A stretch of DNA of 63,505 nt, the filler included, from Basidiobolus ranarum (taxonomy: Eukaryota), in assembly GCA_040143965.1 (NCBI GenBank). It is 51 parts of 51 records of this genome, joined end to end, with 100 filler letters (N's around TTAATTAATTAA, not from the genome) between each part and the next. Parts side by side here need not be neighbours in the genome. Positions count along the whole stretch, not along the records: positions 52,439 to 53,580 come from JASJQH010013129.1; 50 more parts are not named here. The stretch is one strand, 5' to 3'. Position numbers and translations under genes: made by a program. The notes below the pieces were generated by a model. It was not told the DNA's origin and ran no database searches. It saw only the letters and a list, made by a program, of their open reading frames with translations. Below, one piece after another: positions 1 to 63,505 of the stretch (position 1 is the stretch's first letter; the number at the start of each line of letters is the position of its first letter).

Positions 1-933
1 ACCACTCCTCATCAGAGCAAGTGATGGCAGCTCTGACATTCAGAGTCTCGTGGTTTGCCGGGTTTGCTATGAGATTTCTACATTCTTGTGACCAAGCAAT
101 TTTGAGTTGTTGTGTAGGCTTAATGGTTCAACACATATTCTGCTCTGCTAGATTTTTATGGTGACATTCATATGTATGGTATGGGATTGATTGAAATCCC
201 TTATGAGAATGGATGGAGGTAGCAGCATATTGCTCTAGCTCAGGTACAGCATTCTGAAGGTCATGTATCATTGTTGAGTGACTCTCTAACTGTTGACTTG
301 TTGCTTCCAAATGCTGCATTAATTGCAAAAATGTGGCATCATTGCTTGTCATGGCCTGTATAGCAACTTTGTAGTTTTTACCTATGATTGCATACAAACC
401 ATTATGGTCTTCTGCCTGCAATTCCCTAATTGTAATAATTCTATCCAAATTTTCTACAGAGGGTTGTTCAATGGTGGGCAAAGTAGCCATTTTGAAAGTT
501 GATGGTCTTGATGGTATTTTGGTTGAACTTCGCTCAACTATTGATTTACTATGTTATTGGGGGATTGCAATCTCTTCACGTGCACTATCACTGGAAAGGA
601 ACATATCTGGTAAATTGATTAATGCTTCATCATTACTAGAGTTAGTTTCTGGCATTTTAACACCTTCCAAAGTGGATAGTGGATCTCTAGACTGCTCATT
701 AATAAGTCCTCTGTTCTTGCTGATTTTTTTCCTTTTGTGCCAGCCGGCTTTGGCTTGGAAGCTAATTTTGACTTAGATTTTGAATGCTTTTTGATTGGCA
801 TTGAAACTTTCAGATGGTAAACTTGTGTGATGAATTTGCTTACAATCAGCTTTAATAAACCGAAATTGCTATCCATTACTGGAAATATCTTGTAATTCCC
901 TGAAATCCCCTGATGACTCATCTGTGACACCAT
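1..933 (-). mobile_element. CMC/CACTA-like transposon accessory ORF (ORF1), degenerate
   Basis: MATLPTIEQPS.../KPKPAGTKGKK... peptides recur at 25222-25700(+), 26291-27319(-), 45813-46125(+) and 49040-49270(-); here and at 44983-46125 it is head-to-head with the transposase 5' region. Confidence 0.7.
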
Positions 934-1019
934 CTCAGAATCAGCTGATGATCTTGATGGGCTATGCCCAAAATATCACCCTTACATGGGAGGTGTTCTT
1001 TTTGCTACAATATCCTTCT

Positions 1020-1155
1020 CATGCTGCTAACAAACCTTTAAAGAAGCCCTGCTATTATTATCACAAATTCTTGAGCTATGAAAGCTGGACGCTTCATGGA
1101 AAAATTAACCAAAAGCATGGTCACTGTACAAAGCCACCAGCTGCACAAAGCCAGG
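1020..1155 (+). mobile_element. 5' part of CMC/CACTA transposase ORF
   Basis: KKPCYYYHKFLSYESW..H..HGHC matches the N-terminus of the 44983-45612 ORF, which runs into the Transposase_21-like region. Confidence 0.65.
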
Positions 1156-1255
1156 NNNNNNNNNNNNNNNNNNNNNNNNNNNNNNNNNNNNNNNNNNNNT
1201 TAATTAATTAANNNNNNNNNNNNNNNNNNNNNNNNNNNNNNNNNNNNNNNNNNNN
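1156..1255. other. Artificial contig linker N44-TTAATTAATTAA-N44 (first of 50 identical spacers, about every 1.25 kb)
   Basis: Identical 100-nt spacer with a six-frame stop motif recurs throughout; flanking contig lengths decrease monotonically. Confidence 0.98.
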
Positions 1256-1710
1256 CATTTGAATTCCGCAATTAAAGGCTCAAAAAAGATATTGATTAGC
1301 ACTGGTGATTTAGGTCCAGATATGATGGATAGTATCAAAATATTAGGACTCTTTTACCATTCAGAAAGAGGAAGATTTAAGTTGATTAAATTTATTGGCC
1401 TGGAAGCTTTTCTGATGGTTTAATTGTTTAGCAAAAACCTATCCTGAGCCAATGCAAATGCATGATCATATATGTTCTATATGATGAATAGTATCAAAAT
1501 TTTTCAAGTAACAAACTGTTCAGAAGGAGGAACATCAAAGTTAATTAAACTATTGGGCAGCAAGCCTTTCCAGCAATATATTGGTCTAGTGAGAAATCAA
1601 GCAGAGCCAATGCATATAAATGATTTAGTTAAAGCTATTGGCCAGCAAACCTTTCCAACAGTATAATCATTTAGCAAAAACCTATCCTGAGCCAGTGCAA
1701 ATGCATATAG
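1256..1710 (-). mobile_element. CMC/CACTA transposase fragments (rearranged)
   Basis: AFALAQD.F.LN.YT.GK.CWPI and ILSIISGPKSPVL motifs homologous to 7567-8430. Confidence 0.7.
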
Positions 1711-2227
1711 TCCCTCAAGTGTTTCCCAAGCATTTTGATTGTATTTGGCTGATTGTTTGTGCCTCAATTGAGAGTCTCTGATATGTAGATAAAGTGTAGA
1801 GAGTGCTTTCCTCTTCAAGACATTGGTGATAGTACTGGTAAACATTCCTTTAACAGCTGGCTTGGGGCTCATAACCTGATAAAAGTGTTCTGGGGACTTG
1901 GAAATGTGTTGAACAAGATTTGGATTTGTGAACTAGATGCTTAAGTTTTATTGAATGGAATATGTCCTATTTATGGTTTAATATGAAATAGGACTATTGG
2001 ACATGGTTAGATCATAACAAACATGCCTGTTAAGTATGGGTGAAAATTTGAGATGATTAGGAGAAGATTTGAGAAAATAGTGAAAATTGGTAAAAGTGAT
2101 CTAATTGATATTTCTTCAATTAAAGCAATAAACATACATCTTTGAATGACAGAATTGAGTACTAAATAATCAGAATATGAATAATCTAACTACAAACTAA
2201 TGTGCTGCTATTTACATAATTTCAACA
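1711..2227 (-). mobile_element. Copia family B 5' LTR (2227-1877), PBS (1876-1865) and internally deleted gag start
   Basis: LTR TGTTGAAATTA...TTTTATCA followed by GGTTATGAGCCCC and MSPKPAVKG..., as at 56642-57303. Confidence 0.85.
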
Positions 2228-2300
2228 ATAAGCACATCCAATTACAGTACTGTCCAACTCAGGACATGATTGCTGATATCCTTACAAAACTGCTATCCAA

Positions 2301-2409
2301 GATGAATGGTTTCAACAATGGCTTGTCGGTATGACCGACGGAGATGGATCTTTTTCTATCTTACGTCAAAATGACAAGTGAACTTTAACATTCAAAATTT
2401 CTCAAAATA
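2301..2409 (+). pseudogene. LAGLIDADG homing endonuclease fragment (mitochondrial-intron type, probable NUMT)
   Basis: Translates DEWFQQWLVGMTDGDGSFSILRQNDK*TLTFKISQN; canonical WLxGxxDGDGSF helix, with TGA at a plausible Trp position. Confidence 0.8.
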
Positions 2410-2509
2410 NNNNNNNNNNNNNNNNNNNNNNNNNNNNNNNNNNNNNNNNNNNNTTAATTAATTAANNNNNNNNNNNNNNNNNNNNNNNNNNNNNNNNNNN
2501 NNNNNNNNN

Positions 2510-3663
2510 TGAATATACTCTGGAGTCTCCTTAACCCATCTCATTACATCCATCACTGATTTTGCTGATACATTGTTAATAAGAGGAGCACATGGTAGTA
2601 CTGACAATTTCACACAGAGCATCATTTCATCACAGGTGCACTCCATTGGGAACTCCCATAATATATAGCAAGGGCCTATAATCTCTAAGCATTGTGAAAG
2701 ATGCAGCAGGGAATGTATTGAATACAAGTATAGATTCAGTCTATCTTTGTTTAACCTGAATTAAAGTTTTTCATATCCCATTACAAAATCTTTGCACAGT
2801 TGCTGTATCTGCCTGAGATCTGCAAATGTGAGTTGATGCTGTAAGAATATATTAACAATATTGACAAACAACTCCCAATGTTGCCAATACCTATCAGGCA
2901 GAAATCTTTTCAAAATTCCATTTGGATATATACAAATTTAATACTTCCAGTCTTTGCATTTTAACAAATGCCTAGATGAGGGGATATTGATGAGAGTTCT
3001 GGTAAAATATGATGGTATCTTGACATTTTCAAGTATTTTTCCAATCAATTCAAACTTTGATCCTGTCTCAAATGGCTCATTCATATTGAATTTTCCACTA
3101 TACAGCTCAGTAAATAGTATTGGAATGTTGTTGAATAGTAAGTGCAGAGTGCCTAATGGGAAGCTCTGGCTCCAGCTGATCCTTTGAACTCTTCACTCCT
3201 CAATAATTAAAGCTGCTTCCTTTACAGTAGGTGTTATGAAAGGACCAACATTTGCCAATAACAAAGAGTCTGTAACATAACCATTGTCTTCTTCTTCAAC
3301 TTCAGATATACTACCATTGGTACTGGAATAACCAAGGTCAACATCTAGCAGCAAGTCCTCAAAGTTGTCTGCACTTACTGGTTTGACTAAAGTTGCACTT
3401 TGACCCACATCATTCTGGTCATATAGCTGTGGTAACTCCACAGTATCTTGACTTTTGGTAGTGTTACCAAAACTTTGAGGCAAACTACAGTCAGTGGACT
3501 CAATAGGCAAGACTAAAGTCAATTTAGTGCACTTATTACTGTTGTTATAAACCAGGCTTTGTTCATCTGGTGGCTTTGCACAGTGACCATGCTTGTGATT
3601 ATTTTTTCTATGAAGCGTCTGGCTTTAATAGCACAAGAATTTGCAACAATAATAGCAGGGAAT
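2510..3663 (-). mobile_element. CMC/CACTA transposase, degenerate, with a large internal deletion near 3190
   Basis: N-terminal acidic region joins directly to the SWSQSFPL...YSIHSLLHL...GPCY.LWEFPME.TC region. Confidence 0.8.
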
Positions 3664-3763
3664 NNNNNNNNNNNNNNNNNNNNNNNNNNNNNNNNNNNNN
3701 NNNNNNNTTAATTAATTAANNNNNNNNNNNNNNNNNNNNNNNNNNNNNNNNNNNNNNNNNNNN

Positions 3764-3997
3764 TTTAGTTATTGTGATGGAGGTGACTACAAGCATGTCA
3801 GGGGAAGAGTAAATAAATATGGTGTTAGCGATGATTATGATGATGATTATGACGGTAATGGCGATGGAGATGATTATAAGCAAGGAGGAGGAAGAGGGAA
3901 GAAGTACGGCGGCAGTGGAGGCGGAGATGATTACGATGATCACGGCAAGAAATACGGAGGCGGTCATAGCGGAAACAAAGACTATAACAAATACTAA
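3764..3997 (+). CDS. Secreted Gly/Asp/Tyr/Lys-rich repeat protein, C-terminal part (paralog 1)
   Basis: Open frame ...GGDYKH...DDYDDDYDGNGDGDDYKQGGGRGKKYGGSGGGDDYDDHGKKYGGGHSGNKDYNKY*, homologous to the C-terminus of 19536-19940. Confidence 0.8.
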   Translation, partial: FSYCDGGDYKHVRGRVNKYGVSDDYDDDYDGNGDGDDYKQGGGRGKKYGGSGGGDDYDDHGKKYGGGHSGNKDYNKY

Positions 3998-4714
3998 GCA
4001 GCTGCTTCTTTTAGAGTGAATTTACCATTAGCTATACCCAGAGTTGTCCCATAGAGAACGGTTACGAATAAATTAAATTTTTGACAAACAATGCCATTTT
4101 TATTTTTATCGGGTTTCCTTATTTTGGTAATACGCTGTCATAAAACATTGAAGATATGGAAGCGTCGCCATGTTGTATTCATATTGAAAAACCATGAACG
4201 AATCTTAAGTATTCCTGTGATAAAAATTTCTGCATCAGCGTAACTATAGTACTTTTGTGAATGGAACGAGTATATTGTAAGCATTGATGCTAACTTTAAC
4301 CATCTACTTTGGTATTCGACAGTCTTTTCTTTGAATAAAACCATATATCAAGCAATCTTGTTTGCTTTCCAGCTAGACACAGAATGAATGTAACTTATGA
4401 GCTGCTAAATTCTCAAGTTATACTCTATTTGTACTGAAACCTGTTCAGATCGGTGTTTGTTACTACAGTACATACCACATGCGATCAGCATGGATGAACG
4501 CATTTACCGTCAGTATAGTGTCAGTATACAGCAATTTAATCAAACTAATTGTTACTCTGTCCACGAGTGTTCGGGTTTAATTGCACTTCAGTATTTATGA
4601 CTCAATATTAGAGAAGCAACTTTGAAGGAGGTCATCAACTAAGGAATATCATTACTCTTCCGATATGCAGTGTTCTGCATTTCAGCGCCGCGAGGTAAGC
4701 AGCTCTCCAAGGAG

Positions 4715-4722
4715 TATAAATA
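4715..4722 (+). promoter_or_regulatory. TATA box of Gly-rich gene
   Basis: TATAAATA about 40 nt upstream of ATG 4761; same motif and spacing for the paralog at 18934-18941(-). Confidence 0.65.
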
Positions 4723-4760
4723 GCACCTCAACATCGGTGATTCAATAACTTATCTCAACA

Positions 4761-4917
4761 ATGAAATACCCAACTGCTCAACTACTAATTGTCCTTTCTG
4801 CTGTTCTATCCATTAGTGCTAATGTACTCGAACGCTCATATGATCCAAGCTATAAGGGGGTAGGCTATGGTGGTGACGGTGGTGGAAGAACCAAGAAATA
4901 CGGAGGTGGTGGCGGTC
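4761..4917 (+). CDS. Secreted Gly-rich repeat protein, N-terminal part (paralog 2)
   Basis: Signal peptide MKYPTAQLLIVLSAVLSISA, then NVLER-SYDPSYKG...KKYGGGG; cut by contig end. Confidence 0.85.
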
Positions 4918-5635
4918 NNNNNNNNNNNNNNNNNNNNNNNNNNNNNNNNNNNNNNNNNNNNTTAATTAATTAANNNNNNNNNNNNNNNNNNNNNNNNNNN
5001 NNNNNNNNNNNNNNNNNAGAACCGGCTTCATACCTTGAATCACTCATAATCAACATCAATGCATGCACAGAGATATCCATGGAATATGACTATTATTTAT
5101 CAGCAGAAGGGTGTATTCAAATAATGATGGATTTGCATCAACCTCCAATGGGCGTCATCTTTTCCCTCCAAACCAAGTTTGTAACTATCGACGGCAATTT
5201 AACCCTGATGGCTCAAATGTAAAAACATGTTGATTATGGTTATACGAACGTCGGTAATATATCCCCTAGATCGGAAAGAATTACAACGGTACAAAGTAAA
5301 TCTGCCCATTCTCCATCTTATACATAGATTTTCTTGGTGAGAGCCAAATACGCCCATTGATCGCTAATACATTGTTACCATATTTGTACTTTAAAATTCT
5401 TCAATCGATCATTGCAAACGATGGCGACTTTGTAAGCTCAGACTGACCTCTCATTCGAGACGTAAGTGAGAAATAATATTAGATGAGAGTGACAGCTGAG
5501 AATTCTCATTTTGCATTGTATTCTCTTCTGATTGACTTCATTGAATCATACTCAGTATAAAATTAAGTATCGAACAAGTTAAAAAAGTGACTAGTATATG
5601 GTCCAATAAGGTTCAAGAGCTGTTATGGAATTGTC

Positions 5636-6170
5636 TGTTGAAGTTTACTGCATTTAGCATATTGCTATCTTTATAAACCTATTTCATAGATCACATCTAA
5701 GTTAGTTGACAATATTTAGTCAGATATCACTTGTCTGTATATCGGAACATATATCTAGTATATACATGAATTGTCCAGCAATTAACCATGTTGAGCTGAA
5801 AATTTCAAAATTTATCCCAGCTGACCCTGAGATGAACTATTCTACTCCTAAAGATATTCTGAACATATCCTTATTTACTTATTTTCTATATTTCCATCGA
5901 AAAGTAAAAGCAATTTATTTGTGGTCAATTAATAAACAGCTCTTAAACTTGTTGAAATTAGCATTGTCTAAGCACCTATATAGTCATATATAGCTTAGTA
6001 CTTAGTTATCTTATAATTCACTAAGATATTATCAATTACTCTCAATCGGAATTTACTTTGAATATTTTTACCAACTTAGAAGTTCTCAGATATATAGATT
6101 TTTCAAACTTGTGCTAGAAGCCCCAAACTTTGCACACATGTTTCTGGGACCTTCCTTAACATATTCTACA
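5636..6170 (+). mobile_element. Copia LTR related to family C (from 5636) interrupted by LTR family A (from about 5950)
   Basis: TGTTGAAGTTTA... resembles 32581-32959; TGTTGAAATTAGCATTG...CACCTATATAGTCATATATAG is LTR A. Confidence 0.7.
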
Positions 6171-6270
6171 NNNNNNNNNNNNNNNNNNNNNNNNNNNNNN
6201 NNNNNNNNNNNNNNTTAATTAATTAANNNNNNNNNNNNNNNNNNNNNNNNNNNNNNNNNNNNNNNNNNNN

Positions 6271-6754
6271 ATGATGTGTGAGAATGCAGGCCATCCTCTT
6301 TCTGGTTCTTCATCAACTGCTTGCTCTTCATCAAAAACAGGAGAAACATCACAGACTCTTCCAAGCTGGTGTTGCTGCCAATGTGTACTACTAGCTGATG
6401 ACCCAACTTGTTGGGCTCTTGCCCTTGTTGGACTCTTGCCCTTTTTGGAGGTGTTACCTCAATTCTAGTGGTGAGTTGTTTAGATTCTTGTTGTGAAATA
6501 GATACCTCATCAGGAGTCTCTTTGATTTGGAGTGATCTAGTACGTCTCTGAAATGGTCTAGACTGCTCCAATTTGCCGTTGGGAATATCTTTTGATTCAA
6601 TAAATTGTCTTGCTTTTCTCTTTACACCTCTGTTGATTACTCTTACCATGTTGTCCTGAAATGTTGTTTTGAACTCTGCAACCTCCATCAACAGTTGCTG
6701 CAAAGTCTCATTGAGTAGTGGTAGATATCTATTTAGAACATCTTTTGTCTCCAT
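6271..6754 (-). CDS. Hypothetical protein N-terminus (coiled-coil plus basic low-complexity), probably repeat-derived
   Basis: About 160-codon ORF in CpG-depleted sequence; no recognisable motif. Confidence 0.3.
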
Positions 6755-7523
6755 TGTGCATCAACATACAAAGTTGTTGAACTTATGCCATATCTATACA
6801 ACATGCATGAATATCTGTTTAGTTTATCATTATTGCTAACTAGTCACCTGACTTTATCCAGTGACTTTATCATGTGACCAATCACCTGACTAACTATCTA
6901 TTTGCATATCCCTTCAATCAGATCTTATGAACAATCACATGATTATTATCTAATCTGTATTAACCTTGGAGTCATCTGCCTAGACACAAGTCAATATGAG
7001 TCACAAGATTCATAACCATTGATCTTTCACTGCCAATACTTCAGCTGATGCATAAGTCACTTATATATCTATTTATCTATCCAATCACATTTTCTTCTAT
7101 TTGAATTGGTCATCTAATATCTTGGTGCTGACTAATTCACTTTGCTACCAAAAAGTATAAATAAAGCTAACTGAACCTTTTGGTTTAGTGTGTGTCTCAA
7201 TGAATATAGGATCTCAACACTTCTCAGTGCTTCTCAACAAAGTCAACATTCCCTTCTCATTTCTAACCAAGCCTAGTATCCACAAGCATCTACAGAACAC
7301 CAAGCCTAGCTGCCTAGCAAACCTACTCTCTGCCATAACATAGCAACCCACTGCTATTCCCAAGACATATATTAGTTAGATCTGCTCTGCTTATAGATCC
7401 TGCTTAACAGTTCTAAGATTCTGNNNNNNNNNNNNNNNNNNNNNNNNNNNNNNNNNNNNNNNNNNNNTTAATTAATTAANNNNNNNNNNNNNNNNNNNNN
7501 NNNNNNNNNNNNNNNNNNNNNNN

Positions 7524-8676
7524 AAATATTAGTCCACTCATAGCACTTACAGTAAAGGAAGCAGCTTTGATTATTGAGGAGTGGAGAGCTCAATCCAATC
7601 TTAGCAACCAGGTGTTTATTGGTTTTCTTACACTTTTACCACAGTTGATTGGTAACTGTTGCTTGCTACAGACCTGGTACAAGTGGAAAACACTTGTCAA
7701 TTGTATGCCTTATAATCCTTCAGTGATTAAACTGCCTTCTTGTCCAAATTGTTGTTTGGCTTTCACCGTTGATCTGAAAAACCTGAAGTCAAGTACTGTT
7801 TGCACACAATTGGCAATCACTAAATCAGGTAAATATTGTTCATATTTGGCTTACATACTGTTGATTCCCCAACTTAAAGTTTTGATGAAATCACCAAAAT
7901 ATAGTTCATTGATCCAATACCAAAATACTCACCATAAAGCTGATGGTATTACCAATATACTTGATGGATATCACTACCAGAATCTGAAGAGTCAAGGTTT
8001 CTTTGCAAACATGTATGGTAATGCATTTGCATTGGCTCTGGATGGTTTCTCACTAAACAAATATACCATTGGAAAGGCTTGCTGGCCAATAATTGTAATC
8101 AACCTAAATCTTCCTCCTCCTGAAAGGTATAAGAGTCATAATATTGTGATACTATCCATTGTATCTGGACCTAAATCACCTGTGCTTATAGTTAGCTTCT
8201 TGGAGCCTTTGATTATGGAATTTGAATGGTTATCTAATGGGGTTTGGATGGGTGAATATATGATTAAAGCTAATATCATTGTATGTATTGGTGACACTCC
8301 GGCAATCAGTAATCTTGGTGGTTTTTGTGGGCACAATGCACTATTTTGCTGTAGATTTTTCAAATCAATGGAGTTTACTCTATCAGGCATATGCTTTACT
8401 ACTGTCCAAATACAATACTATACTTCATGATTTTACCTTCAAGAGCCCGGTCAGATTTCAACATGATCACTGATATCAATTCACCAAATAATCAGTGTAA
8501 CATCAAACTTGGTATTAGCAATAAGCCTGAGATTATGTTGTTGAAGGGGATCAGCTAGAGCCAGAGCTTCCCATTAGGCACCATGCACTTACTATTAAAC
8601 AACATTCCAATGCTACTTATTCAGCTATATAATGGAAAATTCAATATGAATGAGCCAATTGAGATAGGATCAAAGT
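7524..8676 (+). mobile_element. CMC/CACTA (Transposase_21-like) transposase, frameshifted
   Basis: CPNC...C zinc motif, LALDGF (first catalytic D), WPIIVINLNLPPPERYK, GPKSP, FLEPLIMEF, GDTPA (second D), GH-A--CCRF. Confidence 0.9.
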
Positions 8677-8776
8677 NNNNNNNNNNNNNNNNNNNNNNNN
8701 NNNNNNNNNNNNNNNNNNNNTTAATTAATTAANNNNNNNNNNNNNNNNNNNNNNNNNNNNNNNNNNNNNNNNNNNN

Positions 8777-9057
8777 GGGGGTTAGGGACTACAAGGACCA
8801 ATACAAAGAGAGATGATGTAAGGATGATCAGGTGACCTTCCATGGAAGGTCTTGGCGGAAATACACTATGTGTGGGATGACATGATTGGTTAGGTTTCAT
8901 GGAATGTTCCAAAGTACATGACTTCCATATCAGGTATTCTGGATGAACTGACACCAGCTTGCAAAGAAGGGATGGCACAGCAGATATGATGTTGTAATCT
9001 AATAATAGAAGAGTTCTATTTGCAGTGGATCAGTATGCCAAGATCAGAATCATGACA
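8777..9057 (-). mobile_element. Gypsy 3' LTR (family D), 5' part, preceded by PPT AAAGAAGGGGA
   Basis: Minus strand PPT then TGTCATGATTCTG...; other copies near 15500-15573, 22542-22750, 23340-23565; probable far end ...TTATTGTGACA near 25069 and 60021. Confidence 0.8.
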
Positions 9058-9089
9058 GTATCCCCTTCTTTAGTGATGGCTTCTAGACA

Positions 9090-9929
9090 TCATAGGGCCA
9101 GGTTTTTCTGGGTAGGCTTCATGAAACTCCTGGCAAAGTTCCTTGGTATTAGAAAGATTTGTTGCTTGCTCCAAGGATTGATCACTTGTTGAGTATTCCT
9201 TCTAGTCCACAGAATATTGCAATTTAGATGGAAAATTCTGGAATCTAGAATTTTGCTAACTTCATATTCAGGGTGTTCTTTGCCTTTGATTGCTGGAAGT
9301 GGGTCAATGGATTGGCCCTTGAAGGTATTTCTATCAGGTGGCTCTAAGAGGGACACATGGAATACATTGTGGGCTTTGAAATGGGCTGGGAGTTCTAGGC
9401 AGAAGGCTACTGAATTGATTTGCTTAATAATCTTAAAAGGCCCTAGTCTTTTATGATCCAGTTTATCACAAGGTCTAGTGGTCTTGATATTTTTCTGGAG
9501 GAGCCAAACATAATCTCCTGGCTTAAGATTAGGGCTTGGCTTTCTATTCTTATCAGCAAAGTTCTTGTATTGGGATTGAGCATGCTCCAACTCAGATATT
9601 AATTGTTAATGGATGTCCTTAAGGAAAGTGTCATGGTCAGAGGCAGCTGGGCAATATAGATTCAATGGTGGGTGAACTGTGAAACAAGGATGGAATCCAC
9701 AATTTGCAAAGAAAGGAGTTTGCTTTGTTGAGGTATGATAAGAGTTGTTGTAAGCAAATTCAGCAAGAGGCAAGAGTTGTGTCAAATTATCTTGATTTTA
9801 GTTCATAGTGCATCATAAATTTTGTGCCAAAACTTGATTGACTTTTCTGTTTGGCCCTCAGATAGGGAATGGAAGGCAGTGGAGAGATTGGCAGAGATAC
9901 CCAAGGTATGGAGGAGACTTTTCCAGAAT
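9090..9929 (-). mobile_element. Ty3/Gypsy chromovirus integrase C-terminus and chromodomain, degenerate
   Basis: LLPLAEFAYNN, KLDHKRLGPFKI (GPY/F), HNVFHVSLL, EYEVSKILDSR. Confidence 0.9.
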
Positions 9930-10029
9930 NNNNNNNNNNNNNNNNNNNNNNNNNNNNNNNNNNNNNNNNNNNNTTAATTAATTAANNNNNNNNNNNNNNN
10001 NNNNNNNNNNNNNNNNNNNNNNNNNNNNN

Positions 10030-11167
10030 TTCAAGTATCTGAAAATCCACTTAACTGCTGCATAATGTTCAGATCCTGGATTTTGCACATGTTGGCTGAC
10101 TACTCCCACTGCAAAAGAGATATCTGGCCGGGTTCCAGTCATAGCATAGATCAAACTACCTACCATAGATTGATAAGGGAACTCAGGGCTTTCAAATGAC
10201 ATATTTTGAGCCATATTTGGCCAATTTTCATCATTTGTGATGGGATTTTTGACTAGTTTCACACCAGGATGCATGGGAGTTGCTACTGGCTTACAATTAT
10301 CCATGTTGTAATATATGAGAATGTCTGAGATGTATTTAGATTGATTCAGAGTAATAGATTTGCTCAATATATCTGTATGGATCTGCAAACCTAAAAAATA
10401 CATAAGTTCACCTAAATCAGTCATCTTGATTTGGACTGATAGATCTCTTTTGGTGTTCCTGAGAGCTTCATCATTATTGGTAGCTATAATCAGATCATCT
10501 GAATATAAGGCAAGTATCACCTTACTGTCCTTATCTGTCTTAAAGTAGATCCCAAAGTTCACTGTACTCTGTTGGAAATCAAGTGATTCCAAGTAGGTGT
10601 CTATCTTAGTGTACCAGGCCATGGGTGATTGTTTAAGTCCATAAAGTGACTTTTGAAGCTTACATAAATCCTCACGGTGCTCAGGATCCACAAAACCATC
10701 TGGTTGATCTTTGAATATATCCTCTTCCAAGACCTCATTCAAAAAGTAGTTTTAACATCCATTTGATGGATTTTTAAGCTGTGTTTTGCTGCTACTACTA
10801 GTAAGGTTCTGATGGAATTAAACTTTGCTACATGAGCAAATGTTTTGTTGTAGTCCACTCCTTCCATTTGAGAATATCCTTTAGCCACAAGTCTGGCTTT
10901 ATATCTCTCTACAGATCCATCAGCTTGCTGCTTAACTTTAAACACCCATTTGCATCCAATTGATTTTTGGTCATCAGGTAACTTAACCAAAGTCCAAGTT
11001 TGGTTATCTATGAGTGACTGATACTCCTCTGCCATTGCAGCACTCCAAAACTTTGTGTTGGGACTCTCCATAGCCTCCTGTACTGATTTGGGCTCATCAG
11101 AAAAGGCTAAATTAGCACTAGGCTCCTTTTGGCTAGTGTGAGAGTAGTAATCAGGCAGAGATCTCAT
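10030..11167 (-). mobile_element. Ty1/Copia reverse transcriptase, frameshifted
   Basis: CKWVFKVK, RYKARLVAKGYSQ, QMDVKT, KSLYGLKQSP, LALYSDD (YVDD), TRPDIS. Confidence 0.95.
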
Positions 11168-11592
11168 CCAATTAGATCTGCNNNNNNNNNNNNNNNNNNN
11201 NNNNNNNNNNNNNNNNNNNNNNNNNTTAATTAATTAANNNNNNNNNNNNNNNNNNNNNNNNNNNNNNNNNNNNNNNNNNNNAGGATCTTGACATAATTGG
11301 GGTAGACTTCAAGTATTGGAAGCACCTTATGATAGTGTGTTTTAGTTAGTTTATTCTTAAGAGTATATGGTGACTTATATAGTAGAAAAGTAAATTAATT
11401 GTTTGAGATATTCAGGAGTTTGTGTAATAAGATTTAATAGATAAGTGGGGGTAATAAAACATACTTGTTATATAGATATAGAGATATTCCTATTTAGAAT
11501 ATAATGGCTATAGATACTTTGCTTTCTGTTTCTGAAATATGTATCATAACTGAAGTTAACTGTGATGTTGAATCAACATTAATTATCCAACA

Positions 11593-12423
11593 GCTCTTTA
11601 GGACTGTAACTATGATATCTTGATCAGTAGTGGGTACTCCAATACATTCCATTTTGTCCACTAAGATAGTGACTCTATTAATTAGTGATCTAAAGTCTTC
11701 TCCTGGCTTCATCTTTAAGTTAAAGAATTGTCTTCTTAGAAACATCTTATTGGAAGCAGAACCTGTTTGGTAGATATCTTCCAAGGCTTTCTATACCTTC
11801 TTGGTAGTCTTAGCTCCTGAACATTGAATTAGCAATTTGTCTTTTACATTAAGACAAATTGTGTGAAAGGAACTTAGTTCTTTTTTAACCTGGAGTAAAA
11901 CTTTGGTTTCAGAAAGTTTTGCATTGTTTTCTTCTCCTACAACAGTGTCCCAAAGTTCTTTTTCTTGCAGCAGCATTTTCATTTTAATTTTCCAAACTTG
12001 AAAATTGGTTTCATTCATTTTTTTTGAAGAGGGAAAAGTTCCATAAATTTGAGAAGTGGACATTACAGGGAGTGCAAGATCAGGGCTCATAACCTGTTAA
12101 AGTATCTGGGAACCTGTTGGAAGTGGTTTGGAGAATTAGAGGAGTTGGTGGTTTTCACTTATTGATTTATTGAGTAGAAAGTTGACATTTATAGTTTTGT
12201 CAAGATGTAAACATACTAACATCTAGAATGTGTTAATAAAGATCCTAGGAACATGTGTGCAAAGTTTGGGGCTTATAGCACAAGTTTGAAAAATCTATAT
12301 ATCTGAGAACTTCTAAGTAAATTCCAATTGAGAATAATGGATAATAGCTTAGTGAATTATGAGATAACCAAGTACTAAGCTATATATGACTATATAGGTG
12401 TTTAGGCAATGCTAATTTCAACA
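11593..12423 (-). mobile_element. Copia family A 5' LTR (12423-12095), PBS (12094-12083) and gag; gag interrupted at 11592 by another LTR-like insert (11282-11592)
   Basis: TGTTGAAATTAGC...TTTAACA + GGTTATGAGCCC; NFQVWKIKMKMLL..KELW gag motif; insert starts TGTTGG on the minus strand. Confidence 0.88.
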
Positions 12424-12533
12424 CTTACATCTTNNNNNNNNNNNNNNNNNNNNNNNNNNNNNNNNNNNNNNNNNNNNTTAATTAATTAANNNNNNNNNNN
12501 NNNNNNNNNNNNNNNNNNNNNNNNNNNNNNNNN

Positions 12534-12664
12534 TCCCAATGGAGCGCACCTGCGGTGAAATGATGCTCCGTGTGAAATCGTCAGTATTACCGTATGCTAA
12601 TCTGATTAACAATGTATCAGCAAAATCAGTGATGGATGTAATGCAATGGGTTAAGGAGACTCCA
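12534..12664 (+). mobile_element. CMC/CACTA transposase C-terminal fragment, CpG-intact copy
   Basis: PMERTCGEMMLRVKSSVLPYANLINNVSAKSVMDVMQWVKETP matches degenerate copies near 2520, 14330, 34210 and 48050. Confidence 0.9.
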
Positions 12665-12853
12665 GCAAGTGCCACACCCACATCTAGCCCAAATCCTGAT
12701 AATTGCAATGGAGTCGCGGCTTGGAATACTCACACTGCATATTTCGAGTCGCAAAAGGTTACCTACAAGGGCCACTTATGGAAGGCTCAATGGTGGACAC
12801 AGAGCCAGGCTCCCGACACTAGCAGTGCTTGGGTCGATATGGGGGCTTGTTAA
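12665..12853 (+). CDS. Pro/Thr/Ser linker + CBM5/12 (ChtBD3, ChiC-like) chitin-binding domain; C-terminus of a secreted enzyme
   Basis: CNGVAAW...AY....KVTYKGHLWKAQWWTQ...P.....WVDMGAC*; AATAAA follows near 12892. Confidence 0.9.
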   Translation, partial: ASATPTSSPNPDNCNGVAAWNTHTAYFESQKVTYKGHLWKAQWWTQSQAPDTSSAWVDMGAC

Positions 12854-13442
12854 CTTTGTCTGACGGTTTATTTGACCGCAAGATACCATTAAATAAAAAA
12901 GATTGAACTGGGTTTTATCAGTGAAACTATTAAAGGAATTAAAGAAGGTGTATTAGAAACCCCGTTTAAGATTAACCTTCGCAACTAAATGGATATTATC
13001 CAAATTTACGAACACGGCACAGTTATATTATCAACTCAATGTTAATACTGCTAATGTAGTGTTCAACGTATTCACGAAGGGCTTATTTTGTCAAGTATAA
13101 TCAACACTATATTATCTAATTATTCCTTCTATCATATGGTACGTAGATGAACAGTTACTACCTTTGGCTTAAATCTCGCCGATAGTAAATGGAGCAATAT
13201 CAATAGAGATTTTAGAAATGTTAAACTTGCTTACGCTGATCAGAAACTTTAGAATTAGCTCACGTTAATCTCCTAAGCGTGTGCCACATATCTTGTGCTT
13301 GTTTGTTGCACGAAAGTTACTCCATCTCCATTTGTAGTAGAGGGCCAGAGACATATACAAGACATTTCCAATTTACCCAAGCTAAGAGTGTAATAATACT
13401 ATATATATACCCTGACTATTTTTTACCGATTTTTCGATATGT

Positions 13443-13685
13443 GGACCTCCTGGTGGAATAGTCACTGGTCCTAAGCTCATGGTGGCTAATCTTCCTACCA
13501 TTCCTAAGATGGATATTGAGTAAGGTGATGGTTACAAGTTACTTGAGAAGAGAGACCAATCAATACAGTAGGGGCTACTAATGACGGCGGTCATTCTGAT
13601 CCAAAGCCCACTTCTACCACGATGCCTTATTCAACAACTACCGCAAAACCAACTTCAATAACCACTGACAAACCCCTTTCAACAA
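13443..13685 (+). pseudogene. AA11-LPMO-like catalytic-domain end plus Ser/Thr/Pro linker, disrupted
   Basis: GPPGGIVTGPKLMVANLPTIP..., in-frame stop and frameshift, then DPKPTSTTMPYSTTTAKPTSITT. Confidence 0.5.
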
Positions 13686-13785
13686 NNNNNNNNNNNNNNN
13701 NNNNNNNNNNNNNNNNNNNNNNNNNNNNNTTAATTAATTAANNNNNNNNNNNNNNNNNNNNNNNNNNNNNNNNNNNNNNNNNNNN

Positions 13786-14936
13786 AACTAGATCTACAGT
13801 TCCTCTCAAATACCTGAATATTCGTTTTACTGCAGTTTTGTGCTCAGATCCTGGATTTTTGAGGTATTGACTGACAATAAAGTTTTTCAAATCCAATTAC
13901 AAAAGCTGCCAGACATCTGAAATTTTGATTAGTACTGACACTTTGCAAATAGCTGACTCTTGTTACCATTTACAACAAGAATAAGCTCTTGGATTTTGGC
14001 AAATTTCCATAAAGAATTTAACCAATATTTCCCCAACTTGCAGTCAACCAATGTCCTGCCACAAGTAGATGTGTCATTGCTTGAATAGATTCCCCATGGC
14101 TAAAACAATAAAACTGCATATCTCAATCTATATCACCAAGAAGTCTGTATTGCAGCTTTACTAGAAATTCTGTCAGATAATTACAGAAGCAAATTAGCCC
14201 AAATTGTAGAGATACTTACTCTGTCTCCATGAATTGGGCTTTGTTAGTGTTATTGTGCTCAAACAATGCAAAAACCCATGAGCACATTGAAAGAGTTATT
14301 TGTTGGAAGGTTAATATACTCTGTAGTCTCCTTAACCCATTGCATTACATCCATCACTGATTTAGCTGATAATTTGTTAATCAGATCAGAATACAGTAGT
14401 ACTGACAATTTCACATGGAGCATCAGTTCATCACAGGTATGCTCCATTGGGAGCTCCCAGAGTGTATAGCAAGGGCCTATAATCTCTAGGCATTGTGAAA
14501 GATGCAGCAGGGAATGTATTGAATACCAGCATAGATTCAGCCTATCTTCTTTAAACCTGCAATAAAGTTTTTCATATCGAATTACAAAATATTTGCACAG
14601 TTGCTGCATCTACCTGAGATCTCCTAATGTGAATTGATGCTGCAAGAATATACTAACAATAACCACAAACAACTCCCAATTTTGCCAATACTTATCAGGC
14701 AGAAATCTTTTCAAGATTCTACTTGAATAGATACAAATCCAATACTTCCAGTCTTTTCATTTGAATAAGTGCATAGATGAGTGGATATTGATGGGAGTCC
14801 AGGTAAAATATGATGATATCTTGATGTTCCCAAGCAATTACCCAATTGATTCATATTCTGATCCTATTTCAAATGGCTCATTGATATAGAATTTTCCACT
14901 ATATAGCAGAGCAAGTAGTATTGGAATGTTGTTGAA
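13786..14936 (-). mobile_element. CMC/CACTA transposase C-terminal half, degenerate
   Basis: YSIHSLLHL..C.EIIGPCY.LWE.PME.TC motif. Confidence 0.85.
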
Positions 14937-15036
14937 NNNNNNNNNNNNNNNNNNNNNNNNNNNNNNNNNNNNNNNNNNNNTTAATTAATTAANNNNNNNN
15001 NNNNNNNNNNNNNNNNNNNNNNNNNNNNNNNNNNNN

Positions 15037-16187
15037 CCTCTTCTTCAGGCTGATATTCTGCTCAGCTTGATAAGGCATCAGGTTTTCCTTGCGGCTACCT
15101 GGTCAATATGTAATCACAAAATCAAATCTGGCAAGAAATAATGACCATCGTGCTTGATGGTAGTTGAAAACTTTGGTTGTATTAAATTACTGAAGATTTT
15201 TATGATCCCAATAGACTGTGATTGTGTGATTTGATCCATCCAAGTATTGTTGCCATTGCTCTAATGCAGCAATAGTTACTAATAGTTCCTTGTCTTAGAT
15301 GGCATTGTTGATTTCTGAGGCAGAGAACTTTCTTCAGTAAAAGGCAACAGGGTGTAGTAAATTGTTGTCATCAAACTGTGATAGTACTGCTCCTAGAGCA
15401 AAGTTAGATGCATCAGGGAATGTTCCCAAGAGTATCACCTCTATATAAGCTGATCTGGATGAACTAACACAAGATTACCAAGAAGCAAAGGCATAGCAGA
15501 TAAGTTGTCATAATCTAATAATAGAAGAGTTCTATTTGCAGTGGATAAGTATGCTGAGATCAGAATCATGACAGATTGATTCAGATCTGCCTAGGACCTA
15601 TTGGGCTGAAGCCATTTTAACAGCTACATATCTCCAAAATAGAAGTTCAATGCATAGCAACCATGCCTCTAAATTCCTATTGATAAATAGACTGGAAACA
15701 AGCCTAATCTAAATCATTTCAGAATATTTGAATCAGTACCCTAACAGAAATTTGAGGATTGTTTTTGTAGGAAAACCATCACAATTTTAATCCATTTGGG
15801 ATTGACCGTTTATTTACCATCATAAAATCATCAAGTTAGATTTGCTTTTAATCAATTTTTTCAGTTTCAGGAGTGAAATTTCAAGATCTTGCAAAATAGT
15901 TGCAAATGATTGGCTAAAATCTCACAGAACTATGGATCAACACATGTGCAAAAAACATAACTCAAATTTTGCACAATTATCACTTGAATGCTAATTTGTC
16001 ACCTTCAAAATCCCTAGTCTCTTTGGTATATTCTCCTGAATATTTCTATAGAGTTCTTCATACCCAAGGTTTAGCTCTGTTGAAATTAGGTAAATAGCAA
16101 CTCATTATTTAGTAGTTAGTTTATTCATATTCTGATTATTTAGTACTCAATTCTGTCATTCAAAAACATGTGTTTATTGCTCTAATT
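15037..16187. mobile_element. Nested debris: Gypsy RNase H (-), LTR D piece, Copia integrase piece (+), CMC left end from 15739, LTR B start near 16078
   Basis: DASNFALGAVLSQ; LPRTYWAEAILTATYLQNR; CCCTAACAGAAATTTGAGG; TGTTGAAATTAGGTAAATAG. Confidence 0.8.
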
Positions 16188-16499
16188 NNNNNNNNNNNNN
16201 NNNNNNNNNNNNNNNNNNNNNNNNNNNNNNNTTAATTAATTAANNNNNNNNNNNNNNNNNNNNNNNNNNNNNNNNNNNNNNNNNNNNCAGAAAGCTGGAC
16301 ATTGCATTGTGGTTTATCAGTCCTTAGACATTTCTAGAGGCTTGATTCCCTTTCACAAAGACCCAAGAGGCAAGAGACAGACCCATATTACAGTACATTC
16401 CAGAGTTATTCAACCATGGTTATTGCACCCTTTGGACACCTCACAAAACCCTTAGGATATTGCAGTTATAGTTGCTGCTTACACCCTAAAACAACTACC

Positions 16500-17438
16500 G
16501 CACCCTGTTGCCTTTTGCTCAAGAAAGTCCTCTGCCACAGAAATCAACTATACATCTACCGCAAGGAACTATGAGCAATTATTGCTCTGTTTGAACAATG
16601 GCAACAATACTTGGATGGAGCAAGTCACAAAATCACAGTTGATTGTGATGACAAAAATCTTCAGTATTTTAGTACAACCAAAGTTCTCAACCATCATTAA
16701 CCTAGATGGTCATTATTTCTTGACAGTTTTGATTTGTATGATTACATATATGACCTGGTAGCCAGCAAGGAAAGCCTGATGCCATATCACTTAGAGCAGA
16801 ATATCAGCCTAAAGAAGGGGATGAGGCCTTTGGCCAACAAAATACTTCCTGACTGAAGCCCCACCAACTTCAAATTAGTGCAACTGCCCTTTCTCTTCCT
16901 ATTTCAAGCACATTTCATGAAGCCATCCACAAACTTCAATTAGAAGACCCATTGGTAATTTCAATCAAGAAAGCCCAGGAAACACCCAAATACCTCTCAA
17001 GCTTGAACCTGTATGGCCATTACTCTATCATCAATGATGTCTTGTTTTATAAGAAGCACCTTTACATTCCATACCACACTTCCAGACTCAAAATCATGCA
17101 GGAAAGACATGACTCACCACTAGCAAGACATTTTGGTGCTGTCAAATCATATATGTTGGCATCCAGGGATTATTGGTGGCCCAAAATGTTTGCATTTGTC
17201 AAGATTTATGTTTCCACTGGTAATACTTGTACTCAAGTGAAGACTCCAAGACATTGGCCCTATGGCCTCCCACAGCCACTTGCAATTCCTGATCAGTAGT
17301 GGATATTTATATCCCTAGACTTCATAACTGATCCACTCTTGTCTGCCAAATATCATTCAATTCTGGTAATTGTTGACCATTTGACAAAGATGGCCCACTT
17401 TGTGCCCTGCAACAAGTCAATTGATGCAAAACAAACAG
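16500..17438 (+). mobile_element. Ty3/Gypsy RNase H - integrase zinc finger/core, degenerate
   Basis: HPVAF..., KPDA, HDSPLARHFG, RDYWWPKM, ISLDFITD, VDHLTKMAHF. Confidence 0.9.
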
Positions 17439-17699
17439 NNNNNNNNNNNNNNNNNNNNNNNNNNNNNNNNNNNNNNNNNNNNTTAATTAATTAANNNNNN
17501 NNNNNNNNNNNNNNNNNNNNNNNNNNNNNNNNNNNNNNAGCTATCTCGTATCTGGATCAATTGATCATACCCACACATATCGTCAACAAACCAATGTCTT
17601 TAAAATAACCTACATGCTTCCTTCTCTTCCTCTTTTTCTTTTTTTCCACTTTATCTCACATACATAATATTTTATACTACACTAAGTCAGAAGAAGAAA

Positions 17700-18568
17700 C
17701 GTTAGAGGTAAATAAATAACATACATGAGCAGTCACACTCTTTTGTTCTTGTATATCTTTTGCTTTTACAAGATGCTGACAAAAGATTTTTTCGTGAAGT
17801 CTTTTTGTCTCTTATTGACAAACGGGTCAGAGATGGAAGTATAGTATGACCGGTAAATCCCGGCCTTCAGCCAAAGTGCGTCAGGCGAGAGAGAAAATAA
17901 ACGTTTATAAAGAAGAATATTGTCAACTTGCTTCCTATACACCTATTAAATTAGCGAATGCTCGACCAATAGCAATTTACGTTATACCGCCTACATTAAT
18001 AATGTAGCTCTTCACTTTGGAAATCGTCTCAGAATGTTTCTAAACAAGGTTTTACGAAAGAAAGAAAAGATCGAGAAGCTGACTCAAGATACGAAAAATA
18101 ACAGCTACTCAGAAGAGGAAATAAAAACTTCCGTCAAAGCCAGTATACTTGATGTCTGCGATAAGATTAGAGTAAAAATTTCTTCAAGAACTGTACCAAC
18201 TGCTCCAGCAAATTTCTTGGATGGCTGTGCATCAAATTCAAAACTTTTCGGACATTTACCCAGACAGTTACAAGTTGGCAAAGGGCTCTGTTTACTACGA
18301 CGCCAAAGCAAACCCGCAGCAGGATTTACGCGTATTTTATATGCTCACAAAAATATGTGAAGAGAATAATATGAAATCGTTTAACTGCTTCCCACTGCGA
18401 AAAGGCTTTATCCCTTCTTATATGACAATAGATACCAAGACCTTGAAATATCATATATTGAAAAACAAGAATTTCACTGGTAACAAGGTCGATATTTGAG
18501 GTAGTATCATTAAGCTAAACTGTAAAGCTCCTAAAAGTCAAAATGCCAAGACAATGAAGTTTGAGGGT
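17700..18568 (+). pseudogene. Fanzor1 (eukaryotic TnpB-related nuclease) N-terminal/REC-WED region, pseudogenised; RuvC absent
   Basis: Ordered motifs across frameshifts: FFREVFLSL; YCQLASYTPIKLANA; AYINNVALHFGNRLRMFLN; SVYYDAKANP; SFNCFPLRKGFIPSYMTIDTK; DI*GSIIKLN; MKFEG, resembling zygomycete Fanzor1 proteins just before the TDG motif. Confidence 0.72.
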
Positions 18569-18789
18569 GTTGGCTTTGCTGATGTTGATCTTGCTACTGC
18601 TCTTTCCCAAGCTAAGCGTAATTTCAAACTATCTGTTGATTTCGTTAGTGCTGTCCTTCAAGATAAACATACTTTTTCAAGACTTAATANNNNNNNNNNN
18701 NNNNNNNNNNNNNNNNNNNNNNNNNNNNNNNNNTTAATTAATTAANNNNNNNNNNNNNNNNNNNNNNNNNNNNNNNNNNNNNNNNNNNN

Positions 18790-18894
18790 TTCTACTCCCT
18801 TATAGTTTGGATCATAGGAGCGCTCAAACACACTAGCATTGATGGCTAGAGCAGTGGAGAGGACAATTAGTAATTGAGCTGTGATGTATTTCAT
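18790..18894 (-). CDS. Secreted Gly-rich repeat protein, N-terminus (paralog 3)
   Basis: MKYITAQLLIVLSTALAINASVFERSYDPNYKGVE; TATAAATA about 40 nt upstream; not in the ORF track. Confidence 0.85.
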
Positions 18895-19535
18895 TATGGA
18901 GATAGTTGGTTTAGTTGGTAGAGATGGTTTTCCTATTTATAGTTATTTGTTCAATGGCAATTGTACATATCAACTATTCTGATCGCGGTTAACCATGAAA
19001 CATGGTATTTTACATTGATCGAAGTATATATTGGTGTGAGTGTAACACCACTGGAAGTGATGATAGCCCCTGTGCGCATGACATATTCGATTGATAAGCA
19101 ATGAACTTCTCCTACAGAGTCAGTACAGAATTGGATCTATCCAATTTTTGGTTGAGAAAGCGCATCTGCTATTTGCTTTGGTAACTCCTGTCGTTACTTG
19201 TGTAAGTTGATTCAGCAATAGAATATGTTATATGCTTAATGTCAATTCATATAAAATATATGCTCAATGGTGAAGGCTCAAAGAGAGAAAGTAACGGTAA
19301 GATTGTTAAGTAAATGTAACATATGTATGAATAAAGCTTAAGCTTGAACTGAATCTGTCCATATTTATTGGAGTACGTCTATGTTCAAAACTCTAAGAAT
19401 AATGGCAAAATCATGGAAATCGACGAGAAGGCACAATATGTGGCAAAATGGAGTTTATTCATCAAATTAATTCAGGGTATTATCATTTCTATTGAATGAA
19501 ACTATATCAGAACCTATAGTCTAAGAATCAGTTGC

Positions 19536-19940
19536 TTAATATTTCTTATAGTCATCATTTCCACCATGACCACCACCATGACCTCTGCCATATTTTTTAC
19601 CATTACCATCGTAATTATTATCATCATAACCATCGCCACCACCGCCGCCATATTTCTTTCCTTTTCCGCCTCCACGATGATAGTCATCACCGTCATATTC
19701 ATCATCATAATCACTGCCATCACCACCACCATATCTCTTGCCTCCTCCTCCTCCGTGCTTGTAATTACCTCCATCACCATTGCCATCGTATTCTTCATAA
19801 TCACAGTCATCACCACCACCACCGTATTTCTCGGTTCTTCCACCACCGTCACCACCATAGCTTACTCCCTTGTAACTAGGATCATATGAGCGTTCGAGCA
19901 CATTAGCACCGATAGCTAGAACAGCAGAAAGGACAATTAG
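19536..19940 (-). CDS. Secreted Gly/Asp/Tyr/Lys-rich repeat protein, nearly complete (paralog 4)
   Basis: LIVLSAVLAIGANVLERSYDPSYKG..., repeats of K[KR]YGGGG-D..DYD..YDG; ends DDYKKY*. Confidence 0.88.
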   Translation of the reverse strand, partial: LIVLSAVLAIGANVLERSYDPSYKGVSYGGDGGGRTEKYGGGGDDCDYEEYDGNGDGGNYKHGGGGGKRYGGGDGSDYDDEYDGDDYHRGGGKGKKYGGGGGDGYDDNNYDGNGKKYGRGHGGGHGGNDDYKKY

Positions 19941-20040
19941 NNNNNNNNNNNNNNNNNNNNNNNNNNNNNNNNNNNNNNNNNNNNTTAATTAATTAANNNN
20001 NNNNNNNNNNNNNNNNNNNNNNNNNNNNNNNNNNNNNNNN

Positions 20041-21191
20041 GCTCAGAAACATGGCATTGACTATGATGAAACATTTTCTCCCGTTTCTAAGTTTACCTCA
20101 ATCAGAGTAATCCTAGCCATTGCTACCCTCCAAGGAATGCTGATAGAACAAATGGATGTCAAGACAGCATTTCTTAATGGAGAAATTGATGATGATATAT
20201 ACATGGATCAACCAGAGAGATATATTGCAAAAGGAAAAGAACATCAAGTATGCAAACTATAGAGAAGTCTATATGGTCTGAAAGAGGCTCCTTATGAATG
20301 GAATACCAAAATCAATCAGATCTTCATGAAACATCTTTTCCATCATAGCAAAGCTGATCACTCCATATACTCTAAGACTATCAAAGCCACCAAAGTGATA
20401 ATTGCTCTCTGTGTTGATGATATCATAATAGTTAGTAATTGCTCAAATCTGATGAAAGAAACTAAGACCTGGCTATCTACCAAGTTTGAAATGCAAGATC
20501 TTGGATCACTAGCATATTGGCTTGAAATGCAGATACATCAAAATTTGACTGTTGGAACACTCTGTATTACACAAGAAAAATATATTGGAGATGTACTAAA
20601 CAGATTCAATATGTAGAATGTAAAAAAGCTTCAAATCCACTACATATGTGAAACTTACTAAGAATATGGAGCCCAAAACCTCTGAAGATATTGAAATCAT
20701 GAAACATATTCCTTACCAAAGTGCAGTTGGAAGTCTCATATATGCAACAACTGGTACTAGGCCTGATATTGTTACAGCAGTAAGCATAGTAAAAAAATAT
20801 ATGGAAAATCCTGCAATGCAACATTCAATAGCTGTGAAACAGATAATATGCTATCTGAAAGGAACAATACATCATGGAATTCAATTTAGTAAGCATTACA
20901 ACATGTAACTTATCTTGGAAGAATATGCTGATGCAGACTGGGCTGACAATACAGAAGACCGTACATCCAGAAATGGATATGTGTTTAAGCTAGCTGGTGG
21001 GCTAATAAGCTGGATTAGCAAGAAACAACAAACTGTGCATTATCAACTACAGAAGCAGAATATATGGCAAGCTCTATGGTTGTTCAAGAAGCTATATGGC
21101 TAAGGAGTCTTCTCAAGGAACTAGGATATGATCAAGTTAATCTTACCCCAATATATCAAGATGATATTAGTTGTATTCAGATCACCAAGAA
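20041..21191 (+). mobile_element. Ty1/Copia RT-RNase H, degenerate
   Basis: [36 protein letters not shown]. Confidence 0.93.
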
Positions 21192-21989
21192 NNNNNNNNN
21201 NNNNNNNNNNNNNNNNNNNNNNNNNNNNNNNNNNNTTAATTAATTAANNNNNNNNNNNNNNNNNNNNNNNNNNNNNNNNNNNNNNNNNNNNAACACTGAT
21301 AGTGTGAAATTGTCATATATCAAAAAAATCAATGATAGCTTACTAATACAAGCAATTTCACTACAATTAAAAGAAAAATGTCTGTCAACCAAAAGCTTGT
21401 GCAGGCTTATTGGCTCAATATGGCTCAATCCATTCACATTCTCACCCAATTAGAATCTTACATGATTGAATGAATAATTTACTGATCTAAAAAAGATGAA
21501 CAAGTGATTCTGATCATTACTATCATACTGCAGTTTGATCCACTGTTAAGTGCTATGATTTATCACTGGTGTGCCAAAACTACTGGTGCTTTGTAATGCA
21601 TGAGCCATTGGGCCCAATTGATATTTTGTTAATGAGGCACAAATGATTGGCCTAAAACATGTGAATATCTGGGTTAGTTGGTTAAGTTATGGTATAAAAT
21701 GTTTATTGTTACACATTCAGTAATTGGTAAGTTACAAACTAGGGGATGAACTTACTTTATCAGTTACCCAAAATCTTAATTTGGCAATGCTAAATGGGGT
21801 AATTTGGTACAGGCTGGCACAGTATCTCCAAAAAGAATCATTGTATCCATTGTGATGGGATAGTGCCATAATGTTCCTTATAGTGTCCAATTGACAGCCA
21901 TGGTAATTGACAGATCACACCCAATGGTGTGCTAGCAGGCTGGATCAAGCAACACAATGTGACCTGGTCTGATGGAACAAGTCTATAGT

Positions 21990-22441
21990 CATAATCAGGA
22001 TGAGTATGTACAACATGTGTGGAAAGTCTTGTGAAACTCTAAGCAAACCAACTCAATTGGAAACTCATTAAGTGTGAATTCTTGAAGGAACAAGTGGAAC
22101 ATATATGACATGTTGTGAGAAGTTCAGTAGTAGCCATGGATCCAAGAAAAGTTGAAGTAATTCAGAATTGGAAACACACTATTATTGTATTGGAGCTCAG
22201 GTCTTTCTTGGGAATGGTTTACTATTACAGAAGATTTTTTAGAGAATTTGTCTCAATCTCTGCCCCATTGACTGAAATGCAGAAGAAGGAAAATGTCATG
22301 CCTTGGAACTGTCATTATGAGGTAGCTCTCCACTCCTGAAAGTTGGAGTAGTGAAGTTACCTACCTTGAAGATTCCAGACTTTAACTGGCCATTCATTCC
22401 CCCTAGAGATGCCTCAGAGTATGCCGCAGGAGGAGTACTTA
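21990..22441 (+). mobile_element. Ty3/Gypsy RT end/connection, degenerate
   Basis: MDPRKVEVIQNW, LRSFLGMVYYYRRF, DASEYAAGGVL. Confidence 0.8.
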
Positions 22442-22541
22442 NNNNNNNNNNNNNNNNNNNNNNNNNNNNNNNNNNNNNNNNNNNNTTAATTAATTAANNN
22501 NNNNNNNNNNNNNNNNNNNNNNNNNNNNNNNNNNNNNNNNN

Positions 22542-23691
22542 GTCTTGGCAGAAATACACTATGTGTTGGATGACATGATTGGTTAGGTTTCATGGAATGT
22601 TCCAAGGAAAATGACTTCCATATAAGGTAATCTGGATGAGCTAACACCAGATTGCCGAGAAGGGATGGCACAGCAGATATGATGTCATAATCTAATAATA
22701 GAAGAGTTCTATTTGCATTGGATCAATATGTCAAGATCAAAATCATGACACAATATTTCAAGATAATCAAAGTTGTATCAAATTAGCTAAAAATTCCACA
22801 TTTCAAAATAGAAGCAAGTATAAAGATATTAAGCATCACTTCATTAGAGAGACTATAGACAATAAGTTTATTGACTTAACTTATTGTTCTACAGAAGAAA
22901 TGATTGCTGATATATTAACCAAACCATTAGCTAGACCAAAATTTGAGAAATTTAGACCTTTCTTAGGATTAGTTTCTATGACTATTTGGTTGAGGGAGAG
23001 TGTTGAAATTAGCATTGCTTAAACACCTATACAAGGACTAGAAGTAAAGACTAGAGGCTTGGAAGCTGGACATATTGGGGTATAAACCATAAGGACAGAT
23101 AAGACAAGGCTAGATAGAGAAGGTACTTTTGCTCAAATCTTTATTGATATCAGGAGTTGATTGGACTTAAGTCTGATCAAGGAATACCAGCACCTTCAAG
23201 ATATACTCTATGAAAATTCAAGTTGAAGTAGCAGAGAGAAATTGGTAAAATCATCACTTGATCCTGATTTGGAGTTGGAATTGGGATGAAAACAGATTTC
23301 TGACTAAGTACTATGACTTGTAGCTCATCCAACATATTATCATGATTCTGATCTTGGCATACTCATTCACTGCAAGTGGCACTCTTCTATTATTAGATTA
23401 TGACGTCATATCTGCTGGCCCATCCTTTCTTGGCAGTCTTGTGTTAGTTCATCCAGGTTACCTTATATGGAAGTCATGTTCTTTGGAACATTCCATAAAA
23501 CCTAACCAATCATGTCATCCAACACATAGTGTATTTCTACCAAGACCTTACATGGAAGGTCACCTGTGTTAAAATTAGCCTTGCCTAAACACCTATATAG
23601 TCATATATAGCTTAGTACTTAGTTATCTTATAACTCACTAAGATATTATCAATTATTCTCAATTGGAATTTACTTAGGATATTTTTACCAA
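22542..23691. mobile_element. Nested LTR debris: LTR D pieces, Copia RNase H end + PPT (GAGGGAGAG) + LTR A start at 23001, second LTR A near 23566
   Basis: YCSTEEMIADILTKPL; TGTTGAAATTAGCATTG. Confidence 0.8.
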
Positions 23692-23791
23692 NNNNNNNNN
23701 NNNNNNNNNNNNNNNNNNNNNNNNNNNNNNNNNNNTTAATTAATTAANNNNNNNNNNNNNNNNNNNNNNNNNNNNNNNNNNNNNNNNNNNN

Positions 23792-24800
23792 TCTCTGAAG
23801 ATATCATTCATCATGTGTTGAAAGACTGCAGGGGCATTGGTAGGTCCAAATGGCATGACATTGTATTCAAAGTTTGCGTAGCAAGTTTGAAAGGCAGTTT
23901 TCTATTGGTCTCCTAGTTTGTTTCTTACAAGATTGTAAGCACCTCTTAGATCAATCTTTGTAAACACTTTGGCTGAAGCAAGCTGATCCAAGAGTGAGTT
24001 GATTAATGGCAAGGGGTACTGATTTTTGACTGTAAGGCTATTTAGGCCTCAATAGTTAAAACAGAGATGGAGGAATTCATCCTTTTACTTAACAAATAAA
24101 ATTGGAGAGCCTGCTGGGGACTTTGAATGTTGAATAAATCTGTTCTCCAGTTCTTATGCAATTTACTCTTTCAGAATGTTGATTTCTGGCTGGGTCAGCC
24201 CATATATAGGCCCAAACGGTGGTTGTTTTCCTTCTTGTAGATCTATAGGGCAATCAGATGGGTGGTGAGCTGGGAGTATATTAAATTTCTTCTTGTCAAT
24301 GACATCAGCAAAGGCTTGGTATTTGGGTGGGTGCTTATGAACCATAGATTTTGTTGGTTTCAGCCCTTCAGCAATATTGTCAACAGATATTGGCTTTATG
24401 GATGTTTTTAGGAGTTGGGCTGGTGATGAGTTGGATACTTTGCAGGTTAGCAAATATGATCCAGGAGGTGGAATTTGCTTTAATGTCTTAATCTTCTTCT
24501 TCCAATTGATTACTGAGTTGTGCTGCATGAGCCATGAGATACCAAGGATAACTGGGTGCTGAGGTGAAGAAATGATTTTAAAGGCTATTTCTTTTTGATC
24601 ATCAGTGGACATGAGTGTCATATGAGGTTGTCTCATGTGCTATACTTTTGTTTGGTCAGAGTGGTAGCAATGGGGTTTTAACTGGATGATGAGCTTTACT
24701 TGGTTAATAAAACCATGATAGTTTAGATGAGTGCCATCAAATGTATTTGGTAAGGAGATTTTGGGTTTAGGAGTTGTAATTGCAGTATAGTTGGGTGGAG
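23792..24800 (-). mobile_element. Ty3/Gypsy gag-protease-RT, degenerate
   Basis: [52 protein letters not shown]. Confidence 0.9.
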
Positions 24801-25069
24801 CTTGATTCTGTACTTGAGCAATAGAAGTACAAAGTCCTTGAATTTCTTGCTAAAGCTGAGGAAGAGCTTGCAAAATATCTTCCATTCTGGGGGCTGGTGT
24901 AGACATAATACTTACTATTTTGGGAGGGGGAAGTTTAAAAANNNNNNNNNNNNNNNNNNNNNNNNNNNNNNNNNNNNNNNNNNNNTTAATTAATTAANNN
25001 NNNNNNNNNNNNNNNNNNNNNNNNNNNNNNNNNNNNNNNNNAGTCCTTGTCCGGTTCCTTATTGTGACA

Positions 25070-26190
25070 GGTTTCACAGATGAGTTATCAGGAGATTTAC
25101 AAGATAGTAGCAGTGACAGATGCCAATTTTGGTTTATTATAAGCTGTTTTGAAGCAATTTGATTACACCAAGTTTACCATTTGAAAATATGAATGCCATT
25201 CAAATAGTTTTCAAAATCTAAATGAAAATCAGCTTACATGCCAAACTTGCTGGCACAAGAGGAAAAAAACAAGCAGGAACAGAGGGCTTAATTGATGAGC
25301 AGTCTAGCAATCCACTATCAACTTTGAAAGGCATTAACATGCCAGAAACTAACCCAAGTAATGATAAAGAATTATTCAATTTGCCAGATGTGTTCCTTTC
25401 CAGCAATAGTGCAAGTGAAGAGTCTGTAATCCTCCAATTACATAGTAAATCATTAGTTAATCAAAGTTCAACCAAAACACCATTAAGACCATCAACTTCC
25501 AAAATGGCTACTTTGCCCACTATTTAACAACCTTCCATAGAAATTTGGATAGAATTATTACAACAAGGAAATTGCAGACAGAACACCATGATAATTTTTA
25601 TGCAAGCATAAGTAAAAGCTATGAAGTTGCTTTACAGGCCATGACATGCAATAATGCTGCAATATTGCAATTAATGCAGCATTTGCAAGCAACTAGTAAA
25701 CAGTTCCTAACAGAAATTTAAGGATTGTTATTGTAGGAAAACCATCACAATTTTAACCCATTTGAGATTGACCATTTACTCACTGTTGTAAAACTTTTCA
25801 GTTTCAGAAGTGAGATTTTAAGATCTTGCAAAATAGTTACATATAATTGGCTATAATCTCAGAGAACTATAGATGAATGCATGTGCAAAAAACATAACCC
25901 CAATTTTACACATTTACCACTTGAATGCTAATTTGTCACTTTCAAAATTTCTAATTTCTTTGATATGCTCTCCTGAATATTTTTATAGAGTTCTTCATAC
26001 CCAAGGTTTAGCTCATATCCAACACAAGTTTGTATCAATATCTTCATCAAAGCCCACCATTGTATTAATATTGCTGAATCTGTTGAAATTAGCATTGCCT
26101 AAGCACCTATATAGTCATATATAGCTTAGTACTTAGTTATCTTGTAATTCACTAAGATATTATCAATTATTCTCAATTGGAATTTACTTA
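25070..26190 (+). mobile_element. CMC ORF1 fragment interrupted by CMC left end (25705), then LTR A
   Basis: ORF1 peptides; (T)CCTAACAGAAATTTAAGG; TGTTGAAATTAGCATTG. Confidence 0.75.
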
Positions 26191-26290
26191 NNNNNNNNNN
26201 NNNNNNNNNNNNNNNNNNNNNNNNNNNNNNNNNNTTAATTAATTAANNNNNNNNNNNNNNNNNNNNNNNNNNNNNNNNNNNNNNNNNNNN

Positions 26291-27439
26291 ACTAGCCCAA
26301 TTGCCATTTGCTTGCAAAAACCCAGGATAAGCCACATGAAATAAGTCAAGAACCTTCAGAGTAATGCCTGGTTTTTGGTTTTTCCACAATTGGCTCAAAT
26401 CCAGGTGATTTTGGGCAAGATTCTGCACAGTTTCCAAAATGTTAAACCACTCATCATCAGAGCAAGTGATGGCAGCTCTGTCATTAAGAGTTTTTTGGTT
26501 TGCTGGTTTTCCTATGAGATTTCTACTTTCATGTGCCCAAGCAATTTTGGGTTGTTGTTTAGGCTTAATGGTCAGATACATATTCTGCTCTGCTAGATTG
26601 TCATTGTGACTTTCATATGTATGGTGTGGGATTGATTGAAATCCCATATGAGAATGGGTGGAGATATCAGCATGTTGCTGTAGCTTAAGTACACCATTCT
26701 GTAGGTCTTGTATTGTTGTTGAGTGACTCTCCAACTGTTGATTAGTTGCTTTTGAGCACTGCATTACTTGCAATATTAAGGCATTTTTGCTTGTCATGGC
26801 CTGTATAGCAATTATGTAGTTTTTACTTATGATTGCATACAAATCATTACGGTGTTCTGCCTGCAACTCCCTTGTTGTAATACTTCTATCCAAATGTTCT
26901 ACAGAGGGTTGTTCCACAGTCAGCAAAGTAGCCATTTTTGAAGTTGATGGTCTTGATAATGTTTTGGTTGAACTTTGCTCAACCATTGATTATTTATGTA
27001 AATGGGGGATTACAATCTCTTCACTTGTACTATTGCTGGAAAGGAACACATCTGGTAAACTGATTAATGCTTCATCATTACTTGAGTTAGTTTCTGGCAT
27101 GTTAATGCCTTCCAAAGTAGATAGTGGAGCACTAGACTGCTCATCCATTAAGTCCTCTGTTCTTGCTGGTTTTTTTCCTTTTGTGCCAGCAGGCTTTGGC
27201 TTGGAAGCTGATTTTGATTTAGATTTTGAATGCTTTTTAATGGCATTTAAACTTTCAGATGGTAAACTTAGTGTAATGAAATTGCTTTGAAACAGCTTAT
27301 AATAAACCATAATTGCCATCCATTACTGGAAATATCTTTAAATACCCTAATGACTCATCTGTGACACCATCTCAGAATCTGCTGAAGATATTGATGGGCT
27401 ATACCTAAAATACCACCCTTACATAAGAGGTGTTCTTTT
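26291..27439 (-). mobile_element. CMC ORF1, longest copy
   Basis: Two consecutive ORFs split by one stop: basic N-terminus, coiled coil, DDEWFNIL...LWKNQ...F...YPGF...NGNWA. Confidence 0.75.
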
Positions 27440-27539
27440 NNNNNNNNNNNNNNNNNNNNNNNNNNNNNNNNNNNNNNNNNNNNTTAATTAATTAANNNNN
27501 NNNNNNNNNNNNNNNNNNNNNNNNNNNNNNNNNNNNNNN

Positions 27540-28688
27540 GTTAGGGGATTGAGATAAGCAGTATTATTGTTTTAGCCATGGGATAATCAATTCAAGCAAT
27601 GACACATCTACCTGTGGCAGGACATTTGTTGACTGCAAGTTGGGGATGTATTGGCTAAATTCTTTACAGAAATTTGCCAAAATCCAAGAGCTTATTCTCA
27701 TTGTGAACAGTAACAAGAGTCAGCTATTAGCCAAGTGTCAGTGGTATATGAATTTCAGATGTTTAGCAATTATTCCACCATTAGTTTGCTAATAAAACAT
27801 TTTGATATTGTTGAGTTATGTCTGATCAGTCAATTATGTGCAAATGTAGAGACTAAGCACACCAAGATTCTTGTACTTTTTGACTCTCATTATGGCTGAA
27901 ATACAAAGCCTAAAATATCTTAAAAAAGGCAGGCATATTAATACAAATTCCTACAGCTTAAAACCAGTAATTTGCCATTCAAAAATTATATTTTTGCAAA
28001 AATTGCCGGAAATTAAATAACGCATGCCAAATATGAGGAACAATATTTTAACATATATGAATATCATCAAGATACTATCAAGAAGCTGCCATTGCACCAT
28101 CAAAATCACTAGCAGAATGCAAGCCACTGATATTGTGATAGTTCTCTGACAGTATTGCAATTCCTATGAGTGGATCCAATCCAGATCAAATTGAGAACCA
28201 TCACATTACTGGTGGCTTGCATTCTGCCTGGGATTTTGATGGTGTGATGGCGGTTTCTTAATGGTATTCATACATGCTAGAATATTGATTCTCAAATTTG
28301 GCATGCAATATTCAATATCCCACAATTTTTGCCAAAATATAATTTTCAAATTGCAAATTAGTGGGTTTACTGCTGTAGGAATTCAAATTAATATGTATAC
28401 CTTTATTTAGATATTTTAGGCTTTGTATTCCAGCCATAATGAGAATCAAAAGATATAAGTGTCTTGTTGTGTTTAGTCTCTACATATGCACATACTTGAT
28501 TGATTAGACATAACTCAACAACATCAATATGCTTTACCAGCAAACTAATGGTGGAAAAATTGCTAAACATCTGAAATTTTGAATAGCACTGACACTTGAC
28601 AAATAGCTGACTCTTGTTACCATTCACAATGAGAATAAGCTCTTGGATTTTGGCAAATTTCCGTAAAGAATTCAGCCAATATATCCCC
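27540..28688. mobile_element. Two CMC right-end regions joined tail-to-tail (inverted, junction near 28190)
   Basis: 27640-28150 is the reverse complement of 28195-28688 with divergence; both match 60584-61025. Confidence 0.8.
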
Positions 28689-30037
28689 NNNNNNNNNNNN
28701 NNNNNNNNNNNNNNNNNNNNNNNNNNNNNNNNTTAATTAATTAANNNNNNNNNNNNNNNNNNNNNNNNNNNNNNNNNNNNNNNNNNNNCTTTTAAGGATG
28801 ATTTCCAACAAAATCAAGAAGAATCGAACAGCCATAACCTTAGGGGGATGAAAAGCACCAGGTGGTGTGGACTTTATTTAGCTTATATGCTAATCTAAAC
28901 AAAGTGACAATGAAGACATCAATCTTTTAAGATATTGTGACAAAACTGGATCATATCCATACTTAAATTGATGACCAATGTAATCCAGTTCTGAGGATGT
29001 AAATATAGTGTTAAGGGGTACAGGTAGTAAGCAGAATAGAAAATAGTCAGTACAAACCAAATGGACAATAGGACAAACACCTGGAATAATGGGGATCAAA
29101 AAAGGTGTCTTGGAGGTAAGATATTGCTTCCCAAGATCTAGCTGGAAGTCTACAGCAACAATTTGAGCTGTTTTGTTTCATGTAGTTGTCATCCTAATTT
29201 GGAAACAAGAGAGTCATTGTGTATCAGAGGGTTTGGGGGACACAGTCACCAACAAGTGAAATCTTTATTTCCAACAAAACTAAGAAGTCATAACTACTTT
29301 TGTAGTTTCTTAAATAAAGTGTGAAGTTCTGAAGTATTGGTGTCAATGTTGCAATGTAGCAAGGTTAAGTCAGTAGAGTCTAAGACACTATTTAGTAGAG
29401 TGGGAGGGAGTAGTTAAGGTAAAAATAGTTTGTCAACAATTGAAATAAGTGGAATGAGGCTAGGATTAACATAAAGCATAAAGGGAGTGTATTTCTGAGA
29501 TATTGCTGCCAAAGCTCCACCAAATATTCCTTGAAGGCAAGGGAGGGTTTCTCAGCTTGTTCTATAAAGGAAGCAAATTTTCTGACATCAGGATCTCCTA
29601 GCAGTATTCTCTGGCAGGAAAAAGAAGCAGAGAAGTGGGAACCTCTCTAGGACATAATCAGAAGGCTCTGACTCTTGCAAATCCTGATGCACAGTCTAGC
29701 CTTCAGGTAGAGTATTCTAAAACTCTATGGAAGTAATTCAAAGGCACCAAGAATGGCATGTCTGTAAGCACACTCAGGCAGCTGGGAAACTAGGGAGTTA
29801 GGGGGGAGACAGTCACCAACAGGTGGAATCTTTATTTCAAACAAAACAAAGAAGCCATAACTACTTTTGTAGTTTCTTAGCTAATGTATGGAGATCAGGA
29901 GTATTGGTATGAATGTTGCAAAGCAGAAAAGTTAAGTNNNNNNNNNNNNNNNNNNNNNNNNNNNNNNNNNNNNNNNNNNNNTTAATTAATTAANNNNNNN
30001 NNNNNNNNNNNNNNNNNNNNNNNNNNNNNNNNNNNNN

Positions 30038-31184
30038 GTACTTAGTTATCTCATAATTCACTAAGATATTTTCCATTGTTCTCAGTTGGAATTTACTTGG
30101 AATAATTTTACCAACTTTGAAGTTCTCAGATATATATATATTTCAAACTTGTGCTAGAAGTCCCAACCTTTGCACACAAGTTGCTGAGCCCTTCCTTAAC
30201 ACATTCTACACATTAGTGTGCTTACATCATGACAAAACTATAAATGTCAACTTTCTAGTCAATAAATCTATAAGTGAAAACCGCCAATTCCTCTAATTCT
30301 CCAAACCACTTCCAACAGGTTTGCAAATACTTTAACACAGGTACAGTAGTTTGTTGTTTAATTCCCTGTTTGGAACAAAAACTAGTATAGTCTTTGGAGC
30401 AGTATTCTCAATCATTACAACTCTTTAGTACCCTTATTTTTTGTGCTCATTCTTTCTCAACCATTGCTTTGTAGTGCTTGAATGTAGCTAAGGCTTCAGA
30501 TTTAGATTTGAGAAAGAATACCCAAGTATAACTTGTGTAGTCACCAATAAAGGACATAATGAACCTTTTTCAACCTAGAGAATATTTTTCATGGGCCAAC
30601 TTAGATCAGAATAAATCAGGGCAAAATTCTAGTGGATTTGATCTCTCCAGAGCTTGAAAATGGCTGTCTGTGATGTTTTCCATAAATGCAACCTTCACAC
30701 AGATCCAATTTAGTGATATTTTCAATATTTAAGCCTGAAACAAGCTGATTTCAGATCATTTGGATCAGTTATTGCTCCCCAATGTGGCCTAATCTTTCAT
30801 GCCATCTTTGACAGCTTATTTCACCGGTTTTGGCCAAGTTTGCATGCTCAAAATGCAATTTGCTGATTTGTAGCTTGTATAAGTTTTGACTTTTGATGCC
30901 AATAGATTCTTTGGTGTTATTCTGATGTGTTATAGTGTATCCAGCCTTGCTGAACATGAAACACAGTCCTTGAGTTATTTCTAGGCTTACACAGAGTAGA
31001 TTCTTGGCTATATTTGCTACATAGAGTACATCATCCTATTTTGCAGATGGTGTAGCTGAATTTTGGTGCAAACTGTGATAAAAGTGTTTAGGGGATTTGG
31101 AAGTGTTTTGGACAAGATTTGGATTTGTGAATTAGACACTTAAGTTTTATTGAATTGAATATGTCCTATATATAGTTTACTATG
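30038..31184. mobile_element. LTR A (+, ends 30337) inserted in Copia integrase (-); LTR B piece at the end
   Basis: WHERLGHI GAG-pre-integrase motif, TSYTWVFFLKSKSEA. Confidence 0.85.
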
Positions 31185-31743
31185 NNNNNNNNNNNNNNNN
31201 NNNNNNNNNNNNNNNNNNNNNNNNNNNNTTAATTAATTAANNNNNNNNNNNNNNNNNNNNNNNNNNNNNNNNNNNNNNNNNNNNATCATTAAGTCGAGCT
31301 AAGTATACTAAAATAGGTAAACTATCATTTATTCAACCCTACTATAGCCAGCATGCGCAGCTAGTACTGGCCAACCTTTGTCTATTCTTGGGAAGCATGA
31401 AACACGAATTAGCAGTAACTATAATCTCTAGATCAAAACCAGCCACTTATAATAATGTACATTGCTTCAAGTCTATTGGACTAAGCAATTCGGATCATAA
31501 TTGGTTTACTCATCACCGTGTCCTATATTTCCACAAATCTCTTCTTAATGCTACATCGGATTGAACCTTGATTCGTTAAAATATTTTGACAATAATTGAA
31601 ATGTTTAGTATTGGTAACCACAGAAGTCACTCTTATGGTTCTCCAAATTGGTACTGTTTTCAGAATGGAAAAGAGTGAACTGGGATCCTGGAGTAACTTT
31701 AAGCGATTATCATTACATGTGGAAAGAGTGGGCAAGAAAAATG

Positions 31744-31750
31744 TATAAAA
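31744..31750 (+). promoter_or_regulatory. Putative TATA box of the CHAP gene
   Basis: TATAAAA about 70 nt upstream of ATG 31818. Confidence 0.45.
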
Positions 31751-31817
31751 CGACAGTGGAAGCTCAATTACAAATCAGAACTGGTCTACTATTAGAAACA
31801 TATCCTTAAACATCAAA

Positions 31818-32357
31818 ATGGTCAATCTTACACCTGCTTTATCATGCGTGTTCCTCACAGCCGCCACTTTCATAGCCTCTTCTGTTAATGCCCTACCAAG
31901 TCACAATACAGTTGCTGCTCCTAATTCTTCAAACCAAATCGAGGTAGCTAGCATATCCAGTAAACTCGCTAATATCAGCGTGCTAGCCTCTTGCTCTCGC
32001 AGCTTCCGCTTCAACAATGGCCAATGTACCGACTGGGCTGATGCCCGCTACTATGAGCTCACTTGCCAGCATACGGAGTGGTGGGGTGATGCTCGCACCT
32101 GGCCCAACAGTGCCCGCAATGTCAACGGATGGGTTGTCTCTAGTCAACCACGCGTTCCCTCCATCATTGTCATTCAGCCAGGCTATCAAGGCTGTGGATC
32201 AACCGGTCATGTCGCCGTTGTAGAGCGTATAAACAACGATGGAAGTGTGTACACCAGCAACTGGAACTACAAGTTCAACGGACAAGGTGGAGTTTATTCT
32301 ACATCCTATGGAAACTTCAATACTGGCAGTGGTGTATCCTTCCTCTGGCATCAATAG
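31818..32357 (+). CDS. Secreted CHAP-domain protein (putative peptidoglycan amidase/endopeptidase)
   Basis: Signal peptide; GQCTDWA (catalytic Cys), WWGDARTW, GHVAVVE (catalytic His), SNWN; intact, intronless; AATAAA about 12 nt after the stop. Confidence 0.92.
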   Translation: MVNLTPALSCVFLTAATFIASSVNALPSHNTVAAPNSSNQIEVASISSKLANISVLASCSRSFRFNNGQCTDWADARYYELTCQHTEWWGDARTWPNSARNVNGWVVSSQPRVPSIIVIQPGYQGCGSTGHVAVVERINNDGSVYTSNWNYKFNGQGGVYSTSYGNFNTGSGVSFLWHQ

Positions 32358-32580
32358 AGTCATTGTTAAATAAAAAAGAAATTCAGAGTAGACGAACTAT
32401 CTGCTGTGCAGATGTTCAAATTTCACAAATANNNNNNNNNNNNNNNNNNNNNNNNNNNNNNNNNNNNNNNNNNNNTTAATTAATTAANNNNNNNNNNNNN
32501 NNNNNNNNNNNNNNNNNNNNNNNNNNNNNNNAGTAAGTTGTAAATCAGGAAGAATCTGCTTTGAAATGATATGTGACTTT

Positions 32581-32959
32581 TATTGGGAAAATATGGGCTG
32601 TTTGGAGGAACTTTAGAAAAGTGGAGTTGTGAATAGCTTTGGGAGATAATTATTTATTGTCCAGAAATACAGCATTTATACATTTTGATGGAAATACAGA
32701 AAACTAACACTGGTGTTGTGTTGAGAACATTTGTAGGAGTAAAATGAGCTATCCTTGGGGCAGTTTTGACAAGTTTGAAATTTCCAATATGTAATTGCTA
32801 ATTCTCACATTATTCACATATATATATAATATATGTTCCAATTTTTTAGCTAAGTGATATTTGACTAAGTAATGTTAACTAACATATATGTGATATATGA
32901 AATAGTTAGGTGTATAAAGAGAGAGATAACATATATGATAAAGACAATAAACTTCAACA
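32581..32959 (-). mobile_element. Copia family C solo LTR with 5-bp TSD ACTTT
   Basis: ACTTT at 32576-32580 and 32960-32964; TGTTGAAG...CCCAATA ends; homologous to 52551-52926. Confidence 0.9.
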
Positions 32960-33479
32960 ACTTTCATATACTTCTCTGATACTATATTTCAGAGGTTTCA
33001 TTTGGAACTTGAAATCTGTTTATATTCTTGGTTACAATGTGAAAGTTGACTTGCTATAGGGTCATCAATCATAATTTGTTCCACATTGAGCTAAATCAAC
33101 ATGTTTGTGTAATAAATTGATTCAGATGAAAATATGAATAACTTTGTTGATACTGTTTATTGTATTATGTCCATGTAAGTGTGCATAATTAAGATTGTTT
33201 GCATAATTCATGCAAATAATAGTTTCATTAAACAGAATGTGGAGAATCTAACCATGATAAAAAAAATTCTCCAATATAAATTATTTACACACTAGATCAA
33301 TCCATATTATGCCAGCTTAATTGCAATTTTTATTGTGCTCTTCATTTACTCTAAATGGGCATTGCTCATTAGTCATTACTTCCATACCAAGCTTGATAAG
33401 GTGTCATACCCAATCCAGACCTAGAAGGACATCTATTCCTAATATATACTGCAGTTGCAACCAATTTAGCCCAGAACTA

Positions 33480-33678
33480 TTTTGGTAAATCTTGATCATG
33501 AAGCATTGATCTTGCCTTTTCCATTATTGATCTGTTTGCACATTCTGCTACTCCATTCTGCTGTGGAGAATATGGCACTGTAGTCTGCTGTTTTATCCCA
33601 TGTGTTGAGCAGAAGTTAGAGAAGAGTTTTGAGGTATATTCCCCTCCATTATCAGTACGGATAATCTTAATCTTTAGA
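33480..33678 (-). mobile_element. Copia integrase core fragment
   Basis: IRTDNGGEY...PYSPQQNGVAE. Confidence 0.9.
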
Positions 33679-33778
33679 NNNNNNNNNNNNNNNNNNNNNN
33701 NNNNNNNNNNNNNNNNNNNNNNTTAATTAATTAANNNNNNNNNNNNNNNNNNNNNNNNNNNNNNNNNNNNNNNNNNNN

Positions 33779-34924
33779 CCATGCTGTACCAGCAAACTGA
33801 TGGTGGAAAAATTGCTAAACATCTAAAATCTAGAGTAGCACTGACACTTGTTAATATTGACAATGAGAATAAGCTTATGGATTTTGGCAAATTTCCATAC
33901 AGAATTCAGCCAAAATATCCCAACTTACAGTCAGCAAATGTCTTGCCACAAATACATGGGTTATTGCTTGAATGGATTACCTCATGGCTAAAGCAATAAT
34001 CCTGCATATCTCAATCTATCTCACCAAGAAGTCTGTCTTGCAGCTTTCCTGGAAATGCCATCACATTATCACATGAGCAAAATAGTCCTAATTATAGAGG
34101 TACTTACTCTGTAACTATGGATTGGATTTTGTTGCAGTTGTTGTGCTCAAACAAGCAAAAACTCATGGGAACATTGAAAAGAATCCTGTGTTGGAAGGTT
34201 AAGATAGTCTGGAGTCTCCTTAACCCATTGTATTACATCCATCACTGATTTTGCTGCTACATTGTTATTCACATTAGCATACTGTAATACTGACAAATTC
34301 ACACAGAGCATCATTTCACCACAGGTGTGCTCCATTGGGAACTCCTAGAAAGTATATCAAGGGCCTATAATCCCTAAGCAATGTGAAAGATGCAGCAGGG
34401 AATGTATTGAATACTGGTATAGATTTAGTCTTTCTTCTTCAAACCTGAAATAATGTTTTTCATATCCATTTACAAAATCTTCACATAGTTGCTGTATCTG
34501 CCTGAGATCATCCAATGTGAGTTGTTGCTGTAAGAATATATTAACAATATCCACAAACAACTCCCAATGTTGCCGATACTTATCAGGCAGAAATCTTCTC
34601 AAGATTCCACTTGAATATATACAAATCCAATACTGCTGGTCTTTGCATTTGAATAAACACCTAGATGAGTGGATATTGATGGGAGTCCTTGTGAAATGTG
34701 ATGGTATCTTGACATTTTCAAGAATTTTCCCAATTGATTCAAACTTTGATCCTATCTTGAATGGCTCATTCAGATTGAATTTTCCACTATACAGCTGGGT
34801 AAGTAGTATTGGAATGTTATTGAATAGTAAGTGCATAGGGGCTAATGGGAAGCTCTGGCTGCAGCTGATCCCCTTTAGCAATATAATCTTAGGCTTACAG
34901 CTAATACCAAGTATGATGTTAACT
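33779..34924 (-). mobile_element. CMC/CACTA transposase C-terminal half, degenerate
   Basis: PLAPMHLLFNN, IPSHFTRTP, YSIHSLLHL, FPMEHTCG. Confidence 0.87.
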
Positions 34925-35344
34925 NNNNNNNNNNNNNNNNNNNNNNNNNNNNNNNNNNNNNNNNNNNNTTAATTAATTAANNNNNNNNNNNNNNNNNNNN
35001 NNNNNNNNNNNNNNNNNNNNNNNNCGTGCGCACTTAATAATCTATGAAGTAAATCGAAACAAAAAGGAACACTTCCTAACAAATAGGAACACTGTATTGG
35101 TTCAATGGAGAGAAAACACTTACTGAGAAAACACTGAGCGTTCGTTCATATTCGGCACTTTCAGGTTTTGGATTAATATTCTAAAAATACATTTCTTATT
35201 ACGTTGCTTCCACAATGAGTTATATTAGATACGTATCACACATGTTTCCTGAAACACTTCTGGTATATCTTAATATCCAGTCTTCGCGAGTATATATCTA
35301 CACTACTGCTGCTTACCTATTTTTTCAAATGATTTTATGATGTA

Positions 35345-35425
35345 GATCTGCCTTATATTTGATCTGCATTATCTTTGATCGGCATTATATTTGATCTGCA
35401 TTATATTTGATCTGCATTATATTTG
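35345..35425 (+). repeat. 16-bp tandem repeat (GATCTGCATTATATTT) x~5
   Basis: Directly visible. Confidence 0.9.
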
Positions 35426-36270
35426 CCACCCAGCTTAATCCGAGTCCAAATAACCATCTCTCACAATATAGAGCTGATGACCTAGAACTTTGTGATGTTC
35501 TTGATGTTGAATGCGGCACTTTGAATATTTTAATCAAAATTGGGAATAGCAGCACCAACAGTTAAATATCACAGAACAGATCGAAGTTTGAATATCAATT
35601 GATTCAATCAGTTGAGTATGACTCCATATCATGAAAATCATCATAAGTTGACAAAGTCAATATTTCTTATCAATACAGTTCAGTTTCATCAAATCATGTG
35701 TTTGACAACAAACATTAGTAACTAAGTTGCTAAATGTGCTATGCAAAATGCAGCAAATATGTAATAAGATAGTATGCAGTTAGCTGGCCTTAGTAGTCAA
35801 ATAAGGAACTAATACTGGGATTAATTATATACATATCCTTCAATAAATTGGAAACATTTTGAAGGGCAGATTGTAAAAGTTAACTGTAATTTTTTTTGTC
35901 TTCCCTAACAGCATGCAATTAATCACAGTGATACTGGAAATGAAACCAGTTAGGCATTATTTTGATTGCACTGATATTGGAGGTTATGCTAGATAAGCTA
36001 TATGTTCTGAAAATGATATCCTGAATATGTGGAACAATTTCTGTAAATCACTTTTATCTCCAACTTTGTATTCTCAGTTCAAAGCCCATTTCCTAAGCTT
36101 GCACTCTCTGTAATGTCTGCTTCCCAAATTTATGGAACTTTTCCCTCCTCTGAAAAATTGGATGCAACCTNNNNNNNNNNNNNNNNNNNNNNNNNNNNNN
36201 NNNNNNNNNNNNNNTTAATTAATTAANNNNNNNNNNNNNNNNNNNNNNNNNNNNNNNNNNNNNNNNNNNN

Positions 36271-37416
36271 CAATAATTTTAATGCATCACTAAGCCCAAT
36301 TAGATCCTTTTTGTCATAAGAATATGTGTATCTTAATCCCAGATCAATTGTCCCATTCAAGTATCTGAAAATTCACTTAACTACTGCATAATGCTCAGAT
36401 CCTGGGTTTGGCACATGTTGACTGATTACTCCCACGGCAAAAGAGATATCTGGCCAGGTTCCAGTCATAGCATAGATTAAACTACCTACCATAGATTGAT
36501 ATGGGAACTCAGGGCTTTCAAATGACATATTTTGAGCCATATTTAGCCAATTTTCATTATTTTGATGGGATTTTTGACTATTCTCACACCTGGATCCATG
36601 GGAGTTGGTACTGGCTTGCAATTCTCCATCCTGTGACATCTGAACAAGTCTGAGATGTATTTAGATTGACTCAGAGTAATAGATTTGCTCAATATATCTG
36701 TATGGGTCTGCAGACCTAAAAAATATGTAAGTGCACCTAAATCAGTCATCTTGAATTGGACTGATAGATCTCTTTTGGTGTTCCTAACAGCTTGATCATT
36801 ATTGGTAGCTATAATCAGATCATCTATATATAAGGCAAGTATCACCTTACTGTCCTTATCTGTCTTAAAGTAGATCCCAAAATCCACCATACTCTTTTGG
36901 AAATCAAGTGATTCCAAGTATGTGTCTATCTTAGTGTACCAGGCCCTGGGTGATTGTTTAAGTCCATCAAGTGATTTTTGAAGCTTAGACATGTCCTCAG
37001 GATGCTCATGATCCACAAAACCATCTGGTTGATCCATGAATATATCCTCTTCCAAGTCCCCATTCAAAAAAGCAGTTTTAACAACCATTTGATGGATTTT
37101 TAAGCTATGTTTGCTGCTACTGCTAGTATGGTTCTGAAGGAATTAAACATTGCTACAGGAGCAAAAGTTTCATTGTAGTCCACTCCTTCCATTTGAGAGT
37201 ATCATTTAGCCACAAGTCTGGCTTTATATCTCTCTACAGATCCATCAGCTTGCTGTTTAACCTTTGACACCCATTTGCATACAATTGATTTTTGGTCATC
37301 AGGTAGCTTGACTAAAGTCCAAGTTTGGTTACCTATAAGTGACTGATACTCCTCTGCCATTGCGGCACTCCAAAACTTCATATAGGGACTCTCCACAGCC
37401 TCCTGTACTGATTTGG
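36271..37416 (-). mobile_element. Ty1/Copia RT, near-identical family to 10030-11167
   Basis: KARLVAK, KTAFLNG, LKQSPRAW, LYIDD. Confidence 0.95.
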
Positions 37417-39784
37417 NNNNNNNNNNNNNNNNNNNNNNNNNNNNNNNNNNNNNNNNNNNNTTAATTAATTAANNNNNNNNNNNNNNNNNNNNNNNNNNNN
37501 NNNNNNNNNNNNNNNNAACTATAAATGTCAACTGAACACTCAATAAATCAATAAGTGAAAACCACCAATCTCTCTAATTCTCCAAACCACTTCCAACAGG
37601 CTCTCAAATACTTTAACATAAGCATGCCATATTATGTTAAAAAGATGGTTTTCTACATAGCAAGATTTGGTATGCTAGAAAGCCAGGTTGATGCGTGAAA
37701 ACTAGAGAGAGTGGGTGATTGATTAGTTGAGATACACTGAGTAGTGAATTGTAGGATAGGTCTTGCTGAGTGGTAGACTAAACCAAAAGTATAGTGGGTT
37801 TAATTTATGTTTTCTGTAGTGAAGTGGCATAGCAGGCATCAACAAAGTTAATTTTGTATTTGGTAGGAGCTACACCATAGTTAAGTAAGAGAATCAATGC
37901 ATCATAAATCAAATGATGTTTTGATAGTGATGAAGGAATTGAATTAAGATGGGAATCGATACGCCAAGGTAATAAGCCTCGTTGGCTCACTTGAAATTAG
38001 TTAGTTAAACTCCATTTAGTTCGAAGATCTTTCAACAGCAACTTGCATAATTCAAATAGGAGGCGTGTCTAAGAATATTTGAAAAATAAGGAAAATGATT
38101 GGCGAAGACACGTGATCCAGGATGAGCATGGTATATAAATCGAATTAGCACCAGCAGATACTTCATAAAATGGCCTATAAACACTGTGAACAATTAGAAG
38201 TGGGCTCGATTTGGTAATCATAACTATGACTCCAGCATGGGTAATATGGTTACTGGTGATGAATTGTTGTGTAAGCTCTGAATTTTTTATACTGTCCACG
38301 CCCACCTCATCCTATGTGATACGTTCTCCTTTCAGCGTTCATTGAGAATCTAGGACTCCTGGACAAGTACCTTGCAGTTTAGATTATTGCTGCGATGATT
38401 ACGAGGGTCCTGATAGGATATTTTGTTCCTGGAGTAGAGGAGGCCTTCATAACCATCTGATTTGATACCGTTTCCGTGACTATTGCCATTGGCGTTCTTG
38501 TCATGATGCATTCAGTTCTTTGGACTTGTTCCATTGTGCCAGGATTTATCGGACCTTGGATCAATATATTAGAGTAAACATGATTGAAACTGATCATGCC
38601 AGAGGGTGCTGGATAGTGCCAAATTGTGCCGCATCAATTTTAGAATGCTTTATCCAATATGNNNNNNNNNNNNNNNNNNNNNNNNNNNNNNNNNNNNNNN
38701 NNNNNTTAATTAATTAANNNNNNNNNNNNNNNNNNNNNNNNNNNNNNNNNNNNNNNNNNNNACGTTTAGGTCCCGATCCACCTGTCCAGATTGTACCAAA
38801 AAATGTGATTCGAATTAAATAAATAAGGAACTCTTAATGGATCCAAATTTACTTGTTAATGAACTAAAAGTTTGTAATGTTCAATGAAGGAATTGTTATG
38901 CAGGCTGGCCAATGCAAATCACAGACCTTTGTTCCATTAACTTGGGTTTGGTGTTTTTTAAAAACTTACTTAATTTGTACGGTTATGACCGAATATAGGA
39001 ATAGCCGTATTGGACTACCTCTGTATATGCGATTAGCGATCAATCCTGCTAGATATGATCACAAATTTACTGAATCTCAATAAGGATTCAAGAGTTTGGC
39101 TTTGTTTTCTTTTGATATACTGCATTTCGGCTTTTACATTTATATATAGTAGTACAATAGTGGGCCAATATCAAGAAGTCAAGGATGATAAACACCACAT
39201 AGTATACTATTTATTTAATAACTAGATGAATTTCTATTAAATAAATAAGCCAATGTACCATAATATGCTAACAACTATGTTGAAGTTAAATAGAAAGAAA
39301 GTAATGAGGTATGGAAATACTGAGGTTAGTTGAAAATCTTAGAGTTTGCTATTTCCTGCAGATGTTGAATGTCAAAGTCTAGTAGAGAATGAAGTTAAAC
39401 TGCTTGTTCACTGTAGTGTTTTCTTAGAAAATTGGTAACTTGATGAGAGGGAGAGTTTTGGGAGGGATGAAAAGCATCAGGTGGTGTGGACTTTATTTAG
39501 GTTGTAGATGTTCTGGTAAGGATGAAAAGAGGGGGTCTGGGGGAAGTAGTCCTGTGGTATAAAAAGAAAACAGGGGGAGTGGGGGATGCAATCCCCCATG
39601 TACACCATTCTGTCACAATATACTTAACTCACTAGTATATGGGAAGAATTGGGCTTGCCCAAATTTTCCAAAGGGTGGAGCTCTGACCTTTGACATATCT
39701 GAGGAAGTGACACTGTTTCTAACATTATAAAGCAGCCTATTCTAGCTTCTATAGTTTCTATGAATTATGCAAAAATTCTCAGAT

Positions 39785-39906
39785 CCCTAACAAAAATAAA
39801 ATCGATTTGATCCGGATCGGATCCACCCTCCAAAATAGCAAAACCATCAGAGAACCATCACAATATTGTTGGCTTGCATTCTGCCAGGGATTTTGATGAT
39901 GTGATG
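39785..39906 (-). mobile_element. CMC right terminus (also 59596-59785 and 60584-61025)
   Basis: CCCTAACAAAAATAAAATCGATTTGATCCGGATCGGATCC; at 60584 it runs into the transposase 3' region. Confidence 0.8.
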
Positions 39907-40089
39907 NNNNNNNNNNNNNNNNNNNNNNNNNNNNNNNNNNNNNNNNNNNNTTAATTAATTAANNNNNNNNNNNNNNNNNNNNNNNNNNNNNNNNNNNNNN
40001 NNNNNNAATAAATAATTATCTCACAAAGCTATTCACAACTCCACTTTTCCAGAGTTCCTCCAAACAGCCCATATTTTCCCAATAATTTT

Positions 40090-41150
40090 CAGATGATAAA
40101 CTTGATGTAATGAAAGTGATTTGAAACTGTTTATAATAAATCAAACTTGCCTTCCATTCCAGAAATAACTTCAAAATCCCTTGATGACTCATTTGTGAAA
40201 CCATCTCAGAATCAGACAATGATATCAATGAGGTATACCTTACAGAGGAGGAGTTGTTTTTCAACAATATGCTTATCATGCCGCAACACAAATGCTTGAT
40301 GAAGCCCCACTATTGTAGTTACAAATTCTTATGCTATGAAAGCCAGAGGCTTCACAGAAAAAAAATCACAAGCATAGTCACTGTACAAAGCCACTAGCGG
40401 CACAAAGCCTATTGAATATTAAAAGTTATATGTGCATAAAATTTACTTCAGTTTTGCCTACTGAGTTTGCTGGCTGTACCTTGCCTCAAAGTCTTGGTAA
40501 CACTGCCAAAAGTCAAGATATTGTTGAGTTACCACAGTCACATGACCCAAATGATGTAAGTAGAAAAGCAACTGTGGTCAAACCAGTAAGTCAAGACAAC
40601 TATGAGGATTTGCTGCTAGATGTTGACCTTGGTTACTCCAGTACTGATCATGGTATATCAAAAGATGAAGATGACAACAATGGTCTTGCTACAGACTCAT
40701 GGTTATTGGCAAGATATTATTCCACTCACAACATTAACAGAAAAGGAAGCAGCTTTGATTATTGAAGAGTGGAGAGTTCAAGCATATTGGAGCAACAAGG
40801 TGTTTATTGGTTTTCATACACTTTGATCACAGTTGATTGGCAACTGTATGTTGTGACAGACCAGGTACAAGTAGAAAATACTTGTAAATTGTATGACTTA
40901 TAATCCTTCAATAATTAAACTACCTTAATGTCCAAATGGTTGTTTAGCTTTCACTGACAATCTGATAAACCTGAAGTCATGTATTGTTTGCACACAAATC
41001 CCTAACAGAAATTTGAGGATTGTTATTGTAGGAAAACCATCACAATTTTAATCCATTTGGGGTTGACCGTTTACTTACCGTCATAAAAACATCAAGTTAG
41101 ATTTGATTTTAATCAATTTTTTCAGTTTCAGGAGTGAAATTTCAAGATCT
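40090..41150 (+). mobile_element. CMC transposase 5' region interrupted by CMC left end at 41000
   Basis: EAALIIEEW..Q..SN.VFIGF; CCCTAACAGAAATTTGAGG. Confidence 0.8.
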
Positions 41151-41250
41151 NNNNNNNNNNNNNNNNNNNNNNNNNNNNNNNNNNNNNNNNNNNNTTAATT
41201 AATTAANNNNNNNNNNNNNNNNNNNNNNNNNNNNNNNNNNNNNNNNNNNN

Positions 41251-42394
41251 TAGTTCTGGAATACTCTGCAACTCCTGATGCACAAAATTTTGAAGGCTAC
41301 AGTGATGCAGACTGGGGGAGAAACCCTGAAGATAGAAGATCAACAACTGGATACACTTTTCTCTATGGTAATGGAGCCATAACTTGGAATAGTAAGAAGC
41401 AACCAACCATAGCACTTTCCACTACAGAAGCAGAGTGTATGGCTGCCTCTGCTACTATGCAAGGAGCTATGTGGTTAAGGAAGTTATTTACAGACTTAGA
41501 ATACATGCCAAAACATGCTATTATTGTATTTGAAGATAATCAAAGTTGTATTTAATTAGCTAAAAATCCTACATTACATGCTAGAACAAAGCATATAGAT
41601 ATTAGGTATCATTTTGTTGGAGAAGCAATAGAGAATGATATAATTGAACTTGTCTATTGCCCTACTGAAGAAATGATATCTGATATCTTAACAAAACCTT
41701 TAGCTAAAGCTCAATTTGAATTATTAAGATATAAGTTAGGTTTAAGAGAAATACAAAATAATTAGTTAAGTGGGAATGTTGAAATTAGGTAAATAGCAAC
41801 TCATTATTTAGTAGTTAGTTTATTCATATTCTGATTATTTAGTACTCAATTCTGTCATTCAAAGAATGTGTGTTTATTGCCTTAATTAATAGAAATATCA
41901 ATTAGATCACTTTTACCAACTTTCACTATTTTTGCAAAACTTCTCCAAATCATCTCAAATTTTCACCCATGCTTAACAGGTATGTTTGTTATGATATAAG
42001 CACGTCCCATAGTCCTATTTCATAGTAAACTATAAATAGGACATATTCAATTCAATAAAACTTAAGTGTCTAATTCACAAATCAGAATCTTGTCCAAAAC
42101 ACTTCCAAATCCCCTCAACACTTTTTTCATAAAGAAAGGTCAGAAGGTTACTTTTCATCTCCAGAGACTACATCCCAAAGCTCCCTGTCTTCCAACATGA
42201 TTTGCATCTTGAACTTCCAGAAGTTGTAGTTTTCTCAACCAAGCTTTGAAACACTTGAGTTTATAAAAGTGGTAGTAGTGGTTCATGTCATGCTGTAAAG
42301 GTTAGAACATGGGGCTCATAGCCAATTGGGAAAATATGGGCTGTTTGTTGGAACCTTAGAAAAGTGCAGTTGTGAATAGCTTTGTGAGATAATT
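41251..42394. mobile_element. Copia B RNase H, PPT and 3' LTR (41777-~42129, +) adjoining Copia C gag/PBS/LTR (-)
   Basis: YSDADWG, ALSTTEAE, ARTKHIDIR, DILTKPL; LTR B sequence. Confidence 0.9.
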
Positions 42395-42494
42395 NNNNNN
42401 NNNNNNNNNNNNNNNNNNNNNNNNNNNNNNNNNNNNNNTTAATTAATTAANNNNNNNNNNNNNNNNNNNNNNNNNNNNNNNNNNNNNNNNNNNN

Positions 42495-43638
42495 GATCCA
42501 TGTATATATCTTTATCAATTTCTCCATTAAGAAATGCTGTTTTTACATCCATTTGTTTAATCAGCATTCCTTGGTGGGTAGCAATGGCTAGGATTACTCT
42601 GATTGCGGTAAACTTAGCATTGGGAGAGAATGTTTCATCATATTCAATGCCATGTTTCTGAGCATAGCCCTTTACTACTAATCTTGCTTTGTACCGGTTG
42701 ATAGAACCATCTCAGTTAAGTTTCAGGGTCAGCACCCATCTATCATCTATAGTTTTCTTCCAGTAGGTAAGTCCACAAGGGTCCATGTGTTATTCTTGAT
42801 TAGGGAGTGAATTTTATCATCAGTGGCTTTTCTCCATTCTGTTGCTTCATCAGATTGCAGAGCTTGTGTCAAATTTTCTGGTTCAGAAGTTGCTATATGT
42901 GCAGATATATTCAACCCTTTTTCTGACTTGAAACTGTTGATTTTATGCTCTGATTTGAGATATCCAATGTCCATGGTAGAATGATCAGATGTTTCACTTA
43001 CAGGATGTTTCTGATTTCCACTTAATAGGATGTCTGAGACCTGATTGCCTGAATTTTGTGATTGATTGAATGCTTGTTGTGATTGATGGCATACTTCCAA
43101 TAATTGATTGCATCCAATATCAGCCAGATTGAGAGTAGGATATTTCTTAGGTATGTGATTGGTCAGAAAGTTATTTCTTGGTTTCTGAGCCCAACTTCCT
43201 GATTTCTGATTGGCTGGAAAAATGTCCTTTTTCTGATAACCTTATTTTTCATTGGCAGAGATAGTATGCTGATTTCCAGAAGCTGGTTCCAAAATATCAG
43301 TATCTTTAGGGTAAACATCAGGTCTTCTGGTAGATATTGGTGCATTTCCAGTGCTGCCTAATGTTTCACTACTCATATAGCTGCTTGATTCCAGAATATC
43401 ATATAATAGTTTGTTCTCCTTGGTTTTAGAACTTGTAGTGAAGTTTGAGACAGGATTATTGCTTGTTGGTTTTCTGCTAGGAATATTCACCACAGGGATT
43501 GGTAATGATTTGAGCTTTGTCATATATTCATGGGTGGATGATGTTTTAGACCTTGTAGTGAAGTTTGAGACAGGATTATTGCTTGTTGGTTTTCTGCCAG
43601 GAATATTCACCATAGGGATTGGTAATGATTTGAGCTTT
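42495..43638 (-). mobile_element. Copia integrase-RT spacer and RT start, with a 120-bp in-frame duplication (43424-43638)
   Basis: [36 protein letters not shown]; repeated VNIP.RKPTSNNPVSNFTT.SKT. Confidence 0.88.
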
Positions 43639-43809
43639 NNNNNNNNNNNNNNNNNNNNNNNNNNNNNNNNNNNNNNNNNNNNTTAATTAATTAANNNNNN
43701 NNNNNNNNNNNNNNNNNNNNNNNNNNNNNNNNNNNNNNGTGCTACAAATTTAAAAAGTTGTATAAAATGCAATGTATTTGTAACTAAGGTATTTCATATA
43801 ATATAAATA

Positions 43810-44260
43810 AAAGCAACGCGCACTACAGAACCCTCTATAATTTCAAAAACCTACTAACTTTCAAGCTGCATAGTACAGGAAATATGCCTTTATGCATTGC
43901 CCCTGATTTTATAGGGGCTACATTGGTGGTAGACTGTCAACGCACACTACAAACATGAGCCTCTTTCTAAAAACTTGTTTACTTCCATAGTGCATATAAC
44001 TGTTACCATGTCATTATATTGTATCTCTGACTTTACAGGAGTCACAAAGACCGCTCATCCCTCGACGCGCACTACAAACATGAGTCTCTTTTTAAAAACA
44101 TATTTACTTTTGGCGTGCGTATAACTGATACCACGTCATTATTTTTTACCTTTGACTTTATAGGAGTTACGAAGACCGCTCATCCCTTGACGCGCACTAC
44201 AAACGTGAGCCTCTTTTTAAAAACATATTTACTTTTGGCATGCGTATAACTGAAACCACC
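43810..44260 (+). repeat. ~125-bp tandem repeat x~3.5
   Basis: ACGC(G/A)CACTACA near 43816, 43940, 44065 and 44190. Confidence 0.85.
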
Positions 44261-44982
44261 ATATCATTGCCAAATAGTCAACATAATGACAATATCAACC
44301 CTATAGGAAGAATCATTCCCACATGCCTTAAGCGTAGGATTATCTATTCTAGTTCAGATGATGATAATGGATGACAATGCATTAACCAAACATTATCTGT
44401 ATTTAATATCTTATATATTATCTTGGATATCTTGTCACTTTAAATAAATAGGTCATTCCTTTAATGAGATTTTAGTGTTTTGGATTTTGGATTTCTGCAA
44501 TGTGATGAAATATTCAAGTTAGTGGTACGCAAATGAAACAAGTGCTTCAAAATAATACTATTGATCAGCTGGTGAAAAGCGTTGATTAAAAATAAGAAAG
44601 CAATACTACAGGCTTGCGAATTGATTTGTGAATGAAAATTATCAAGTTGTATATTAACAAAATCAAATATCATTTTCTCTCTCAGGTAAGTTGTACCCCC
44701 CCATCAATAATATACCTCCACATTAGAAAGGCCTCACTTTCATTGTAATGGAGTCGGAAGTGTTTGAGCAGTGTACCGGATCATTTGTCTCTCTCAAGAC
44801 AGTGGGTCATTAGATGTCCTAGAAGCACAGCAAACTGTGTGCATTCTGATCAACGTTCAACCTTGAGAACGTGGTACTGTTTNNNNNNNNNNNNNNNNNN
44901 NNNNNNNNNNNNNNNNNNNNNNNNNNTTAATTAATTAANNNNNNNNNNNNNNNNNNNNNNNNNNNNNNNNNNNNNNNNNNNN

Positions 44983-46125
44983 AGGATTATGAGTCATACA
45001 ATTGACAAGTGTTTTCCACTTGTACCAGGTCTGTGGCAAGCAACAGTTGACAATCCACTGTGATAAAAGTGCAAGAAAACCAATAAACACCTGGTTGCTT
45101 AGATTGGATTGAACTTTCCACTCCTCAATAATCAAAGCTGCTTCCTTTACTGTAAGTGTTATGAGTGGACTAATGTTTGCCGATAACAAAGAGTCCATAA
45201 CAAAACCATTGTCTTCTTCTTCAACTTCTGATATACTACCATTGGTACTGGAATAACTAAGGTCAACATCTAGCATGAAGTCCTCAAAGTTGTCTGGACT
45301 TACTGGTTTGACCAAAGTTGCATTTTGACCTACATCATTCTGGTCATATAACTGTGGTAACTCCACAGTCTCTTGACTTTTGGCAGTGTTACCAAAACTT
45401 TGACACAAACTACAGTCAGTGAACTCAATAGGCAAAACTAAAGTCAATTTAGTGCACTTATTACTGTTGTTATACACCAGGTTTTGTGCAGCTGGTGGCC
45501 TTGTACAGTGACCATGCTTGTGATTAATTTTGCTACAAAGCCTCCAGCTTTCATAGCACAAGAATTTGTGACAATAATAGCCGGGCTTCTTTAAATGTTT
45601 GTGTTGCGGCATGAGAAGGATATTGTAGAAAAAAGAACACCTCCCACATAAGGGTTGTATTTTAGGTATAGCCCATCAATATCATCAGCTGATGCTGAGA
45701 TGGTGTCACAGATGAGTCATCAGTGGATTTACAAGATATTTCCATCAATAGATGGCAATTTTGGTTTATTATAAGCTGTTTCTAAGCAATTTCATTACAT
45801 CAAGTTTACCATATGAAAATTTTAATGCCATTCAAAAAGCATTTAAAATATAAGTCAATATTGGCTTCCACGCCAAAGCCTGCTGGCACAAAAGGAAAAA
45901 AACCAGCAAAAACAGTGGACTTAATTGATGAACAGTCTAGTGATCCACTATCCACTTTGCAAGGCATTAACATGCCGGAAACTAACTCAAGTAATGATGA
46001 AGCATTAATCAATTTACCAGACATGTTCCTTTCCAGCAATTGTCTAAGTGAAGAGATTCTAATCCCCCAATTACATAGTAAATCAATAGTTGAGCAAATT
46101 TCAACCAAAACACTGTCAAGCCCAT
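44983..46125. mobile_element. CMC central region: transposase 5' end (-, from 45612) divergent from ORF1 (+, from about 45700-45813)
   Basis: Both ORFs in one contig, same arrangement as 1-1155. Confidence 0.8.
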
Positions 46126-46307
46126 NNNNNNNNNNNNNNNNNNNNNNNNNNNNNNNNNNNNNNNNNNNNTTAATTAATTAANNNNNNNNNNNNNNNNNNN
46201 NNNNNNNNNNNNNNNNNNNNNNNNNTGCGTATTAATCAACATACTAACCAACCTTCATTTTGGTTTATTTGTGTGTTAACCTTTACACCAACTTTATACA
46301 ATCATTA

Positions 46308-47368
46308 AACTTACAATTATGATACAACAACATTTGGCTAACTGATGACCTCTTGCTACAAGCGTATGATCCAGGTTTAAACAGAATGTCATATTGCTTT
46401 TACTTATAGTTTCCAGTATGAACTGACATATTAGGTACCATTGAATTGTACATAATACATACATAGATAAAATATTTATACTTGCATTATAGAACCTAGT
46501 GTAAATATCAACACAAAGTGACCTATAAAAGTGAGCAAGGACAGAAGTAACAAAACACATGCAAAGTATAATAAACATTGTAAGTTGGAATCAAGATCAT
46601 TGCCATTGCTTCAGAGTTCAATAGTGATAGCAATGATGCACTAAGAATCAATGGTTAGGTGACATGAGATGTATATATAAAGATTGCTCAACTTAGTTCT
46701 TTACACAGATACTGCTGGAACTGGAATGAAGATATGTAGTGATGGCTCAAGAGTGTGTCATGGGCACCAGGTACTAAGATGTCATTGTTTTCCTTTCTAG
46801 AGAACTCTTTAAGCAAACCCATCCCAGCCTTTAAGCTGAACATTTAACCAAGCTTCCTTCTCTCCAGCTAGAGGTATGGTGTAAAATACTGATACTTGCT
46901 CTACATTCATAGTTTGAGTAGAGATTCATCAATGTCAACCCATTTTTCAAATACATCATTTTTGGCTACTGTGACTTGCACTAAGCCTCATTCTGTCATT
47001 ACTTGAGGATTTGCTACCCATATTCCCTAGAGTGAAGACAAAGATTGTTGATTTTGCTACTGATATTTAATTTGTTTCTCTTCTGGCCTTGATTGATTCC
47101 TTCCTTATTAAGGTGGGAAACTTCTTAAATATGGACTTTCTTACTCTTGCACTTATAGTTGGATATTAATTCTATCCTCTCATGAGGGTATTCTTAGCTC
47201 TGCTTCACTAACATATCTGTCAATGAACTCACAACATTTGTAGATCAGCCACTGCAGGTATGATTTGAGGAAGAACCTCATCTTTGATTATTTATTATCT
47301 TTATAGATTTGCTAACTTGGCATCTTGTGCTATTCAAATTAGTGCCTTGGGAGCCATGCTGTGGGGTA
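46308..47368. repeat. Unclassified interspersed repeat (inverted homolog at about 61200-62265)
   Basis: About 1 kb of colinear similarity, e.g. ORF-track peptides 46294-46578 vs 61994-62317; CpG-depleted. Confidence 0.8.
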
Positions 47369-47468
47369 NNNNNNNNNNNNNNNNNNNNNNNNNNNNNNNN
47401 NNNNNNNNNNNNTTAATTAATTAANNNNNNNNNNNNNNNNNNNNNNNNNNNNNNNNNNNNNNNNNNNN

Positions 47469-48611
47469 TCAGTTTGGTGTTGACCATGCAGATATCTGGG
47501 AAGACCTAAATACAGAGTGGCACAATATTGCAGGGTATCCGCCAGATAGCTGGAAGAATGTTGCTTCAGCAACGTTAATACAATGGTGGGTTTTGATGGA
47601 GATATTGATACAAACTTGTGTTGGGTATGAGCTAAACCTTGGGTATGAAGAACTCTATAAAAATATTCAGGAGAATAAATCAAAGAGACTAGGGATTTCA
47701 AAGGTGACAAGTTAGCATTCAAGTGGTAATTGTGTAAAATTTGAGTTATATTTTTTGCACATGTGTAGATCCATAGTTCACTGATATTGTAGCCAATCAT
47801 GCGCAACTATTTTGTGAGATCTTGAAATTTCACTCCTGAAACTGAAAAAATTGAACAAAATCAAATCTAACTTGAGAATTTTATGACAGTAAGTAAGTGG
47901 TCCATCCCAAATGGATTATAATTGTGATGGTTTTCCTACAATAATAATCCTCAAATTTCTGTTAGGGTATTATTGTGCTCAAACAATGCAAAAACCCATG
48001 AGCACATTGAAAAGAGCTCTTTGTTGGCAGGTTATTATACTCAGGAGTCCACTTAACCCATTGCATTATATTCATAACTGATTTTGCAGATACATCGTTA
48101 ATCAGATTAGCATATGGTAATGCTGCTGATTTCACATGGAGCATCATTTCATCACAGGTGTGCTCCATTGGGAACTCCCAGAATGTATAGCAAAGGGCCT
48201 ATAGTTTCTAAGCATTGTGAAAGATGCAGCAGGGAATGTTTTGAATACCAGCATAGATTCAGTCTATCTTCTTTAAACCTGTAATAAAGTTTTTCATATC
48301 CAATTACAAAATATTTGCACAGTTGCTATATCTGCCTGAGATCTGCCAATGTGAGTTTATGCCATAAGAATATATTAACAATATCAAGAAACAACTCCCA
48401 ATGTTGCCAATACTTATCAGGCAATAATCTTTTCAAAATTCCACTTGAATATATACAAATCCAATAATTCCAGTCTCTGCAGTTGAATAAGAACCTAGAT
48501 GAGTGGATATTGATGGGAGTCCTGGTAAAATATGATGGTATCGTGAAATTTTCAAGCATTTTCCCAATCTATTTAAACTTTGATCTTATCTTGAAATGGC
48601 TCATTCAAATT
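47469..48611 (-). mobile_element. CMC left end (terminus 47967) inserted into a transposase copy
   Basis: ...TTTCTGTTAGGG terminus; the plus strand carries an ORF end DIWEDLNTEWHNIAGYPPDSWKNV...KRLGISKVTS*. Confidence 0.8.
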
Positions 48612-49039
48612 NNNNNNNNNNNNNNNNNNNNNNNNNNNNNNNNNNNNNNNNNNNNTTAATTAATTAANNNNNNNNNNNNNNNNNNNNNNNNNNNNNNNNN
48701 NNNNNNNNNNNAGTGAGAGACAAATGATTGGCCTAAAAGCCTGTGAATGTCTTGGTTATACAATTGATTGGGTAAGTTTCAGTATAAAAAGTTTATTATT
48801 ACATATTTCAAAATTGTTAAGTTACAAACTAGAGGATAAACTTGCATTGTCAGTTTCCCAAAATCTCAGTTTAGCTATACTCAATGAGTTGCATAAAAAA
48901 AATTAAGTGCTATAGGACCTAGCCATGGTAACTGACCAATTGTGCCAGATAGTGTGTTAGCAGGCTGGATTGAGTGGCACAATCTGACCTGGTCCCATGG
49001 AGCAAGTCTGTTACTTGAGTCATTTTCAAGCATGTTAGT

Positions 49040-49854
49040 GCCTTCCAAAGTGGATAGTCAATAGTTACACTTCTCAGTAATCAAGTCCACTGCTCTTGTA
49101 GCTTTTCTTTCTTTTGTGCTAGCAGGCTTTTGCTTGGAGGCTAATTTCAATTTAGATTTTGGATGCTTTTTGAATGGCTTTGGAAGTTTTAGATGGCAAA
49201 CTTAATGTAAAGAAATTGCTTAGAAACAGGTCATTATAAACCAATATGCCATCCATTAACAGAAATATCATGTTAATCCCTTAATGAGTTATCTGTGGCA
49301 CAGTTTTAGAATCAGCTGATGATATTGATGGTGTTTTTTCAAGTTATATCCCTAACAGAAATTTGAAGATTGTTATTGTAGGAAAGTTGTGACAATTGTA
49401 ATCCATTTGGGATTGACCATTTACTTACCATCATAAAATTGTCAAGTTAGATTTGATTTTGAACAATTTTTTCAGTTTCAGGAGTGAAATTTCAAGATCT
49501 TGCAAAATAGTTCCACATGATTGGCTATAACCTCAGAGAACTATGGATCAACACATGTGTGAAAAACATAACTCAAATTTTACACAATTACCACTTCAAT
49601 GCTAATTTGTCATATTCAAAATCCCTAGTCTCTTAGATATATTCTCCTGAGTCTTCTTATAGAGTTCTTCATACCCAAGGTTTAGGTTATACCCAACATG
49701 TGTTTGTATCAATATCTCCATCAAAGCCCACCATTGTATTAATGTTGCTGAATCAACATTCTTCCAGCTATCTGGCAGATACCCTGCAATATTGAGCCAC
49801 TCTGTATTAAGATCTTCCCAGATATCTGAACAGTCAACACCATACTGAATATCA
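49040..49854 (+). mobile_element. CMC ORF1 piece followed by CMC left end (49350)
   Basis: CCCTAACAGAAATTTGAAG terminus and about 500 bp of subterminal sequence. Confidence 0.78.
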
Positions 49855-49954
49855 NNNNNNNNNNNNNNNNNNNNNNNNNNNNNNNNNNNNNNNNNNNNTT
49901 AATTAATTAANNNNNNNNNNNNNNNNNNNNNNNNNNNNNNNNNNNNNNNNNNNN

Positions 49955-51096
49955 AAGCTCTAGTAGTGCATAGACTGTGTTCAAAGTGTTTCCCATACCA
50001 GCTGATTCTTACAGCAATACCTTTGTTGTTTGTCACCAGTCTTTAGCACTACATACACTTTGCTTATAATGTGTCACATACCACTTGTTTCTGGGCACCA
50101 TACCTAGCATTGTTTGTCAGTATTTTTCAGCACTGCATAGCCTCTACTTTTAGTGCCTCTCATATGGTGTGTTTCTTTGCACCATTCCCAGCATCGTATG
50201 TAGGCAGTCTTTAGCACTCCAAAGCCTCTCCTCTTGGTGCTTCCCATAGGGTGTGTTTCTTGGCACCATGCATTTTGTTATTTGACAGTATGCTTTAGCT
50301 CTACGTAGACTTTCCTTTTAATGCCTCCCATATGGCATGTTTCTTAGCACCATTAATTTTGTTGTTTGACAGTGTTTTTTAGCTTGTCATATACTCTCCT
50401 TTCAGTGCTTCCCATATGGTGTGTTTCTGGGGACCAAACATTTTGTCATTTCACAGTATTCTGTAGCTCTACGTAGACTCTCCTTTCAGTGCTTCCCATA
50501 TGGCGTGTTTCTTGGCACCATACCTTTTGTTATTGCACAGTAATCTTTAGCACTGGTCAGCCTCTCCTTTTAGTGCTTCCATTGCCACCTGTTTCTGGGC
50601 ACCATACTATTCGTCGTTCGTCCGTATCTTTTAGCGCTACGTAGCCTCTCCTTTTGGTGCTTCCCATACGGCGTGTTCCTGGCACCATACCTTAGTGTGT
50701 CCCATAACGTTTGTTACCTGGCACCATTCCCATAGTCATATATAGGCAGTCTTTAGCACTACAAAGACTCTACTTTTAGCGCTTCCCATATGGCGTGTTT
50801 CTTGGCACCATATATTTCTTTATTTGACTGTATTCTTTAGCTCTGCATATACTCTCCTTTCAGTGCTTCCCATACAGCGTGTTTCTTTGCACCATACCTT
50901 TTGCTATTGGACAGTACTCTTCAGCACTGATCAGCCTCTCATTTTAGTGCTTCCATTACCGCATGTTTCTGGGCACCATACCTTACGTCGTTTGTTGGTA
51001 TTTTTTAGCACTGCCTAGCCTCTCCTTTTAGTGCTTCCCATACGGCGTGTTACTTGGCACCATTCCCATCGTCATATGTAGGCAGTCTTTAGCACT
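49955..51096 (+). repeat. 84-bp satellite, about 13 diverged monomers filling the whole contig
   Basis: GCACCAT anchor at about 50095, 50180, 50262, 50347, 50515, 50599, 50682, 50721, 50805, 50889, 50973 and 51057. Confidence 0.92.
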
Positions 51097-51196
51097 NNNN
51101 NNNNNNNNNNNNNNNNNNNNNNNNNNNNNNNNNNNNNNNNTTAATTAATTAANNNNNNNNNNNNNNNNNNNNNNNNNNNNNNNNNNNNNNNNNNNN

Positions 51197-52338
51197 TTAC
51201 ATCTTGACAAAACTATAAATGTCAACTTTCCACTCAATAAATCAATAAGTGAAAACCACCAATTCCTCTAATTCTCCAAACCACTTCCAACAGGCTCCCA
51301 AATACTTGAACAATAACATCAGCACATCAGGCATTGCCATGGACCCTAAGAAGGTTGAATCTGATTTGTCTTGGGATATTCCCAAGAATGTTAAGGATGT
51401 CCAATCTTTCCTTGGATTTGCAAACTTTAGCAATGGTTTGTCAAGAACTATTCCAAAATATCTGCTCCATTAACAAACCTCACAAAGAAAGAACTCCCAT
51501 TAGACTGCAACCCATCTTGCCAACAAGCATTTGTAACTTTAAAGAGTGCTTTTACCTCAGCACCAATCTTGGCACATCCAAAGCTAGACATGCCATTTAT
51601 TGTTGAAGCTGATGCATCCAACTTTGCTCTAGGAGCAGTACTATCACAGTTTGATGATGACAACTTACTGCACCCTGTTGCCCTCTACTTAAGTAAGTTC
51701 TCTGCCATAGAAATCAACTATGACATCTGTGACAAGGAACTTTTAGCAATTATTGCTGCATTTGAGCAATGGCAACAATACTTGGATGGAGCAAATCACA
51801 AAATCACAGTTAATTGTGATCACAAGAATCTTCAGTATTTTAGTACAACCAAAGTTTTCAACCATTGTCAAGCAAGATGGTCATTATTTCTTGCCAGTTT
51901 TGATTTTTTGATTACATATCAACCTGGTAGCCTGCAAGGAAAGCCTGATGCCTTATCACGTTGAGCAGAATATCAGCCTAAAGGGGGGGATGAGGCCTTT
52001 GGCCAACAAAATACTTCCTTACTGAAGTCCCACCAACTTCAAATCAGTGCAACTGCCCTTTCTCTTCTTAGCTCAAGTACATTCCACAAAGACATCTGCA
52101 AACTCCAATATGAAGACCCATTGGTAATATCAATCTAGTAAGCCCAGGAAACACCCAAAGACCTCTCAAGCTTGAACAGCCAATTCTCCATCATCAATGA
52201 TCTCTTGTTTTATAAGAAGCACCTTTTCATTCCAGACCACACTTCCAGACTCAAAATCATGCAGGAAAGACATGACTCACCACTAGCAGGACACTTTGGT
52301 GTTGCCAAATCATATATGTTGGCATCCAGTGATTATTG
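51197..52338 (+). mobile_element. LTR A 3' end followed by Gypsy RT-connection/RNase H/integrase start
   Basis: VQSFLGFANF, ADASNFALGAVLSQ, DKELLAI, DHKNL, KPDALSR, HDSPLAGHFG. Confidence 0.92.
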
Positions 52339-52438
52339 NNNNNNNNNNNNNNNNNNNNNNNNNNNNNNNNNNNNNNNNNNNNTTAATTAATTAANNNNNN
52401 NNNNNNNNNNNNNNNNNNNNNNNNNNNNNNNNNNNNNN

Positions 52439-52926
52439 AACATCCATGATTTGTAATTTTCTCCATCAAGCTTTTCAACACTTGAGTTAATAAAAGTGGT
52501 AGTAGTGGTTTCTGTCATGCTGTAAAGGTTAGCACATGGCACTCATAACCTATTGGGAAATTATGGGCTGTTTGGGGGAACTTTAGAAAATGGTGTTGCA
52601 AATAGCTTTGTGAGATGATTATTTATTGTCCAGAAATAAAGCATGTATACATTTTGGTGGAAATATAGAAAAATAACACTGGGGTTATGTTCAGAACATC
52701 TGTGGGTGTAAATGAGCTATTTTTGTGGCAATTTAGATGAGCTTGAAATTTCCAATATGGAATTGTTATTTCTCCCGTTATTCACATATATATATGATAT
52801 ATGTTTCAATTTTCAGTTAAGTGAGATTTGACCAGATAATGTTGACTAACTTATATGTGATATATGAAATAGTTAGGTGTAGAAAGATCAAGGTAACAAA
52901 TATGATAAAGAAAATAAACTTTAACA
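52439..52926 (-). mobile_element. Copia family C 5' LTR (52926-52551), PBS (52550-52539) and gag start, inserted in LTR B
   Basis: GGTTATGAGTGC PBS; MTETTTTTFINSSVEKLDGENYKSW. Confidence 0.85.
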
Positions 52927-52981
52927 CTTAGATCATAACAAACATGCCTGTCAAGCATGGGTGAAAATTTGAGGTGATTTG

Positions 52982-53263
52982 TGTTGAAAGTCTGGTGACT
53001 TGTGGTACAAGCAGTAATTCCAAAAGAGGAAAATGTGGAGTATGGTCACTGCATCTGAATACAAAGTCTATGGCCAATCAGTTGCTTGTATAGCTGATAT
53101 GCTAAAGTACTATTTATTGACAGACTAGATTAAGGTTCCCTATCAATATAGACATAGCATACAAGGACTGGTAACTCAGTGGTTAGTGCACCTTGCTAGA
53201 GTGAAGGAGGTCCCAGGTTCAAATCCTGGCCAGACAAGTATTTCTACCTACATAATTTCAATA
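52982..53263 (-). mobile_element. 282-bp solo-LTR-like element with 5-bp TSD ATTTG, inserted in LTR B
   Basis: ATTTG at 52977-52981 and 53264-53268; inverted ends TGTTGAAA...TTTCAATA; removing it restores the LTR B sequence; AATAAA on the minus strand near 53116. Confidence 0.88.
53165..53236 (+). tRNA. tRNA-like sequence (pseudo-tRNA; isotype uncertain, loop CTAGAGT) inside the solo LTR
   Basis: A-box TAACTCAGTGG, B-box GGTTCAAATCC, perfect T-stem CCAGG/CCTGG, anticodon stem CCTT/AAGG, partial acceptor stem, AGGTC variable loop, 72 nt. Confidence 0.8.
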
Positions 53264-53580
53264 ATTTGGAGAAGATTTGAGAAAATAGTGAAAATTGGTA
53301 AAAGTGATCTAATTGATATTTTTATACATTAGAGCAATAAACACATGTTTTTGAATGACAGAATTGAGTACTAAATAATCATATTATGAATACACTAACT
53401 ACTGAATAATGAGTTGCCATTTACCTAATTTCAATATTCCCACTCAACTAATTGTTTTGTATTTCTCTTAAACCTGGCTTATATCTTAATAATTCAAATT
53501 GTGCTTTAGCTAAAGATTTGGTTAAGATGTCAGCTATCATTTCTTCAGTTGGGCAATAAAAAAGTTCAACTATTTCATTC
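53264..53580 (-). mobile_element. Copia B RNase H end, PPT and 3' LTR start (53436)
   Basis: CPTEEMIADILTK; GAGTGGGAA PPT. Confidence 0.88.
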
Positions 53581-53680
53581 NNNNNNNNNNNNNNNNNNNN
53601 NNNNNNNNNNNNNNNNNNNNNNNNTTAATTAATTAANNNNNNNNNNNNNNNNNNNNNNNNNNNNNNNNNNNNNNNNNNNN

Positions 53681-54821
53681 AAATCACTAATTAACAGAAT
53701 AACTATTTTGGTGGATGAAATGGAATGCATTGGAGTACCATCCACTGATCAAGATATCATAGTTACACTCCTGAATAGCCTGCCACACAAGTTTCAGAGC
53801 CTATGAATGGCCCTTGAATCAAGAACTAAAATTTGATCTTAATTTTTATATTTGGCAGACTTCTGGATAAATATTTATGTAAGTCAAGATCCAACCAAAA
53901 GATTGAAGAAAATGCTTTAATAGGGTATGGGAAACCTTCTTAAAAGGTCAAAAGCACTTGAAGGAGAAAAGTAATACAATTGCTGATCACTGTAAAAGAA
54001 CTGGCCATATGAGCAAAGATTGCTTCAAGACAATTATGAAAGAAGAAAAACACACTGAATCTGGAAAAGTGGTTACAACAGAAGATTATTTGTCCCTATT
54101 TACTCTATCTATGACTACCAACAGGGATTCTCAGACATAGTATATTGAATCTGGAGTCTCTCAACATTTCACAAATGAAAAATATTGATTTGTGAAGCAT
54201 GAAGTAATCCGAATTAGAAATGTTTTCATGGGCAATGGTCACACATTGAAATTTATTGGAATAGGATCAATTTAAGTAAATTTAACTGCTGCTTTTGGAT
54301 AGAGAGTGTATACTTTTAAGGATCTAATTCATGTTCCGGATATTACCAAGAAGTTAATACCTGTTTATAAGGCCACTTCAAATGGGCTAAAATTCTATTC
54401 AGGTAAGGCAGGAAGCACCATTATTATCAAAATGGGAATTATTTATCTTAGGGCAAAAGAATCAGAACTTATACAAACTTGCATATAATTCAAGAGGTTT
54501 ATGTGGGAATATAACCCTAACAGAAATTTGAGGATTATTATTTTAGGAAAACCAACACAATTTTAAACCCTTTAGGATTGACTGATTACTTACCATTATA
54601 AAATTGTCAAGTTAGATTTGATTTTAATCAATTTTTTCAGTTTGAGGAGTGAAATTTCAAGATCTTGCAAAATAGTTGCACATGATTGGCTACAATCTCA
54701 AAGAGCTATGGATCAACACATGTGCAAAAACATAAATCCAATTTTATGCAATTACCACTTAAATGCTAATTTGTTAACTAAAAATCACCAGTCTCTTTGA
54801 TATATTCTCCTGAATATATTT
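53681..54821 (+). mobile_element. Copia gag zinc knuckle/protease, degenerate; CMC left end from 54515
   Basis: HCKRTGHMSKDC; YIESGVSQHF; CCCTAACAGAAATTTGAGG. Confidence 0.85.
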
Positions 54822-54921
54822 NNNNNNNNNNNNNNNNNNNNNNNNNNNNNNNNNNNNNNNNNNNNTTAATTAATTAANNNNNNNNNNNNNNNNNNNNNNN
54901 NNNNNNNNNNNNNNNNNNNNN

Positions 54922-56062
54922 TTGTTCTTTTTTAACCTGGAGTAAAACTTTGGTTTCAGATAGTTTTGCATTGTTTTCTTCTCCTACAACAGTGTCCCAA
55001 AGTCCTTTTTCTTGCAGCAGCATTTTCATTTTCATTTTCCAAACTTGATGATTGATTCCATCCAATTTTTCAGAAGAAGGAAAAGTTCCATCCATTTGAG
55101 ATGTAGACATTACACAGAGTGCAAGCTTGGGGCCCATAACCTGATAAAGTGTTTGGGAGCCTGTTGGAAGTGGTTTGGAGAATGAGAGGAATTGGTGGTT
55201 TGTCACTTATTGATTTATTGAGTAGAGAGTTGGCATTTATAGTTTTGTCAACATGTAGACAAACTAATGTGTAGAATATGCTAAGGAAGGTCCCAGGAAC
55301 ATGTGTGCAAAGTTTGGGGCTTCTAACAAAAGTTTGAAAAAATCTATATATCTAAGAACTTCTAAGTAGGTAAAATATTCTAAGTAAATTCCAATCAAGA
55401 ATAATTGATAATATCTTAGTGTATAAGATAACTAATTACTAAATTATATGTGACTATATAGGTGTTTAGGCAATGCTAATTTCAACAGAGTTTGTGTTGG
55501 GCCACATAAGTCTATATGAATAATATCCAGTAGATCTTTGGCTTTGCTAGCTCCTTCTTTTGGAAATGGTTTTCTGGTGATTTTTCCTTGAATGCAGCTT
55601 TCACATTTGGTAATATCTGAGAGCTTAAGATCCATTCTAGTACATATACTATTTTTATATAATAGTTTCACACTGCTATAGTTTATATGACCCAAGCACT
55701 GATGCCAAGTCATCAAGTTTCCAGAAGGAACTGGTGCCAAGTTAGAAACAGTCTCTGTTATTGGTGCAATATCCAGGTGATATAGATTCCCAATACTTGT
55801 TTCAGTTGCTGCGATCAAGTCCTTTAATTTGTATATGGATGTTTTTCCATTGCTGAATTTGACTTCATAATGTTTCTTTTCAATTGCTCTAATTGAAAAC
55901 AGATTTGTTGTAAATGATGGAATATATAAAACATCTTCCAAGGTTACTGTTACACTTTTGGTTTTACTTGTTTGTAAGTCAAGTGTGACCTTTCCCATTC
56001 CATATGAAACCAGTGTGTTTCTTCCAGCTACTCTGATGTCCAGAGGTTTTATTTCCTTATAG
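54922..56062 (-). mobile_element. Copia A 5' LTR (55487-55142), PBS and gag, inserted in another Copia protease/pre-integrase region (55488-56062)
   Basis: GGTTATGGGCCC PBS; VLYIPSFTTNLFSI, WHQCLGHIN, CESCIQGK, IHIDLCGP. Confidence 0.9.
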
Positions 56063-56162
56063 NNNNNNNNNNNNNNNNNNNNNNNNNNNNNNNNNNNNNN
56101 NNNNNNTTAATTAATTAANNNNNNNNNNNNNNNNNNNNNNNNNNNNNNNNNNNNNNNNNNNN

Positions 56163-57303
56163 TACAGTGATGCAGACTGGGGAAGAAACCTTGATGATAG
56201 AAGATCAACAACTGGATACACTTTTCTCTATGGTAATGGAGCCATAACTTGGAATAGTAAGAAGCAACTAACCATACCACTTTCCACTACAGAAGCAGAG
56301 TATATGGCTGCCTCTGCTACTACACAAGAAGCTATGTTGTTAAGGAAGTTATTTACAGACTTAGGATACGTGCAGAAACGTGCTCTTACTTTATTTGAAG
56401 ATAATCAAAGTTGTATTTCATTAGCTAAAAACCCTACATTTCATGCTAGAACAAAACATATAGATATTAGGCATCATTTTGTTAGAGAAGCAATAGAGAA
56501 TGATATAATTGAACTTGTCTATTGCCCTACTGAAGAAATGATAGCTGATATCTTAACCAAACCTTTAGCTAAAGCACAATTTGAATTATTAAGATATAAG
56601 TTAGGTTTAAGAGAAACACAAAATAATTAGTTGAGTGGGAATGTTGAAATTAGGTAAATAGCAACTCATTATTTAGTAGTTAGTTTATTCATATTCTGAT
56701 TATTTAGTACTCAATTCTGTCATTCAAAAACGTGTGTTTATTGCTCTAATTGATAGAAATATCAATTAGATCACTTTTACCAATTTTCACTATTTTCTCA
56801 AAACTTCTCCAAATCACCTCAAATTTTCACCCATGCTTAACAGGCATGTTTGTTATGATCTAAGCACGTCCAATAGTCCTATTTCATAGTAAACTATAAA
56901 TAGGACATATTCAATTCAATAAAACTTAAGTGTCTAATTCACAAATCCAAATCTTGTCCAAAACACTTCCAAATCCCCTAAACACTTTTATCAGGTTATG
57001 AGCCCCAAGCTAGCTGTTAAAGGAATGTCTACCAGTACTATTACCAACGTTTTTGCATCCACAGAGAAGTTTGATGGTGAAGACTTTCACCTTTGGAAGT
57101 TCAAGATGCAAATGGTGCTAGAAGACAAGGACCTTTGGGGATTTGTTACAGGAGAAGAAATAGAGCCAAAGGGACCACCAGAAGCTATCCTTGCCTTTCA
57201 CAAGAAGCAGAGGAAAGCACTCTCTACACTTTGTCTACATCTCAGAGATTCTCAATTGAGGCACATACAATCAGCCAAAAACGTCCAAAATGCTTGGGAA
57301 ACA
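56163..57303 (+). mobile_element. Copia B: RNase H end - PPT - LTR (56642-56993) - PBS (56994-57005) - gag start
   Basis: ARTKHIDIRHHF, ADILTKPL; GAGTGGGAA; GGTTATGAGCCC; EKFDGEDFHLWKFKMQMVL. Confidence 0.93.
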
Positions 57304-58644
57304 NNNNNNNNNNNNNNNNNNNNNNNNNNNNNNNNNNNNNNNNNNNNTTAATTAATTAANNNNNNNNNNNNNNNNNNNNNNNNNNNNNNNNNNNNNNNNN
57401 NNNAGTCCAAGGAAGATGCATATTTAGTTTGTAATTTTTCACAATGCTTGAGTACTGTTTGAGATAGCCTTTATATATTCCCCCGAACATTATCACCGTA
57501 CCTGTTGAAGAAGATTCCACTCTACCTATTCGTGTCCTAATGGACCCCAAGACCGTTCAAGTCAAAAGAATCTTCTATCAGACGAAAAAACCAAGGATCA
57601 TATTCCCTTACTTCTTCGTATCTCCATATAAGGAGTCTTAGGCTTTTCTACCAGATTATGAATGTAGTAATCAGAGGAGAAAAATAGATTTTTTTACGAG
57701 CATCAGCAGGGATATTGATCGATCGAAGATTCCAATTCTCACAATATTGGAGGCAACAAAAGAGGTCTTAGCTGTTGATGGTTCTCACAATATTGGAGGT
57801 AACAAAAGTGGCCTTATCTGTTGAGAATTCCCAAGCATTGGGCTACACTTCAGACAGCTATATCTATGTTCATCCCTCTATGTTCATCCCTGAATCAACG
57901 AAATTAGAACTGAAGATATTTGTTTGTTATTCATATTGAGCTAATCTTCCCGCTAATTCGGAACACAAGTTTTTCTCTGATTGGTTGCAAGTAAAAAGCG
58001 TATGGACATTAACCATCAATAAGCAACTACTATGACATCACTTGAATACTAAATTCACTGGATCTCACATTATGGCTCCCCATGTCATAATAACCTGTAT
58101 GCTTAACCACACTTTCTACCTCTATCGTGGTTGATTAGCCAAAGAGCCAGAAATGCTAATAACCAAGTAGGCCAGGTATATCGCTCTATTTAGTGTCTTT
58201 CACCAAGTCACAGGATCACGTAGACTATATATGTTTTCTTTAGCCATGCAAAGTACTCTAAGAGTTGGGAGGTATGAAATCAACTGAGCAGGGGCTTCAG
58301 TATTCGGTCTTGGTTGGGGATAGGGCTAGGGTTGTGGTTAGGACCAAGAATAGACTCCACATCCATTTGTGGATAGTTATGTTTGAGAGATCGGAACTGC
58401 GGATCCGATGGACCCTATTGCACACAGAAAGCCCGAAAGAATTGTTGAGCTGAGCTTATCCCCAAAGACCGAGTGTTTTCTCTGAATCAGTACTGATTGG
58501 CTAAAAGATGAAATATGAGTATATAACCACACGCTATTCTACACNNNNNNNNNNNNNNNNNNNNNNNNNNNNNNNNNNNNNNNNNNNNTTAATTAATTAA
58601 NNNNNNNNNNNNNNNNNNNNNNNNNNNNNNNNNNNNNNNNNNNN

Positions 58645-58787
58645 TACTCAATAAATCAATAAGTGAAAACCACCAATTCCTCTAATTCTCCAAACCACTT
58701 CCAACAGGCTCCCAAATACTTTAACAAAAGCCACCAATTCCTCTAATTCTCCAAACCACTTCCAACAGGCTACCAAATACTTTAACA
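58645..58787 (+). mobile_element. LTR A 3' end with 61-bp tandem duplication
   Basis: CCACCAATTCCTC...ATACTTTAACA twice, ending at 58726 and 58787. Confidence 0.85.
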
Positions 58788-60021
58788 ATTCCATTATATC
58801 AAATGGCTTTGTGAGCAGTTTTTGAGAATTTGAGTGATTGTTCATATACAGACCAATGAACTAGTCAAATTCTGGCAATATTCAGCTCATGGTTTGCTTC
58901 ATTTATTGTAGTGTTTGGAGATTGATTGACTATGATTTACTTTCTGGAGTTTTCTAGAGCATAGATATATAGAGAAGGAATATATCCAGCTAAATCATCT
59001 GTTTGGCCCTGTGCAAATCTTATCCAGACTGATCTAGCCAAGATGTTCATAGACACAGTTTAGTAGAATTGAGAAGAATAAGAGCCCCATGATGGCAAAA
59101 ATGGTATATTTAGCTTGGTGCATGGACCATTATGGGTGGTGGGCAATATATAGAAAGCCAGCATAAACCTTTAGATAATGAGTATCAGTTTATCAACATT
59201 TTGGTCATTGAATTAGTTGCAAGCACAGCCAGTCATTTTGACTTTGGACCAGTTAGATCATGCATATATAGGATTTCCATACTCAAAATATGATTCTGCA
59301 ATTTGGTACATGGTCTTGTATACTCTAAATTTGGCAAAGATACTGGAATTGGACATTTTTGCAGTTAGAAAATGGATTTTCTTGCTCAAAACTTGACTGT
59401 AGTTTATCCAAGTTAATCAATTAGATGAAGTGAGTATAAATGAGGAAGGCTTCTCATTTGCAACATGTATGTGTTTCAAATAGTCAGGTATGTAAAGTAA
59501 CTTTAGTATAGTTCAGTATTGAGATGAAAAGTGTTAAATATTTGCCAATATGTCTGCTCAAACACAATTACATGTTTGCTCCAATGAAGATGGGACCCTA
59601 ACAAAAATAAAATCGATTTGATCCGGATCGGATCCACCCTCCAAAATAGCAAAACTGTCAGAGAACCGTCACATTATTGTTGGCTTGCATTCTGCCAGGG
59701 ATTTTGATGATGTGACGGCGGTTTCTTGACGGTATCTTGGCGGTATTCATATATGTTAAATTATTGATCCTCAAATTTGGCATGCNNNNNNNNNNNNNNN
59801 NNNNNNNNNNNNNNNNNNNNNNNNNNNNNTTAATTAATTAANNNNNNNNNNNNNNNNNNNNNNNNNNNNNNNNNNNNNNNNNNNNCAATAAAGATTCTTG
59901 CCAAAGTATCTTCCTTGTCCAGTCTTGTCTTGTCTTGTCTTGTGGTCTACACCCAAGTACTCTCCTGCCTTCTAGCCTCTTGTCATTGTTCCCAGTTGTT
60001 GTCCAGTTCCTTATTGTGACA

Positions 60022-60583
60022 ATGACCAATTTTGGGGAACTTATGTATTTTCTAGGCCTGCAGATCTATACAGATATATTGAGCAAATCTATTACTCTGA
60101 ATCAATATAAATACATCCCAGACATTCTTGGATATTACAGGATGGAGAATGTTATGCCATTAGCACTCCCATGGATCCAGGTGTAAAACTAGTCAAAAAC
60201 CCCATCAAAAATGATGAAAATTGACCAAATATGGCCAAAATATGTCATTTGAAAGCCTTGAGTTCCCTTATCAATCTATGCCAGGATGTTTGATCTTTGC
60301 TATGACTGGAACCCAGCCAGATATCTCTTTTGCAATGGGAGCAGTCAGCCAACATGTGCAAAATTCCGGATCTTAGCATTATGCAGCAGTTAAGCAGATT
60401 TGCAGATATTTGAAGAGGACAATTGAGATGGGATTAAGATACACAAATTCTTATGATAGAAAGGATCTAATTGGGTTCAGTGATGCATATTGTGGACGTG
60501 ATATTGAATATAGAAGATCCATCACTGGATATACTGTTCTTTACAGTAAAGCAGCTATATCTTAGAATAGCAAGAAACAACCC
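60022..60583 (+). mobile_element. Copia RT end/RNase H start, degenerate, flanked by LTR D end and CMC right end
   Basis: GELMYFLGLQI, FPYQS, FSDAYCG, SKKQP. Confidence 0.88.
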
Positions 60584-62744
60584 CCCTAACAAAAATAAAA
60601 TTGATTTGATCCAGATTGGATCCACCCTCTGAAATAGCAAAACCATCAGAGAACCATCACAAAATTGATGGCTTGCATTCTGCCTGGGATTTTGAGAGTG
60701 TGATGGCGGTTTCTTGATGGTATTTTGATGGTACTCACACATGTTAAAACATTGATCCACAAATTTGGCATGCGTTATTGAATATCCAGCAATATTTGAA
60801 AAAATATAATTTTGGAATGGCAATTACTGGGTTTACTGCCATAGGAATTTGAATCAATATGCATGCCTTTATTTGAATATTTTAGGCTTTGTATTCCGGC
60901 CATAATGCAAATGAAAAAAATACAAGAATCTTGTTGTGTTTAGTCTCTACATATGCATATACTTGACTGATTAGACATAACTCAACAACATCAATATGCT
61001 TTACCAGCAAACTAATGGTGGAAAANNNNNNNNNNNNNNNNNNNNNNNNNNNNNNNNNNNNNNNNNNNNTTAATTAATTAANNNNNNNNNNNNNNNNNNN
61101 NNNNNNNNNNNNNNNNNNNNNNNNNGAGTTTTGATGATAGGAAAAATCTAACAAAACAACATGCCAGCAATTGTAGCACTCAGCAAAGTAGACATAGTAC
61201 CACACAGCATGGCTCCCAAGGCACCAATTTGAATGCCAAAAGATGCAAAGTTAGCAGATCTATAAAGATAATAATTATTCAAAGATGAAGTTCTTTCCCA
61301 AAGTATACCTGCAATAGTTAATCTACAAATGTTGTGAATTCATTGACAAATATGTTAATGGTGACAGTCAGTAAACCAGCACTTATAATACCCTAATGAA
61401 AGGATAGAATAAATATCAACTATGAGTGCAAGAGTAAAAAAGTTCATGTTCAAGAAGTTTCCCACCTTACTAACAAAGGAATTGATGAAGGCTAGAAGAG
61501 AAACAAATGATATATCAGTAGCAAAAATCAACAATCTTTGTCTTCACTCTGGGGAATTTGGATAGCAAATCCTGAAGAAATGACAGAATGAGGCTTACTG
61601 CAAGGCACAGTTGCCAAAAATGATGTATTTGAAAAATGGGTTGACATTGCTGAATATCTACTCAAACTATGAATGTAGAGCAAGTATCAGTATTTTATAC
61701 CATACCACTAGCTGGAAAAAGGAAGCTTGGTTAAATGTTCAGTTTAAAAGCTGGGATGGGTTCTCTCAAAGAGTTCTCCAGAAAGGACTACAATTACATA
61801 TTAGTACCTGGTGCCCATTACACACTCTTGAGCCATCACTACATTTCTTCATTCTAGCAGTACCTGTGCACAGAACCAAGTAGATTGATCTTTATATATC
61901 CATCTCATGTCACATAACTATCTATTCTTAGTGCATCATTGCTATCACTATTGAACTCTGAAGCAATGGCAATGATCTTGATTCTAACTTACAATGTGTA
62001 TTATACTTTGCATGTGTTTTGTTACTTCTGTCCTTCCTCACTTTTATAGGTCATTTTGTGTTGATATTTACTCAAGGATCTATAATGCAAGTGTAAATAT
62101 TTTATCTATGTATGTATTATGTACAATTCAATGGTACCAAATATGTCAGTTCACACTGGAAACTATAAGTAAAAGCAATATGACATTCTGTATAAATCCT
62201 GGATCATACGCTTGTAGCAAGAGGTCATCAGTTAGCCAAATGTTGTTGTATCATAATTGTAAGTTNNNNNNNNNNNNNNNNNNNNNNNNNNNNNNNNNNN
62301 NNNNNNNNNTTAATTAATTAANNNNNNNNNNNNNNNNNNNNNNNNNNNNNNNNNNNNNNNNNNNNCATCTCTTTAGTGGACTTGTTCTCTGTGCTAGTGT
62401 CAGATTGTGCTATATATATCATATTGGATAAAGTATTCTAAAATTTATGCAGCACAATTTGGCACTATCCATCACCCTCTGGCATGATCAATTTCAATTA
62501 CATTTACTCTAATATATTGATCCATGGTCCAATAAATCCTGGCACAATGGAACAAGTCCAGTCTAAAGGCACACTTTAAAGTTGTCTTTAACAGTTTCTT
62601 TTAGTGGAGGGTATATCTTCTATCAATATCTTTAAGCTTCCAGTAAATATAAATTCAGCTTAGCTGAAGATTTGTAGTGGAATATTAGTCTTTTCATTTT
62701 AAAGATGGATAACACACCCCCATTCCACACTACACTGGAAAACA

Positions 62745-63505
62745 CTCTATGGCTTAAAACTATCTCCAAGAGCTTGGAATAGCAAGATAGATGCTTTTTT
62801 AGAAACACTCAAATTCCAAAAGAGTAATGCTAACTATAGTATCCACTTCAGGCCAGATAAGACAAACCCAGTTTTATTAGCCTTATATGTAGATGACCTT
62901 ATTATTATAGCAACCAATGACTTGAAGACTTTGGAGAAAACCAAATCCAGCTTATCTGCCAAATACAAAATGACTGATCTTAGTGAACTGACAAAATATC
63001 TTGGAATCCAAATTATGATAGATAGAACTACCAAAACAATAATTGTAAACCAGTCTAAGTATATCCCAGATATATTAAAGAAATTTAAAATGGAAGAATG
63101 TAATCCAGTATCTATCCCAATGGAGACAAATCTTAACTTGATCAAAAATGGCTCAAATCAGATGTTCTTGAATTTAAATGAAAGCCCAAAATTTCCTTAT
63201 CAATATATGGTTGGTAGTTTGATGTATGTCATGGTTGGAACATGGCCAGATATTGCATATTCTGTGGGAGGTATATGCCAATATCTTCAAATTTATGGAT
63301 CTGATCAAATCATAGCAGTTAAGTGGATTTTCAGATATTTGAAAGGTACTTTAGATCTATGCGTAAAATACACATATTCTGGATCAAATTTTGTTCTGAT
63401 GGGATATTCAGATGCAAATTGGGGAAGAGATATTGAAGACGGGAGATCTACAACAGGATACTTATTTCTTTGCTGTAATGGAGCTATTTCTTGGAATTCA
63501 AAGAA
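62745..63505 (+). mobile_element. Copia RT-RNase H start, largely open
   Basis: LYGLKLSPRAWN, LALYVDDL, FPYQYMVGSLMY, YSDANWG, RRSTTGY. Confidence 0.93.

What the first reader, a model, noticed from the sequence alone, without database searches (positions are those of the whole stretch)
17700..18568. Fanzor1 RNA-guided endonuclease relic: evidence of an OMEGA system in this genome
Seen: across ORFs 18034-18360 and 18221-18499 and flanking frames, the ordered motifs FFREVFLSL, YCQLASYTPIKLANA, AYINNVALHFGNRLRMFLN, SVYYDAKANP, FNCFPLR..FIPSYMTIDTK, (W>*)G.IIKLN, MKFEG. Known from recall, not a search: this order matches the N-terminal half of Mucorales-type Fanzor1 proteins, which continue F.G...TDGVG and then RuvC DPG. 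Here the sequence switches to something unrelated right after FEG, so RuvC and the 3' omega-RNA region are lost. Unlike the other TEs it retains CpG, suggesting low copy number or escape from methylation. Intact relatives elsewhere in the genome could be an uncharacterised Fanzor lineage.
Basis: partly seen in the sequence, partly recalled or inferred. Interest (0 to 1): 0.75.

Follow-up and report, generated by a model that had tools for sequence, protein, structure and literature searches.

The report
Dead, internally deleted Fanzor1 gene fragment
This is a broken leftover of a Fanzor1 gene, a transposon-borne RNA-guided DNA cutter already well known in early-diverging fungi; it cannot work any more and is an ordinary relic.

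Summary
Every listed motif is present. The pieces match the solved Parasitella parasitica Fanzor 1 (PDB 9cf0) colinearly, with E=3e-15 and 4e-25.

Three corrections:
- The window is 51 contigs of about 1.15 kb joined by linkers. The relic fills one contig, 17539-18689.
- The sequence after "FEG" is not unrelated. It is 82.5% identical (E=1.3e-18) to a downstream part of a Basidiobolus ranarum Fanzor1 fragment, P0113. The copy therefore has an in-frame internal deletion of about 227 codons that removed TDGVG and RuvC-I. The contig ends 40 codons later, so RuvC-II/III, the zinc finger and the omega-RNA are unseen, not shown lost.
- The nearest relatives are Basidiobolus ranarum fragments at 63-83% identity. 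Rhizopus proteins are about 55%.

The copy also has three frameshifts and a TGG>TGA stop. CpG retention is confirmed: 0.84 against 0.17 or less in 13 of 13 recognisable transposon contigs. Whether intact copies exist could not be tested. Known family, low interest.

The parts
17539..18689 (.). The single 1,151-base contig that holds the whole finding. It is bounded on both sides by N/TTAATTAATTAA linkers. GC 0.359, CpG o/e 0.84.
17539..17732 (+). 5' flank with no detectable Fanzor1 homology. About 50 N-terminal residues of relatives such as P0011 have no counterpart here. T-rich and low in complexity. No repeats and no Rfam match.
17733..17840 (+). Pseudogene segment 1 (frame 3), containing FFREVFLSL. 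It matches P0011 residues 53-100 (E=1.8e-5, with a 12-residue gap) and P0012 residues 58-78 (67% identity).
17838..17847 (+). Frameshift 1 (frame 3 to frame 2). A tandem AGTAT AGTAT sits exactly where relatives read ...RDGS-(V)TGKS... A 5-base duplication fits the shift.
   Evidence: the duplication is read directly from the sequence, and its role as the cause is inferred
17843..17980 (+). Pseudogene segment 2 (frame 2): ...MTGKS...YCQLASYTPIKLANARPIAIY. It aligns to 9cf0 chain positions 599-635. That match is weak on its own (E=0.16) but is colinear with the others.
17981..17982 (+). Frameshift 2 (frame 2 to frame 1). Relatives read ...IALYEGTKIYTAYINN..., and the window reads ...IAIY|gt|YTAYINN... 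Five codons are missing and two bases are left, a net loss of 13 bases.
17983..18222 (+). Pseudogene segment 3 (frame 1): YTAYINNVALHFGNRLRMFLN...PANFLD. It matches 9cf0 at 640-713 (E=3.1e-15) and B. ranarum P0009 residues 1-66 (80% identity).
18220..18223 (+). Frameshift 3 (frame 1 to frame 2). P0009 reads ...ANFLDDMAVHQIQN... without a break, while the window needs a frame change between FLD and MAVHQIQN. This is a small indel, net +1 or -2 bases, with no extra sequence that could be an intron.
18221..18496 (+). Pseudogene segment 4 (frame 2): MAVHQIQN...SVYYDAKANP...FNCFPLRKGFIPSYMTIDTK...NKVDI. It is 83% identical to P0009 residues 65-163. Together with the next segment it matches 9cf0 at 720-842 (E=4.1e-25).
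18497..18499 (+). In-frame TGA where the relatives have a conserved Trp (the eight relatives checked, and P0005 and the 9cf0 chain). A nonsense mutation.
18500..18568 (+). Pseudogene segment 5 (frame 2): GSIIKLNCKAPKSQNAKTMKFEG. This is the last stretch before the deletion. Relatives continue TIETDGVG...
18568..18569 (+). Junction of an in-frame internal deletion, placed to within about two codons. About 227 residues in P0002 numbering (163-389) are missing, including TDGVG (P0002 166) and the RuvC-I motif IDPG (P0002 220).
18569..18688 (+). Pseudogene segment 6 (frame 2): VGFADVDLATALSQAKRNFKLSVDFVSAVLQDKHTFSRLN. It is 82.5% identical to B. ranarum P0113 residues 101-140 (E=1.3e-18). It corresponds to the insertion between RuvC-I and RuvC-II of the P0002/P0003-type proteins, the position of the FRI domain of PpFz1. 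It is cut off by the contig end.

Best explanation
The contig 17539-18689 carries a dead copy (pseudogene) of a Fanzor1 gene. Fanzor1 is the eukaryotic, transposon-borne relative of bacterial TnpB. It binds a guide RNA (omega-RNA) made from the transposon's end and cuts matching DNA next to a short motif.

The surviving sequence covers the part of the protein before the nuclease core, and then jumps to a piece of the insertion that lies between the first and second RuvC motifs.

The copy is disabled five times over:
- three small indels shift the frame (about 17838-47, 17981-82 and 18220-23);
- a conserved Trp codon has become TGA (18497-99);
- an in-frame deletion of about 227 codons at 18568|18569 removed the first catalytic RuvC motif.

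The N-terminal ~50 codons are also unrecognisable. It therefore makes no nuclease and does nothing today. It records that a Fanzor1-bearing element was once in this DNA.

Its lineage is closest to fragmentary copies in Basidiobolus ranarum, and next to a Rhizopus microsporus/stolonifer Fanzor1 group.

Shown here: the homology, the order of the pieces, the breaks, the deletion and the CpG retention. Inferred: that the ancestor was an active omega-RNA-guided nuclease, by likeness to PpFz1, which cleaves DNA in vitro (passages of PMC11423790); that the breaks are real mutations and not assembly errors; and that CpG retention reflects low copy number or escape from methylation.
For: Homology of the window's own pieces to solved Fanzor 1 (9cf0), in colinear order:
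- chain 599-635, E=0.16
- chain 640-713, E=3.1e-15
- chain 720-842, E=4.1e-25
There is also a weaker hit to SpuFz1 8gkh, E=0.015.

Relatives:
- P0005 matches 9cf0 at E=1.6e-140 and 8gkh at 3e-50, with DPG, E..TS + CxxC and NRD aligned. P0003 does likewise.
- The representative search gave 232 hits at E<=0.001, the best being P0009 at 82%.
- Frame-aware mapping gives a clean 3>2>1>2 frame order with 80-83% identity to B. ranarum P0009 across frameshift 3.

Deletion:
- The tail 18569-18688 is 82.5% identical to P0113 residues 101-140, E=1.3e-18.
- P0113 itself carries the RuvC-I motif upstream of that stretch.
- The tail against the P0002/P0003 insertion gives BLASTP E=0.001 and hhalign E=0.0018 over 37 columns.

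The breaks are not introns. At each one the relatives read straight through, and the window has lost or duplicated a few bases.
Against: - The contig is only 1,151 bases from a very fragmented assembly, and no reads could be examined. Assembly or sequencing errors could account for some frameshifts, and a chimeric join could mimic the deletion.
- The local Pfam copy gives no family hit, either for the window pieces or for the full-length relatives. Family assignment therefore rests on similarity to solved Fanzor1 proteins, not on a curated model.
- RuvC-II/III, the zinc finger, the omega-RNA and the transposon ends are not on the contig, so none of the catalytic or RNA features of the family could be seen in this copy.
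- The first segment's match to 9cf0 is weak on its own (E=0.16).
Confidence: 0.9

Rival explanations
1. The gene is intact, or much less damaged, in the real genome. The frameshifts, the stop and the apparent deletion would then be errors or a chimeric join in a low-quality short contig.
For: All 51 contigs in the window are about 1.14-1.16 kb, which points to a very fragmented assembly. No reads could be laid on the contig. The deletion junction is in frame, which a collapse between similar stretches could also produce.
Against: The breaks are a 5-base tandem duplication, a 13-base loss and a small indel in mixed sequence, not the single-base homopolymer slips typical of sequencing error. There are five independent defects in under 1 kb. 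The closest relatives in B. ranarum are themselves only annotated as 104-166 aa fragments with internal gaps of their own, so decay is the norm in this lineage.
Confidence: 0.06
2. The frame changes are short spliceosomal introns or programmed frameshifts of a working gene.
For: Fungal genes often have short introns, and three frame changes within 500 bases might suggest splicing.
Against: At every frame change the relatives' protein sequence continues without any extra DNA in the window to splice out. Sequence is missing or duplicated by a few bases instead. The TGA replaces a conserved Trp, and the RuvC-I motif is absent.
Confidence: 0.01
3. The contig does not belong to the same organism as the CpG-depleted transposon contigs. 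It would be a contaminant, or a mixed assembly, so it says nothing about this genome's own mobile elements.
For: Its CpG o/e (0.84) differs sharply from the 38 of 51 contigs at 0.17 or below. One near relative is filed under an oomycete on an 863-base contig (P0013), which shows that such fragments do turn up in odd records.
Against: Its GC content (0.359) is typical of the window. Eleven of the 51 contigs, this one included, have CpG o/e of 0.4 or more. Two of the others carry ordinary-looking genes (CBM_5_12, CHAP), so a CpG-normal fraction is part of the same assembly.
Confidence: 0.08

Closest known systems
Parasitella parasitica Fanzor 1 (PpFz1; PDB 9cf0-9cf3; P0160 is a Parasitella protein of 849 aa, labelled 'PpFz1like' by my own inference, not shown identical to the solved chain)
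   Same: The window pieces align colinearly to chain positions 599-842. It belongs to the same family as the window's full-length relatives, with RuvC D/E/D, the zinc finger and an insertion between RuvC-I and RuvC-II. PpFz1 is an omega-RNA-guided DNA endonuclease with a 5'-ATN TAM (passages of PMC11423790).
   Different: Identity is only about 40%. PpFz1 is intact and active, and the window copy is broken and lacks RuvC-I. Direct sequence similarity between the window's tail and the PpFz1 FRI domain is not significant.
Basidiobolus ranarum 'hypothetical proteins' P0009, P0010, P0057 and P0113 (names)
   Same: These are the nearest relatives: 83% and 80% (P0009), about 70% (P0010), 63% (P0057) and 82.5% (P0113) identity to the window's translation. 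Together they cover the window's segments 3-6 and also the part the window has lost (TDGVG in P0010, RuvC-I in P0113).
   Different: They are only 104-166 aa, with internal gaps relative to the Rhizopus proteins, so they too look like fragments of decayed copies. None is annotated as Fanzor. They are not identical to the window.
Rhizopus microsporus 761-aa protein P0003, and the 591-aa Logan protein P0002
   Same: These are the closest long relatives, 55-56% identity. They have RuvC-I/II/III, the zinc finger and a 161-162 aa insertion after YYCNED, to which the window's tail aligns.
   Different: They are much more distant than the B. ranarum fragments, and their insertion has a long Asp/Ser/Gly-rich stretch that P0113 lacks.
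Bacterial TnpB (IS200/IS605, IS607) and the OMEGA systems
   Same: The ancestral family of Fanzor: a RuvC nuclease with a zinc ribbon and a guide RNA from the transposon end (passages of PMC10432273; abstract listing of PMC3627910). Three distant relatives (P0166, P0167, P0168) carry the precomputed label PF07282.
   Different: No direct similarity of the window fragment to TnpB was seen. The local Pfam scan gave no PF07282 hit on the window pieces or the close relatives.

Membership tests
Fanzor1 (eukaryotic TnpB-like omega-RNA-guided endonuclease) | Significant, colinear sequence similarity to experimentally characterised Fanzor1 proteins | tested here: met
   Window pieces against 9cf0: E=4.1e-25, 3.1e-15 and 0.16, in order along the chain. 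8gkh: E=0.015.
Fanzor1 (eukaryotic TnpB-like omega-RNA-guided endonuclease) | RuvC-I catalytic Asp (the ...IDPG... motif) | tested here: not met
   Removed by the internal deletion at 18568|18569. Present in relatives P0002-P0005 and P0113. That this Asp is catalytic is established knowledge of RuvC/TnpB and was not tested here.
Fanzor1 (eukaryotic TnpB-like omega-RNA-guided endonuclease) | RuvC-II Glu, the CxxC...CxxC zinc finger (TNB) and the RuvC-III Asp/Asn | not testable with these tools
   The contig ends at 18689, upstream of where these would lie. They are present in full-length relatives.
Fanzor1 (eukaryotic TnpB-like omega-RNA-guided endonuclease) | Uninterrupted open reading frame | tested here: not met
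   Three frameshifts, one TGA at a conserved Trp, one deletion of about 227 codons, and no recognisable N-terminus.
Fanzor1 (eukaryotic TnpB-like omega-RNA-guided endonuclease) | omega-RNA encoded at or beyond the 3' end of the gene, at the transposon's right end, with an adjacent TAM | not testable with these tools
   That region is not on the contig. Rfam finds nothing on the contig. No genome and no reads were available.
Fanzor1 (eukaryotic TnpB-like omega-RNA-guided endonuclease) | Location inside a transposon (terminal repeats, target-site duplication) | tested here: inconclusive
   No direct or inverted repeats of 14 bases or more in the contig, and no second copy in the window. The contig is too short to contain both ends.
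FRI-bearing Fanzor1 subgroup (Fanzor RuvC Insertion domain, PMC11423790) | An insertion of about 100 aa or more between RuvC-I and RuvC-II, after the YYxNE motif | tested here: met
   P0113 runs RuvC-I ... YYCNNED ... about 40 aa ... the stretch that matches the window tail. The insertions measure 109 aa (P0160), 118-119 aa (P0159, P0019) and 161-162 aa (P0003, P0002, P0158), against roughly 14 aa in P0005 by my count from its sequence. For the window itself this is shown only through its 82.5% match to P0113.
FRI-bearing Fanzor1 subgroup (Fanzor RuvC Insertion domain, PMC11423790) | Sequence homology of the insertion to the PpFz1 FRI domain | tested here: inconclusive
   hhalign of tail+P0113 against the P0160/P0019 insertion gives E=0.18, and 0.09 with P0159 added, over 15 columns. 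BLASTP of P0113 against P0160 finds only the RuvC-I region. MAFFT and hhalign pick the same register...VLQDKHTFSRLN against ...MLNQKHISERLN. HMMER aligns the later part of P0003's insertion to chain 1050 onward.
FRI-bearing Fanzor1 subgroup (Fanzor RuvC Insertion domain, PMC11423790) | Cyclophilin-binding loop (P614 and P616 of PpFz1, per the paper) | not tested
   In the window copy the part of the insertion upstream of the tail is deleted. No binding prediction was run.

The most novel reading that the evidence does not exclude
The window's organism and Basidiobolus ranarum once hosted, and may still host elsewhere in the genome, a distinct Fanzor1 lineage that carries an FRI-position RuvC insertion. 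This would lie outside Mucorales, where the structural paper reported the FRI domain only in Parasitella and Rhizopus. It would imply either an old origin of the insertion or transfer of Fanzor elements between Mucorales and Basidiobolus-like fungi.
Probability: 0.25. Interest if true: 0.35.

Novelty: new member of a known kind. Interest (0 to 1): 0.15.

Why it matters
It matters little in itself. Fanzor1 has been known in early-diverging fungi since 2013 and has been characterised biochemically and structurally since 2023-2024, and this copy is dead.

Two small points may interest specialists:
- The nearest relatives are unannotated fragments in Basidiobolus ranarum. No paper in the searched library mentions Fanzor together with Basidiobolus (0 papers).
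- This lineage appears to carry an insertion at the FRI position, which the structural paper reported only for Parasitella and Rhizopus (passages).

The sharp CpG contrast between this relic and the retrotransposon contigs is a usable marker of which repeats this genome's CpG-mutating process has reached.

Tried and rejected
- Pfam on the five window pieces gave only sub-threshold chance hits (GSAP-16, GrpE and others).
- Pfam on seven relatives gave no relevant family. The precomputed label PF26935 seen is evidently not in the local copy, and I never saw its name.
- The whole-genome search for full-length copies was not possible because no genome is held.
- Earlier notes of this scan were not open.
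- tblastn of four full-length relatives against the whole window found no other Fanzor fragment in the other 50 contigs. blastn of the contig against the window gave only the self hit.
- A tree of 25 sequences over 121 columns left 12 of 22 inner branches unresolved. The window groups with the two B. ranarum fragments and a 213-aa R. microsporus fragment at 85/87 support. Whether that group is nested in or sister to the Mucorales sequences cannot be told, so no transfer claim is made. The rows were my own selection, not all hits.
- The profile-profile test of the tail against the PpFz1 FRI was not significant.
- Rfam on the contig gave 0 matches at E<=1. The repeat scan gave none.
- The search for long proteins close to P0113 gave only 2 hits, at 48-54% identity over 25-34% of the query. 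The same kind of search with P0001 gave nothing above 56% identity. Both are word-based searches, so absence is weak evidence.
- The intron explanation was rejected.
- On rechecking the frames, only a net +1 or -2 shift fits, and this report uses that.

Full report
**What the window is.** The 63,505 bases are not one stretch of genome. They are 51 contigs of 1,140-1,155 bases, sorted by length and joined by 50 linkers of Ns around TTAATTAATTAA. The finding lies wholly inside one contig, 17539-18689. Anything said about "what follows" or "what flanks" the feature is limited by that.

**The observation.** Exact coordinates come:
- FFREVFLSL, 17787-17813, frame 3
- YCQLASYTPIKLANA, 17918-17962, frame 2
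- AYINNVALHFGNRLRMFLN, 17989-18045, frame 1
- SVYYDAKANP, 18287-18316, frame 2
- FNCFPLR and FIPSYMTIDTK, 18380-18439, frame 2
- TGA at 18497-18499
- GSIIKLN, 18500-18520
- MKFEG, 18554-18568

**What it is.** I read frame 2 from 18176 to 18688 through the single TGA with X (P0001).
- A search for longer proteins found 7 hits among 175 candidates. The best were a 591-aa protein (P0002, E=1e-42, 55% identity) and a 761-aa Rhizopus microsporus protein (P0003, 56%).
- These proteins continue after the F.G motif with ...TIETDGVG......LIDPG......E(Y/F)(K/R)TSS.CP.C...HGLLRCKN..C... and ...LWNRD.AA.LNF....
- P0005 matches the solved Parasitella parasitica Fanzor 1 (9cf0) at E=1.6e-140 and the Spizellomyces Fanzor 1 (8gkh) at 3e-50, with those motifs aligned. 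P0003 behaves the same way.
- The window's own pieces hit 9cf0 directly and in colinear order: chain 599-635 (E=0.16), 640-713 (E=3.1e-15) and 720-842 (E=4.1e-25).
- An exhaustive HMMER search of 1.84 billion representatives gave 232 hits at E<=0.001.

The local Pfam copy recognises neither the pieces nor the relatives. The assignment rests on similarity to solved, biochemically characterised Fanzor1 proteins.

**The tail is the same gene, not unrelated DNA.** One representative hit, P0113 (163 aa), matched only residues 130-171 of the query. Its sequence runs from a RuvC-I motif (...CVLIDPGRGDLLYCMHETS...) through ...YYCNNED... to ...VSFADADPATALSQAKRNFKLSVDRVRTVLQDKHTFSKLN....
- tblastn places P0113 residues 101-140 on 18569-18688 at 82.5% identity, E=1.3e-18, in the same frame as the preceding FEG.
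- P0010, another close relative, reads ...MKFEGTIETDGVG... at the point where the window reads ...MKFEG|VGFAD....
- The tail also aligns to P0002 residues 395-428 and P0003 residues 494-526: BLASTP E=0.001 and hhalign E=0.0018 over 37 columns.

So the window copy has an in-frame internal deletion at 18568|18569, placed to within about two codons. It removes about 227 residues in P0002 numbering (163-389), including TDGVG and the RuvC-I IDPG. The contig stops 40 codons later. Whether RuvC-II/III, the zinc finger and the omega-RNA region survive at this locus is unknown. They have not been shown to be lost.

**Other defects.** Frame-aware mapping gives the order frame 3 (17733-17840), frame 2 (17843-17980), frame 1 (17983-18222), frame 2 (18221-18688). 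At each change the relatives read straight through:
- At 17838-17847 there is a tandem AGTAT AGTAT where relatives read RDGS(V)TGKS.
- At 17981-17982 five codons (EGTKI in relatives) are missing and two bases are left.
- At 18220-18223 B. ranarum P0009 reads FLDDMAVHQIQN continuously, while the window needs a net +1 or -2 shift.

No extra DNA is present that could be an intron. The TGA replaces a Trp present in every relative checked. The 194 bases upstream of 17733 show no homology to the N-termini of relatives. This is a pseudogene.

**Relatives and lineage.**
- The four closest proteins (P0009, P0010, P0057, P0113; 63-83% identity) are all "hypothetical proteins" of Basidiobolus ranarum. 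They are 104-166 aa long and have internal gaps of their own relative to the Rhizopus proteins. That lineage also looks decayed.
- The next neighbours are Rhizopus stolonifer, R. microsporus, R. arrhizus and R. delemar proteins, plus one record filed under Albugo candida on an 863-base contig.
- All named full-length relatives found with P0003 are from Mucorales: Rhizopus, Parasitella, Gilbertella, Thamnidium and Cokeromyces.
- No protein of 287-301 aa or more is closer than 56% identity to the window's piece or to P0113. These are word-based searches, so this is weak evidence of absence.
- A tree of 25 chosen sequences over 121 columns groups the window with the B. ranarum fragments (85/87 support) but is otherwise unresolved, with 12 of 22 inner branches open. 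I make no claim about transfer.

**The insertion.** Passages of the 2024 structural paper (PMC11423790) describe an insertion of about 100 aa in the RuvC domain of PpFz1, the FRI domain. It binds cyclophilin and was "only found" in Parasitella and Rhizopus.
- The stretch between YYxNE and LPFRK is 109 aa in the Parasitella protein P0160, 118-119 aa in P0159 and P0019, and 161-162 aa in P0003, P0002 and P0158. In P0005 it is roughly 14 aa, by my count from its sequence.
- The window's tail, through P0113 and P0003, lies in this insertion.
- Direct similarity of the tail to the PpFz1 insertion is not significant: E=0.09-0.18, and none. MAFFT and hhalign do choose the same register.
- I therefore call it an insertion at the FRI position. 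Homology to FRI is undecided.

**CpG.** The contig's CpG observed/expected is 0.84 (0.87 over the coding part, 28 CpGs).
- Of the 51 contigs, 38 have 0.17 or less, 11 have 0.4 or more, and 2 lie between.
- I scanned 80 of the 82 longest ORFs against Pfam, leaving out the two from this contig. All 13 contigs with a transposon domain (RVT_2, gag, integrase, RNase H, Transposase_21) have 0.00-0.17, with TpG 1.04-1.57 and CpA 1.18-1.51.
- The relic has TpG 1.05 and CpA 0.99. In this it resembles the contigs with a CBM_5_12 ORF (0.70) and a CHAP ORF (0.63).
The explanation (low copy number, or escape from a methylation-linked CpG-mutating process) is plausible but untested.

**How it works.** It does not. 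By likeness to PpFz1 and SpuFz1, its ancestor would have been a transposon-encoded nuclease that binds an omega-RNA transcribed from the transposon end and cuts DNA matching the guide next to a TAM (passages of PMC11423790 and PMC10432273). That is inferred for the ancestor and cannot be shown from this fragment.

**Comparison with what is known.**
- Fanzor1 was described in Rhizopus oryzae (4 families), Phycomyces (3) and Mucor circinelloides (10) in 2013 (Table 1 and passages of PMC3627910).
- No paper in the searched library holds both "Fanzor" and "Basidiobolus". The host lists in supplements were not read.
- The other papers were seen only as listings.

**Verdict.** This is a real but ordinary relic of a known family. 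Its reading of the 3' part, and its inference about what is lost, needed correction. Interest is low.

Noticed in passing
whole window (linkers, for example 17439-17538 and 18690-18789): The window is 51 contigs of 1,140-1,155 bases, sorted by length and joined by N...TTAATTAATTAA...N linkers. Neighbouring stretches are not neighbours in the genome.
   Followed up: yes
all 51 contigs: CpG content is sharply bimodal. 38 contigs have CpG o/e of 0.17 or less, and 11 have 0.4 or more. All 13 contigs with a Pfam transposon domain are in the depleted class and have excess TpG and CpA, as expected from deamination of methylated CpG or a RIP-like process aimed at repeats.
   Followed up: partly
window 31749-32354 (+): A 202-aa ORF with a CHAP domain (PF05257, E=1.5e-15) on a CpG-normal contig (o/e 0.63). 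CHAP is mostly a bacterial and phage peptidoglycan-hydrolase domain, so this could be a transferred gene or non-fungal DNA in the assembly.
   Followed up: no
window 12536-12850 (+): An ORF with a chitin-binding CBM_5_12 module (E=3.2e-8) on a CpG-normal contig (o/e 0.70).
   Followed up: no
window 7525-8427 (+): A 301-aa ORF with Transposase_21 (tnp2 family, E=8e-13). This is a DNA transposon that, unlike the Fanzor relic, is CpG-depleted (o/e 0.08).
   Followed up: no
window 18790-19940 (- strand ORFs 18742-18936 and 19536-19988): One contig holds two ORFs that both contain a near-identical stretch, ...LIVLS.ALAI.A.V.ERSYDP.YKGV... One of them continues as a Gly/Asp/Tyr-rich repeat. They may be tandem paralogues of a low-complexity protein. 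The opposite strand reads as a His-rich or Thr/Ile-rich ORF, which is probably spurious.
   Followed up: no
window 17625-17693 (+, frame 3): In the T-rich 5' flank, the translation SSSFSFFPLYLTYIIFYTTLSQK weakly resembles the family's SFNCFPLRKGFIPSYMTIDTK motif (43-48% identity over 21-23 aa, E=0.04-0.15 against a 1.15-kb target, with four related queries). This is probably chance in low-complexity sequence. A rearranged second fragment is not excluded.
   Followed up: partly
relatives P0010 and P0113 (Basidiobolus ranarum): Both annotated proteins skip parts that the Rhizopus proteins have. P0010 jumps from after TDGVG to ...KSYYCNNED. P0113 jumps from just after RuvC-I to ...KSYYCNNED, and ends in an unrelated hydrophobic tail. 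They look like gene models drawn over decayed Fanzor1 copies.
   Followed up: partly
relative P0013: A 194-aa Fanzor1-like fragment, 47% identical to the window piece, is filed under the oomycete Albugo candida on an 863-base contig. This may be contamination or a transfer.
   Followed up: no

Follow-up and report, generated by a model that had tools for sequence, protein, structure and literature searches.

Among described mobile elements, those closest to the locus studied here are the Helenus elements, which are small non-autonomous LTR retrotransposons with an RNA polymerase III (Pol III) promoter of tRNA origin in their LTRs (Kojima 2024, PMC10886601). They have the layout of a TRIM, in which two LTRs surround a short noncoding internal part that holds a primer-binding site (PBS) as well as a polypurine tract (PPT), about 300 to 1300 bp overall (PMC10886601), and their promoter motifs are an A box of the form TRGCY...YGG and a B box, GGTTC (PMC10886601, section 3.5). 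In fungi, 113 families have been described in rusts (Pucciniales) and a few in Agaricomycetes; they are linked to Copia elements, with which they have primer-binding sites in common, they produce 5-bp duplications, and many of them are known solely as solo LTRs flanked by such duplications (PMC10886601). Table 1 of that study contains no fungus outside Basidiomycota, and the underlying screen began with Repbase LTRs and was extended to related genomes only (PMC10886601, section 2.1). Helenus copies also inflate tRNA gene predictions in rust genomes, with Ser-AGA among the types predicted (PMC10886601, Table 2).

The finer features of the fungal families are taken here from about 55 consensus LTRs in parts 1 and 4 of the 11 parts of DataS1 (PMC10886601), compared by eye; families in the other parts might fit better. 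Nearly all of these LTRs begin with TGT, most of them with TGTTG. Their tRNA-like part is in sense orientation, lies in the 3' part of the LTR, and is followed by a tail of about 0 to 50 nt. At least six end in AATA (e.g., LTR-1_PGr and Helenus-1_MAec, the latter ending in TTTCAATA), and many internal parts in the same portion of DataS1 open with the primer-binding site GGTTATGAGCCC. Two further groups of TRIMs have a promoter from a different small-RNA gene: Cassandra of plants, whose LTR holds a promoter derived from 5S rRNA, and Ajax of nemerteans, which has a 5S piece (PMC10886601).

The locus examined here is a 282-bp unit in a Basidiobolus sequence. The window (the whole 63.5-kb stretch of DNA that was analyzed) is AT-rich, with 31 to 39% G+C in 2-kb steps, and is a patchwork of nested transposon fragments, for which a self-comparison lists 168 repeated segment pairs. 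Pfam domains in it include Copia reverse transcriptase (RVT_2), gag-pre-integrase, Tf2-type integrase, RNase H, and a piece of Transposase_21. The observed/expected ratio is 0.20 for CpG, 1.31 for TpG plus CpA, and 1.11 for GpC; judged from these ratios, the CpG depletion and TpG/CpA excess bear the mark of methylation-driven C-to-T decay of repeats. The Transposase_21 piece, a DNA transposase fragment of the CACTA/En-Spm type, lies on the + strand at 7480-8430 among retrotransposon debris. At 50017-51096, in the sole stretch of the window with raised G+C (0.39), an 84-bp sequence is repeated in tandem (about 8 + 4 copies, 70 to 76% matches). Nonbiological blocks (44 N, TTAATTAATTAA, 44 N; e.g., 53581-53680) recur every ~1,250 bases, giving 100 runs of N and 4,400 N, and interrupt ORFs and repeats, for example between 56106 and 56115.

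The unit interrupts a Copia LTR, LTR B, which abuts a second one, LTR C. The features of the insertion and of its host are as follows.

52982-53263, + strand favored but unproven: the inserted unit, 282 bp, read as a solo LTR of the Helenus type
52977-52981, no strand: left copy of the target-site duplication, ATTTG (empty-site copies have a single ATTTG)
53264-53268, no strand: right copy of the target-site duplication, ATTTG
52982-52989, + strand: 5' terminal motif of the unit, TGTTGAAA, the same start as in most copies of the local Copia LTRs B and C
53238-53263, + strand: 26-nt tail 3' of the tRNA-like part, with a T run at 53241-53243 and the terminal TTTCAATA at 53256-53263
52927-52981, - strand: host LTR B left of the insertion, delimited by paralog matches
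53264-53434, - strand: host LTR B right of the insertion, with its 5' end (TATTGAAATTAGG, minus strand) at 53434
53435-53580, - strand: end of the host Copia pol frame and polypurine tract GAGTGGGAA, from translation by reading
52551-52926, - strand: LTR C (5' TGTTA/GAAG ... CCCAATA 3'), a Copia LTR abutting LTR B at 52926
52539-52550, - strand: primer-binding site of LTR C, GGTTATGAGTGC, directly after that LTR

The preliminary description of this locus reported a 282-bp insert with inverted ends and a perfect 5-bp duplication splitting a copy of LTR B, and paralogs that lack the unit bear this out. In the self-comparison of the window, 56864-56810 is 98.2% identical to the left flank (52927-52981), and 56814-56498 is 93.1% identical to the right flank (53264-53580); the two matches overlap by exactly the 5 target bases. 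The same 5-base overlap is found in a second paralog (42000-41946 and 41950-41633), and a third (2007-2058 and 2056-2225) has an overlap of 3 bases. When the unit and one ATTTG are removed from the host copy, it aligns without gaps across the site to all three empty copies. The ends of the unit, 5' TGTTGAAA and 3' TTTCAATA, are complementary at 7 of 8 positions. LTR-type ends with a duplication of 4 to 6 bp, 5 bp in fungi, are the signature of an LTR-retrotransposon-type insertion, and the unit has both. Given the empty-site paralogs, the ATTTG on both sides, and the ends of the unit, we conclude that this is a real insertion with a 5-bp target duplication and that it is more recent than the host LTR. 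It was an integrase event of the Copia type that placed the unit in the LTR of a Copia element, as the LTR-type ends, the 5-bp duplication, and the intact empty sites elsewhere demonstrate.

The strand of the host can be read from its surroundings. On the minus strand, 53435-53580 contains the end of a Copia pol frame (...YCPTEEMIADILTKSLAKAQFELL...stop) followed by the purine run GAGTGGGAA and then by LTR B, from 53434 down to 52927; in another copy, a homologous + strand ORF (56115-56630) extends up to LTR B. Based on the pol C terminus and polypurine tract on the minus strand, together with the positions of primer-binding sites, host LTR B is a 3' LTR with its sense strand on the minus strand here. 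In sense, LTR B starts with TGTTGAAATTAGGTAAATAGC and ends with ...CACTTTTATCA, and two copies are then followed by the primer-binding site GGTTATGAGCCC; LTR C starts with TGTTA/GAAGTTTATT and ends with ...CCCATAATTTCCCAATA. Six sites with up to 2 mismatches to GGTTATGAGCCC lie directly after LTR ends of the local Copia elements. The LTR B copy at 56115-57030 has a pol-frame end and polypurine tract before it and the GGTTATGAGCCC site after it, at 56994, so that two successive elements seem to share it, the first using it as 3' LTR and the second as 5' LTR, in a tandem arrangement. LTR C is also present as a solo copy (32581-32959) with a perfect 5-bp duplication, AAAGT, and this family ends in CAATA rather than in the CA-terminal CAACA. 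A Copia gag-integrase ORF of the window has no near-length protein matches, a Copia reverse transcriptase ORF has distant matches only, to plant, oomycete, and unnamed sequences, and a protein-atlas comparison yielded no usable taxon.

The unit itself has 39% G+C and not a single CpG. No second copy of it was found in the window, where none of the next best BLAST matches exceeds 26 nt. No terminal direct repeats were found within the unit, which rules out its being a complete tiny TRIM. A PBS-like TGGTACAAGCAG (53003-53014) and a purine run (53022-53033) near its 5' end were rejected as a true internal part because the preceding 21 nt do not repeat the last 21 nt of the unit.

What distinguishes the unit from an ordinary LTR is the following sequence near its 3' end.

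53165-53237, + strand: tRNA-like sequence, a pseudo-tRNA (ARAGORN, Ser-AGA; Rfam tRNA)
53172-53182, + strand: A-box-like TAACTCAGTGG, with A in place of the G of the TRGCY motif (TAACT)
53216-53226, + strand: B-box-like GGTTCAAATCC

The tRNA-like part occupies positions 184 to 256 of the 282, with 183 nt before it and 26 nt after it. A cloverleaf-like sequence with A and B boxes had been noted from inspection of the DNA, and two programs agree with this. ARAGORN calls Ser(aga) at 53165-53237 on the + strand as its sole tRNA in the 63.5-kb window, and makes no tRNA call in 20 shuffled copies of the window. The Rfam tRNA model scores 33.3 bits, only 4 bits above its gathering score of 29, with an E value of 1.6e-4 for a 2.5-kb region and of 0.004 for the whole window, where this is the single tRNA match. 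In the cloverleaf, the acceptor stem contains two mismatches and the anticodon stem contains one, which makes the sequence a pseudo-tRNA rather than a working gene. Its variable region is short despite the Ser anticodon, and tRNA-Ser requires a long variable arm; a genuine tRNA gene would have an intact cloverleaf and an anticodon consistent with the body, and 53165-53237 does not have this combination. A primer tRNA copied by read-through during reverse transcription was considered as the source and rejected, since there is no CCA complement and the position is wrong. The pentamer ACAAG occurs at both borders of the tRNA-like part (53161-53165 and 53234-53238), which could be chance, estimated at a few percent, or a trace of the entry of the tRNA-like piece into the LTR. 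The T run that follows consists of merely three T's (53241-53243).

These features bring the unit close to the published fungal Helenus. Like Helenus-4_PGr, Helenus-4_PSt, Helenus-2_MLP, Helenus-1_MAec, Helenus-4_CroRib, and Helenus-16_CroRib, for example, which have LTRs of 110 to 285 bp starting with TGTTG in the DataS1 portion compared, it is short and starts with TGTTG; its length of 282 bp is almost that of the Helenus-4_PSt LTR (about 284 bp by line count). In the same set, the 3' part of the LTR contains a tRNA-like stretch with A and B boxes, followed by a short tail and sometimes by a CAATA end, and the unit would match each of these if its + strand is the sense strand, with a tail of similar length by eye; both boxes are kept inside an LTR-like unit, apart from the one A-box difference. 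Read as a solo LTR, the unit has the 5-bp duplication seen in those families, and the local Copia elements use the GGTTATGAGCCC primer-binding site, as in the fungal Helenus internal parts of that portion. Even the predicted type of its pseudo-tRNA, Ser-AGA, is listed for rust Helenus. It differs in having Basidiobolus as host rather than Pucciniales or Agaricomycetes, in its A box (TAACT against the published TRGCY), in the T3 after the tRNA-like part where many rust families in DataS1 parts 1 and 4 have TTTT or longer, and in being known here as a solo LTR, whereas paired LTRs and an internal part belong to the published elements. Because it has the same + strand layout and the same Copia primer-binding site, we infer that the unit is probably the solo LTR of a Helenus-type small non-autonomous LTR retrotransposon, a TRIM with a tRNA-derived Pol III promoter in its LTR. 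The preliminary description had proposed a possibly undescribed kind of fungal LTR carrying such a promoter; the LTR-like insertion with A and B boxes stands, and the suggestion that its kind is undescribed does not, given the match to Helenus.

The resemblance to Helenus is one of design, and the likeness in sequence appears to be limited to generic tRNA features, as far as consensus sequences compared by eye can indicate. A 22-mer of the T arm of the unit is identical in Helenus-4_CroRib, Helenus-16_CroRib, and Helenus-2_MLP, in the passages of DataS1 that contain them. A metagenome scan with this 22-mer returned at least 120 loci, at least 91 of them inside ordinary tRNA genes of 14 types; the match to Helenus is therefore generic, and the shared 22-mer was rejected as proof of kinship with rust Helenus. 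Among the matches listed, the ordinary tRNA genes are mostly tRNA-Met on bacterial-looking contigs, the 29 further loci are mostly tRNA 3' halves or unrelated tRNA-like elements, none of the 120 loci resembles the unit outside the tRNA-like part, and the best match covers 75 nt at 79% of a tRNA-Ile on a bacterial-looking contig. By eye, some rust families in the DataS1 portion compared look similar to the unit at the start of the tRNA-like part (its first six bases, GACTGG) and in the tail (...TTTCT...ACAT...TTTCAATA); this may reflect shared constraints, namely the integrase site and a T-rich stretch. Three of the metagenome loci (L046, L064, and L066; 31 to 36% G+C) are tRNA-like with the same T arm and have no ARAGORN tRNA call; T runs follow the tRNA-like sequence in two of the three, and outside it they show no relation to the unit. 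All three may be eukaryotic elements resembling SINEs or Helenus.

Other known systems fit the unit less closely. With Cassandra and Ajax, which the preliminary description had suggested for comparison alongside Helenus, it shares a Pol III small-RNA-gene promoter inside the LTR of a non-autonomous LTR retrotransposon; that promoter is 5S derived there and tRNA derived here, and an Rfam search of the whole window at E values up to 10 found no 5S rRNA match. Of the three comparisons, it is the one with Helenus that the design of the unit suits. The tRNA-derived SINEs (SINE2) begin with a tRNA-like head, close with a tail that LINE machinery copies, and produce duplications of variable length. 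The unit resembles them as a short non-autonomous retroelement with a tRNA-derived internal Pol III promoter, and differs in having 183 nt before the tRNA-like part, no tail of the A-rich, simple-repeat, or LINE-derived kind, and LTR/integrase-type ends with a 5-bp duplication, so that the SINE2 combination of 5' head, tail, and variable duplication is absent from it. In yeast, the Ty3 sigma and Ty1 delta LTRs insert beside resident tRNA genes. There, as here, an LTR and a tRNA sequence lie close together, and the difference is that the tRNA-like part here belongs to the mobile unit itself, enclosed by its ends and by the duplication.

The alternative that deserves the fullest weighing is that the unit is an ordinary Pol II-type solo LTR in minus sense, from a Copia or TRIM family related to LTR B, with the tRNA-like sequence as an antisense passenger 27 nt from its 5' end. 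The passenger would then have no role in the RNA of the element and could at most serve as a TFIIIC/Pol III site. The preliminary description took the tRNA to be antisense, and the two observations behind that view were reproduced. The minus strand does start like a local Copia LTR (by manual count, 16 of 20 positions agree with the LTR B 5' end), and it carries AATAAA (TTTATT at 53113-53118). It also contains a TATA-like AATAAATAG at about positions 147 to 155, which by reading resembles the TATAAATAGG of LTR B. The minus-strand ends of the unit pair with those of LTR B in matched order, with scores of 18/25 at the 5' end and 14/25 at the 3' end, and passengers do exist, since "not a few" Repbase LTRs contain tRNA-like pieces (PMC10886601, section 3.1).

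The match at the 5' end, which is the best of 16 terminus comparisons, has a P value of 0.0002 against random 25-mers and of about 0.01 under a null model that keeps the shared 8-nt end motif, and no other of the 16 falls below 0.05 under that model; for the 3' end the corresponding values are 0.02 and 0.12. LTR ends are inverted repeats, and the match at about 0.01 is one among 16 comparisons. Aligned over its whole length to LTR B or LTR C, the unit is at noise level on either strand (z of -0.03 to 1.1), which speaks against a relationship to LTR B. In minus sense its LTR would start with TATTG, unlike the TGTTG of the other LTR B copies and of two of the three LTR C copies. On the + strand, the unit has a TGTTG start, a sense tRNA-like part near the 3' end, a 26-nt tail, and a CAATA end, as a solo LTR without PBS or PPT, and it has the TGTTG...CAATA asymmetry in common with LTR C in its proven sense. 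The tRNA-like part has the position and direction that the published sense design predicts, for which random placement would have a chance of about 1 in 5 by our estimate. On these comparisons, the LTR ends alone do not settle the orientation. Since the published Helenus design has the tRNA-like part pointing at an end a short distance away, here 26 nt, we prefer the + strand as the sense of the unit, a preference and not a proof. The antisense placement is accordingly not favored, given the single terminus match, the asymmetry shared with LTR C, and the sense orientation of the published fungal LTRs in the DataS1 portion compared, and we regard the passenger explanation as unlikely.

It is more doubtful still that the tRNA-like part is peculiar to this one LTR copy, as the result of a tRNA pseudogene, a SINE of tRNA origin, or a copy of a primer tRNA landing there. 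The window contains a single copy of the unit, and the ACAAG pentamers at the two borders would suit such an event; the estimate for a flanking pentamer arising by chance, with a few bases' freedom, is a few percent, which lessens the weight of that repeat. Neither a SINE body nor a tail of A-rich or simple-repeat sequence is present; only 26 nt follow the tRNA-like part, the LTR terminus included, and CCA is absent from its 3' end, hence it is no copy of a mature or primer tRNA. An origin as a miniature DNA transposon (MITE) with 8-bp terminal inverted repeats and an incidental tRNA-like piece, which the inverted ends (7/8), small size, and lack of coding capacity might suggest, is very improbable, as the local Copia LTRs have the same ends (TGTTGAAA / TTTCAAYA), the 5-bp duplication has the length of that of the local Copia solo LTR (AAAGT, 32581-32959), and the inverted repeat stops by about 11 nt.

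If the unit is a Helenus-type solo LTR, a pathway can be proposed for it on the published model. In the ancestral element, two such LTRs would have enclosed a short internal part that held a primer-binding site as well as a polypurine tract. Transcription of the full element by Pol III would begin in the 5' LTR at its tRNA-like part, at about position 184 of 282, pass the weak T run and the internal part, and end in the 3' LTR, giving a terminally redundant RNA. An autonomous Copia element whose LTRs have similar ends would supply the proteins for reverse transcription and integration of this RNA. Relatives of LTR C or LTR B in the window would be potential partners, and LTR C is a candidate relative of the mobilizing element. 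Recombination between the two LTRs would then have left a single LTR with its duplication intact. The solo copy is no longer mobile. It would be at most a putative Pol III/TFIIIC site, with a predicted transcript that would begin near 53165 and stop in the T5 run at 53319-53323, about 160 nt in all, and the A-box departure (TAACT for TRGCY) may have weakened the promoter. No influence on any host gene is evident for it, a single solo LTR among abundant transposon sequence.

The lineage of the DNA can be read from a single gene, a CHAP-domain ORF (peptidase C51 in Pfam; 31749-32357, + strand), which is 79% identical to a protein of Basidiobolus meristosporus. Its best matches are proteins of B. 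meristosporus and B. ranarum, followed by Ktedonobacteria-like proteins, and in a tree it falls in a well-supported clade of 16 rows in which all others are Basidiobolus paralogs. The ORF, which lies in a transposon-rich region, is apparently a member of an expanded gene family of probable bacterial origin; passages of a review describe many genes of bacterial origin in Basidiobolus genomes (PMC10386755).

In the passages covered of the literature from 2024 onwards, we found no paper extending the fungal range of Helenus. The kind of element is already described, and the host lineage may be the new part. Our broader proposal, that a Helenus-type family, active or recently active, exists in Basidiobolus-like early-diverging fungi outside Basidiomycota, with a rust-like layout and Copia partners primed at GGTTATGAGCCC, is tentative, and we consider it a real possibility that falls somewhat short of probable. 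If it is true, the design would predate the split between Dikarya and zygomycetes, or would have arisen repeatedly, or would have spread horizontally together with its Copia partners. Gene prediction takes such copies for tRNA genes (Ser-AGA in this case), and they would distort tRNA censuses, as documented for rusts (PMC10886601); tRNA gene predictions would then be inflated in Basidiobolus-like genomes in the same way. Were the family real, the range of LTRs with a tRNA promoter would widen from Basidiomycota to an early-diverging fungal lineage, providing a second fungal group in which to ask how Copia proteins use a Pol III RNA.
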